From Centroscyllium fabricii (taxonomy: Eukaryota), in NCBI GenBank assembly GCA_051313645.2, contig JBNRSN020000026.1, positions 8,618,001 to 8,682,000 of the forward strand: 64,000 nt of DNA, in the 5' to 3' direction. The notes below the pieces were generated by a model that was given only the letters and a program-made list of their open reading frames with translations, was not told the origin of the DNA and ran no database searches. Below are positions 1-64,000 of this stretch, in pieces. The position numbers and the translations under genes are program-made. Positions within the stretch are counted from its first letter, which is position 1. The number at the start of each line of letters is the position of its first letter.

Positions 1-152
1 TCCCCCCCAGTCTCCCTCTCTTCCCCCAGACTCCCTCTCTTCCCCCCCAGTCTCCCTCTCTTCCCCCCCCCAGTCTCCCTCCCTTCCCCCAGTCTCCCTC
101 TCTTCCCCTAGTCTCCCTCTATCTCTCTCTCTTCCCCCAGTCTCTCTCTCCC
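1..152. repeat. Pyrimidine-rich minisatellite, unit ~21-23 bp (ccccagtctccctctcttcc)
   Basis: About six imperfect tandem copies visible; runs off the window start. Confidence 0.9.
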
Positions 153-504
153 CTTTTGATCCTCGATCTTTCCCACTCCCCCACACCCACCAACGGATCC
201 CCTGACCTCTGCACGGAGCTGATTAAAGCATGTCCCATCTGGGTACTGCGTATGCACTACTCCGGTATACCGCAAGCCGGCGCTGAAGGCTGAAAGGTGA
301 ACAGAGCATGGGGAATTCTCCCACTGTAAGGGCAAAGGTCAAGGGAGAAAACCAAACCCCTCCTGGCATTACAAAAACCCATCAGCCATCGGAACACAAC
401 TTCAAAAGCTGCAACTGGGATCGGCTCTAAGGTCGCAAGACTCACAATCGAGTCGGTCTGGAATCCCGGGGCCAGTGTGTATTGGGCCACTATCCCGCCA
501 CAGC

Positions 505-1203
505 TACTGTCCAGTTCTCTGCGCGGCATTTCAATTCATTGACGTGAAGTGAAGATCATGTCCATTGTGCCCCTTAGTGGGTGGAATCTGCATTGCGACT
601 CTGGGAGGAGCTCTTCGGCCACTGGGAGAAGGCAATTAAGGAGGATTCTTGCGATGACCTTCCCTGTGGCAGACAGCAGGGAAACTCCTCTGTAATTAAC
701 ACAATCGGACTTGTCACCTTCCTTGGAAGATGGTCACAATTACAGTGTCTGAGATCCCCTGGCATGCTCTCCTTCCAGATAAGAGAAATGAGTTCATGAA
801 TTTGCACCAGCAGTGCTTCTCCGCCATGCTTTGGTGCCCCGGCGGGAATTCCATCTGTTCCTGAGGCCTTGTTGTTCTCAGTTGTCGGATGGTCTTTTCA
901 ACCTCATGCCGGGCTGGGGTTGTGCTGAGATGGTGGTGGGTAGCAGGCTGTGGGATGGAGTTGAGGACATTCGCGTTGAAGGCAGAGTCTTGGTTAAGGA
1001 GATCTTTGAAGTGCTCCTTCCAGCAGGCACTGACTGCCTCTCTGTCCTTGATGAGTACATCTCTCTTCTGAGACCGCAGTGGAGTAGGACCTTGGGTGCT
1101 TGGGCCGCAGATGGTCTTGACTGCGCTAAAGAATCCACGCACGTCAATTTGTCAGCTAGCTGCTGGATCTCCTGCGCTTTCTCCATCCACCATCTGTTGT
1201 TTA
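505..1203 (-). mobile_element. RTE-clade LINE fragment (linker and start of RT), decayed
   Basis: Minus-strand translations RWWMEKAQEIQQLAD, RGFFSAVKTICGP, WKEHFKDLLN and GFHPLRGTMDMIF resemble RTE ORF motifs; frameshifted. Confidence 0.8.
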
Positions 1204-2368
1204 GGTTACAAATTGTGATGGAATACAATTCTGCTGCTGCTGATGACCCACAGCGTCTCATGGATGCCCAGTTTTGATCTGCCAGATCTGTTCTGAATCT
1301 ATCCCATTTAGCACAGTGGCAGTGCCACACAACACAATGGAGGGTCTTCTCAGTGTGAAGATGGGACTTCGTCCCCACAATGACTGTGCGGTGGTCACTG
1401 CTGCCAATACTGTCATGGACAGATGCATCTGCGACAGGTAGATTAGTGAGGACGAGGTCAAGTAGGTTTTTCCCTCGTTGGTTCACTCACCACCTGTCGC
1501 AGGCCCAGACTGGCAGTTATGTCCTTTAGGACTTGGCCAGCTTGGTCAGTAGTGGTGCTACCGAGTCACTCTTGGTGAGGACATTCTGTGCCCTTCCTAC
1601 TCCCAGTGCTTCTTCCAGTGGTGTTCAACATGGAGGAGGACTGATTCATCAGCTGCAGCAGGTTTCCTTGCCCATGCCTGACATGAAGCCATGAGACCTC
1701 ATGGGGTCCATAGTCAATGTTGAGGATTCCCAGGGCCACTCCTTCCCGACTGTATACCACTGTGCCACCACCGCTGGTGGGTCTGTCCTGCCGGTGGGAC
1801 AGGACATACCCAGGGATGGTGATGGAGGAGTTTGGGACATTGGTTGAAGGGTATGATTCTGTGAGTGTGACTATGTCAGGCCGTTGCTTGACTAGTCTGT
1901 GGGACAGCTCTCCCAATTTTGGCACAACTCCCCAGATGTTGGTGAGGAGGACTTTGCAGGGTCGACTGGGCTGGGTGTGCCGTTGCCAGGTCCGTAGCAG
2001 GTGCCAAAGTCAATGCCGGATGGTCCATCCGGTTTTATTTTTATTATTTTGTTTCGTAGTGGTTAATTGCAACTGAGTGACTTGCTAGGCCATTTCAGAG
2101 GGCAGTTAAGAGTCAACCACTTTGCTGTGGGTCTGGAGTCACATATAGACCAGACCAGGTAAGGACGGCAGATTTCCTTCCCTAAAAGGACATCAGTGAA
2201 CCAGATGGGTCTTTACGACAATCTGATGGTTTCATGGTCACCATTACTGATGTTAGATTTTTTTTTTATTCCAGGTTTCTTTAAATAACTGAATTTAAAT
2301 TCCCCAGCTGCCGTGTTGGGACTTGAACTCACGTCTCTGGGTCATTAATCCAGGCCTCTGGATTACTT
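1204..2368 (-). mobile_element. 5' part of an APE-endonuclease LINE (clade uncertain) preceded by a tRNA-SINE-like leader
   Basis: APE motifs LLTNIWG, DIVTLTES, RQDRPTSGGG, LDLVLTN and SDH; Pol III B-box-like GAGTTCAAGTCC on the minus strand at 2319-2330. Confidence 0.75.
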
Positions 2369-2691
2369 GGACCATCACGAGCTGAAGGTCATCACAATTG
2401 CATCTTACTCTGTTCTCACCTAGTGTGCACAAATGAGCACTTCCTGCAAGGGTCACTAAAATCAAAGTCAGGAGAGGGGACTTGGCCAGGGATCCCGAGA
2501 GAGGCGGAGACTAATTGCAGCAACTGCTACTCCAGCAGAGACCAGATGTCTCCACAGAGACCAGCGCTCAAATTTGGGATCCTCTTGGTCTGTAAGGCTG
2601 TGCCACACCACACGGTACATTTATCCAATATTTTCTTTCAAGTGGAGAAAATAAATGAGTTCTGGTTATCATTTTAGTGACCAGGCAAGAT

Positions 2692-3426
2692 GGGCCAGAA
2701 ATTCCAGTCTGCCCACATCGGGTTTAAGCTCTGGTACGAGCGCACCAGAGCTTAAACCCGCAGGAAGCAGCCGGTTGCGCTGCTTCAGGTTTTCCTATGC
2801 CGGCCAGCGGGGGGGTTGGAGTTCCTGTGAGGGCCAGCGCAGGAACCAGCGAACTGCGGGTTGCGTCCAGTAATTCGGTTTTAAAAAAAACTTTTTCTAT
2901 GGACCAAGACCAGGAGATTCTACGCTGCAAAAAAGCAGTCGTACATATCCGTTTTTATCTGGTAAGTGTGTATTTTATTGATTTTAATTGTTGTTTTTTC
3001 AGGTTTTTAGTTGTTGATAACTTTAAAGACAGGTAAGTATTTTTTTAGACCTGTTGGAAGTTGAAAAAACTTTCTGTAAATTTTTATTTTTTCTTTAAAA
3101 TAGGTTATTTGTGTTAGTTGGGGTAATGTTAAAAAATGTGGTGTTTTTAAAATTTTATTTTTGAGTTTAGATGTCTTTTGGGCAATCTCTCCTTTCAAAA
3201 CTTGCACAGATTTCTCAGTGGATGTTTTGAACGGAGGATTGGTTCCACTGATTGGATTCCTGCCAATCACGTGGTCTCAAAAGCCATCTCGAACTAATTA
3301 CGCCCTTCAGATGCCCATGAAGCTCTAACAAGCTGGGCTAACTCCAATTTCGGAGTGCAAAAAAGCAAACCTGATTATAGACAGTGCAAGTGCAACTAGC
3401 AGGTACTCCACTGCAATTTCTGGGCC
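2692..3426. mobile_element. Non-autonomous TIR element (PIF/Harbinger-like MITE), copy 1
   Basis: Imperfect TIRs gggccagaaattccagt / actgcaatttctgggcc; a closely similar copy lies at 19398-20130. No clean TSD. Confidence 0.7.
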
Positions 3427-4013
3427 GATAGCAACATAATAAGCTTTCAAGTAGTTGCATGTTCTCTGGAGTACTAATTATTCACAGCGTCAGACTTCGC
3501 ATTTAAATAAAGACTGAAGTTTATATTTTATGCATTTCATCCACATTTTCTCCCTCCACAACCTAGCGGATAACAGCCACAAATCCAGCAGAGACACACA
3601 GTGGGTAACCTCAGGCTTTTCCAACAGTCTCTCTAACAATTCCATTCAGTGGCCAGCTGATGGGGTTGCTGACATGCAAACTCATGTGGAACTCCTCCAA
3701 CTCTCAAGGTGCCGTGCCTAATACTCTAGCCAAGGTTATTAAACCATCGGGGGATTGCCAAGAAGCTCTTAAGTATGTTAAAAAGCTACCTTCACTTTTA
3801 ATGGGGCAGATAAATAACCGCAAAATATCAAGGCAACTATTTAACATCCATCCTCACACACCATGCACTGAAATGGATTACAACACTTGGAAGGAAAACT
3901 AGACAAAGATGATTGTATTTTCCTCCCACTGTATTAAGTGCAATTGAACCATACAGCCCAGAATAATTCCAGGTTCAGTACCAAATTAAATAGCTCAAAT
4001 GAAGAATAGCCAC

Positions 4014-4259
4014 TGTGGTGATATTGAAACTTCCAGCAGAAAGTCTAATGATCTCTGCATATGTATTTCCTGTGACATCATTTCCTTTTTACATGTCACT
4101 TCCTGTATATATGTCACTTCCTGTCTAGTGGTATAAGTTCTGCTGCTATCCAGTCTGGGATGATGCTTCCCCTGTAAGCATGTGAAACTCTAACTCTGTA
4201 AATAGTTGATTAAAGCTTTGCTTAGAGTTATTGATGTGTAGGTCTCTTTTGTCACATCA
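4014..4259 (+). mobile_element. Solo LTR related to the Gypsy element at 32628-45653
   Basis: TG...CA ends, 5-bp TSD GCCAC (4009-4013, 4260-4264); reverse-complement similarity to LTRs 32628-32872 and 45407-45653. Confidence 0.92.
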
Positions 4260-4869
4260 GCCACTTTGAGAGAAAAACTGGGGGGGCTCCAAGCAACCAT
4301 GGAGCTGTATCCCAGAATAAATACTCCTTCTGACGAAGGGGGAAGGAAATGAGTTAACGAAAATTTCGGTAGAAAATTGGAAGTGGGGACAAAATGGCGC
4401 TACATTCAAAGTTTTCCTCGCCTTAATTTGGAAGCCCGTTCAAAAAAAAATCCTGCAAAATTCAACATGATCTTGAACACAGTCGAAGGTGTGGGACTTC
4501 CAATTGCAGCTCAGTTAGGTCAAGAAAAGTATGGCTTGAAAAAAGTTAACCCTGTACTTCATTGGAGTAGGAAGAATGTAGCCCATTTTTATTGCTATAC
4601 TCAGTCCAAAATAACTCTTACAACCCAAGCCTAGATAGATCAGAGACATCTGGCCACACTTTTGTCATTCTCAGCTGCCAGAATTGAAGGTCTACTTTTC
4701 AAAATATCACAATTTTGGTGGCTCATAAAATTATCCTATAATTGTCAGTGTATAAAGCAACTTAAGAATCCTAGAGTCAGTTGCTGCAAAGCCACTTATG
4801 GGTGAGTAACATGATTCTTTTTTTAAATTAATCATAAAAATTCACATAAAAATAACAGTGGAGTAAATC

Positions 4870-6392
4870 ATCGAATCCAAATAGCACAGCACAGAAGGAG
4901 GCCTTCGGCCCATCGAGTCTGTGCCGGCACTTTCAAAGAGCAATCCAGATAGTCCCACTCCCCTGCTCTTTCCCCATATCCCTGCAATTATTTTCTCCTT
5001 CAAGTATTTATCCAATTCCCTTTTGAAAGCTATTGTTGAATCTGTACTGAGCCCTGCAGAACCCCAGGAAACAGCCTTCCAGTGACAGAAACACCCTTCC
5101 ACCATTATCCTTCATTTCCTGCATCTGAGCCAATTTTAGATCCAACTTGCCACTTTGTTTTGGGTCCCATGGGCTTTCACTTTCGTGACCAGTCTGCCAT
5201 GCTGGACCTTATCAAAAGCCTTGCTAAAATCTACACAGACTACATCAAACACACTACCCTTATCGGTCCTCCTTGTTACCTCCTCAAAAAATGCAATCAT
5301 TTAGAAAGTTCTTGGAGATTCACATGCTTAAAGAAAAAAAGGGACGCTTATAACAGATACCAAGGACTCAATACTGCAGATAATCTAGAGGCGTATAGAA
5401 AGTGCAGGGGTGAAATTAAAAAGGAAATTCGGAAAGCGAAGAGGGGCATGAAAATATATTGGCAAGCAAAATCAAGGAAAACCCAAAGATGTTTTATAAA
5501 TACATTAAGAGCCAGAGGATAACTGAAGAAAGAGTAGAGCCTATTAGGGACCATAAAGGTAACCTGTGTGTGGAAGCGGAAGACATGGTATGGTTCTTAA
5601 TGAGTACTTTGCGTCTGTTTTCATGAAAGAGACGGTGCAGACACTGCAATCGGAGGAGGAGTGTGAAATATTAGATGAAATAAACATCGTGAAAGAGGAA
5701 GTATTAAAGGCTTTAGCATCTTTGAAAGTGGATAAATCGCCAGGCTGTTAAGAGAAGTAAGAGAGGAAATAGCAGAGGCTCTGACCATCACTGTTCAATC
5801 GTCTCTGGCTACACGTGTGGCGCCAGAGGACTGGGGGACTGCTAACGTTAGTCAGACACGACCTTCCCTTAACAAATCCGTGCTGACTGTCCCTGGTTAA
5901 TCCGTGTCTTTTTAAATGAAGATTTATCCTATCTTTCAGAATTTGTTCCAATCATTTTCCCACCACCGAGGATAGGCTGACTGGCCTGTAACATAGAAAC
6001 ATAGAAGATAGGAGCAGGAGTAGGCCATTCAACCCCTCGAGCTTGCTCTGCCATTCAATGAGATCATGGCTGATCATCCAAACCCAGCACCCTGTCCCTG
6101 CCTTGTCCCCATATCCCTCGATCCCCATCAAGCCTGCACCGACACATATCCCACCCTATCCCCGTAACCCCACATACTCAACCCCCCTAACATTAAGGGT
6201 CAATTTATCATGGCCAATCAACCTAACCCGCACATCTTTGGACTGTGGGAGGAAACCGGAGCACCCGGAGGAAACCCACGCAGACACGGGGAGAATGTGC
6301 AAACTCCACACAGATAGTACCTGAGGCTGGTAATTACTCAGTCTATCTCTTTCTCCCTTTTTAAACAACGGTACCACGTTAGCAGCACCCCA
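4870..6392 (-). mobile_element. Rearranged CR1 LINE ORF2/3' end fragments (block ~5300-5850 is on the + strand)
   Basis: Motifs QHGFVKGRSCLTN, VPLFKKG, LNEYFASVF, KVDKSPG; CR1-type 3' tail near 4870-4930. Confidence 0.85.
5992..6329 (-). mobile_element. HE1-type V-SINE, 5'-truncated, with CR1-derived tail
   Basis: V-domain (rc of gtgtggagtttgcacattctccccgtgtctgcgtgggtttcctccgggtgctccgg) and a (tttctatg)n tail; interrupts CR1 at ggcctgtaa/ttactc. Confidence 0.88.
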
Positions 6393-6642
6393 GTTATTGA
6401 CCTCTCTGCTGAAGGAAATGGATTTAAGGAGCGGGGGGAGAGAGAGTGGCCCAGACTCACCGGCGCCAGCAGCAAGAGCGGCCCTCGGTGGAGACTGAGC
6501 GCAGAGACTGAGGATTTAAACGCGGCGAGAGAGAAGTAAAAAGTAATCGAAGTGTGACATCACCAGAAAGCAGGTAAGTGATTAGTTGCTGAGTACTTCT
6601 ATTTTTCTCGCTTTGTTCCAAACTTACTTTTTGTGGTTATAG

Positions 6643-7043
6643 AAACATAGAAACATAGAAACTAGGAGCAGGAGTTGGCCATTCGGCCCTTCGAGCCTGC
6701 TCCGCCATTCAATGAGATCATGGCTGATCATCCAAACCCAGCACCCTGTCCCTGCCTTGTCCCCATATCCCTCAATCCCTATTGACCCTGCACAGACACA
6801 TATCCCACCCTATCCCCGTAACCCCACATATTCAATCCCCCTAACACTAAGGGTCAATTTATCCTGGCCAATCAACCTAACCTGCACATCTTTGGACTGT
6901 GGGAGGAAACCGGAGCACCCGGAGGAAACCCACGCAGACACGGGGAGAATGTGCAAACTCCACACAGATAGTACCCGAGGCTGGATTTGAACCCGGGTCT
7001 CCAGTGCTGTGAGGCAACAATGCTAACCACTGTGCCACCGTGC
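6643..7043 (-). mobile_element. Near full-length HE1-type tRNA-derived V-SINE inserted in the CR1 5' UTR
   Basis: On minus: A box TGGCACAGTGG, B box GGTTCAAATCC, V-domain, CR1-type tail; tatag on both flanks. Confidence 0.9.
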
Positions 7044-7172
7044 TATAGTTTCTACGGCCTCTGTTGTGTAGCGGGGAGTGCTAGTAAACAAGAACCCTCA
7101 AGTACATCATTTCATTGTAGTGTAATTAGTGGTATTGATTTGATTTAATTTCAATTAATTAAAGGGTAAGTC

Positions 7173-8115
7173 ATGGCAGCACAGCTCGGCCCCATGGCAT
7201 GCTCCTCCTGCACCATGTCGGGAATCAGGGACACTTCCTGTGTCCCTGACGACCATGTGTGCAGGAGGTGTACCCAGCTGCAGCTACTGGCAGACTGCAT
7301 TGCGGCGCTGGAGCTGTGAATGGATACATACTGGAGCATTGGCAATGCTGAGGACATCGTGGGTAGCACGTTTAGGGAGTTGGTCATACCGCAGGTAAAG
7401 GCTGTGCAGGCAGGAAGGATATGGGTGACCACCAGGCAGAGTAGTAGGGCCAGGCAGGTAGTGCAGGGGTTCCCTGTGGCCATCCCCTCTCAAAAGGATA
7501 CACCGCTTTGGATATTGTTGGGGGAGATGGCTTCTCAGGGGAAGGCAGCAGTGGCCAACTTCCTGGCACCAGGGGTGGTTCTGCTGCACATGACGGGAGG
7601 AAAGGAGCAGTATAGTGATAGGGGATTCTATTGTAAGGGGAATAGATAGACGCTTCTGCGGCCGCAAATGAGACTCCAGGATTGTATGTTGCCTCGCTGG
7701 TGCAAGGGTCAGGGATGTCTCGGGGCGGTTGCAAGGCATTTTGGAGGGGGAGGGTGAACAGCCAGCTGTTGTAGTGCATATAGATAGCAATGATATAGGT
7801 AAAAACCAGGATGAGGTCCTAAAAGCTGAATATAGGGAGTTTGGAGGTAAATTTTAAAAAAGGACCTCAAAGGTTGTAATCTCAGGATTGCTACCAGTGC
7901 CACGTGCTAGTCAGAGTAGAAATAGACAGATATTTCAGATGTATACGTGGCTAGAGGAATGGTGCAAGGGGGAGGGATTCAAATTCCTGGGACATTGGAA
8001 CCGGTTATGGGGGAGGTGGGGCCAGTACAAATGGGATAGTTTGCACCTGGGCAGGACCGGGACCGATGTCCCAGGGGGAGTGTTTGCTAGTGCTGTTGGG
8101 GAGGGTTTAAACTAA
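7173..8115 (+). pseudogene. CR1 ORF1 remnant (Cys-rich N-terminus plus SGNH/GDSL esterase)
   Basis: MAAQLGPMACSSC...CRRC, GDSIVRG, VVHIDSND, DSLH; stops and frameshifts. Confidence 0.85.
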
Positions 8116-8299
8116 AATGGCAGGGGATTGGGAACCTGTGCAGGGAGAAAGAGGAAAGGGACACAAGGATAGAAGCAAAAGACAGGAAGGAGAAAAGCAA
8201 CAGTGGGAGGCAGAGAAATCAAGTATGTAAATCAAACAGGGCCACAGTAAATAATAATTCTAAAAGGACTAGTGTGTTTAAAAAAAAAGCCTGAACGCT

Positions 8300-11031
8300 T
8301 TGTGTCTTAATGCGAGGAGCATTTGTAATAAGGTGGATGAAATAGCTGCACAAATAGATGCAAACGGATATGATATAATTGGGATTTCGGCGACATGGCT
8401 CCAGGGTGACCAAGGCTGGGAATTCAACATCCAGGGTTATTCAATATTCAGGAAGGATAGGCAAAAAGGAAAAGGAGGTGGGAGAGCATTGCTGGTTAAA
8501 GAGGAGAATAACACAATAGTAAGGAAGGATATTAGCTCTGATGATGTGAAATCTGTATGGGTAGATCTGAGAAATACGAAGGGGCAGAAAACGTTAGTGG
8601 GAGTTGTATACAGACCCCGCAACAGTAATGCTGAGGTTGGGGATGGCATTAACAGGAAATTAGAGACGCATGCAATAAGGGCACAGCAGTTATCATGGGT
8701 GACTTTAATCTACATATAGATTGGGCTAACCAAATTAGTAACAATACTGTGGAGGAGGAATTTCTAGAGTGTATACGGGATGCTTTCCTGGAACAATATG
8801 TCGAGGAATCAACTGGAGATCAGGCCATCTTAGACTGGGTATTATGTAATGAGAAAGGATTAATTAGCAATCACGTTGTGCGAGGCCTCTTGGGGAGGAG
8901 CGATCATAATATGATAGAATTTTTCATTAAGATGGAGAGTGAAGTAGTTAACTCAGAGACTGGAGTCCTGAATTTAAATAAAGGAAACTACGATGGTATG
9001 AGGTGTGAGGTGGCTAGGATAGATTGGGGAATGTCACTCAAAGGGTTGCTGGTGGGTAAGCAACGGCAAACATTTAAAGATCACGTCGATGAACTACAGA
9101 ATTTGTTCATCCCTGTTTGGCATCAAAATAAAACAAAAAAGGTGACTCAACCGTGGCTAATGAGGGAAATTAGGGATAGCATAAGATCCAAGGAGAGGAC
9201 ATATAAATTGGCCAGAAAAAGCAGAATCCTGAGGATTGGGAGCAGTTTAGGATTCAGCAAAGGAGGACAAAGGGATTAATTAAGAGGGGGGGAAATAGAG
9301 TCTGAGAGTAAGCTTTCAGGGAACATAAAAACTGACTGTAAAAGCTTCGATAGATATGTGAAGAGATAAAGATTGGTGAAGTCAAGCATAGGTCCCTTGC
9401 AATCATCATCGAGGAACTTATAATGTGGAACAAAGAAATGGCTGACCAATTAAATACATACTTTGGTTCCGTCTTCACAAAGGAGGATACAAATAACTTT
9501 CCAGAGATGTTGGGGAACATAGGGTCTAATGAGAGGCAGGAATTGAAAGAAATCAATATTTGTAGGGAAATGGTGTTAGGGAATTTGATGAGATTGAAGG
9601 TAGATAAATCCCCAGGGCCTGATAATCTACATCCTAAAGTACTTAAGGAAGTGGCCCTCAAAATAGTAGATGCATTGCTGGTCATCTTCCAAAATTCGAT
9701 AGACTTTGGAACAGTTTCCATGGATTGGAGGGTAGCTAATGTAATCACACTATTTTAAAAAGGTGGTAGAGAGAAAATGGGGAATTACAAGCCTGACATC
9801 AGTTGTGGGGAAAATGCTAGAGTCCATTATAAAAGATGTAACAGCTGAGCACTTGGAAAACAGTGACAGGATGGGACAAAGTCAACATGGATTTACAAAA
9901 GGTAAATCGTGTTTGACTAATCTACTGTAATTTTTTGAGGATGTAACTGGTAGAATAGATAAGGGAGAACCAGTGGATGTGGTGTATTTGGACTTTCAGA
10001 AGGCTCTCGATAAGGTCCTGTATAAGAGATTAGCGTGTAAAATTAAAGCGCATGGGATTGGGGGTAAGGTACTGACTTGGAGAGAGAACTGGTTGGCAGA
10101 CAGGAAGCAAAGAGTTGGAATAAACGGGTCTTTTTCCGAGTGGCAGGCAGTGACGAGTGGGGTACCGCAGGGATCGGTCCTTGGACCCCAGCTATTCACA
10201 ATATCTATTAATGATCTAGACGAGGGAGCTCGATGTAATATCTCCAAGTTTGCAGATGACACAAAGCTGGGTGGGCGTGTGTGCTGTGAAAAGGATGCCG
10301 AGAAACTCCAGTATGATTTGGACAGGTTGGGTGATTGGGCAGAAGCATGGAAGATGCAGTACAATGTGGATAAATGCGAGGTTATCCACTTTGGTGGCAA
10401 AAACAGGAAGGCAGATTATTATCTGAATGGCAATAGATTGGGAGAAAGGGAAGTGCAACGAGATCTAGGTGTTCTTGTGCACCAGTTGCTGAAGGCAAGC
10501 AGGCCTTCATAGCGATAGGATTAGAGTACAGGAGCAGGGATGTCTTTCTGCAGTTGTACAGGGCCTTGGTGAGACCACACCTTGAGTATTGTGTGCAGTT
10601 TTGGTCGCCTTATCTAAGGAAGGATGTTCTTGCCATGGAGGGAGTGCAACAAGATTCACCAGACTGATACCTGGGATGGAATGACATATGAGGAGAGATT
10701 GGGTCGATATTCGCTGGAGTTTAGAAGAATGAGAGGGGATCTCATTGAAACTTATAAATTCTAACAGGTCTGGACAGGCTAGATGCAGGAAGGATGTTCC
10801 CAATGGCGTGGGAGTTCAGAATCAGAGGTCACAATCTAAAGAGAAGGGGTAAGCCATTTAGGACAGAGATGGAGGAATTTCTTCACCTAGAGAGTGGTGA
10901 ACCTGTGGAAATCTTTACCACAAAAGGCAGTTGAGGCCGATTCATTAAATATATTCCAGAAGGAGTTGGATATATTTCTTAAGGCTAAAGGGATCAAGGG
11001 ATATGGGGAGAAAGCAGGGACAGGGTACTGA
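8300..11031 (+). pseudogene. CR1 ORF2 remnant (APE endonuclease plus reverse transcriptase)
   Basis: CLNARSI, MGDFN, SDHN, KSPGPD, YLDFQKA, GVPQGSVLGP, KFADDTK; several frameshifts. Confidence 0.92.
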
Positions 11032-11584
11032 ATTTGGTTGATCAGCCATGATCTCATTAAATGGCGGAGCAGGGTCGAGGGGCCAATTGGCCTACTCCTG
11101 CTCCTATCTTCTATGTTTCTATGTCCTTCCTATCCAATCTAGGCCCCTTGTAATTTTATACACCTCAGTGCAATCTCCCCTCAGCCTCCTCTGTTCCAAA
11201 GAAAACAAGCCCAGCCTACCCAATCTTTCCCCAGAGCTGAAATTCTCCAGAGCTGACAACATCCTCATAAATCTCCTCTGTACCCTCTCTAGTACAATCA
11301 CATATTTCCTATAATATGGTGACCAGAACTGTACACGATACTCTAGCTGTGGCCTAACCAGTATTTCATACAGTTCAAGCATAAACTTCCTGCTCTTGTA
11401 TTCTATGCCTCGGCTAATAAAATAAAATATCTCGCATGCCTTCTTAACCACGTTATCTAACTGCCCTGCTACCTTCAGGGATCTGTAGGCATGCACTCTG
11501 TTCCTCTACACTTCTCAGTATCCTACCACTTAATGTGTATTCCTTTGCCTTGTTAGCCCTCCGCAAATGCATTACCTCACACTT

Positions 11585-11896
11585 GGGCGGCACGGTGGCA
11601 TAGTGGTTAGCACGGTTGCCTCACAGCGCTAGGGGCCCGGGTTCAAATCCGGCCTCGGGTGACTATCTGTGTGGAGTTTGCACATTCTCCCCGTGTCTGC
11701 GTTTGTTTCCTCCGGGTGCTCCGGTTTCCTCCCAGTCCAAAGATGTGCGGGTTAGGTTGATTGGCCAGGATAAATTGAATCTAAGTGTTAGGGGGATTAA
11801 ATATGTGGGGTTACGGGGATCGGGTGGGATGTGTGTGGATGCAGGCTCGATGGGCCGAAATGGCCTCTATCTGCACTGTCGAGATTCTATGATTCT
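11585..11896 (+). mobile_element. Full-length HE1-type tRNA-derived V-SINE
   Basis: A box TGGCATAGTGG 11596-11606, B box GGTTCAAATCC 11640-11650, V-domain, gattctat-repeat tail. Confidence 0.92.
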
Positions 11897-12380
11897 CCAG
11901 ATTGAATTCCATTTGCCTCATTTCTGCCCACCTGACCAGTCATTTGAAATCTTCCTCCAGTCTACAACTTTCTGCCTCACTATCAACCACATGTCCAACT
12001 TTTGTATCATCTGCAAACTTCTTAATCATGTCCCCTACATTGAAATCTAAATCATTGATACATACCACAAAAAGCAAGGGACGCAGTACTGAGCCCTGCG
12101 GAACCCCACTGGAAACAGCCTTCCAGTCACAAAAACACCCGTCTACCATTACCCTTTGCTTCCTGCCACTGAACCAATTTTGGATCCAACTTGCCACTTT
12201 CCCTTGGATCCCATGGGCTTTTAATTTTCTGACCAGGCTACCATGTGGAACCTTATCAAAAGCCTTGTTAAAATCTATGTAGACTGCATCAAATGTGCAA
12301 CTCAAATCGACCCTGGTCGTTACCACCTCAAAAAAAAATCAAGTTAGTCAGACATGTCCTTCCCTTAACAAATCTATGCT

Positions 12381-13198
12381 ATGATGTGGAGGTGCCAGTG
12401 TTGGACTGGGGTGGACAAATGCAAGAAATCACACAACACCAGGTTATAGTCCCACAATTTTATTTTAAATCACAAGCTTTCGGAGCGCTGCTCCTTCGTC
12501 AAGTGAAGTTGGTCCAAAGAAAGCACATATGCAAGGGAGAGAGAAATCTGATCTCTCCCACATCTCGCCTTAGCAAAGAGACAAACAGAGCAGACAAAGG
12601 TGTATTAACATATTTTAACATATCAGTCTGAGATCAATGAGGCACAGTCACAAAGGGTGCAGTCCTCTTGTCTGTGCGAAAACACACAGAATGATTTAAA
12701 AAAAAGGAATTTCCTTACAAGACAAAGATGTCTCTAGTCTGGATGACTCTGCGTCAGGCAGGATCACATGTAGCGTGACATGAAGCCGATATCACGGTTG
12801 AGGCCGTCCTCATGGGTGCGGAATTTGGCTATCAGCCTCTGCTCAACGATTTTGCGTTGTCGTGTGTCTCGAAGGCCGCCTTGGAGAATGCTTACCCGAA
12901 GATCAGAGGCTGAATGTCCTTCACTGCTGAAGTGTTCCACAGACTGCAGCATTTGACCCTTTGTGACTGTGCCTCATTGATCTCAGACTGATATGTTAAA
13001 ATATGTTAATACACCTTTGTCTGCTCTGTTTGTCTCTTTGCTAAGGTGAGATGTGGGAGAGATCAGATTTCTCTCTCCCTTGCATATGTGCTTTCTTTGG
13101 ATCAACTTCACTTCACCTGACGAAGGAGCAGCGCTCCGAAAGCTTGTGATTTAAAATAAAACTGTTGGACTATAACCTGGTGTTGTGTGACTTCTTGC
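12381..13198 (-). mobile_element. Penelope-like element, 5'-truncated, with inverted terminal duplication
   Basis: GIY-YIG C-terminus EHFSSEGH...EQRLIAKFRTHEDGLN (12764-12952); 12420-12658 is inverted at 12956-13198; 13-bp TSD acaaatcYatgct (12368-12380, 13199-13211). Confidence 0.9.
13113..13149 (+). ncRNA. Minimal type I hammerhead ribozyme motif (Penelope terminal repeat)
   Basis: tcac-CTGACGA-a-ggagc(agc)gctcc-GAAA-gc-TT-gtga: both core boxes, helix I, helix II and palindromic AAGCTT. Confidence 0.8.
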
Positions 13199-13323
13199 AC
13201 AAATCCATGCTGATTGCCCTTGATTAATCCATGCCTTTCTAAATAACAATTAATACTGTTCCTCCGAATTTTTTTCAATAATTTGTCCACCACCAAGGCT
13301 AGGCTGACTGGCCCGTAATTACT

Positions 13324-16300
13324 GGTGGGAGTTGGTGGGAGTAATAGACTCCTAACAGCAGCAACACTGTAGGACAGAGTATAAATCAAGAAATAATGGG
13401 GGCTTGTAAGAGAGGTAACTGAAATAATCATGGGCGATTTTAATCTTCAAATGGATTGGACAAATTAAAGTGGCTAAGGTAGCCTTGAGGATGAGTTCAT
13501 AAGAGTGTATTTGGGACGGTTTCTTAGAACAATATGTTGTGGAACCAACCAGGGAAGAGGCTATTTTAAATCCGGTCATGTGTAATGAGACAGGATTAAT
13601 TAATGATCTGACAGTAAAGGATCCTCTAGGGAAGAGTGATCATAACATGATAGAATTTCACATTCAGTTTGATGGTGAGAAACTTGGGTCTGAAACTTAA
13701 ATAAAGACAATTACAAAGGTATGAAGACACAGATTGCTAAAGTGGACTGGGAAAACAGATTAAAAGGTAGGGCAGTAGATAAGCAGTGGCAGACATTTAA
13801 GGAGATATTTCATAACTCTCAACAAAGATATATTCCAGTGAGAAACAAAGACTCTATGAGAAGGATGAAGCATCTGTGGCTAACTAAGGAAATTAAGGAT
13901 GGTATCAAATTGAAAGAAAAGGTGTACAATGTTGCGAAGATTAGTGGTAGGTAGACCAGAAAATTGGGATATTTTTAGAAACCAGCAAAGGATGATTAAA
14001 AAAAGAATAAAGAGGGAGACAATAGATGATGAGAGTAAACTAGCAAGAAGTATAAAAACAATAAAAACAGACAGCAAGAGCTTCTACAAGTATAAAAAAC
14101 AGAAGAGAGTAGCTAAAGTAAACATTGGTACCTTAGAGGATGAGACTGGGTAATTAATAATGGGAAACAAGGAAATGGCTGAGACTTTGAACAAATATTC
14201 TGTATCTGTCTTCACAGTAGAAGACACTAAAAGCATCAAGTGGATAATCAAGGGGCAAAAGGGAGGGAGGAACTTAAAGCAATCACTATCACTGGAGAAA
14301 AAGTACCAAGCAAACTAATGGGACTAAAGGCTGACAAGTCCCCTGGGCCTGATGGCCAGCATCCTATGGTCTTAAAAGAAGTGGCTGCAGAGATAGTGAA
14401 TTCTTTGGCTGTAAACGTCCAAAATTCCCTAGATCCTGGAAAGGTCCCAGCAGATTGGAAAACTGCAAATGTAATGCTCCTATTCAAGAAAGGAGGGAGA
14501 CAGAAAGCAGGAAACTATAGGCCAGTTAGCCTAACATCTGTCCTTAGGAAAATGCTGGAATCCATTATTAAGGAAGTAGCAGCAGGATATTTCAAAAATC
14601 ACAATAAAACCATATTGAATCTGCTTGATTGTATGAAAGGGAAATCATGTTTGCCAAATTTATTAGAGTTCTTTTGAGGATGTAACAAGCAGGGTGAATA
14701 AAGGGGAACCAGTGGATGTGGTGTATTTGTATTTCCAAAAGGCATTCGATAAGGTGCCACATAAAAGGTGGCAAGATACGAGCTCACGGTGTTGGGAGTA
14801 ATGGGCCCTGTCTTCCTGTGGCCGGATTGCTGCGGGTGCGTGCAGATTTGCACCTGTCCGAGATTTTTTATTTTTTTATCTGCTGGACTTCCTGTGTGAA
14901 ATGTCGATTTTTTTTCGTGGGCAGGGGTCTGGTTTTTTTTGGTGCGTAGTGCTTTGTGCGTTGGTCGGGTGCAGGACACGCCCCGAGGTCGGCTTTTTGA
15001 GACCACGCCCCCACAGAACGCACAGATCAAAGAAAATCAAGTGTTCAACTAAAGAAAAGAACAGGTAAGGAAGAAGTTTTTCTTTGTTTTTTTTCCAGTT
15101 TGTAGGAAGCTGGTCTTACAGCTTGTAAAGCTGATGGTTTTTATATTTTTTGGTGATAGGTCAAATATCGGCGATTTCAACCCCTCGCAGCTCTCAGCTG
15201 AAACAGCTCAGCTCTCAGCTGGAATCGCGCAGAAATCGGCGATTTTTTAACTATCACCAAAAAATATATAAAGCTTCATGTTTGTGGTCTTACAGCTTGT
15301 AAATCTGATGGTTTATATTTTTTTTGTGATAGTTTAAAAAATCGGGAATTTGAACAGCTCAAATTCCCGATTTTTTAAACTTTCACAAAAAAATATATAA
15401 ACCATCAGATTTACAAGCTGTAAGACCACAAACATGAAGCTTTATATATTTTTTGGTGATAGTTAAAAAATCACCGATTTCTACGCGATTCCAGCTGAGA
15501 GCTGAGCTGTTTCAGCTGAGAGCTGCGAGGGGTTGAAATCGCCGATTTTTGACCTATCACCAAAAAATATAAAAACCATCAGATTTACAAGCTGTAAGAC
15601 CACAAACAAATATCGGCAAAGGAATAATTTAAAAAAAAACTTTAAACCTGTTTTTTTCACTTCTCAAACCTGCCTGCACTCTCTTAAGACTGGTATTTAC
15701 GTGGGCAGAAAAATGGAGGCTTCCCCACGTTGTACACCTGAATTTTGAGCATCAGAGTACAGGAAGTCTGCAGCTCAAAGTGCTTCGTGGGGAGGAAGCT
15801 GAAGCCCCTTGCCCATCAGCACAGGAAGTTCACGTTTCTGGTAAGCACCTGAGCTGCCTCCCCACGAAGCATTTTCGTGGGGGGGCAGCTCTTCTGGAGC
15901 ACAGGAAGACAGGGCCCAATATATTAGCATCGATAGAAGATTGACTAACTAACAGAAAACAGAGAGTTGAGATAAATGGGTCAATTTCAGGTTGGGAAAA
16001 TGTGAGGTTATCCACTTTGGTAGGAAGAATAGAAAATAAAAATATTATTTAAATGGAGAGAGACTACAGAATGCTGCGATACAGAAGGATCTGGGTGTCC
16101 TCATACATGAAACACAAAGTTAGCATGCATGTCTAGCAAGTAATTAGGAAGGCAAATGGAATGTTGGCAGGGGGGTGGAGTATAAAAGTAGCCAAGTCTT
16201 GCTACAACTGTAGAGGGCATTGGTGAGACCACACCTGGAGTACTGCGTACAGTTTTGGTCTCCTTATTTAAGGAGGAATGTACTTGCATTGGAGGCAGTT

Positions 16301-16790
16301 CAGAGAAGGTTCACTAGGTTAATTCCTGAGATGAAGGGGTTGTCTTATGAGGAACTGTTGAGCAGGTTGGGCCTATACTCATTGGAGTTTAGAAGAACAA
16401 GAGGTGATCTTATTGAAACATATAAGATTGTGAAGGGGCTTGACAGGGTAGATTGAGAGAGGATGTCTCCCCCCATAGGAAATCTACAACACGGGGCAAA
16501 GTTTCAGGATAAGGGGTCGCCCATTTAAAACAGAGATGAGGAGGAATTCTTCTCTCAGAGGGTCGTGGATCTTTGGAATTCTCTACCCGAGAGAGCTGTG
16601 GAGGCGGAGTTATTGAATATATTCAAGGCTGAGATAGACAGCTATTTGAGCTACAGGGTAGTCAAGCGTTATGGGGAACAGGCAGGGAAGTGGAGTTGAG
16701 GCCAAGATCAGGTCAGCCATGATCTTATTGAATGGCAGAGCAGGCTCGAGAGGCCGAATGGTCTACTCCTATTTTTTATGTTCTTATGTT
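13324..16790 (+). mobile_element. CR1 LINE, 5'-truncated, with internal deletion, split by a MITE
   Basis: KADKSPGPDG, GNYRPVSLTS, RPHLEYCVQFWSPY; ttatgttc-repeat tail near 16790. Confidence 0.9.
14803..15917. mobile_element. PIF/Harbinger-type MITE containing a long internal palindrome
   Basis: Perfect 18-bp TIR gggccctgtcttcctgtg; 3-bp TSD AAT (14800-14802, 15918-15920); CR1 is continuous once it is removed. Confidence 0.9.
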
Positions 16791-17039
16791 CTCAGTCTAT
16801 CTCTTTCTCCCTTTTTGAACAATGGTACAACATTAGCAGTCCTCCAGCAGAGAGGATTGGAAAATGAGGGTCAGCTATTTCAACTCTTGCTTCTCTGAAC
16901 AGCCTGGGTTACGTTTCATCCAGGCCTAGTCATTTATCTACTTCAAAGATGCAAAAACCCTTTTCGTTTCCCCTCTCACTATGTTTCTCTGATTTACTAT
17001 TTCACACTCCTCAACTCGAGAATCGGAAGTACTATATCA

Positions 17040-17925
17040 AAACGTGCAGATGACACCAAATCGGGGGTATATTAAATACTGATGAACAAAATAAAAGACA
17101 TTAACAAACTTGCAAAATGAGCATATAAATGGCAAATTAATTTCAAATAGGCAAGTGTGAGGTGGTGCATTTTGGTAGGAGGAATAAGGAGGCCAACTAC
17201 TCCTTGGAAAATAAGAGTTTAAATGGGGTAGAGGTGCAAAGGGATCTAGGGGTTCAAATTCACACATCACTAAAGGCAGCAACACAGGTTAACAAAGTCA
17301 TAAAAAGTGCAAAAAAGCACTGGAGTTTATTTTTTTTAAGAGGAATGGAATTGAAAAGCAGAGAAATTATGTTAAACTTATATAGAACGTTGCTTAGACC
17401 ACACTTGGAGTACTGTGCATCGTTCTGGTCTCCATATTACAAAAAGGATATGGAAGCATGGTGAAAGTGGTTTAACAAGGATGATACCGGAACAAAGAGG
17501 GTGCAACTATCAGGAAAGATTGAACAGGCTGGAGCTCTTTCTCTAAAAATAAGACTGAGAGATGACTTGACAGAGGTCTTCACAATTATGAAGCGGTTTA
17601 CGAGGCTGCAGAGAAGATGTTTCCACTTGTGGAGGAGTCCAAAACAAGGTGCCATGAATACAGCATAATCACTAACAAATCCAATAAGGAATTCAGGAGA
17701 AACTTGTTTACTCAGAGAATGGTTATAATGTGGAACTCACTATCACATGGAGTGGTGGTGAACAGCATTGATGCATTTACAGAGAAGCTAGGTAAGTACA
17801 TGTGGGAGAAAGGAATAGAAGGATATGTTGATGAAGTAAAGTAGGAGGCGACTCAGGTGGAGCACAAACATCAGCTTAGACCTGTTGGGCTGAATGGCCT
17901 GTTTCTGTGCTGTAATTTCTATGTA
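17040..17925 (+). mobile_element. Old CR1 3' fragment
   Basis: HFGRRN, QRDLGVQI, RPHLEYC..WSPY. Confidence 0.85.
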
Positions 17926-18393
17926 ATGGCTCCAAGTTAACATCCCAAATTTCATGAGTTCAATCCAATTGAATGGAACCGGTTCACACTTTAGGAAAAC
18001 AAGATTCAAAATATAGTTTTTAAATTAAAATTAGATTAAACAATTTTTGGACAGCTTATAAAATATGCACACAAACCTAAAGTTGCTATACCAGGTTCAT
18101 TCATAATTAACATTCATAATATTGCAGCAATTGTAGCCTTGCTGTTCAGTCTGCATTTCATTACAGATGAGTATGTTGCTCCAGTAACTACAGTAGTTAC
18201 ATACACTACTGTCTGCAATGAAGTGTACATTGCAGCATTCTTTAGAAGCAGAAAATTAGGTTGCACTACTGTACAATTATAGCATAACACACAGTTCAAC
18301 AGTATTAATCCCACTGAGTCTTCTAAACAGGATTGAGTTTTCAAGTACGTTTTTCTTCGTAGTTTCACTCAATTTATGCAAACTCTACAACAT

Positions 18394-18425
18394 TTAGGCT
18401 TTCTTCTTTGGATATGTTTGTGCAC
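18394..18425 (-). CDS. Putative terminal coding exon of an unidentified host gene, (G)AQTYPKKKA*
   Basis: cag acceptor, phase matches the donor at 23863, ends in TAA, lies in unique AT-rich DNA; short, so weak support. Confidence 0.45.
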
Positions 18426-19059
18426 CTGATTACTAGATACCAGGACAAAAACATACTGTACGGTAGTTTTATAGTAAAGCTCCAGTGATTAGTACTTAAT
18501 AATGTATAGCACAGCCTTGAACATTTTTATTTCTCGATCGTGTCTCTTTCTAATAGTGCAACGCAAAACAGTTCATCACATTGCCTTGAGTTCATATTCA
18601 ATGTTCCTTGCTCCAAGTAGGTAGTAAAGCAACTCAAGCCACAGAATCAGCCAGTTCTGCTCTCAACTCATCCGTAGATTAAGGTACACATGGTAAAAAT
18701 GAATTACTTAATTCTCAGAATTTTCTTCCCACACTCACTAAATAGCTCCAGCACAGATAAGAAGTTATGGTGTGCAGAATCACAGGACTAAAATTGACGC
18801 ATGTCTTTTAAATAAAGACACCGATATAAGGCTAGAGCATAGTGTGTATTTCATATGAATGACAGGAACTCTCAAAACTGACTAAATATTAATTAAAATG
18901 TCATGGAAAGGCAGCAGCAAGTTAAGTTGCTTTTACACTATATAAGTGCAGCACACAGAGAAACCCAATCTCTCACCGTCAACTGCACGCCAGTGTAAAT
19001 AAACAGTTCCCTATCCCAACATTGTATACCCACGAAAACATGAGGCTACAATTCTACTG

Positions 19060-19300
19060 TCAGGATAAGACATCCTGCTCCAGGAATTCTCAGGCACATG
19101 CCCTGGCCAACAATTCTTTGCTATCCAACCCGATAAAAAAAGTTAACTAGTCCTTCATCCCATTTCTTTGTTTGTGGGAACTTGCTGTGTGCTATTAGCT
19201 GATGCATTTGCCTGCAGTGACTGCACATCAAAAGTAGTTCATTTGTGGTAAGTGCTTTAGGATGGAAGATGCTGCAGAAATGCAAGTTTCTTCCTTCTTT
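19060..19300 (+). mobile_element. Highly decayed DeuSINE-like fragment
   Basis: gtttgtgggaacttgctgtgtgc...aaatgcaagt resembles 22095-22390. Confidence 0.55.
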
Positions 19301-19397
19301 CTAATCTAAGTGCAAGGAGCCACCCCTGTGCATTTGCTGATGCCACACTCTCAAAACTGGATGCTAGCAGCAAAAATAATAATAGATTCACAATAAT

Positions 19398-20130
19398 GGG
19401 CCAGAAATTCCAGTCTGCCCATATCGGGTTTCAGCTCTGGTGCGAGCGCACCAGAGCTTAAACCCGCAGGAAGCAGCCGGTTTTTTGGGTTTTCCTATGC
19501 CAGCCAGCTCCTGCGAGGTAAAGCGCAGGAAGCAGCGAACTACGGGTGTGTCCAGACATTCCGATTAAAAAAAAAAGTTTTTCTACGGACCAAGACCAGG
19601 ATATTCTACACTGGGAAAAAGCAGTCGTAAGTATCCGTTTTTATCTGGTAAGTGTGTATTTTATTGATTTTAATTGTTGTTTTTTCAGGTTTTTAATTGT
19701 TGTTAACTTTAAAAAGTATTTTTTTTAGACCTGTTGGAAGTTGAAAACTTTTTCTGTAAATTTTTATTTTTTCTTTAAAATAGGTTATTTGTGTTAGTTG
19801 GGGTAATGTTAAAAAAATGTGGTGTTTGTAAAATTTTATTTTTGTGTTTAGATGTCTTTTGAGATTCTCCCTTTTCAAAACTCGCAGATTTCTCTGTGGA
19901 AGTTTTGAACGGAGAATTGGTTCCACTGATTGGCTCCCTGCTAATCAGGTGGTCTCAAAAGCCATCTCACACTAATTACGCCCTTCAGATGCCCATGAAG
20001 CTCGCATGGAGCTCTGACAAGCTGGGCTAACTGCAATTTCTGAGTGCAAAAAAGCAAACCTGATTATGGGCAGTTCAAGTGCGTTAAGCAGGTACTGCAC
20101 CCGCACGAAGGCTCCACTGCAATTTCTGGA
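19398..20130. mobile_element. Non-autonomous TIR element, copy 2 of the 2692-3426 family
   Basis: Colinear with copy 1 and shares the same left TIR. Confidence 0.75.
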
Positions 20131-20423
20131 TTATTTGTGCAGAAAGGACTAAGATTAGCAGAAAATATTAAAAGGGAAAACAACAACTCTTCCAATGGCT
20201 GAATAAGTAAATCTGCTGCCAGTATGAAGTGAGATAAACAGACCAGGAAGGTCCTAGGTTGAATATCTGTAACATTGTGGAGGAGGCTAATCTGTCAGAG
20301 CAGCAACAGGGATGTTGGTGTTGGTTCCCTTGGACAAGGGAGCAGGAAAACCACGTGCCATCCTTTGTGTGCCTCATTACTGTCCAGTGACTCCAGCTGG
20401 AAAGCTCATGTGTGAGGGCAGGA

Positions 20424-20747
20424 ATAACAACAGAAAACGCTGGAGAAACTCAGCAGGCCAGGCAGCATCGGTGAAACAGAGTTAACGTTTCAGGTCAATG
20501 ACCTTTCATCAGAACTGGAGAAGCCGGGAGGGGTGATAGATTTTAAAGCTTGTGGGGGGGGTGCCGAAAGAACAAAGGAAAGATCAGCGACAGGCTAGAA
20601 GGCGGGGAAGGTAAGAGATATTAGGAGAAATTGAAGGAACACAGGATGGCTCTGGATAGGTGTGAACGGCTCTGGCAGAGTAAAGAAAAAAAAAGAGAAA
20701 AAAACCCAGACGAAAGTGGATTAAAAAAGGGAGAACATACGTATTAT
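20424..20747 (-). mobile_element. Penelope-like 3' terminal fragment (second family)
   Basis: 13-bp TSD tgtgagggcagga (20411-20423, 20748-20760); contains a hammerhead motif. Confidence 0.78.
20481..20515 (-). ncRNA. Minimal type I hammerhead ribozyme motif
   Basis: Minus strand gtt-CTGATGA-a-aggtc(att)gacct-GAAA-cg-TT-aac, with palindromic AACGTT. Confidence 0.8.
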
Positions 20748-22094
20748 TGTGAGGGCAGGATCAGCTTCAGCTTCAATATTCTTACCAGTCACAGGGTATG
20801 CCCATACTTACTGTCTATGCTCATACATGAATACTAGTCACTTGGGCATGTGATTGGATAGCCAGACCAGCACAAATCGGGAGTCACTGTATAGAGGGAA
20901 GAATAATGGAGATGGACGGAAATCCTTCTTTTGCTGAAAAGTTCAAAAATTGAAAATGATGTACACAAATGTAGTATGGTAATTGGATTTAAAAAAACTG
21001 AACTCTCCCATTGCAGCAAAACTGGTTAGGTTTCTTCTCTGCAAGGGTGAATATTGTATTTCAAACAATTATACTTCAGTGATTTTCAAGGACACTACTA
21101 ATCTAATTTACAAAATGTCCCATTCCATTCATGAATAATATTATGCAGCCTTGTTACGACTGTTCTTCAAAGGAGAAAAGTTTGTAACTCTACAAAATTA
21201 AAACACAATTATAGTTCATTATCCATTGCATGTGAAGGAAAGCACATACAGTAACTCATTATACACTGCAGGATTCTCATGCGTCCATTAAAATCAAATA
21301 GCATTACAATAAAACAAATGTAAATTTGTAGAATCTCACATTACATGCAAGTCCAACGAACTAAAGATCCTCCGTTTACCCTGCCTTAAATTCCTCTGCT
21401 TTCAGAGTAAATAAATCAAGACACAACAGCTTTCTCATCATTGTACCATTGCAGGATTTGATATTTATATATAAAAAGATATATATATAAGTCACATTAT
21501 ACAACTTACATTTCTGCAATAAGACCTTCAGCCTTCAGTCCAAGATTCAGTACTATATGTCAGTGATTCAGCAGTACAACAAATAAAACATCTTTTGAGG
21601 AAAAATATTTACGAAAGTGAAATCATAAAAATATTAAATGCTAGTCTAAATCGAAATCTAAAGATGAAACTTGCCAAACTGCTGCTTGAATTGAGTTTCA
21701 TTCTTGGAACATTTCCCCTCCTCCCTCTTTCCTTCTTCCACAATACAGGCACTGTGTGCTTTGGAGAACTATTTGAATAAACCTCAATTATATCATCATC
21801 GCACACAGGTGACTATGAATCACCTGCATAAACTGAGCCAAAATCAACCGTCAGACAAGAGTTTTTTTTTTGCTCAACACACATTGGCAGTGCCTTTTAA
21901 TATTTCAACAGGGATAATCTTTTTAGTGAAATAATTCTCGAGCAAGAGACCCTGGAACAGTCCAAAACATCACCCCACCCATGTAGTTGCATAACATTTG
22001 GTTTAAAAACTGGGATCTCAAAATTTCCTCCACGGAGGTATGATTTCCCCCTTACTATTTGGGAGGAAGTTTAACTTCCACGTTAAATAAATTT

Positions 22095-22390
22095 GCTCTT
22101 AGCAAGGCCCCGTCTGCTCTCTCAGGTGAATGTAAAAGATCCCATGGCACTATTTCAAAGAAGAGCAGGGGAGTTCTGGCCAATACATATCCCTCAACCA
22201 ACATCACTAAAACAGATTGCCTGCTCATTATCTCACTGCTGTTTGCGGGAGCTTGCTGTGCACAAATTGGCTGCTACATTTCCCACATTGCAACTGTGAC
22301 TCCACTTCAAAAGTACTTAATTGGCTGTAAAGCGCTTTGAGACGTCCGGTGGTCATGAAATGCGCTATATAAATGCAAGTCTGTCTTTCT
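22095..22390 (+). mobile_element. DeuSINE (SacSINE1/AmnSINE1-like) body and tail
   Basis: gtaaaagatcccatggcactattt...gcttgctgtgcacaaattggctgc; tail gcgctatataaatgcaagt shared with the L2 ends in this window. Confidence 0.75.
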
Positions 22391-23169
22391 TGGGGAAAAT
22401 TCCCTGGGTGGTCAGGTAATAGTCTACTTCTGGGGTGTTCCTCTCATTCTTTGTTCAGAGAATTTGTCTGGGGCCGTTGGTGAATATTTTTGTCAGGGTA
22501 TCAATCTCAATGTTCTTACAAAGACTTCTAAGGCACAAGTCTTGATAGAAAGAAATGTAAGCTCCCAGAAACCTAGTTTTAAAAGTTTAACAGTATCCTG
22601 CAAGGAGCCAGATCCAGATCCAACACCATTTTGTCACGAAACACTGTACCTTTGAGGTTTGCATGAACTGGCAACATTCAGAGGCAGGCAAAGTTTCTGA
22701 TGTAATAAAATTACTTGTACATCACATACAATTGCATTAAAACCATATTTTTAAGACTAATAGACAAAGTGGTCAATAGATGACATTATGGGCTTTTAAC
22801 ACTCGCAGCTCAGTCACTATGAATTGCAGGAACCCAGCTCCTCTATGCCAGCCCCATTAAGACACATGTAACTGGTTAGAAGCTCTGTTAACTGTGGTAG
22901 AACCAATCATTAATCTGGAAGAGAGTGTCCCTGAACTACATGCCAATGGGCCAGTTGGTGTAAGGGACAGAAGAGCTGCAAATCTGAACTTCTGTGGCCA
23001 ATGGGGATTCATAAGAACATCTAAATCTTATTCATTATCCATGCTATGGAAAGAAATCTTTAAAGTTTACAGAAATCTCCTCCATCATAGATTAACATAC
23101 TGTCTAGAGTTATTGCCCAGTCATCACTGAATCTGGAGCAAATCTCTGGTTGCTTTTTGTTCTTGTACA

Positions 23170-23560
23170 TATCCATGAGTATTTGCATGAATTTGGCTCG
23201 TCTTCCCTTGAGTATAGGAGATTGAGGGGTGATTTAATTGAGGTGTTTAAGATCTTAAAAAGAATTTGATAGTGTAGATACAGAGAAGCCATTTCTTCCA
23301 GTGAGGGAAATCAAGAACAGGGGGACCATAACCTTAAAATCAGAGCTAGGTCATTCAGGAGCAAAGTCAGGAAGCTCTTTTTCCACACATAGGGTAGTAG
23401 AAATTTGGAACTCTCTTTTCCCAAAAGGCTGTGGATGCTAGAACAGTTGGAGCTTTCGACTGAGGTAGATAGATTTTTGTTCGATAAGGGTATCACGGGA
23501 TATGGAGTAAAGGCAGGCAAATGGTGTTGAGGTGCAGATTAGCCATGATCTAATTGGATC
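23170..23560 (+). mobile_element. CR1 3' fragment
   Basis: RLRGDLIEVFKI-type sequence and a CR1-like 3' UTR. Confidence 0.8.
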
Positions 23561-23862
23561 CTGACTGTTGTGGTCATTTGCATCTTGTTCTGAACCCCTG
23601 CAAGATATTAACCGGACAGGGCCACTAAATTCAACTCTGACTAGTGCCATATATGCATAACATATGGCAACATGCCGGAGAGTAAATTCCACCCTGCTCG
23701 TTGAAACAGGGACAAGCTGTTTTGCAGTTCTGCTATATAAGGGTTCTTGAAATGGCGCATTATTTAAGAATAAACTGCCTGAAGTTCATTTGTTTACGTG
23801 CAGTGTTGTAGAGAAGATCCGATACAATTACCCAAGGCTCCCCTCCAGATTGATATCCTTAC

Positions 23863-23962
23863 CATCTGCTGCACGGTGATCTACAAACAACATCTGTAAT
23901 GGCAGCAGCTCTTCCGATGAAGTAAAGATTACCACATCATGAAGTTTCATATTTCCAAGTCT
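23863..23962 (-). CDS. Putative host coding exon, RLGNMKLHDVVIFTSSEELLPLQMLFVDHRAAD
   Basis: tcccttccag acceptor, G|gtaagg donor, 100 nt open; phases match both neighbouring exons. Confidence 0.7.
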
Positions 23963-24280
23963 CTGGAAGGGATATAGGCATAGGGCTGGATTTTGTCATT
24001 GGGGCCGGGCTGGGGGCATGTCAGGTGGTGGGCGTGTCAGGTGGTCAGCGTATCAAGACCCCCGCCTCCAATGTGAGGTGGGAGAAAAGTGTGATTTTGC
24101 CCTAACTGGGCACTTGATTTCCAGCGTGTGGGAACCCCTGGCCCAATGAGTCTTTTGATACTGAAATTCGCCTCCGATGACGTCATCTATGCAGCTGGAT
24201 TTAAGGCTTGCAAGCAGCCTTGGTTCTTTTTCAGCCTTACATCTTTATCAACATACTTCTGAGGGATTCTTACTGCCACT

Positions 24281-25180
24281 GTGTCCAGCACCAGACCAAA
24301 GTGTGCACCCAGATTCGGTGAGGCCTCCCTCCAAGCTCTGGTGGAGGGAGCAAGAGCAAACAAGGAAGTGTTCTTCCCTTCCTCAGGGAGGAAAAAGCCT
24401 CCCCAACAGACCAAAGCTGTGTGGCTGCAAGTGGTCCAGGAGGTGAATGCGATTTCAATGTGCAGCAGAACCTGGCTGCAGTGCAGAAAGAGGCTTTGTG
24501 ACCTTCTCTGCACAGGAAAAGTGAGCATTCCATCCCCTTGACACTCAATCTGATCCCATCGCCTCTCCTCACCAGCACTCTGCTTTGTCAACCTCCTCCT
24601 GCACATCCCACTTCATGTTTACATCCCTGCACCATTAACCATTCCCTCTCTATGTTCACATTCACTTAACTATTCAACTATGCAGCCCTCACACGCCCCA
24701 TCACTGTGATGCTATGACAACTTACAAATGTAAGAAGTCACACAACACCAGGTTATAGTCCAACAGATTTATTTGAAATGTCTGTGTCGATATGCGCGAT
24801 CTTCTTGTGGTGTATAACCTGGTGTTGTGTGACTTCTTACATTTGTCCACCCCAGTCCAACACCGGCACCTCCACATCATAACAACTTACAACACACAGG
24901 GAGGGACCTTGGTCTTGGCATCTCATTTCATCTTTGTGTCCTTCTAAGAATCTATGCTATGGATTCTCGACATCCACTCCTTCATTCTCACTCAAACTCC
25001 ACTTGTGTCCCACATTGCAGGAAAAGAGCGCTCACAATAAGAGGGAGAGAGCGAGGACAGGAGGAGGGATACCCTCAATAGCCCAGCTCACCACTGCAGA
25101 GGAGGCAGCCCTGGAGATTGTGGGAGTGGAGGAGGATGCGCAAGTGGGGGGCAGGCAGATGGGCGCATCAGAGCAAGCTG
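24281..25180 (+). pseudogene. Harbinger Myb/SANT-like DNA-binding gene, exons ~24281-24520 and 25021-25180
   Basis: APRFGEASLQALV...W..V...VN....RTWLQCRKRLCDL then EKSAHNKRERARTGGG; gtgagc donor and ttgcag acceptor, both phase 0; start codon unclear. Confidence 0.75.
24728..24881 (+). mobile_element. Miniature Penelope insertion (inverted ends only)
   Basis: Same terminus as 12381; internal inverted repeat; TSD acaacttacaa (24717-24727, 24882-24892). Confidence 0.8.
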
Positions 25181-25892
25181 GTGACAGAATAATTTTTCAT
25201 TCATCTCATTGACATTGCATGAGTGACTGATATTGATTCTGATGCTCTAACAGATTGACTTATGATTATCTGCATAATTCAAGGTGCATGCAACGTTTAT
25301 CGCACAGGTCTAACGCTTTCCTTTACTCCCCCACTGTCCAGGAGGAAAGGAAATAAATGGTTCCCATTCTTCTGGTATACACCTCAGTTGAGGAAGCGCT
25401 CAGTCAAGGTGGGGAGAGGGTTTTCCCAGGAGGTTACACTGGAGATGGGTCTCAGGCGCCAAACTTCCACAACAATGAGTAGGCCTGCTAAAAGTTCCCC
25501 CAGACCTGAGAGAACAAATTTCTGCCACCTGCAAATGATGATTGCTGAAAACTCCTTTTTAACGGTGGAGTTGCAGCTGTTAGTAAACACTCCACTTGTG
25601 AGTCCGCCAGGATTAACTGGCGTGTTCCAGAGGAGACGTGCTGCACAGGGGAAGAGCGTTAAATTCAGAAAGGCCTCTCAAAATTGGATTACAGAGGCAC
25701 TTAACTGGTTGTTAAGGGCCTATCCCACCTCTTGGAGGCAGGATGGAAGCAGAGTCTGAATCCCCAATTCTGGGAAAATTGCTCGGAGGCAGGCTGGAGG
25801 TGGGATTGGAGCCGCCCGCCATTTTTTTGCAATTTTAACACCTCACACACCTCCAATTCCATCTCCTCGGGCCTGGCAAAATTGAGCCCTAT

Positions 25893-27478
25893 CACAGAAG
25901 GAGGCCATTCAGCCCATCAAGTGCACGCCGGCTCTCTGTAGAAAAATCCAGTCAGTCCCAATCTCCCACAAGTTTATTTCCCTCAAATGCCTATCCAATC
26001 TCCCCTTGAAAACAGTGTCTCCGCTTCCACCACGTCCGTCGACAGCAAATTCCAGGTCATCACCACTTGCTGTTCCTGGGACTAGGGACAGGGCCACTGG
26101 CAAGACTTGGAAGCTAAGCAGAGCCAGGCCTGGTTAGTACTTGGATGGGTAACCACCAGGGAATACCAGGTGCAGAAGGTCACGAAAGGAGCCCCGGGGA
26201 GGGGCGGTTGGCTGAAGATTGTCGGAATGATGGGAAGATGGAATGGCGGCGCGCACAGACGCAGCGGCTTTGCTGGACTCTTGGGAGCTTGCAAGATCAC
26301 ATTTTGTTGTTCATGTACTTGTACATTGTATAATGACAATAAAGTTGAATTACTATTACTATTACTGTGTAAAAACGTTTTTCCTCACATTCCCCCCTGT
26401 ATCTCTTGCCCAAAACCTTAAAACTGTGTCCCCTAGTCTTTGTACTATCAACTAGTGGGAACAACCTTTCCCTGTCAAGCCTATCCAAACCCGTTATAAT
26501 CTTGTACACCTCTATCAAATCACCCCTCAACCGCCTTTGCTCTAATGAAAACAAATCCAGCTTCTCCAACCTGTCCTTGTAGTTAAGATCCCCCATCCCT
26601 GGAACCATTCTGGTAAATCTCCTCTGCACCCTCTCAAGTGCCTTCACATCCTTCCTAAAGTGTGGTGACCAGAACTGGATGCAATACTCCAGAGTTGTGG
26701 CCTAGCCAGTGCTTCATAAAGATTCAGCATAACTTCTCCACTTTTGTACTCAATACCTCTATTTATGAAACCCAAGATCCCATATGCTTTGTTAACCACT
26801 CGCTCAAGATGTCCTGCCACCTTCAAGGACCGATGCACATTAACTCCCAGATCCCTCTGTCCCTGCACACTCTTTAAAACTCTGCCATTAAGTGTATATT
26901 GCCTCTCCCTGTTCCTTCTGTCAAAATGCATCACCTCACACTTCTCTGTATTAAATTCCATCTGCCACTTGTCGGCCCATTCTACTCGCCTTTCTATGTC
27001 CTGTTGCAGTTGACTGATGTCATCATCACTGTTTGCCACACCCCCAAGTTTGGTGTCATCAGCAAATTTAGAAATTCTACTCTGAATTCCAATATCAAAA
27101 AAAGTGGCCCCAGCACTGACCCACTGTCTACCATCCTCAAGTTTGAAAAACAGCCATTTATTACAACTCACTGTTTTCTGTCCTTAAGCTAATTCCTTAT
27201 CCAAGCTGCCACTGACCCACCTATTACATGAGCCTCAATTTTGTTAACCAGCCTTCTATGTGGTACTTTGTCAAACGCCTTCCGGAAATCCACGTAGACA
27301 ACATCTATTGCATTCCCTTCATCAATCCACTCTGTTACTTCATTAAAAAATTCAATTAGATTAGTCAAACACGATCTTCCTTTTACAATCTCGTGTTGGC
27401 TCTCCTTAATTAGCTTAAACCTCTCCAAATGCCATAAACTTTTTACTTGATTATTGTTCCTAAAACTTCACCCACCTT
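25893..27478 (-). mobile_element. CR1 ORF2 3' part, decayed
   Basis: KGRSCLTNLIEFF, DFRKAFDKVPH, KFADDTK, RRLRGDLIEVYKI. Confidence 0.9.
26073..26364 (+). mobile_element. 5S rRNA-derived SINE (SINE3-like) inserted in CR1
   Basis: 26109-26179 resembles the 3' part of vertebrate 5S rRNA (gaagctaagcag...gcctggttagtacttggatggg...gggaatacc); tail tgacaataaa plus (attact)n; ctg on both flanks. Confidence 0.75.
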
Positions 27479-28397
27479 ATCAGGCTGTCTGCAGTGCATA
27501 CATATCAACAAAGTGAAAAAAACTAGTTTAGGATGTGAAAAGCACGATATAAATTAATGTTTAATACCTGTGCCACAGAATTTATGCTCCCCAGGCAAAT
27601 GTACAGGCCAGGCTTTTCATGTTCCAGTAGCCAATCTAAAATTGGGAGTGGGGTCAGGGAAGTCACATTGCAAAATTTGGCATGGCTGCCCTCCACACTG
27701 CTGGCACAGTGCAAATTAGTGTTATGATCCTCAGAGAGAGAGAGTTGTGAGTTTATTATTCACTAAAAATACAGATATAGTTTGGTTCATTAACTGCCCC
27801 CCACCCTCCTCAAGAAAACTTATAGCGCTCTGGGAGTTGGGAATGACAATTTATTGAATTCTGGTCTTAAAATTAGTTGCACATTTCCCTTTCTAAAAAT
27901 TTCAACAAAGAAAGTTCCTAATTTAACAACTTTGCAGTAGAAATAGATTTGTTGTGTCATATATTTATCAATTGTCACTGAAAGACCATTTCCCAAAAAT
28001 ATATTTTTAGTTGGCTTAAGTTTTTTCATCGCCATATATATCAATGAGATTTTTGTTATCCTTGTATTATTAAATCAATTTTACAGTCTGCAATACTTAG
28101 ATAAATAGTCTTATTTTTTGGCCCAGAAATACAGGATAATAGAAGCCTGGGAATGTGTTCTAAGGTAGAATAACATGGCCCAGGACTCGGAAGTCATCAT
28201 CAACCAGGGCACCAGTCCGACTCCAAAGCATCCTGCAACCTTGGGGGAAAAAACACATCTATGCAGGTGTTATTCTTTATGTAGTTAAATCTATAGAACG
28301 CCTCTGTGGTTCATGGTACACATCACACTTTCCACATTATACATACAAAGTGGCTGTTACATGGTGGTTATTTAAACCAGCATGTTAAGTTAATCAT

Positions 28398-28662
28398 GGT
28401 TTCCTCCCACAGTCCAAAGATGTGCGGGTTAGGTTGATTGGCCAGGATAAATTGACCCTTAGTGTTAGGGGGATTAAATAGGTGGGGTTACGGGGATAGG
28501 GTGGGATATGTGTTGATGGAGGCTCGATAGGGATCAAGGGATATGGGGAGAGGGCAGGGGCGGGGTAATGGGTTTGGATGATCAGCCATGATCTCATTGA
28601 ATGGCGGAGCAGGCTCGAAGGGCCGAATGGCCTACTCCTGCTTCTAGTTTCTATGTTTCTAT
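28398..28662 (+). mobile_element. HE1-type SINE, 5'-truncated, CR1 tail
   Basis: Reverse complement of ~6645-6912. Confidence 0.88.
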
Positions 28663-28949
28663 ATCTGTACTGATTTTCTCAAATATAGAAAGATAGGAAT
28701 TAAAATGGTGACCAAAAGTTTTCTCAAACCTTTTGGTCACCATTTTCCTTCTTTACTCAGGTCAGTAGATTATGGTAAAAAGCACATATATAACAAACAC
28801 CCAGAAATAAAGAGGGGTTGGTGCTTGTTCAGCAATATAAATAAGTCTACAGATATCCCCAATTCCAGATTGTGTTTTAGACTACCTAACGCATTGTAAA
28901 TTTTTCACTCACAGGTGAAGCATTGGGTGTTCCCCAATTGTCGTTCAGG

Positions 28950-29130
28950 CACCAATCAGCAGGCAGAGTTGCAAAATGCATAGGTGTAGAGATCAGGTCC
29001 CGCTCAGCTTGTTGATATAATGGTCGACCTTTGTTGTCTGTCCAGAGGAGCATTGATTTGTTCTGCACCAGAGTCTGAAAATGCCTGAGAGCTACATAAA
29101 GCCCTCCCTCATATGTTGATTCTGCTGATA
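28950..29130 (-). mobile_element. Possible DIRS-type RNase H remnant
   Basis: LYVALRHFQTLVQNKSMLLWTDN resembles the DIRS RNase H motif (AL..F......V...TDN); short and decayed. Confidence 0.4.
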
Positions 29131-29268
29131 TAGAAATATATAGAATATAGGAGCAGGAGTAGGCCATTCGGCCCCTCGAGCCTGCTCCACCATTTAATGA
29201 GATCATGGCTGATCATCCAAATTCAGTACCCTGTCCCTGCTTTCTCCCCATATCTCTTTAGCCTTAAG
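29130..29268 (-). mobile_element. CR1 3' tail only
   Basis: Reverse complement of ~10980-11123. Confidence 0.85.
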
Positions 29269-29864
29269 ATGGTGACAGGGCCTGTGTGGCTTCAAAGAAA
29301 ATAAAAGAATCGCAACTCCAGTTGCCACTGAAGCACTGAGTCCAATAATAATTTGTTTCCCCCTTACTGGTGTCAATCTGGAAACATACCAGGATAGTCA
29401 TGGTCAAGGTTGCAGTCAGTGCCCCCAGAAGCTTAAGCTGCACCCCAGGAGAGACACAGATTGGGATTTTAGCGGTTTCTTCCTACAGGCCTTGCAGAGC
29501 ACAAAACGAATCGCAGTATTGAATGGCAACATAAGCAATGGATATTTTAGGATTCACAATTTTTTTGGAAAATGATGGGAGGAAACTAGGATCTCCCTTT
29601 TTTTTGTTTAAACAAAGAATTAAAAAACAATGACAAGCTGCCAAAATTCCAAGATGATTCTAAGAAAGTAACAAAACTTTATCAGTACTCATACTTCCGT
29701 AACAAGGTTTTGAGAAGGACAGCTTGCACACTAGAGCATCAAATGTTTACCCTGTACTGGGAAAAATGAACAAACACTCAAGGCATCAGTTATTCTGCAT
29801 TGGAGCAGGAAGAATCGCAAGGGGATGCCCCAGACATCACCACAAATTTAAAGTGAGGTTGTAC

Positions 29865-30048
29865 CATAATTGATTTTTCTAGCAGAACATGCTCTGGTTC
29901 TTCTAGCTCACTCTTGCAGTCTGTGAAGGTATGATTAGCAAAACAATTACAACACATCTCAAGTGATGCAACCATGTCTGCTTGTTTATATTCATGTAGC
30001 ACTGGGGAGATCTGTGCAACTCTGGAACACGCTGGTATGTTACAGAAA
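29865..30048 (-). CDS. Putative host coding exon, Cys-rich FCNIPACSRV...MCCNCFANH...LEKSIM
   Basis: tttcccctgtag acceptor, ATG|gtacaa donor, 184 nt open; phase-0 end matches exon 23962. Confidence 0.7.
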
Positions 30049-30803
30049 CTACAGGGGAAATAATTTATCTGATTGTGGTTTCCAATGAGTAATGGGATGA
30101 CTGTTTATCACTCTTCCTCCAGATAATTTAACTTTTGTTTTCAAAATGACTGTTACCTCATATGATTATATATCATTTAATCCCTGCCAGCACTCAAAAA
30201 CAGACGTTGCAATTTAGAATTTTTACAGGTGGGTCAGTAAATTTCACTACAATTACATGCAAGGAGTTCTGCGACAGATAAAATAGTGTATTTTTTAAAA
30301 TTAAAATTAGCATTTTTATACAATAATGATTCGTAAAATCCAAAATTATTTATACTGAAATCCTACTGAAGTCAAAATACAGATAAAATTTCACCAAGCC
30401 GTACACTAAAACTTAAGTAACTTTGTGGGCTGGAAGGAAAGAAACATAGAAACAAGATAGGAGCAGGAGTAGGCCATTTAGCCCCTCGAGCCTGTTCTGC
30501 CATTTAATAAGATCACGTCCCTGCTTTCTCCCCATATCCCTTTAGCCGTAAGAAATATATCAAACTCCTTTTTGAATATATTTAATGAATTGGCCTCAAC
30601 TGCCTTCTGCGGTAGAGAATTCCACAGGTTCACCACTCTCTGGGTAAAGAAAGTCCAAATACACCAGATCCACTGGTTCTCCCTTATCTATTCTACCATT
30701 TACATCCTCAAAAAAGTCCAGTAGATTAGTCAATCACAATTTACCCTTTGTAAATCCATGCTGACTTTGTCCGAGCGTTCACTGTTTTCCAAGTGCTCTG
30801 CTA

Positions 30804-31326
30804 CAGGTTGTGCACCGAAAATCCGTGTCCCGAATAGTCGGCAGCTTCAGTCTGCCGGCACAAATTGCTCCGACTGCACTGCGCATGCGCAAAATGGCAG
30901 CCGCCATCGTGGCTTCAGCGAATGATCTGCGCATGCGCCGAGCGCATGCGCAGATCATTCAAAACAGCTGCGGGTGTTTTGAATGATCTGCGCATGCGTC
31001 ACCAGACGGTTAGCGCATGCGCAGATAATTCAATACGGCCGCCCGTTATTTTCTCTACAGCTGAGCCCCGTGACTGAGGCGGACAGTCACTCGGCAACAG
31101 CTGTCAGCCTGAGTTCCGCTCGGCGGCAGCAGCAACCCCAAAGGCGATGGAGAGGGACGGCGAACCCGGGCCCGATCTGCACATGCGCGCGCCAGCCAAT
31201 CGCAATGATGCGCGCGGCCATTTTGACTGGTGCGCATGCGCAGTGTCCAAACTCGTTCTCCCGGTTTTTTCCATTTCCCGGCACGGGCCTGGTCCCGCCC
31301 GTGGCGGATTAATGGTGCACAACCTG
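30804..31326. mobile_element. Tc1/mariner (pogo/Tigger-like) MITE
   Basis: TIR caggttgtgcacc / ggtgcacaacctg, TA TSD, CR1 continuous after removal. Confidence 0.9.
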
Positions 31327-33145
31327 TATTACATCTTTTATAATGGACTGTAGCATTTTCCCCACTACCGATGTCAGGCTGACCGGTCTATAATTTCCCA
31401 TTTTCTCTCTACCACCTTTTTTAAATAGTGGGTAACATTAGGTACCCTCCAATCCATGGGCACTGATCCAGAGTCTATAGGATTATGGAAGATGACCAGC
31501 AATACGTCTACTATTTCTAGGGCCACTTCCTTGAGTACCCTAGGATGTAGATCATCAGGCCCTGGGGATTTATTGGCCTTCAATCCCATCAACTTCCCCA
31601 AGACCATTTCCCTATAAATATTGATTGCATTCAATTCCTCCCTCTCATTAGACTCTATGTTCCCTGACATCTCTGGGAGGTTATTTGTGTCCTCCTTTGT
31701 GAAAACAGAACCAAAGTATGTATTTAATTGGTCAGCCATTTCTTTGTTCCCCATTATAAATTACCCTGATTCTGACTGCAAGGGATCTATGCTTGACTTC
31801 ACCAATCTTTTTCTCTTCACATATCTATAGAAGCTTTTAGTCAGTTTTTATGTTCCCTGAAAGCTTACTCTCATATTCTATATCCCCCTCTCAATTAATC
31901 GCTTTGTCCTCCTTTGCTGAATCGTAAACTGCTCCCAATCCTCAGGTTTGCTGATTTTTCTAGCCAATTTATATGTCCTTGCCTTGGATTTTATGCTATC
32001 CTTAATTTCCCTCAGTAGCCACGGTTGAGTCACCTCTTTTGTTTTATTTTTATGCCAAACAGGGATGAACAAATTCTGCAGTTCATCCACGTGATATTTA
32101 AATGTTTGCCGTTGCCTACCCACCATCAACCCTTTAAATAACGCTCCCCAATCTATCCTCGCCAACTCGCGCCTCATACCATCGTAGTTCCCTTTTTTTA
32201 AATTCAGGACTCTAGTCTCTGAATCAACTATTTCACTCTCCATTTTAATGAAAAATTCTACAAGATTGCTAATTAATCCTTTCTCGTTACATAATACCTA
32301 GTCTCAGATAGCCTGATCTCTAGATGGTTCCTCGACATATTGGTCCAGGAAACCAGCCCGTATACACTCGAGGAATTCCTCCTCCACAGTATTGTTACTA
32401 ATTTGGTTAGCCCAATCTATATGTAGATTAAAGTCACCCATGATAGCTGCTGTGCCCTTATTGCACGCGTCTCTAATTTCCCGTTTAATGCCATCCCCAA
32501 CCTCAGCATTACTGTTTGGGGGGGGGGTCTGTATACAACTCCCACTATTGTTTTCTGCCCCATGGTATTTCTCAGCTCTACCCATACAGATTCCACATCA
32601 TCAGAGCTAATATCCTTCCTTACTATTTGATGTGACAAAAGCGACTTACATATCAATAACTTTAAGCAAAGCTTTGATCAACTATTTAGAGTTAGAGTTT
32701 AACATGCTTACATAGGGAAGCATCATCTCAGACTGGATAGCAGCAGAATTTATACTACTAGACAGGAAGTGACGTATATACAGGAAGTAACATGTATACA
32801 GGAAATGATGTCACTGGAAGTTAATATGCAGAGTTCATCAGACTTTCTGCCGGAAGTCTCAATATCATCACATTCTTCCCTCCTAGAAGATTACGAGGCA
32901 GAAATCAGTTATTCTGGAGTAGACGTATGAGGAGGAGCCGCATGCGTTTAAGTTCGTTCTCTTGGGTTGATAGACCGTTTTGATGGTCAATGTCCGAGTT
33001 ACTGGGCCGTTTGCGGGCCTTCAGCTTTGGGTCAAAGTCAACATGACCTGGATTACCCGGCGATGGGTTGTGGAAATCATGGCTCCGCATGTGAGATCCA
33101 ATAGGTTCAGAGTTGGTCTGCCCTTGGTCGGGAGAAGGTACCAAG

Positions 33146-35443
33146 CTAGTCGATGGCCCATTGGCATGTGGCACAGGGAGGATCATGGCTCCGCGTACGA
33201 GCCCCTATGGGCTCCGTGTCGGTTGAGGATTGATCAGCATCCTGGAATGAGGTACCAGGCGAGTCGAAGCTCCGAGTGCGGGATCCTACCGGCTCAAAGG
33301 TCATTGGTGCCTGATCAGGGTCCTGAAGAGTGGTACCCAGTGGTTCTCTGGAGGTTCCCGGTAGGGTATTATCCCTAGATGACCCTCTAGGTCCTGATGG
33401 GCAGGGTGCCAGGTCCCGCAACGATACTGTAGACTCTCGTCCGTCAGGGTGTCGTATGTGAGCGTAGCTGGGGTTGACCTCCGTTAGTTCTACCTCGTCC
33501 ACAAGAGGGTCATGCTTGGAGGTTCGGACATATCTTCGGAGCAATACAGGCCCTGGAGTGGTCAGCCATGAAGGGAGTGAAGCTCCATACGATGAGCGAC
33601 GCTGGAAACTGAAGAACCGTTCATGAGGCGTCGTGTTCGTGGCTGTGGAAAGCAAGGACCGTATGGAGTGCAATGCATCTGGTAACACCATCTCCCATTG
33701 CTGGTTGGGTAGACCCTGGGATTTGAGGGCAAGGCGTACCGAGTTCCATATGATGCCATTATACCTTTCTACCTGGCCGTTACCGATGGGGTGGTATGGT
33801 GTTGTTTTGCTTGTCGCGATACCTCTTTCCGAGAGGTAGTCCTTAAGTTCAGTGGACATGAAAGATGGACCCCGATCTGAATGGATGTAAGCTGGCATGC
33901 CACAGAGCGCGAATACCTGCTCGTGACAATTGATTACCGTGGAAGACAGCATATTAGAGCAGGGGAAGGCGAATGGGAAACGTGAATATTCGTCGACCAT
34001 TGTAAGCAGATATACGTGACGAGGGTACTGGGCCTTTAAAATCAATGCTCAGTCGTTGCATTGGTTGTGTCGCATGTATAAGTAAACCATCCGGGGGCCG
34101 GAAAAAGTGAGGTTTTAGCTCAGCACAGGTTCTGCATTCTGAACACATTTTCTTGATGGCTCCGGTTGAGAATGGGAGATTTTGTGACCTTACAAAATGT
34201 AAAATACGTGTCACACCAGGATGACATAATCCACCATGAATATCTGCGAGAGTGGAGGGTGATGTAGCAGCGCAGAATGCTCGAGTAAGAGTGTCCGGGG
34301 CCACATTATCTTTACCAGGGCGATAGTGAATAGTATAGCCAAAAGAGGCCAATTCCATCCTCCACAGTTGTATTTTATTATTCTTGACTTTGGTTCTTTT
34401 CCGGTTGTCCAGCATGAACGCGACTGATCGCTGGTCCGTTATCACCATGAAGTGTCGGCGAACTAAAAAATGGTTCCATTTTCGTACAGCCTCAATGATG
34501 GCCGTGGCTTCTTTTTCCACCGGTGGATAGTGCACTTCGGCACCCTGTAGGGTCCTAGACATGAAAGCTACAGGGCGACCTTCCTGATTGAGGGTAGCTG
34601 AGATCGCCACCTCTGAAGCGTCGCATTCAACCACGAATGGGAGGTTCTCATCGATGGAGTGGAGGGTTGCTTTCTTCAAATGCTGTTTAAGAGTAGTAAA
34701 GGCTGTAATAGCCGTTGTTCCTAATGGAAATGTCATGGCATTCAACAAAGGTTGAATTTTGTCAGAAAAATCAGGAATCCACTTCGCATAGCAGGCAAAT
34801 GGGCCGAGGGCCCGACGCAGAGAAGCAAGATTGTTAGGTGGAGGAAGCTCCTGGAGTGGGCGAAGTCTTTCCAGATCAGGCTTGATGATGCCGTTACCCA
34901 CACAGTAGCCGAGAATGTTAATGGTTGGCTGTGATTCCACGGATTTGGTTTCATTTAAGGTCAGGTTGCGACGATAAAGTGCATCCCGAAATCTTCGAAG
35001 GTTCTCGTCATGTTCTTGCTGGTCATGGCCAGCAACTGTAATGTTGTCGAGATAAGGGAAAGTGTCCCTCAAGTCTTCTTGCTTCACCAAGCCATCCATG
35101 GCTCGTTGAAAGACGGCTACTCCGTTGGTGACTCCGAATGGGAGACGGCAAAATTGATACAATCGTCCATTAGCCTCAAAGGCTGTATATTTTTTATCCG
35201 AGGCCCGTAGGGGTACCTGATAAGCACTCTGCAGATCATAAGTTGAAAATACTGAATATTCAGCCAGTTATTCACCATGTCATCGATACGTGGCAGTGGG
35301 TAAGCATCCAAATCCATATATTGATTAACGGTCTGAGATTAATCAATACATAGGCGTTTCTTCTGAGATTTCAAGGAGTTTTTAACAATGACGATCTGAG
35401 CCCGCCAAGGCGATGAACAAGGTTCAATGATGTCCTCCGCCAG
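33146..35443 (-). pseudogene. Gypsy pol remnant (RT, RNase H, integrase)
   Basis: SPWRAQ, DAYPLPRIDD, LPFGVTN, YLDN, CDAS, EKEA, H-H-C-C zinc motif, SIDFKGP, HSDRG, NGQVER; frameshifts. Confidence 0.93.
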
Positions 35444-37664
35444 GATCAACTGGGAGAAATGTTCCGGACTCCTGGTGGGCCAGTAGCAGGTGGACTCCCT
35501 GCCGGAAGAGTTCAGGCCCTTTGCCTGGAGCACCACGCACCTCCTCTACTTGGGAGTCTACCTTAGCCCCGCCGAGGACGCCTGGCCGGCGAACTGGCAA
35601 GAGCTGGAGGCCAAAGTCTCCGCTCGCCTAGGACGCTGGACAGGACTGCTCCGAGTGCTGTCCTACAGGGGTCGAGCGCTGGTCATAAACCAGCTGGTGG
35701 CCATGTTGTGGTCACTTTGATCCCGCCCCCTGCGTTTGTCGCAAAGATGCATTAGAGGCTCATCGACTTCTTCTGGGGCAAAAGGAAGCACTGGGTCTCT
35801 GCCGCGGTTCTGAGTCTCTCGCTTAGGGAGGGCGGTCAGGCGCTGGTGTGCCTTCGCACCCAGGCAGCGACTTTCCGTCTACAGGCCCTGCAGAGATACC
35901 TGAACGATGAGAATCCTCCTCGATGGTGTGCGTTGGCGACGTATTTCTTCCGCCAGCTGCATGGCCTCAACTACGACACGCAGCTCCTGTTTGTGCAATT
36001 AGGCCGTACGCGAGCCTACCTGCGGGAGCTGCCTGTCTTCTACCAGGAACTACTGTGGGTTTGGAACAGTGTCACCTCCAGGCGGAGTTCTCCCCCGTCA
36101 GGAGCGGCGGCCCTCCTTCGGGAGCCGCTGCTCAGGAATCCGCACCTCCGCGATCCCTGGCGTGGGCGGCTGGCGGAGGGTAGGGCTGTGGCTGGCAAGG
36201 TGACCAGGGTCGGGGACCTGCTCGATGGCGGAGGAACGGGCTGGATGGCGCCGGAAGAATTGGCGCATCGCCTCTCCTGGACCAGTATCCTGCGCGCATC
36301 CGAGTCCATCGTGATACTGAAAGCAGCACTGGGCCCCGACTCCACTAGGTGTATCGAGGAGGCTCAGGCACGTGGGGAGATCCCGTCCGAAGTGACCGCC
36401 GTTCGGACGGAATTACTCATTGGCGCAAAGCCCCGAAACCCCTCTCGGGAACCGGCGCCTCACAACCTGAGCCGCCTCGGAGAAAAGCCCTCCGTGCCTT
36501 TTAGTTCTGCGCGGAGGGGTTTCCTGTACGGGCTGCTCCTGCACACTTTCTACTATGCCATCTTCGCCTGCCGTCCGGACACGCCCTGGCGTGCCATCTT
36601 GTCATCCGGCGGAGGCGGAGGTCCCCAATGGGGTGCCCTCTACGCGTGTGTCCTCCCTTTATTTATTACGGACTTGGCGTGGAGGGTGTTGCACGGAGCA
36701 GTCCCGTGCAATAACTTATTAAGCAGGTTCACGGGTTCCCAGGCTGAGTGCCGTTTTTGCAGCCTGGAGGAGACCGGGTACCACATCTACAGTGAGTGTG
36801 AAAGGTTGCACCCCCTGTTTCATTATTTGAAGGGGCTGCTCCTCAACTTTTGGCTGCACTTCAGCCCCACGCTCCTGATCTACGGCCACCCGGTGCGGAG
36901 GGGAGAGGGCAGGTCGGAGGACCTCCTCGTGGGACTGCTTCTGGGCCTGGCCAAGGTGGCCATTAACAGGTCCAGGCAGAGGGCAGTTGAGGGGGTGGTT
37001 CGGCCAGATTGCCTGCCTCTCTGCCGCGGCTATGTTCGCGCCCGGGTGGCCCTGGAGATGGAGCACGCGGCGTCCGCTGGCACGCTCGAAGTCTTTCGGG
37101 ACCGGTGGGCGCCGCGGGGATTGGAGTGCATCGTCACCCCGGCCGGGGTGATCTTGGTTTAATTTGATTATGTTAATTAAGTGTTTTTGAGCTTCCTTTC
37201 AGTCTGCTTGTCCAGGAGAGTGGGAGGATCCGCTCGGCGACGCGGAGGGCCCGGCGGATGGAGTGGAATGTCAATCGGAGACTGCCGGATCTGCACCAGC
37301 CGTTCGCTGGGAGTGCCAACCCTCGTCTGTGTGTTTTCCCGGAGACCCGCTGTCCGGATGGGCGGGCAACGAAGACCAGGAAACTTGGCAAGTTTGGAAC
37401 CCTGCCTGTGGCCATGAGGACTTGTGGTCGTGACCCCTGCCTTGTGGGCATGAGGGCTTGTGACTTTTACCCCTGCCTTGTGGGCATAAGGACTTGAGAC
37501 TTTGACCTCTGCCTCGTAGGCAGGAGGGCTTGAAACTTTGACCCCTACCTTGTGGGCATTGGGGCTTGGGAGTTTGCCGCGGCTCAAGCGCGGTAATGTG
37601 GGGGTTTTATTTTCCTTTGTAAATGTTGTAAATAATGGTGTTTTTCTAATTGGTTTTAAATAAA
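35433..37664 (+). mobile_element. L1/Tx1-clade retrotransposon copy A, 5'-truncated
   Basis: Colinear with 42563-44795; ORF 35846-37162 contains CRFC...H....C. Confidence 0.92.
37410..37575 (+). repeat. ~36-bp tandem repeat (about 4-5 units) in the Tx1 3' UTR; paralog at ~44540-44705
   Basis: Unit approximately gacccctgccttgtgggcatgagggcttgtgacttt. Confidence 0.85.
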
Positions 37665-37990
37665 AGGGTTCTGGGCAACTGATAGGAGGTTGTGCCTTTG
37701 TGGAGTGGAGAAGGGAGAGGAGAGAAGTCTGTGTTTGCTGCAGCAGTGAGCCTTTGGAGTGCCAGAGGAGAGACCGGGAGTACAGAAGCTCTCTCTCTCT
37801 CTTTCTCTCTCTGCCTGTCTCTTAAAGAGGCACATCATAGACTGTATTAATTAAGTGTCCATTGAGCAGAGGGGAGAAGGGCCCTCTCCCATTTACCATC
37901 AACAGGGAGTGCCTTCGAATTTAACAAGCTCCCTCTGCTCCAGGGAAAGTAAAACCCACAGAGGCCGTTTCCATCAGCAGGCCTGTGACT

Positions 37991-38022
<32 letters not shown>

Positions 38023-38057
38023 CGTGGCCCTGTACAAAAAGCACCCCCCCCCTCACG

Positions 38058-40106
38058 ACGGCGAGTTCTTCATCAACGGTGGCGGGGTCAGCGAGGCCAT
38101 ATGCGAGTGTGGCAGCTACGGCCACAGCTCCTCCCGCTGGTTTTGCTGCCCCGTCACCGTTTCGTCTTATAACAAGGAAGCACGGGGTTAAGAGTTATGC
38201 TCACCCCAGTATGACCATTGAGGCGTGCGTAAAGGCCATGGCTGAGGTGGTCGGCCCTTCAGCCATCGTCGCCGCCTCAAAAATGCACGGGAAGGCTGTG
38301 TTCTTCCTGCGGTCAGAGCGGGCGGTCCACCTGGCTATAACCAAGGGGCTCACCGTGGGCGGGACCTTCTTGCCGGTGGATCCTCTTGGGGCCACCGCGC
38401 AGAGGATTGTATTGTCCAATGTCCCGCCCTTTGTTCCGGTTGGGCTCCTCCTCCCCGACTTACGTCAACTGGGGGAGGTAAGGTCGGGGATCGTGCCCAT
38501 TCCGCTCGGCTGCAGGGAGGCCAGCCTCCGGCACGTGCTCTCCTTCCGGCGCCAGCTCTTCCTTCAGGAGGAGTTCACCGAGGGTGCGTTTAGTGTGAGT
38601 CATGAGGGGACAACCTATCGGATATTTTGGAGCTCGGATGAAGTGCGGTGCCACGCCTGCAAAGAGGTGGGGCACATAAGAAAGAACTGCCCCGCCTCCA
38701 AGGCCGCTAAAACATCTCAGGCTGGCGCCGCCGCTCCTACCCCCGTTTCTGTCCGCGTGCCCACGACACCTGATGCGCGGTCGACGGCATAGGTCGACGC
38801 TGTCGCGGCCTCCGGCGGGGGTTGGGGGGGGAGGGGGAGCCTCCGAAAGGAAGGAAGGCACGGCGAAAGAGGAAACACCTTCGGGCGGCTCCCCTGGGCG
38901 AGCTGTCAGACATTGATGACTTCCCAGCCATCACGCCCGAGTATATCGCGGAGTTGCTTGCCGAAACTAGGAGTGAAGGGGGTCGTGTGTCCGGACCCTC
39001 GACCGCAACCGCCGAGGCGGACGAATCAAGGCCTGCGGTTGGGCCGGGGCTCGAGGGATCCGAGCAGCCTCCCATTCGGCAGGAGGGAACGGAGGGGGAG
39101 GCCTTGGAGATTATGGAGGTCTCAGGATCCTCCACACTGAAAAGGAGGCGTGACTCACTGGAGGATGAGGAGGAGGGCCGCGAGTGGCGGGGTCCCTCCT
39201 CGCGAGGGGTATCGTCGTCTGCTGTGGGTGTTGAGCCCCTCCCCACCATCGACGTCCGGCGGGAGTTGCCTGTCCCTCGGGAGGAAACGACAGAGGAGTC
39301 TGTCCGATCTGAGCCTCCCGGGGGCGGGGAAGGGGCCCCTCTCGCCGTGGGGGGCGCCGCGAAGATAGCCGCGGATACAACCACTAAAGTACCCACAGAA
39401 CTTAAGTCCATGTTGGGCGCCCTGGGGACTGGGGTGGGTGAGGCCATCGAGGCTGAGCCCGCGCAAAACAGTCAGGACTTCCCCCAGGAGCTGTTCGACA
39501 TGGTCAACATTCTCATTGAAACTTCCCAGTCTGCTGGGTAGGTGGCTGGTGGCGATGAGGGGGAAGGCCCCCCGACTCCGTCTCCGCGGGTGGTGGGGGA
39601 ACTGGGAATAATGTTCTCCCCGTGTTCCCCGTGTGCCACAGTGCCTGGGTCGGAGGGGGGCCCCGGGCCGCCGCTGCCTGATGCGGCATCTCCGGAGGAG
39701 CCCGGTGAGGAATCCTCTGCCGCCGATCCTGGGGGTGGGACCGGGACAGAGGGGGGGCCGGCCGATGGCGACCTCCCGGAGGAGGACGGGGACCCGGCGG
39801 AGGGCACGGAGAGCGAGTCGGACTCCGACGCCGGTGAGGCAGTGGATGTCCTTGTGCCCCCCTCTGGGTCCCCCCTCGTCCCCGCTTTGGATCTCCGGGA
39901 ATTTGTGGCCACGTGCCAGGGTCTGGCTGGCCCTCGAAAGGTGGCTGGATCTGGCGCTGCTCATTAATTCCGTCTGCGCCGTCGCCAAAACAGTGGGCGC
40001 GGATGAGGGCGGGAGCCCGGCCGAGCGGCGTCGGATCCAGAAGTTCCTCACTGGGCTGGAAAGGGAGTGGCAGGCGACTAGCGACCGTGCTCCCTCCTCC
40101 CGTTAG
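38058..40106 (+). pseudogene. Tx1 ORF1 remnant (CCHC knuckle, acidic low-complexity region)
   Basis: IVAASKMHGKAVFFL, LSNVPPFV, CHACKEVGHIRKNC; in-frame ACG at 38058 may be a mutated ATG; internal stops. Confidence 0.85.
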
Positions 40107-40137
40107 GTTTAGGTAGAGGTTAGACTGTGCTCTTGTC

Positions 40138-43100
40138 ATGAAGACAACCATAGCCAGCCTCAACATCAATGGCAGCAGCGATGCGCGCCGTAGATTTAAC
40201 ATCTTCTCGGTCCTTCGGGACGGGAAGCATGCGGCGTGCTTCCTGCAAGAAACCTACACCGTTCCGGAGGACGAGGCCATGTGGCTCCTGGAGTGGCAAG
40301 GAGGGGTGAGCATGAGTCACCTGTGGAAACCGTTATATATGTACTCTTTTACCACCTCAATATTGTTGCCAATATTGTATTGCATGTATAGCGGCCGGGT
40401 GCATAATACACTGCCTTGTATTGCGACACTGTCGCGGGGACAGGTCAGCCACACCTCTAACTCCTCCCCTCAGGTGAGTGCCTTATAGGTGGGGACCGAC
40501 CTGCCCCCATTCATTCTGTACCTGATGTTCGATCGGAGCGTAGCTCCTTTGTAAGCTAATAAAAGCCTCTAGTTAATGAAACTAAAGACGCGTAGTTACC
40601 TTAAGACTATTGACGATACGTCATCACCTCTCCAAAGTTTCCAGTGGGGTGGCCATTTTGCTGGCCCCGCATTTTCAGCCGGAGATCTTGAGGGTCAAGG
40701 AGCTCGTGCCGGGCCACTTGCTCCAGGTCACTGTACGCCTGTGGGGCGTGCCGCTCCATCTAGTGAACGTGTATGCCCCTCAGGCCGGTGCGCAGCAAGT
40801 GCGCTTCTTTGAAGAAGTGTCCGCTCTTCTGGGCTCCATCGACGTCGGCGAGTGCGTCATTCTCGGGGGGGATTTTAATTGCTCCCTCAAGGCGAGGGAC
40901 CGTTCGGGCCCCCCGCACTGCCGGGCGGCGATGGAGGAGTTGAGGGACCTGGTCGGGTCCCTCGACTTGGTGGACGTCTGGCGAAATCTCCATCCTGACT
41001 CCAGCGCCTTCACTCACGTGAGGTCTGGAGGAGGAGGGTCCAGAATCGACCGCCTCTATATTTCCCGGGCGTACGTCTCCTGCGTTCCGGCGGCTTCCAT
41101 GCGGCCGGTGCCATGCACGGACCACCACCTGGTGTGGGCGGAGCTCACTCCGTTGTGCGCACAGGGGGGGTCCGCGTACTGGCACTTTAACAACCTGCTG
41201 CTGGAGGACGTGCGGTTCGGGGATTCATTCCGTCGGTTCTGCGCCGACTGGAGGAGGAAGCAGGGGGGCTTCCCCTCCTTGAGTCTATGGTGGGACGTGG
41301 GCAAGGCTCATGTCCATCTCTTCTGTCAGGAGTATGCGAGGGGGTCGACCAAGAGGCGGGAGGCCCGGGTCGGGCGGTTAGAGAGGGAGGTGCTCGACCT
41401 GGAGTCCCGTCTCGGTCAGGCCGTCGACGACCCAGCCCTGCGGAAGGTGTACGAAGAGAAGGGTGCGCTGAAGGACCTGCAGCTCGTTGGGTCCCGAGGC
41501 GCCTATGTGAGGTCGCGGATCCGGTTCCTTCTTCTACTCGCTGGAAAAAAGACGGGGGGTCCGTAAGCAGCTCTTGGGGCTGCTGGCTGACGACGGATCC
41601 CTAGTCTCAGATCCGGAGGGGATCAGCACGGAGACCCGGGCCTATTACGGGGCTCTGTTCTCTGCGGATCCGTCCAGCGAGGTTGCGCGTAGAGTTTTGT
41701 GGGAGGACCTGCCAAAGGTCAGCCCGGAGGGCGCCGAGCAATTGGATGCTTGGCGGAGCTGACGGGCGCCCTCGGCCAGCTCTCGAGGGGAAAGTCCCCG
41801 GGGCTGGACGGGCTGACCGTGGAGTTCCACAGGGCGTTCTGGGACGTCTTGGGGGGCGACTATGCGCGGGTCCTGGAGGAAAGTCTGGCGACCGGGGAGA
41901 TGCCTCTCTCTTGGTGCAGGGCGGTCATCGTCCTGCTGCCTAAGAGGGGCGACCTCCGCCTACTGAAGAACTGGCGCCCGGTGTCCCTCCTCAGCACGGA
42001 CTACAACATTTTTGCAAGGGCTATGTCTGTCCGCCTTGGCACCGTGCTGGCCCACATGATCCATCCCGACCAGTCCTACACGGTCCCGGGCCGGACTATC
42101 CACGATAACATCCATCTGGTCTGGGACCTGGTCCACCATTCCCAGAGGGCTGGTCTGTCGGTCACCTTCCTTTCCCTGGATCAGGAGAAGGCGTTCGACA
42201 GGGTGGATCATGAGTATCTTTTCGGAACTCTGCGCGCATTCGGGTTCGGGACGCATTTCGTCGCCCGGATCCAACTTCTGTATGCCGCCGCGGAGTGTCT
42301 GATAAAGGTTAATGGGTCCTTGACGGCGCCCCTTTTCTTCGGGAGGGGGGTGCGTCAGGGATGCCCCATGTCCGGTCAGTTATATGCCGTCTGCGTGGAG
42401 CCTTTCCTGCGCCTCTTGCGGAAGAGGTTGACGGGACTGGCTCTGCAAGGGCCGGGCGTGGAGGTTGTCCTCTCGGCTTACGCCGATGACGTGCTCCTCA
42501 TGGTCACGGATCCCGTTGACCTGCGGAGGATGCGGGAATGCCAGCAGATTTACTCGGATGCATCCTCCACCAGGATCAACTGGGAGAAATGTTCCGGACT
42601 CCTGGTGGGCCAGTGGCAGGTGGACTCCCTGCCGGAGTAGTTCAGGCCCTTTTCCTGGAGCACCACGCACCTCCTCTACTTGGGAGTCTACCTTAGCCCC
42701 GCCGAGGACGCCTGGCCGGCAAACTGGCAAGAGCTGGAGGCCAAAGTCTCCGCTCGCCTAGGACGCTGAACAGGACTGCTCCGAGTGCTGTCCTACAGGG
42801 GTCGAAGCGCTGGTCATAAACCAGTACAGGTGGCCGCCATGTTGTGGTACCGGTTGGTCACTTTGATCCCGCCCCCTACGTTTGTCGCCAAGATGCATTA
42901 GAGGCTCATCGATTTCTTCTGGGGCAAAAGGAAGCACTGGGTCTCTGCCGCGGTTCTGAGTCTCTCACTTAGGGAGGGCGGTCAGGCGCTGGTGTGCCTT
43001 CGCACCCAGGCGGCGACTTTCCGTCTACAGGCCCTGCAGAGATACCTGAACGATGAGAATCCTCCTCGATGGTGTGCGTTGGCGACGTATTTCTTCCGCC

Positions 43101-44293
43101 AGCTGCACGGCCTCAACTACGACACGCAGCTCCTGTTTGTGCAATTAGGCCGTACGCGAGCCTACCTGCGGGAGCTGCCTGTCTTCTACCAGGAACTACT
43201 GTGGGTTTGGAACAGTGTCGCCTCCAGGCGGAGTTCTCCCCCGTCAGGAGCGGCGGCCCTCCTTCGGGAGCCGCTGCTCAGGAATCCGCACCTCCGCGAT
43301 CCCTGGTGTGGGCGGCTGGCGGAGGGTAGGGCTGTGGCTGGCAAGGTGACCAGGGTCGGGGACCTGCTCGATGGCGGAGGAGCGGGCTGGATGGCGCCGG
43401 AGGAATTGGCGCATCGCCTCTCCTGGACCAGTATCCTGCGCGCATCCGAGTCCATCGTGATACTGAAAGCAGCACTGGGCCCTGACTCCACTAGGTGTAT
43501 CGAGGAGGCTCAGGCACGTGGGGAGATCCCGTCCGAACTGACCCCCGTTCGGACGGAATTCCTCATTGGCGCAAAGCCCCGAAACCTCTCTCGGGAACCG
43601 GCGCCTCACAACCTGAGCCGTCTCGGGGAAATGCCCTCCGTGCCTTTTAGTTCTGCGTGGAGGGGTTTCCTGTACGGGCTGCTCCTGCACACTTTCTACT
43701 ATGCCATCTTCGCCTGCCATCCGGACACGCCCTGGTGTGCCATCTTGTCGTCTGGCGGAGGTCCCCAATGGGGTGCCCTCTACGCGGGTGTCCTCCCTTT
43801 ATTTATTGGGGACTTGGCGTGGAGGATGTTGCACGGAGCAGTCCCGTGCAATAAGTTATTAAGCTGGTTCACGGGTTCCCAGGCTGAGTGCTGTTTTTGC
43901 GGCCTGGAGGAGACCGTGTACCACATCTGCAGTGAGTGTGAAAGGTTGCACCCACTGTTTCATTATTTGAAGGGGCTGCTCCTCAACTTTTGGCTGCACT
44001 TCAGCCCCACGCTCCTGATCTACGGCCACCCGGTGCGGAGGGGAGAGGGCAGGTCGGAGGACCTCCTCGTGGGACTGCTTCTGGGCATGGCCATTAACAG
44101 GTCCAGGCAGAGGGCGGTCGAGGGGGTGGTTCGGCCCGATTGCCTGCCTCTCTTCTGCGGCTATGTTCGCGCCCGGGTGGCCCTGGAGCTGGAGCACGCG
44201 CCGTCCGCCGGCACGCTCAAAGTCTTTCGGGACCGGTGGGCGCCGCGGGAACGGGAGTGCATCGTCACCCCGGTCGGGGTGATCTTGGTTTAA
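40138..44293 (+). pseudogene. Tx1 ORF2 remnant (APE, RT, C-terminal zinc finger), interrupted by a solo LTR
   Basis: SLNING, FLQET, VNVYAP, GGDFN, SRIDR, TDH, KSPGLDG, SLDQEKAFD, GVRQGCPMS, AYADD, CCFC..H..C. Confidence 0.93.
40322..40623 (+). mobile_element. Solo LTR related to the LTR at 62993-63272
   Basis: TG...CA ends, TSD TCACC (40317-40321, 40624-40628), AATAAA at 40558; shares caggtcagccacacc and tgacgatacgtca with 62993-63272. Confidence 0.92.
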
Positions 44294-47200
44294 TTTGATT
44301 ATGTTAATGAAGTGTTTTTGAGCTTCCTTTCAGTCCGCTTGTCCAGGAGAGTGGGAGGATCCGCTCGGCGACGCGGAGGGCCCGGCGGATGGAGTGGAAT
44401 GTCAATCGGAGACTGCCGGATCTGCACCAGCCGTTCGCTGGGAGCGCCAACCCTCGTCTGTGTGTTTTCCCGGAGACCCGCTGTCCGGATGGGCAGGCGA
44501 CGAAGACCAGGAAGCTTGGCAAGTTTGGAACCCTGCCTGCGGCCATGAGGACTTGTGGTCGTGACCCCTGCCTTGTGGGCATGAGGGCTTGTGACTTTTA
44601 CCCCTGCCTTGTGGGCATAAGGACTTGAGACTTTGACCCCTGCCTCGTAGGCAGGAGGGCTTGAAACTTTGACCCCTACCTTGTGGGCATTGGGGCTTGG
44701 GAGTTTGCCGTGGCTCAAGCGCGGTAATGTGGGGGTTTTCTTTTCTTTTGTAAATGTTGTAAATAATGGTGTTTTTCTAATTGGTTTTAAATAAGAGAGT
44801 TCTGGGCAACTGATAAAGATCTGAGTTTCTTTTTGCTGGAGCAAGCCAGTTCGAAAGCTTTTTGCAACTCTAGGGCCTTACTCTCCAGTAGACGCTGGCG
44901 TATCAGTGGGGAGGAAATCCCGCTGATGAAGGCATCGCGGATCATTTCCTCACGGTAAAGCGCAGCCGAGGCTGCCTGAAAGTTACAGTTCGTACTGAGC
45001 CTGCGCAGTGTCTGCAGGAATTCACCGATAGATTCCTCCGGCCCTTGCCGGGCCGTGGCCAGTAAATGTCTAGCGTAAATCTCGTTGGGTGGCTTTGAAT
45101 ACAGTTCTTTAAGAGCTCGGATTGCTTCATTAAAGTTATCCCATCTGTCCAGATATTCATATACCTTAGGGGATACATAGTTTACCAGTAGCCGGAGTTT
45201 AGCAGTATCACTCGCATCACATTCTTCCAGAAAATTTTCGAAAGTATGGTACTAGTGCTTCCATACCTTTGCGGCTGATGGCGAGTTCGGATCCAGGTCA
45301 AGAATTCTGGGGTTGAAGAGGCTCTCCATGACGGGTGGTTCCCTGGGGTCCTCAGTTCCTTGTTGTCCGAAGGTTTCAAAATTTTGAGCGTAGTAGTTGA
45401 TTAAATTGATGTGACAAAAGCGACTTACACATCAATAACTTTAAGCAAAGCTTTAATCAACTATTTACAGAGTTAGAGTTTAACATGCGTACATAGGGAA
45501 GCATCATCTCAGACTGGATAGCAGCAGAATTTATTCCACTAGACAGGAAGTGACGTATATACAGGAAGTGACATGTATACAGGAAATGATGTCACTGGAA
45601 GTTCATATGCAGAGTTCATCAGACTTTCTGCCGGAAGTCTCAATATCATCACACTATTGTGTTAATCTCCTCTTTAACCAGCAATGCTAGCCCACCTCCT
45701 TTTTCTCTTTGCTTGTCCTTCCTGAATATTGAATACCCCTGGATGTTGAATTCGCAGCCTTGCTCACCCTGGAGCCATGTCTCCGTAATCCCAATTATAT
45801 CATATCCGTTTACATATATTTGCGCAGATATTTCATCCACCTTATTACGAATGCTCTTCGCGTTAAGACACAAAGCCTTCAGGGTTTTTTTTAACACTCT
45901 TAGTCCTTTTGGAATTATTATTTACTGTTTGATTTACACCCTTGATTTCTCTGCCTTCCACTTTTGCTTTTCTCCTTCCTGTCTTTTGTTTCTATCCTTG
46001 CTTGCCTTTCATCTGTCTCCCTGCACAGGCTCCCAATCCCCTGCCATTTTAGTTTAAACCCTCCCCAAAAGAGGAGAGGGAGAGATTATGAGCACGAGGT
46101 ATCAAATTATCAGATTTGATTCAATGTCATGATCCTTTGGATGCGACCCCTTACAATTTATCAGAAAAGGCAGCCAATTCTCTTATTGTAGGATAACTTG
46201 CTTCTTTTGTCACTCACTCCACAACTTGCACCCATTGTTGTCACAAATGTATCTAAATTGTCCCACTGCCACTGGCTCCTTGATACTCAGTTACATCCAA
46301 TTCTCAGCTTTCTGTCACATTTTAATGTTATAAAAAATCTTAAGTGCAACATTTTTCCAGTAGATGTGGCGAATTGAGACTGAGCAGTTTCAAATATATC
46401 TCTAATTCATCGTTGACAACCTAATCACATAGCTGAGAACAAAGAATATCCACCTCAAATGCTATACGATCTAGACACAACCGAATGGCACATGTTTGAT
46501 AACGTCAACTTCCCTTTGAAACTCACTATCTCAAATAACTTATTTCATTGGCACACGCAACACTACACGCCCCACGTGTAGAACAAAGGACGCTCTCTGT
46601 TCCTCAGCGCAGTAAGCTTATCCCCATGTAACAAGCAGCAAAAATAACAAAAGCAGTAAGTGTATTTCTACCATACCAATTAATACCCTGCACTTGTATA
46701 AACTGATGAGATTCAGGTTTTGACATTGGATGGCTAACTTAGTTTAGCATACTGAAATCAGCCTGCGTCTTTGCTGTGTTCTGTTGCAATTTCAATTTAA
46801 GTTAAATCACATTTTACAGTAACTTTCATTCCCTTATGTAGAAATTTCAAATCAGTTACAATGTAGCAGTAACACATGCCACACGAAAAATAGGTTTTCA
46901 AATGGTTGAAGAGGTTATCATTTACAGAAAATTACATTCAAGAATGGCTTAGGCTCAAGCAACTTTCTCATTTTGGCCCCCAATTTGTCCCATATTCTTC
47001 TGATTTATTACTTTTTGTTCAGTAGGAAGGTGAGTAAAATTAATTTTCAATTAATATATTTCAGATCAGGATTATGTTCTGTTACAAGTAAATCTATGAA
47101 TTGAAGTGTTTTACAATGTTTAGTTGAACGTGGCAACTGTTAAATGGGAGAGGGGATGCTATGGTGTTGAGTGCTGATTCATTTTAGTCTCCCAAGTACA

Positions 47201-47507
47201 TCAAATGTTCAGGTAGTCCTGAGCTGGAAAAATATTAATGGAATATTAATTTAAGATTTTATTCTTAATGAAAATACAAGTTAAAACAGCTGGAAAAGTA
47301 AAGGATTTTGCAGTAAATGTGACCATTTCATCTGTTATACCGTTTTTGTAAAAACTCAGATTTTTACTACAAGCTAGGAGAACACAATGCAATTGTTGAG
47401 ACAGTGCAATAATTTACTTATACAGGTACTGGCATCACAGCACAGTCAATCTGGGTAATGAGTAATAGTCAATCCACTTTCCTAACCAATTAACCTTCTA
47501 TATACAA

Positions 47508-48065
47508 CAATAACTTGCATTTATACAGCGCCTTGAATGTAGTAAGACATCCCAAGGCAGTTCACAGGTGCATTATTAAACAAAGTTTGACACGAAGCCA
47601 CATGAGATATTAGGGCAGGTGACCAAAAGCTTGGTCAAAGAGGTTTTAAGGAGCGTCTTAAAGAAGGAAAAAGAGGTGGCGAGGCTTAGGGAGGGACTTC
47701 CAGAGCTTAGAGTCTTGGCAGCTGAAGGCACAGCCTCCAATGGTTGAGTGAGTAAAACCAGGGATAAGCAAAAGGCCAGAATTGGGGGAGCGCAGCTATC
47801 TCATAGGGTTGTGGAGCTGGAGGAGGTTACAGAGATAGGGAGGGGCGAGGCCATGGAGGAATTTGAAAACAAAGATGAGAATTTTAAAATCGAGGTGTTA
47901 CTTAACCGGGAGCCAATGTAGGCCAGCAAACATGGGGTGATGGGTAAACAGGACTTGGTCCGAGTTTGGACACGGGCAGAGTTCTGGATGGCAGCAGAGT
48001 TCTTTACGGAGGGTGGAAGATGGGAAGCCTGTCAGGAGTGCATTGGAATAGTTAAGTCTAGAGGA
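47508..48065 (-). mobile_element. L2 LINE 3' fragment
   Basis: SRLNYSNALL, LHWLPV; same tail as the element at 57980. Confidence 0.82.
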
Positions 48066-48649
48066 AGGCATAGATGAGGTCACCTCTGCACTCAGCTGGA
48101 AATCCTCACAGAGGATAGCACAGCTGAAACTGACAAAATTCACCCAACTGAGACAACTGACAGGGAGCTCTGGGTTCCTCCCCGATAACCGTCGAGTACA
48201 GAAGTGCACACTTCAAGCACTTAAACATCAGGGTTTCAATTATAAAGAATCTTACTTGTATATTGAACAGCAGAATATCATGATATCCAACTCTGCTCAC
48301 ACAATTACATACAATGGTATTTAAATACCTATATATAGACAAAAGCTGTGATTCCATAATATGACACTATCATATGAAACCCAATACCAACCATTAGTAA
48401 ATGTATTTGGATCAGATTGTATGTTCCATTTTTCTATGTTATTGTTTGAAAGTATTTGGGGGATGAAAATGTGATTCTTATTTCCACAGGCAAATTATAG
48501 AAGCAGATGGCACTTGCCACGAATTAAAACGTCCTTCAGATATTACTAAACAACCATGTGACTTCTACCAATGATAAGAATATTTAAATTACATTTGTTC
48601 AGTCTAAAAAGGTAGCCTCCTTCATACTTTATGTATTTATTTATTTAGT

Positions 48650-49175
48650 CAGGAAAATGGTGGAATCCATTATGAAGGAAGTGGTAACATTGCACTTAGA
48701 AAATCATAATATAATTAGGCAGAGTCAACATGGGTTTATGAAAATGAAATCGTGATTAACAAATTAGAGTTTTTTGAAGATGTAACTAGCAGGGTAGATA
48801 AAGGGGAACCAGTGGATATAGTATATTCGGATTTCCAAAAGGCATTTGATAAGGTGCCACATAAAAGGTTGCTACGCAGGATAAGGGCTCATGGGGTTGG
48901 GGGTAATATAGTAACGTGCATAGAGGATTGGTTAACGGACAGAAAACAGAGAGTGGGGATAAATGGGTCATTTTACGGTTGGCAGATTGTAACTCGGAGT
49001 ACCGCAAGGATCAGTGCCGGAGCCTCAGCTATTTACAATCTATATTAATGACTTAGATGAAGGGACCGAGTGTAATATAAGGTTAAGTGAGCGGGCAGTA
49101 AGGTGGCAGATGGAGTATAATGTGGGGAATTGTGAGGTTATTCACTTTGGTGGGAATAACAGAAAAACAGAATAG
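48650..49175 (+). mobile_element. CR1 RT fragment
   Basis: LEFFEDVT, DFQKAFDKVPH. Confidence 0.85.
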
Positions 49176-49179
49176 TTTC

Positions 49180-51739
49180 ACACCATTAAAAAGATAATGG
49201 GCCGGATTTTCCGATGGCCCCGGGGCCCAACGCGTGACGGTAGAGATATCCCATGTGTCGAGTGACGCTGGAACTTGAAGAACCGCCCATGAGGCGTGAC
49301 ATTAAAAGATGTGGAAAGAAGAGATCGAATAGAGTGTAACACGTCGGGGAGCACCGTTTCCCATTGCTGGTCTGGTTTATTGCGTGACCTCAGTGCCAGA
49401 CGGACAGTGTGCCAGATGATGGCGTTGTACCTTTCAACCTGCCTGTTACCGATTAGGTGATATGGTGTCGTTTTACTCGTGGCGATTCCCCGTTGGGAGA
49501 GATAACGTTTAAATTCGCTCGACAGGAAGGAGGACCCCGATCAGAGTGGATGAAATTGGCCGTACCGCAAAGGGAAAAGATTTGATCGAGGCATTTGATC
49601 ACAGTCGACGTGGCCATCTATAGCACGTTGAAAGACGGCCACCCCATTGGTGACCCCAAACGGAAGGCGACGAAACTGGTAAAGCCGACCACTGGCTTCA
49701 AAGGCCGTATATATATTGTATACGCTCTTTAGATCGAATGTTGAAAATACCTTGTATTTGGCAAGGTTATTGACCATGTCGTCGATGCGTGGTAGTGGGT
49801 AGGCATCCAGATCGGTATATTGATTAATAGTCTGTGCGTAATCAATACACAGACATTTCTTATGTTGTTTTAAGGGGTTTTTCACAACGACGACTTGAGC
49901 CCGCCAGGGAGATGAACACGGTTCAATGATCCCGTCATCCAGAAGACAAGAGATTTCTGCCTCAGAAAATGGCCGCTCATCTTGGCTGAAACGCCGAGAT
50001 TTGGTGGCTATGGGTTTATAATGCGGGGAAGAGATTGGCAAACAAGGAGGGCTCGCCGAGCAAGGCCGCCGAAAGCACACAAAACAGCACCTTAGAAGCA
50101 GTAAGCTCCGGCTTTAACCCTCCGAACTCAAAAGTGAGTCTTTTGTGCTGCTTCTGGAAATCCTGTCCCAGAAGCACATCACTGCATAAGTTGTCGAGTA
50201 CTCCAAGCCGGGTGGAGAACTACGTATGGCCACTGAGGATGAGGTCGACAAGACAGCAGCCAGTAGAATTGGTGGTCAGAGTCGTCCGAGCCATCGCAAT
50301 CTCCCTGTCCGAGGGATAAATATGCAGTTTTAACCTGCTGACAGCCCGCTTACTAATAAAGCTGTCAGAGCTGCAGGAGTCAATTAGCGCGCTCAGAGTG
50401 TGTCCATTCGCTGAAATCTTTGTGGCTGCATGGGCTAACTTTGGGGAAAAACAGCTGTGATGGGAGGAGGGGCAATTTTATCCTCGGCAGCTGTAGCCTC
50501 AGCAATGGTTCTTGGGGGAGGAGCAGGTTCATAGTTAGCAGCTGCGAAGCTAACAGGAGCTCTTGATCAGTATACTTTAGAGGAGCGGCCTTTCTTGTTA
50601 GTAGAGGCTCTTGACTGGCATACCTTGGAAAAGTGTCCTTTCTTGCTGCAATGATTGCAGGTCGCATTCCGAGCCGGGCAAAATTTCCTGTAATGGAATG
50701 TACTTCCGCAAAAGAAACACTTCCTTTCCGATTGCCGGGAAGCTGCTAGGGCAGGGTCGTCATCAGTGAAGGCCTCTAGGGTCGGGTCATCGCCCGTTAG
50801 AGTAGAGTCATCATCAGCGAGGGCTTCCGCCCGAGACCTATCGAAGGACTCTTTAAAAGTGGCAGCCGCCGCCCGTGCACGCGGTGGGAGATAAGTGTCT
50901 GCATTTCTCTTGGCTAAGTCCAGAGAACATGCCTGGTCATAAGCAGCCCGCAAATCGAGGGTTATATTTTCCAGCAGGCGCTGCGTATAAAAGGAGATGC
51001 AATCCCATTCATAAAGGAATCACGGATTAGTTCCTCTTGATATTGCTCAGCTGTAACAGTTTTAAGGTTACAGTCCTTGCTGAGCCTACCAAGTTTCTAG
51101 AGGAATTCGTCGAGTGAGTCCACAGGCTGTTGCCGAGTTGTGGCTAGTAGATGCCGAGCAAAACTTTCATTTGGGGACTTGACATATCGCTGTTGTAGAA
51201 TTTGGACAGCAGCATCATAGTCTATACAGTCCTCAATATAATCATACACGAGGGGATACGTAGTTAATAAGCATTCGTAACTCATTAGAGGGATCCGCCT
51301 CACATTCTTCGAAAGTTGCTAAAGGTACGAAACCAATGCTTCCATACCTTTGCTGCCGCAGGTGCATTCAGATCCAGGTCGAGATGGGTGGGTCTAAGGA
51401 GTGTTCCCATGATGCATTCGTTTCTTATCCGAGTTCCCTTCTATGGTTCGAGTTGCAGCTGTATGTTGCGAATCACCCAAAGCGTAGAGACGATACCAAG
51501 TTGATTAAATTGATGTAATAAAGACTCACTAAGCACTTGGTTAAGCATAAAGCAAGGCTTTAATCGACTTGTAACAAAACAGAGAGGTCTAGTTAGCAGT
51601 CACTAGCTTCCTGTTTTCAGATTGTCTCTGGCCAAGTTGGGCCCACGCCCGAGTATTTATACTCCTTGAACGGTGCCCTCAGCTGGCCGTCCAGTAGTAC
51701 TTCCGGAGTTATTTCTTGCAGAAGATGAGATTTATGACA
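49180..51739 (-). mobile_element. Gypsy LTR retrotransposon 2 (Mag-like gag), internally deleted, 3' LTR missing
   Basis: 5' LTR 51511-51739, gag ATG 51410, double knuckle CFFCG...HYRKFCPARNATCNHCSKKGHFSKVC, protease-like LIDSCSS, RT LPFGVTN, integrase remnant. Confidence 0.9.
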
Positions 51740-52510
51740 GGAGTTCCATGTGGGGTAGTGCGAGGTCATCCACTTTGGATCCAAGAAGGACAGAACAGAT
51801 TATTTTCTTAATGACAAGACCAGGAACTATGGAAGAGTAAAGGATTTGGGCATTCAGGTACACAAGTCTCTAAAAGCTGGAAGACATGTACGAAAAGTAA
51901 TCAAAAAGGGTCATTGAATGTTAGCCTTTATCTTAAGGGGGCTGCAATACAAATGAAAAGAAGTTATGCTTCAGTTGTAGAGAGAGAGCCTTGGTCAGAC
52001 CCCCATCTGGAGTAGTTTTGGGCACCACATCTCAGGATGGATACATTAGCCTTGGAAGGAGTACCACACAGATTTACCAGAATGATGCTGGGGGTTAAAG
52101 GGTTAAATTATGACACCAAGTTGCATAAACCTGGTTTGTATTCCCTCGAGTTCAGAAGGTTGAGGGGGTGGATCTACATCGAGGTGTTCAACAAAAAAAA
52201 AACGAGATTCAACAGGGTAGATACGGAGAAATGATTTCCTCTGGTGAGAGAATCCCAAACAAAGGGTTACAATCTTAAAATTAGAGCTAGGCGTGAAATC
52301 AGGAAGCACGTATTCGCATAAAGGGTAGTGGAAATCACTAACTCTCTCTCCAAAAGGCTTTGGATGCTGGGTCAATTGAAATTTTCAAGAGTGAGATCGA
52401 TAGATTCTTGTTAAGTAAGGGTATCGAGATATGGAATGAAGGCAGGTAAATTGAGTTGATGTACAGATCTGTCATGATCTATATGAATGGCCTACTCCTG
52501 TTCCTATGTT
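51740..52510 (+). mobile_element. CR1 3' fragment
   Basis: GLYSLEFRRLRG and a CR1-type tail. Confidence 0.85.
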
Positions 52511-52649
52511 TCGATCAGTGAGCTGAAGAATGGCGAGATGGCTAATGAAATACCGTTGCTTTTAGAAGTGTAAAAGGCCAAAGATGGATAGGTCACAGAG
52601 ATTGGAGGGATGCTGAAGTAGCAAGCTAAAAAGTCAGTGACATCTTTAA

Positions 52650-52860
52650 GAATAGAATGGAGATGTATCGCAAAGCAGTTACTCGATTTGCATTTGGTTT
52701 CTCCAATATCGAATTAGACCTCGGAACACCTAATACAGCAGATTAGTTTACAGAGGGTGCATGTAAAGCAATATCTCACACAGAACAATAAATTGATACC
52801 AGACTACAGTGTGGTGAAGAAATGACTGGGCAGGTGTTGCACTTGCAGCAGTTCCAGAGA
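52650..52860 (-). mobile_element. Old Penelope GIY-YIG remnant
   Basis: Minus-strand FTCT, LICCIRCS, IGETK resemble Penelope endonuclease motifs. Confidence 0.55.
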
Positions 52861-52957
52861 AAATACCTGAAGAAAAGCCAGTGGAAGTGACAGAAGAATG
52901 AACAAAGGTTTTCTACCGGATTCTCTCAACCTCATTCACACTCCACTGTTTCCCTTC

Positions 52958-53846
52958 TGTAACCCACATTAGAATGGAACCCTGAGAGGAACCCTTCAGC
53001 AGTGAAGGGGTTAACAACAGTTGAGGAACCCTTCAGCAGTGAAGGGGTTAATGAAATTTGAGGCATCCTTCAGCAGTGAAGGGGTTAACAATATTTGAAA
53101 CTCTGGGTCAGCTGACCCAGACTCCAAGAAAAAGCTGTTTTTGCTGGGGATGGCTCCAGTCTGGACATAAAGGAGTTAACCATCCCCAGCCTCAGCCTAT
53201 GTGACCTGGGTTTCAGTGCATGAGAAAAAAGAACGCGCGAAACCGAGGCTGGGCAGTTGGCAGGGGAGATTTGAAACCGAGGCTGGGCAGTTGGCAGGGG
53301 AGATTTGAAACCGAGGCTGGGCAGTTGGCAGGGGAGATTTGAATCGAAGAGGGAGCTCGGGGCATCTCTGCTGGCCTGCCGGCTAGAAAAAGGCAGCAGA
53401 AGCAACAGACAGCAGGCCATTGAAGACCCCAGGCAGCCAGAGAGGAGGCAGTGGGCCATTGGAAGTGGCTGAAGAAAGGAACCCCGGCCATCAACAGCAA
53501 GCAGCAGCTAGGCTGAGCTGAGAAACCCCCCTCAACCCTGAAGGCGGCGGCGGCGAGGAAGACCAGCGGGAGGTGAGAACTCGACCTGTAGCTCTCACCC
53601 GCTGGCAGAAGGTGGTGGCGGCGGCGAGGAAGACCAGCGGGAGGTGAGAACTCGACCTGTAGCTCTCACCCGCTGGCAGAAGGCGGCGGCGGCGGCGAGG
53701 AAGACCAGCGGTGGAGGCAGTTGGAATTCGAACTGAAAGAGAAGGCAGCCAACGAGCTGAGAGAACATAAGATTTTTGTTCGGAATGGCGAGCCAACCCA
53801 TTTGAACTGTGGTTCTGTGTTATATACTGTATTGTATTTTCATAGT

Positions 53847-53889
<43 letters not shown>

Positions 53890-54077
53890 TGCATTTCAAA
53901 ATTGTATATATTGTTCTTGTTAATTAAGTAAAGTTCTGTTTTTTGAAAAGAAACTGTGCTTGGTCTCTGGTCTAATTTGGTGCTTTTTTTTTTGCCTTAC
54001 CTAGAACTGACCCAGTAACCCATATTGGCCGGTCCAGAAGGTGGGTGTTGCAGCTTGCCTTTGGGCCGGGTGTTACA
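52958..54077. mobile_element. 1.1-kb solo LTR (Gypsy or ERV type) with internal tandem repeats
   Basis: TGTAAC...GTTACA ends, 4-bp TSD CTTC; ~38-, ~34- and ~72-bp repeat arrays; (TA)n at ~53853-53885. Confidence 0.85.
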
Positions 54078-54292
54078 CTTCCATTTTGGAGCCATGGTCG
54101 ACTCACTTTGTCTTTTCAACACTTTTGTCCTACAAATGTATCCATATCTCAACCCCACCAAAAGTTACCTTTGTACACTGCCGTCCAACATTTTTAAATC
54201 AATTAATAGGCTATCACAATAGCATCCTCTTCATCAAAGTTGAGCTGCTGACCTCCCACTATTCTTCCCTTCTTCACTATGCTGTCTTAAAC

Positions 54293-54430
54293 ATGATGTG
54301 GAGGTGCCGGTGTTGGACTGGGGTGGACAATTGTATGAAGTCACACAACACCAGGTTATAGTCCAACAGTTTTATTTGAAATCACAAGCTTTTGGAGTGT
54401 AGCTCCTTCATCAGGTACACCTGATGAGCA
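54293..54430 (-). mobile_element. Penelope 3' terminus with a mutated hammerhead motif
   Basis: Matches 12381-12506; GAAA box reads AAAA; aaacat on both flanks. Confidence 0.8.
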
Positions 54431-54501
54431 AAACATTCTTTTTCAGCTAATACTAACACTTTTAATGCCAAATCAAACTATAAAGCAGTGTAATCCTACT
54501 A

Positions 54502-55066
54502 CAGGTTGAGCACCGTTAATCCGGCACGGGCGGGACCAGGTCCGTGCCGGGAAAGTGAAAATCCCAAATGATTGAAGCTTCTGTGAGCGCATGCGCAGAC
54601 CATTCAAAATGGCCACTGCGAAAGGCCGGCGGCCATTTTGAGTGGTCTGCGCATGCGCTTATTGTTGCGGGAGGCCCGGCCCGCGATCGGCTCGGAGAGA
54701 CTCAGGGTAGCCTGGCCAGCGATCGGCTCTGAGAAGCCCGGCCCACGATCGGCTCGGAGAAGCGCTGCCCGTGATCGGCTCGGAGAAGCCTGGCCCACGA
54801 TCGGTTAGGAGAAGCCCAGCCCGCGATCGGCTCGGAGAAGCCCAGCCCGCGATCGGCTCGGAGACCCCCGGCCCGCAATCGGCTCGGGGAGACCATTGTG
54901 AATGATCTGCGCATGCGTTTGCCATTCGGCGACACATGCGCAGATCTTTTGCCGAAGCATCAATCACGGCGGCCATTTTGCGCATGCGCAGGGCAGTCGG
55001 GGCAATTTATGCCGGACGACTGAAGCTGCTGGCTTTCAGGTTAACGGATTACCGGTGCTCAACCCG
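54502..55066. mobile_element. Tc1/mariner MITE with an internal ~26-bp tandem array
   Basis: TIR caggttgagcaccg, TA TSD; about 8 units of gatcggctcggagaagcccagcccgc. Confidence 0.88.
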
Positions 55067-55673
55067 TACTGCATTATAAAACTGTGGAACTCCAAATTGG
55101 GTAACCTGTCGAGAGCTACTATAGATAGATGAAGGAATGGTAGATTTTTTTTACCATGGATATGTCCTTTCTTATTCTCCAACGGATACACAATCTCCAC
55201 ATATAAACAGATAAATAGGAACTGCCAAAGGAAAATCATCCAGGACACTATTCAGTTACAAAATCCCATACCTTAAACAATCACTTGATCTTCTTTCCTC
55301 TGCCACATTACAGCAATTTGAGGCTTAGCTTGAGGCTGCCTGAATTTCTTTATCTACAGCAGACAACAGTGAGACGCAAGAAGCCAGCAAGAGTACTAAA
55401 ACACTGAATAAAATGAGTGCGAAAATCGACTTACAGTAGCATACAACTCAAATTCACAGCAGGCCAGAAAGAAACAAGCAGGCCAAGAAAGACCTTGGTA
55501 CATGGAAGTTAATAATCTTTCAGCAACTAATCTAGCATTCTTCAGGGGGAGAAAAAAGACAAGTCACAGCTGCTAGATAAGTGAATATTGTAACTGGAAG
55601 CAGGAAGAGAAATGAATCAGCCAATATTTTTGCTGGTGGTAGGAGGCAAGGAAAAAGATTGAGGTCAGAAGTA

Positions 55674-56504
55674 CAGGTTGTGCACTGAAAATCCGTGTCC
55701 CGAATAGCCGGGTGTTTTGAATGATCTGCGCATGCGTCGCCGGACGGTTAGCGCATGCGCAGATGATTCAATACGGCCACCGGTTATTTTCTCCACAGCT
55801 GAGCCCCGTGACTGAGGCGGACAGTCACTAGGCAACAGCTGTCAGCCTGAGTCCGGCTCGGCGGCAGCAGCAACCCGAAAGGCGATGGAGAGGGAAGGCG
55901 GACCTACTGAGCCCGACCCGCGCCCGCACAACCCTGTGTCAATAGTGTCTGTGCCGTTGTTTGCAGGTGGGCCGAGTGCTTAGGCATCTGTAAAAGCCAA
56001 CAGTGTGGTTCTTGCATTGCTGGCCTGCACAGCCATAAAGGCAGATTTGCACTCAAAAGAATTAACTTTGAACAACTACACGTGCACTCGTTTCACTGGT
56101 GCTGGCAGGACTCGGACACTCGTCTAAATAGTGTCCCAATGCTGCGCCATTTTGAGGTGCGTGCCTCAAAAACCTTGTAAATCTGTTCTTCTTGTACACC
56201 TTATAACGATTCTCCTAGTTGTAGCAAAATTATCAGTTGTGATTAAGAGTTTGTTTACCAGATTTACAGATTAAAAATGACAGAAAATCATCCACGCATT
56301 GTCCGTGACTGAGGCGATGGAGAGGGAAGGCGGACCTGGGCCCGATCTGCGCATGCGCGCGCCAGCCAATCCCAATGCTGTGCGCATGCGCGTGACCATT
56401 TTGAATGGCGCGCATGCGCAGTGTCCAACCTCGTTCTCCCGGTTTTTTCTGTTTCCCGGCACGGGCCTGGTCCCGCCCGTGGCGGATTAATGGTGCACAA
56501 CCTG
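55674..56504. mobile_element. Tc1/mariner MITE (30804 family) with a ~400-bp internal extra segment
   Basis: Same TIRs and TA TSD as 30804-31326. Confidence 0.85.
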
Positions 56505-57979
56505 TACAATGTCCATTCATAACAGTATGTGTCCACATCAGAACAAGAAACAGGTCTACATTTTTCAGGGTGGAGGAGAAGCGAGGGAAGACAGCATATG
56601 GTGTAATTTACTTGTTATTGGGCATTTTTGGTGGCAGTCAACAGACTGAAACTAACTTTACCCTCATATGTTACTATAAATGGGCATAGAAACCAACTTT
56701 AAGTTTTACTCTTGACCAGACTTGCCAAGGAGAGTGAAGGACAATTAATCCTGTTAATTTTTGGCTAGTTCAAATTAGCCAGTACATGAGTAAATTAATC
56801 CCACCAGTTTGGAGAAGGGCGACAGTCAAAGCATCAATTTTAACTATAACTACTACAAGCTTTGGCAATGCTTCAAACCACACTATTGCGCACACTGGAC
56901 ACACCTTTTGCTAGTATCCGAGGCAGAGACTATAAAGACAAGTGGTGAATGGAAATAAAGCACCAAAGAGTTTGGAGCATGGTGCAGGATAACTCATTGA
57001 AACCATATAGTTTAGGTGCCCCAGAGCCACAATTAGCATTCAACACCACATAAATGGAATCCAAACCTGCGGCTAGTGTAGAACTTCATGCAATCATCAA
57101 TTTACAGTTAAATATTGCAAACTTCTTTTCACTTTCACACATATCCGTGGACTAATCAAAGTCCAAAGCAGGGTCTAGTGAAGTCTCACAACTATCAAAC
57201 AGCAGCAACATCAAAGAGCAAATGGAAGGTCTGGATTAAAATTCAGGGTTTATAAAAAAATACAATCCCTATAACAATCTTGAATCCTGTCTCTTTTACT
57301 TTCTACATAGTTAAGTTAGCATAACCCTGGTCTAACAATTAACACTGATCGGAGTAAATAGCTGGAGGAGCAGGTATTATGCCCACTAAGTTTGTCAATT
57401 TGGAAAGTGGAAAATATTCATAACATTGGGCCCCTTTTTACTATCTAGACTTATTGATAATTAAAATGATCCAAAGGAGAAACATAGGGTCAAGGGCCTT
57501 TAGCAATTTAGAACACATGACTGAGATGAGGGTTTAAAAACAGTTTGTTGTTCTTCCAGCTCCCTTTGGGAAGCTGCAAAAGACAGTCTCTGGCAGCAAA
57601 AACAGGAGCACTACTCAGGGAACTTGACACACCTTCTGCACAGATGACAGCAACCATGAACAGACATTTCTGGAGTTTTAAGATAATTTTTCCTTTGAAG
57701 TTGAAGCAGTTTAAAGTCAGGCAAATAAAATGTTAACAGTTCACACAAATGCTCACATTTTAGCATACAATAGGTCAATGGTTTCCAACACTTGTATTTC
57801 CTTTCTGGCCTTTCCACATCTCCACAAGATGACCTCGATACATGGTAACAATTGGAAATTAAATATTAGTCTGCCTAATCTTGTATATAAACATTTTAAT
57901 CAAGCAAACATCTACTTATTAATTTATGAGCAAAAACCTTCCTGCAGAGGATCAGCCTTCAATCTAAAACTGAAGTTAT

Positions 57980-59365
57980 AACAACTTGCATTTATACGGC
58001 GCCTTTAACGTAGCAAAAACATCCCAAGGTGCTTCACAAGAGCGTTATCAATCAAAATTTGACACCGAGCCAAAGGAGGAGATATCAGGACAGATGACCT
58101 AAAGCTTAGTGAAAGAGTTAGGTTTTAAACAGTGCCCTAAAGGAGGAGAGAGAAGTCGAGGAGCAGAGAGGTTTAGGGAGGGAATTCCAGAGCTAAGGGC
58201 CTAGGCAGTTGAAGACATGGCTGTCAATGGTGGAGCGATTAAAATGAGGGATGAGCAAGATACCAAAATTGGAGGAGCGCATAGATCTCAAAAGCTTGTA
58301 GGGCTAGAGATGGTTACAGAAATAGGGAGGGGCAAGGCCATGGAGGAATTTGAAAACAAGGGTGAGAATTTTAAAACAGAGGCATTGCCGGACTGAGAAC
58401 TAATGTAGGTCAGCAAACATGGGGTGATGGGTGAATGGGACTTGGTGCAAGTTAAGATATGGGCAGCATGCTGAGTTTTGGATGAACACCAGATTATGTC
58501 GGGTGAAAGATGGGAGGCCAGCCAGAAGAGCATTGGAATAGTTAAATCTGGAGCTAACAACAGTTTGAATGAGGGTTTCAGCAGCAGATGAGCTGAGGCG
58601 AGGCAGAATCGGGCGATGTTAGAGGTTGAAGTAGGCAGTCTTAGTGATGGAGCGGATATGTGGTCAGAAGCGCACCTCGGGGTCAAACACAACACCAAGA
58701 TTGCGAATGGTCTGGCTCAGCTTCAGACAGTTGCCAGGGAGAGGGATGGAACGGTGGCCAGGGAACAGAGTTCATGGCAGGGGCCAAAGACAATTTAGTT
58801 GCAGGAAGTTTCTGCTCACTTTCAAGCAGTATGACAAATCAGAGACAGTCGAGGGGGCGAGAGAGGTGATGGTGAGATAGAGCTGAGTGTCATCATTGTA
58901 AATGTGGAACCTCGTGTTTTCTGACGATGCAGCATGTAGATGATAAATAGAAGGGGGCCAAGGATAGATCCTTGGGGGACTACAGAGGTAACGGTGCAGG
59001 AGTGGGAAGAGAAGCCATTGCATGTGATTCGCTGGCTACAATTCGATTGCTAAGAATGGAACCAGGCATGGGCAGTTCCACCCAACTGGATGACGGAGGA
59101 GAGGCAGTCGAGGAGGATGGTGTGGTCAACTGTGTCGAAGGCTGCAGGTTGGTCAAGAAGGAAGAGAAGGGAAAGTTTACCACGGTCACAGTCACATAGA
59201 ATGTCATTTGTGACTTTGATACGGGCCATTTCGGTACTGTGGTGGAAATGTGATTGAAGGGAATCAAACATGGAATTGCGGGAAAGATGGACAGGGATTT
59301 GGGAGGCGTCACCATGTTCAAGAGCTTTGGACAAGAAAGGGAGGTTGGAGATGGAGCAGATTTAA
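57980..59365 (-). mobile_element. L2 LINE, RT and 3' end, decayed
   Basis: HSTEMARIKVTNDIL, AAFDTVDHTILL, YNDDTQLY. Confidence 0.88.
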
Positions 59366-59600
59366 AATATTTAAGCCTACCAAGATAAAACACTTCTGTT
59401 TTTCTAAGTGTCAATACATCTCCTAGTAGACATCAACTTTAATTCCCAAACCTTTGAGCATCAACACTCGAAGGTGTTGATGCTCAACTGACAATGGCAG
59501 CATGCAAGTTGAAAAGCACCTCCCAAGTGTCAACATTCACAGAACTCAGCCATTAGATTCATTACATCTGTTGTCCCAACCCTGACTAACTATCCAATTA

Positions 59601-59926
59601 CAGGTACACAATCCCTTAACAGCACATCCGAAAACCCGAGTTGCGCCAAAACTGACCCATTTTGAAAGCCAATTCAATATAATCCAGTGATAAAAGTAAA
59701 ATTAACAAGAAAGTAGAGCTTACCAATGTAAAAAAATGGACCCACGGGTCCAATTCCTCCCATAGCCCACAATCTCCGACCGGTTCAGCCTGCACACTGG
59801 GCCGCCAACACAACAGTGCGCATGCGATCTGCGCATGCGCACTGGGCACCATTCCGAAAACCGAAAAATCCCGAAAACCGAGATTCGTCCAGTCCCACGG
59901 GTTTCGGATAAGGGATTCTGTACCTG
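59601..59926. mobile_element. Tc1/mariner MITE, separate family
   Basis: TIR caggtacacaatccctta / taagggattctgtacctg, TA TSD. Confidence 0.85.
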
Positions 59927-60111
59927 TATTGAGTTTGCTGTTGGGCATACGACACCCAAGCATTTGAGTGGGATGATGATGATGATGCCAATGCTGGATT
60001 ACGCTTGTCTGACAGGGATACTTCATATATTGCTGCTTCTGCCATCTGTGCACTTGACAATGATCTTTCGTTTGGACCACTGTTTTTTTATGCCCTTTAA
60101 ATATCACTTTG

Positions 60112-60520
60112 CAGCATTCCTGCCTCTGAGTTAGAGGTTGTGGGTTCAAGTCCCACTCCAGGTCATGAATGCTTAACTAGACTGATGCTCCAATGTAGTA
60201 GAGGAAGATGCCACCCTTCAGGCGAAACACCCATCTGAGACCCTGTCGGACTGCTCTAGGGAATGCCAAAAGTTCCCATGGTGTTATTCAAAGGTCAACA
60301 GTAATTTCTCTCACCATTCTGGTCAACATTACTCTAACCCCACCAAAAAATTACAGATCAACTCGTCGTGCATCTCACTACTGTTAGTGTCCAAAATGAG
60401 GCTGCATTTTGCCGGCATCAATACTGATTGCACTTTGAAAGTAACTCATTTTATGTCAAGCAGTTTGGGGGCATTTTAGAGGCGTGAAAAGTCACAATAC
60501 AAGTGCGGCTTTTCTCGCTT
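60112..60520 (+). mobile_element. Old tRNA-headed DeuSINE; a second tail lies at ~60610-60705
   Basis: B box GGTTCAAGTCC and decayed similarity to 22095-22390. Confidence 0.6.
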
Positions 60521-61564
60521 AAACAATCGAGAAAATTTCCACAGAACTAGTAACCCACAAATTTGTTACCATTCAATAGCTATCAAGCCACTGCAAAGGT
60601 TGCTGAGCAACCGTGATTACACTTCTAAAGTACTTAATTGGCTGTAAAGCACTTTGGGACAACCTGAAGTCATGAAAGGCACTACATAAAGGCAAGTTCT
60701 TTCCTTCAGTTATATAAATATTAAAAATAGGTATTGGAACAATCAAAACTGGTGTAAAGCTGATTTCCTTTCAAGAAAAGTAAAATCTGCGGTGAATTTC
60801 TGATCTAAGCTGTCTGAGGGTAGAGCAGTGCACCTTCATCTATGCTAAGCAACGTAAATAAAGGGACCTCAGCCTGCACCACTAATGAACCTTGCAACCA
60901 ATTAAAGAATCAGACTGGCAATGGTACAAGAGCTGATCACATGCTCACCCAGTCAGAAAATGGTAGGTTTGGCAATCCAAGGAGGAAAAAAAGTAGATCC
61001 TCACTTAATTAGTTCGCCATTGCAAACAGAATCTGTGATTAGATGCCAAATTATCTTACATATACTTGCAGATTCACATGGCATTGTTCACAGCAAGTTG
61101 GAGGATATGTTCTTTTATGCTATGTAGCATAAAATATTTTATGATGCACTTATGGTATTTAAAAAAGGTGTCTTTACTGATATTTTCAGTTTCAATATGT
61201 GATTATGTTCATTCAGTGGATACATTTTGTTTTTAATGCCTTCAATTAAAGATTTTACTTGAAGGCCGAAGCCTCTCCCACAAGCCTGGAATTGAACTTA
61301 ATATTTTTGCCCAGAGCTGTGACTTTGAACTGAATTTGGATCATGCAATCTGAGCATGTGCAGTGTACCTAATTTCTAAGGAGGCATCAGTACCATCCTG
61401 TCAGGCATACTGATAAACTATTTCTCTTCAATTTCTAACAGTTTCTGCTCAAAAGTACTTCAAAAATAATTTGAAAAAAATCAAGAGGATAAATTTCAAA
61501 ACTTTTGGAAACACTGCATCATCTACCAGGATCTTGTTTTCACAAATAGGATCATGGTTTGGTA

Positions 61565-61963
61565 CAGGTTGAGCACCGTTAATCCGGCACGGGCAGGACC
61601 AGGCCCGTGCCGGGAAAGTGAAAATCCTGAACGATTGAAGCTTCGGTGAGCGCATGCGCAGACCATTCAAAACGGCCGCCGCGAAAGGCTGGCAGCCATT
61701 TTGAGTGGTCTGCACATGCGTTTATCGTTCGGGGAGTCCCGGCCCGCGTTCGGGGAGTCCTGGTCCAGCCCGCTATCGGCTCGGAGTGACTATTGCGAAT
61801 GATCTGCGCATGCGCTCGCTGTTCAGCGGCGCATGCGCAGATCATTCGCTGAAGCATCAATCGCGGCGGCCATTTTGCACATGTGCGGGGTAGTCGGGGA
61901 AATTATTGCTGGACGTTCGAAGTTTCCGGTTTTCCGGGTAACGGATTAACGGTGCTCAACCTG
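61565..61963. mobile_element. Tc1/mariner MITE (54502 family)
   Basis: TIR caggttgagcaccgttaatccg on both ends; flanks TA and TC. Confidence 0.88.
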
Positions 61964-62449
61964 TCTCCCAAACTCTGAAAATTAGAACAGGATTATTACA
62001 GAACAACGGGTTTCCATTGGTCTCCCCTTCTGTTCTCATTAGCTCCCAGTCAAAGTAATATATAGAGCTTGACAGATATGTGGTGTTTTAGATGGCGCCG
62101 TCAAGTGTTCATTTTGCTCTGTAATTGGTGCCCATTTTGGAAAATTTGCATGTAGATTTTTTTTTTTTTTTTTTAAAACAGCTCAATTTTATCCCTGCCC
62201 TAGGGAAGGGCTGAAAAGAACTGTATTAAGATTCAGGTTGGAAAGTAGGCCAAAGGTAACCCAGATTTAACTACAGGTGCTGCAGTATACAACAGTTGTC
62301 CTTCACACACACACAAAACAAACTTGGCATACTGCACATTCAGGATCTTGGGAACTTGCCTTCGGCATGGAGGAGGACAAACGTAGGCCAGACAAGTTTT
62401 GCTTGAATTACATCCAAAACAAGCAACAATAGCACCCAGAACACATCAC

Positions 62450-62992
62450 AACAAAGGTAGGTGGCAGTGTCAGTTGCGAAGAGGATGTGAAGAGACTTCA
62501 AGGGGATCTCGACAGGCTCAGTGAGTGGGCGAGAACATGGCAGATGGAATATCATGTGGATAAATTATCCACTTTGGTAGAAAGAACAGAAAGGCAGAGT
62601 ATTTCCTAAATGGTGAAAGATTGGGGAATGCAGATGCTCAAAGGGACCTGGGTGTCCTTTTACATGAGTCACTGAAAGTGAATGTGCAGGTGCAGAAAGC
62701 CATTAGGAAGGCAAACGGTATGCTTGCCTTCATTTCAAGAGGATTTGAGTACAAGAGTAAAGAAGTCTTACTCCAATTATATAGGGCCTTGGTGAGACCA
62801 CACCTGAAGTACTGTGCACAATGTTGGTCTCCTTATCTAAGGAAGGATATACCTGCCATAGAGGGAGTGCAACGAAGGTTCACGAGATTGATTCCTGGGA
62901 TTGCGGAACTGTTGTATGAGAAGAGATTGAGTAAACTAGGCCTGTATTCTCTTGAATTCATAAGAATGAGAGGGGATCTCATTGAAGCATAC
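62450..62992 (+). mobile_element. CR1 ORF2 fragment interrupted by Gypsy 3
   Basis: QRDLGVL, RPHLKYC, MRGDLIEAY. Confidence 0.88.
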
Positions 62993-64000
62993 TGTGGTAA
63001 CCGTTATACCACTGTATCACCATGGCTAATGATGGGCTGTGCAGATGTTAGGCACAGCCCCGTTTACTGTGACTCTGTTGGGAGCCAGGTCAGCCACACC
63101 CCCGACTCCTCCCCCAGGTGAGGCCCCGATATAGGTGTGGCCTGACCGAGGCTCCATCCATTCCTGTACAGTAGTTCATCTGGAGAGTAGCTCCGTTCTT
63201 TAGTAATTAAAAGCCTTTAGTTTCGGTAACTACGCGTCGACTCTTTTAATTGAAGACCTTGACGATACGTCAATTTTAATTACTAAATTATTTTAAAATG
63301 GATAGCAGCAACGTTAAGCCTGACAAGCTGGACATCAGTCCCCAGGACCCTGCTGCTCCCGCTACCTTCGAACACTGGTTCGGTCTACTGGAGGCCTACA
63401 TGGAAGCCGCCGAGGCTACAACAGACAAGGACATGCTACATGTCCTGCGATCTAGGATCTCCAGCAGAGTATTCACCCTCGTCAGGAACGCCACAACCTA
63501 CGAAAGGACTGTACAAATTTTAAAGAAATGCTACGTGCGCCCGGTCCATTCGGTCTACGCCCCACATGTGCTGGCGACCAGACCTCAACTACCGGGTGAG
63601 TCAAATGAGGAGTTTGAGCAAGCGCTCCTGGCCCTGGTACGGGCCTGTGGCTGCAAAGGCACAACTATTGCAGAGGAGGAAGAACTCCTCGTTCGGGATG
63701 CTTATGTCACAGGACTGAGGTGTGTGGAAGCCCGCCAGCGGCTACTAGAGAGAGACAATTTATCCCTCGAGGAGGCAACCACATTAGCCAAATCGGTAGA
63801 GAGGGCCCGCAGAAAGTTACAGGCGTACAGCGGCACTAACCCGCAAGCCTACAACATATGGGCCGCGCCACAACAGGCCCAGGCCTGGGCGCCACAGGCC
63901 GAGACCCCCACGATGGCCGCGACGGCCACTGAAGACGTTAAAAGAAAGCGCTGTTACTTCTGCGGCCAGGGACAGCATCCTAGAGCGAAATGCCCAGCCA
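62993..64000 (+). mobile_element. Gypsy LTR retrotransposon 3: 5' LTR (62993-63272) and gag from 63298, runs off window
   Basis: TG...CA LTR related to solo LTR 40322; MDSSNVKPDKLDI...FEHWF, RDAYVTGL, RQRLLE, CYFCGQGQHPRAKCPA. Confidence 0.9.

Follow-up and report, generated by a model that had tools for sequence, protein, structure and literature searches.

The window analysed here is a stretch of 64,000 nucleotides from Centroscyllium fabricii (contig JBNRSN020000026.1), and it carries three related families of Gypsy retrotransposons, i.e. Gypsy 1, Gypsy 2 and a third family from 62993 on (Table 1). The sense strand of Gypsy 2 is the minus strand, on which the 5' LTR is followed by a one-base spacer, a partner arm and the predicted start of gag. 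The outer boundary of this LTR is fixed by 30 of 30 copies, which begin at the same TG and have flanks that all differ, and its inner end is set by copy L236, which has two LTRs. About 1.1 kb of the RT/RNase H region is deleted from the gag-pol remnant at 49612, and the 3' end and 3' LTR are absent. The Gypsy 2 copy in the window is dead, and taken singly it is unremarkable.

Several other insertions are found in the same window. Gypsy 1 is interrupted by non-LTR retrotransposon sequence, which contains a 2.25-kb direct repeat with units 7.1 kb apart that takes in Gypsy sequence, and copy L240 likewise has an internal duplication of that Gypsy stretch. Two solo LTRs and two tandem arrays are also present.

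Table 1. Features of the window and of the genomic and metagenome loci compared with it
Feature	Positions or loci	Strand	Remarks
5' LTR of Gypsy 2	51511..51739	minus	229 bp, TG...CA
TATA box of Gypsy 2	51654..51661	minus	at most 2 differences from the window copy in 80 of 84 aligned copies, several subfamilies
Conserved block of Gypsy 2	51623..51630	minus	31-38 nt after first base of TATA box
LTR arm, predicted 3' part of primer	51559..51571	minus	final six bases (51564-51559) are the putative poly(A) hexamer
Splice-donor-like GTRAGT in U5	51524..51529	minus	in at least 90% of 84 copies, third base G or A
Spacer between LTR end and partner arm	51510	minus	one base; common to all 12 families and the chromovirus control
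Partner arm at primer-binding-site position	51497..51509	minus	no initial TGG
gag-pol remnant of Gypsy 2	49235..51410	minus	broken by stops and frameshifts; predicted start 51410
Gypsy 1, same arrangement	45394..45463	minus	arm 45463-45452, partner 45405-45394
Gypsy 1 LTRs	45653-45407 and 32872-32628	minus	two LTRs, 5-bp target duplication
Gypsy 1 RT region	33957-35267	minus	RT motif YLDN
Non-LTR insertion in Gypsy 1	35433-44815		RT, endonuclease and zinc fingers
Third family, same arrangement	63199..63287	plus	arm 63199-63212, partner 63274-63287; LTR 62993-63272
Solo LTR resembling third family	40322-40623	plus	72% identity, 5-bp target duplication, inside the non-LTR insertion
Solo LTR of Gypsy 1 family	4014-4259	plus	5-bp target duplication
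Tandem arrays	54675-54908 and 37371-37612		units of 26 nt and 36 nt
Hairpins of the exceptional loci	L092:3313-3380 and L095:2594-2660		
Chromovirus loci	L198-L227, L228-L232		Tf1 geometry

The original prediction held that 13 bases just after the Gypsy 2 LTR pair with 13 bases inside it, with one mismatch. Both 13-mers lie where they were placed and read on the minus strand as quoted, and 12 of the 13 positions pair, the mismatch being 51566 against 51502. Pairing at 12 of 13 positions was reached anywhere by only 8 of 20,000 dinucleotide shuffles of the Gypsy 2 LTR, while the 12/12 pairing of Gypsy 1 was matched by 1 of 20,000 shuffles and the 14/14 pairing of the third family by none of 20,000. 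The mismatch had been suspected to have arisen after insertion, and the family bears this out: it sits at a CpG and is a case of CpG decay, as among the 30 top copies (the best 30 of 40 listed genomic matches, from 3,066 candidates in a genome of 7.2 Gb, with the window copy included) 15 have a Watson-Crick pair there, 7 have G-U and 8 have C-A. Full pairing with 13 Watson-Crick pairs is seen in 8 of these copies, 12 pairs in 17 and fewer in 5; the excess of mismatches in the family which had been named as evidence against the pairing was not observed. Differences at CpG sites are equally frequent within the arms (23 of 120) and outside them (115 of 600) in the 30 copies.

As for structure, the predicted fold of the Gypsy 2 leader is no better than that of shuffled sequences (z 0.22). 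The minimum-energy and centroid structures have 10 of the 13 arm pairs in common. In the minimum-energy model, the final two A of the hexamer are engaged in local pairs; the leader modelled is that of this decayed copy. Two details of the original prediction needed correction. The matched changes relative to Gypsy 1 are real at pairs 8 and 12, taking the hexamer end as pair 1, but position 13 is unpaired in Gypsy 1. The upstream box is present, but at 51661-51654, one base from where it was expected; its first base stands 90 nt from the arm, and the gap between box and arm is 82 nt.

The same arrangement recurs across a clade of related families. The hairpin was detected in 24 of 30, 29 of 30, 27 of 30 and 29 of 30 copies of four shark families, the fourth of which was found by a pattern search with 1,803 matches against 15 for the reversed control; the pattern searches and the shark-family hairpin finder were built around the hexamer, and the unbiased sample consists of 8 metagenome families only. 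This sample was drawn from 77 metagenome loci collected by protein similarity alone, 28 of which have an N-terminal gag match, and 12 of these 28 loci, spanning the 8 families, contain the hairpin. No partner arm was found upstream of gag at about 10 other metagenome loci that were inspected, probably because the LTR there is missing or decayed.

In all 12 families (4 shark, 8 metagenome) the partner begins one base past the terminal CA of the LTR. On inspection of the family sequences, none of the 12 has a primer site starting with TGG; a tRNA fragment as primer keeps a small probability. A TGG near 51499-51497 in the window copy was considered as a tRNA site and rejected, as it needs a G at pair 14, a base found in no more than about 21 of 84 copies. 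In 11 of the 12 families (7 of the 8 metagenome families) the poly(A) hexamer forms the end of the LTR arm, and one family adds one A. The arms are 12-15 nt long with a ragged distal edge, and the loop between arm and partner measures 24-61 nt.

In an alignment of 84 Gypsy 2 group copies, each of pairs 1-13 is Watson-Crick in 64 to 84 of them. The pairing has a sharp 3' edge, as the two positions beyond the hexamer pair in only 1 and 2 copies. Pair 12 is Watson-Crick in 84 of 84 (81 A-T, 3 C-G) and pair 13 is C-G in 43, T-A in 27, G-U in 2 and unpaired in 12, with neither pair fixed by any search pattern; copies in one family are not independent. Copying of the primer by the plus strand would yield such matched changes mechanically, and therefore the changes tie the arm to the primer site and do not measure the strength of selection.

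One exception is provided by the lineage of loci L092 and L095, where the arm stops 6 nt before the hexamer while pairing still starts one base past the CA; the LTR end is here fixed by both LTRs of L095. At these loci the final bases of the LTR could make a short stem beside the duplex.

The two main poly(A) signals are AAUAAA and AUUAAA, which differ at the second base of the hexamer. When this base was left free in the search pattern, 2,114 genomic matches were obtained, against 0 in the control. Counted by eye, the first 100 of these matches as listed comprise 73 with AAUAAA matched on both sides, 24 with AUUAAA matched and 3 unmatched, and a pattern with C or G at the second base on both sides gave 0 genomic matches. 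The A/T label at this base changes 6 times on the RT tree, and at least 4 of these changes are forced by supported branches. A further switch occurs within the third family, as the solo LTR at 40322-40623 has AAUAAA where that family has AUUAAA. This alternation between the two signals suggests that the hexamer of the arm behaves as a poly(A) signal. AATAAA is described elsewhere as a conserved LTR motif (PMC3601003). A search for poly(A)-tailed genomic retrocopies ending 0-30 nt past the hexamer context gave 0 matches. Among the loose ends listed for the contigs of two presumed RNA runs there is likewise no poly(A) end, which speaks neither for nor against the signal.

A GTRAGT motif lies about 25-30 nt past the hexamer in Gypsy 2 and about 24 nt past it in the U5 of Gypsy 1, and is not obvious in the metagenome families. 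It could be a U1 site regulating polyadenylation, or part of a GU-rich downstream poly(A) element.

The position of the arm in the transcript was judged from promoter geometry, with the chromoviruses of the same genome as control (collected by family search, chromodomain confirmed). In this control an arm is found one base past the CA in 20 of 30 loci, with a one-base spacer, and 19 of the 20 arms are 11 nt long; their poly(A) hexamer is separate from the arm. No such arm was found in a five-locus chromovirus group (L212, L218, L219, L222 and L223). TATA[AT]A lies 29-30 nt before the arm in 8 of the 20 chromoviruses. With variant boxes read by eye, the count rises to 17 of 20 arms, from 6 of 7 sequence groups, that have a TATA-like box 29-31 nt upstream. 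In contrast, none of 109 copies of the four shark families of the clade has TATA[AT]A at 24-36 nt before the arm; in three of these families, 76 of 82 copies have it 69-102 nt upstream. The distance from box to arm is about 70 nt in Gypsy 1, about 90 nt in Gypsy 2 and 89-102 nt in the fourth family, while the third shark family lacks a canonical TATA box and has a conserved TATAGG about 70 nt upstream.

The conserved block of the Gypsy 2 group keeps a distance of 32 or 33 nt from the box in every one of 80 copies, whereas the spacing from block to hexamer varies between 59 and 79 nt. Contrary cases were seen by eye: the metagenome family L087 has a good TATA box 31 nt before the arm and L069 a weak one at 30 nt, and Gypsy 1 also has a one-mismatch TATA variant 32 nt before its arm. 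The TATA counts of the metagenome families were likewise read by eye. From the block we infer an RNA start of Gypsy 2 near 51629, 58 nt before the arm. Since the box, unlike in the chromoviruses, is far upstream and the block stands at a fixed distance from it, the arm is probably internal to R, about 58 nt inside it. The claim that the pairing arm is internal to R thus gains indirect support from promoter geometry.

Taken together, these observations make self-priming of some form highly probable for the clade. Concerning its form, we lean with some reserve towards a primer that contains the internal arm, is freed by a cut after the hexamer and primes without a tRNA. The RNA would start about 58 nt upstream of the arm, and the arm would form a duplex with its partner at the primer site and serve as the paired 3' part of the primer. 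As the partner lies outside the LTR, this duplex would form locally only at the 5' end of the RNA. A cut directly after the hexamer, probably by the RNase H of the element by analogy with Tf1, would leave a capped primer about 70 nt long, of which 13 nt are paired; its freed 3' end, facing the spacer base, would start minus-strand DNA. The minus strand would copy 49 nt and then jump to the 3' end, with the first strand transfer using only the R bases between the hexamer and the poly(A) site. An RNase H domain is found in Gypsy 1 and in full-length relatives. Two bases separate the polypurine tract from the LTR, and together with the one-base spacer they fit retrovirus-like cDNA ends.

If the arm is the primer, a processing step just after AUUAAA is required, as originally proposed, but such a step is no distinction from Tf1, whose RNA is also cut at the end of its arm. 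Tf1 RNase H is described to cut right after the 11-nt arm, so that the first 11 bases become the primer (PMC7175516), and it is this cleavage at the arm's 3' edge that generates the Tf1 primer (PMC7175516, PMC4600332). What would truly distinguish the element from Tf1 is a long 5' leader that stays unpaired and a duplex that overlaps the poly(A) signal. Because the hexamer is itself the putative poly(A) signal, the duplex has a second possible job, in which it would hide the 5' poly(A) signal and leave the 3' copy of the signal free. The pairing of L092/L095, which stops short of the hexamer, suggests that priming is primary and masking secondary.

The sequence evidence fits equally a course in which the arm acts from the 3' R, or from a short RNA that receives its poly(A) tail early in the 5' LTR, and in which it is shortened to the hexamer by trimming or cutting. 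Self-priming from the 3' end or in trans would account for the exact end of the arm at the hexamer in 11 of 12 families, and would keep about 58 nt of upstream R for strand transfer. We regard it as unlikely, because the 5' arm lies only 24-61 nt from the partner and would be expected to pair first during transcription, because L092/L095 uncouple arm and hexamer, and because a mosaic test for the strand-transfer point gave no clear informative recombinant among 84 copies; to our knowledge, such priming has no precedent among LTR elements. It is likewise doubtful that 3'-end processing and priming form one coupled switch, in which an RNA ended at the hexamer docks on the primer site. The docking RNA would be the trimmed 3' end of the genome or a short RNA terminated early, within the 5' LTR, and if such a switch were true, the choice of poly(A) site would set when reverse transcription can start, across an animal Gypsy clade.

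Ordinary Tf1-type self-priming, in which transcription begins at the arm, was named in the original prediction as the competing outcome; its promoter would have no TATA box or be of another kind. The box of L087 and the weak boxes of Gypsy 1 and L069 speak for it, but we consider it distinctly unlikely given the lack of a box at 24-36 nt in all 109 shark copies against 8 of 20 chromoviruses (17 of 20 with variants, by eye) and the longer arms with their ragged edge against 11 nt in 19 of 20 arms of the control; in addition, a start at the arm would put the hexamer within about 13 nt of the cap. Very unlikely, in our estimate, is a duplex that only hides the 5' poly(A) signal while the primer is a tRNA fragment, a host RNA or something else. 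LTR elements must suppress the 5' signal (PMC3694450) and the whole hexamer is covered by the arm in 11 of 12 families, but masking alone leaves the fixed start one base past the CA and the sharp edge unexplained, L092/L095 pair without covering the hexamer, and a TGG-type site is not conserved. A chance or relic pairing without function can practically be dismissed. In its favour are the A/T-rich arms, a predicted leader fold no more stable than that of shuffles, and the dead state of the window copy, but the shuffles rarely or never reproduce the pairing in any of the three families of the window, the pattern search far exceeded its reversed control, and 12 families with differing arm sequences pair at the same position. 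At the family level, judged from the aligned copies, chance pairing is refuted by the matched changes.

The assignment of the clade was examined with proteins. Gypsy 1 and its full-length relatives have the order protease-RT-RNase H-integrase, LTRs with TG...CA, a polypurine tract and 5-bp duplications, as expected of Ty3/Gypsy elements, and homologs from crustaceans, cnidarians, tunicates, sharks and rays have a single frame of about 1,200 aa and no chromodomain. No chromodomain was found in Gypsy 1, L234, P0005, P0044 or the precomputed domains of two lists of 120 homologs, whereas it was found in 3 of 3 control chromovirus elements. In an RT-RNase H tree of 36 rows, picked from loci with usable coverage and with the chromoviruses of this genome as the only outgroup, the clade forms one branch (100/100) apart from the four chromovirus rows, and RT-RNase H identity between the two groups is about 30-33%. 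Membership in the Tf1/sushi chromoviruses was therefore rejected, with the chromodomain absent and the RT on a separate branch. A search of viral contigs gave no relative. The RT motif YLDN of Gypsy 1 also occurs in its homologs, and among 189 stored proteins 116 have xxDN, 30 have xxDD and 43 were not parsed.

The element has a primer site complementary to its own LTR and lacks a tRNA site, as in Tf1, and appears to work like Tf1 self-priming yet fails chromovirus membership. Self-priming has been demonstrated for Tf1. Beyond it, mainly chromovirus relatives and a few plant lineages are inferred to prime in this way, among them Tj1, sushi, Tcn1 and plant TAR elements (PMC7175516, PMC4600332, PMC6317226, PMC2864245). 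If our preferred reading is true, a distant and widespread animal clade has a differently built self-primer, which means at least one additional origin or redesign of self-priming. Two problems of LTR elements, the supply of a primer and the silencing of the upstream poly(A) signal, would then be solved by a single 13-bp duplex. Both self-primer designs coexist in many copies within this genome, which makes a direct comparison possible.

Among named clades, Cigr-1 (founder from Ciona intestinalis; also in molluscs and annelids) is a candidate for our clade, whose single gag-pol frame of about 1,200 aa fits the size of that of Cigr-1. No named Ciona or Cigr-1 protein is among the homologs listed. 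The passages that name the Cigr clades do not discuss the primer (PMC6238403, PMC8556966, PMC3670739). The arrangement was not found described in the parts of the literature covered, and the element tables of PMC6238403 and PMC8556966, the Cigr-1 founder paper and Repbase may note it.

Compared with known self-priming systems, the clade shares with Tf1/Tf2 of Schizosaccharomyces pombe, Tj1 and the Tf1/sushi chromoviruses a primer site complementary to its own LTR and the absence of a tRNA site, and self-priming is likewise predicted for the plant Tcn1 (gypsy) and TAR (copia) lineages. The one-base spacer after the CA is common to the clade and the chromoviruses of its own genome. Unlike the Tf1/sushi group, the clade has no chromodomain, and its arm is 12-15 nt instead of 11 nt. 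The loop is 24-61 nt, against about 150-780 nt in the Tf1/sushi group; the arm ends in the putative poly(A) hexamer, which stands apart from the arm in that group; and the TATA box lies 69-102 nt upstream, against 29-31 nt in chromoviruses. In HIV-1 and foamy viruses the poly(A) signal of the 5' LTR is reported to be suppressed by U1 snRNP and RNA structure (PMC3694450). These viruses share with the clade the problem of two identical signals, but the candidate masking strand of the clade is the primer site, outside the LTR.
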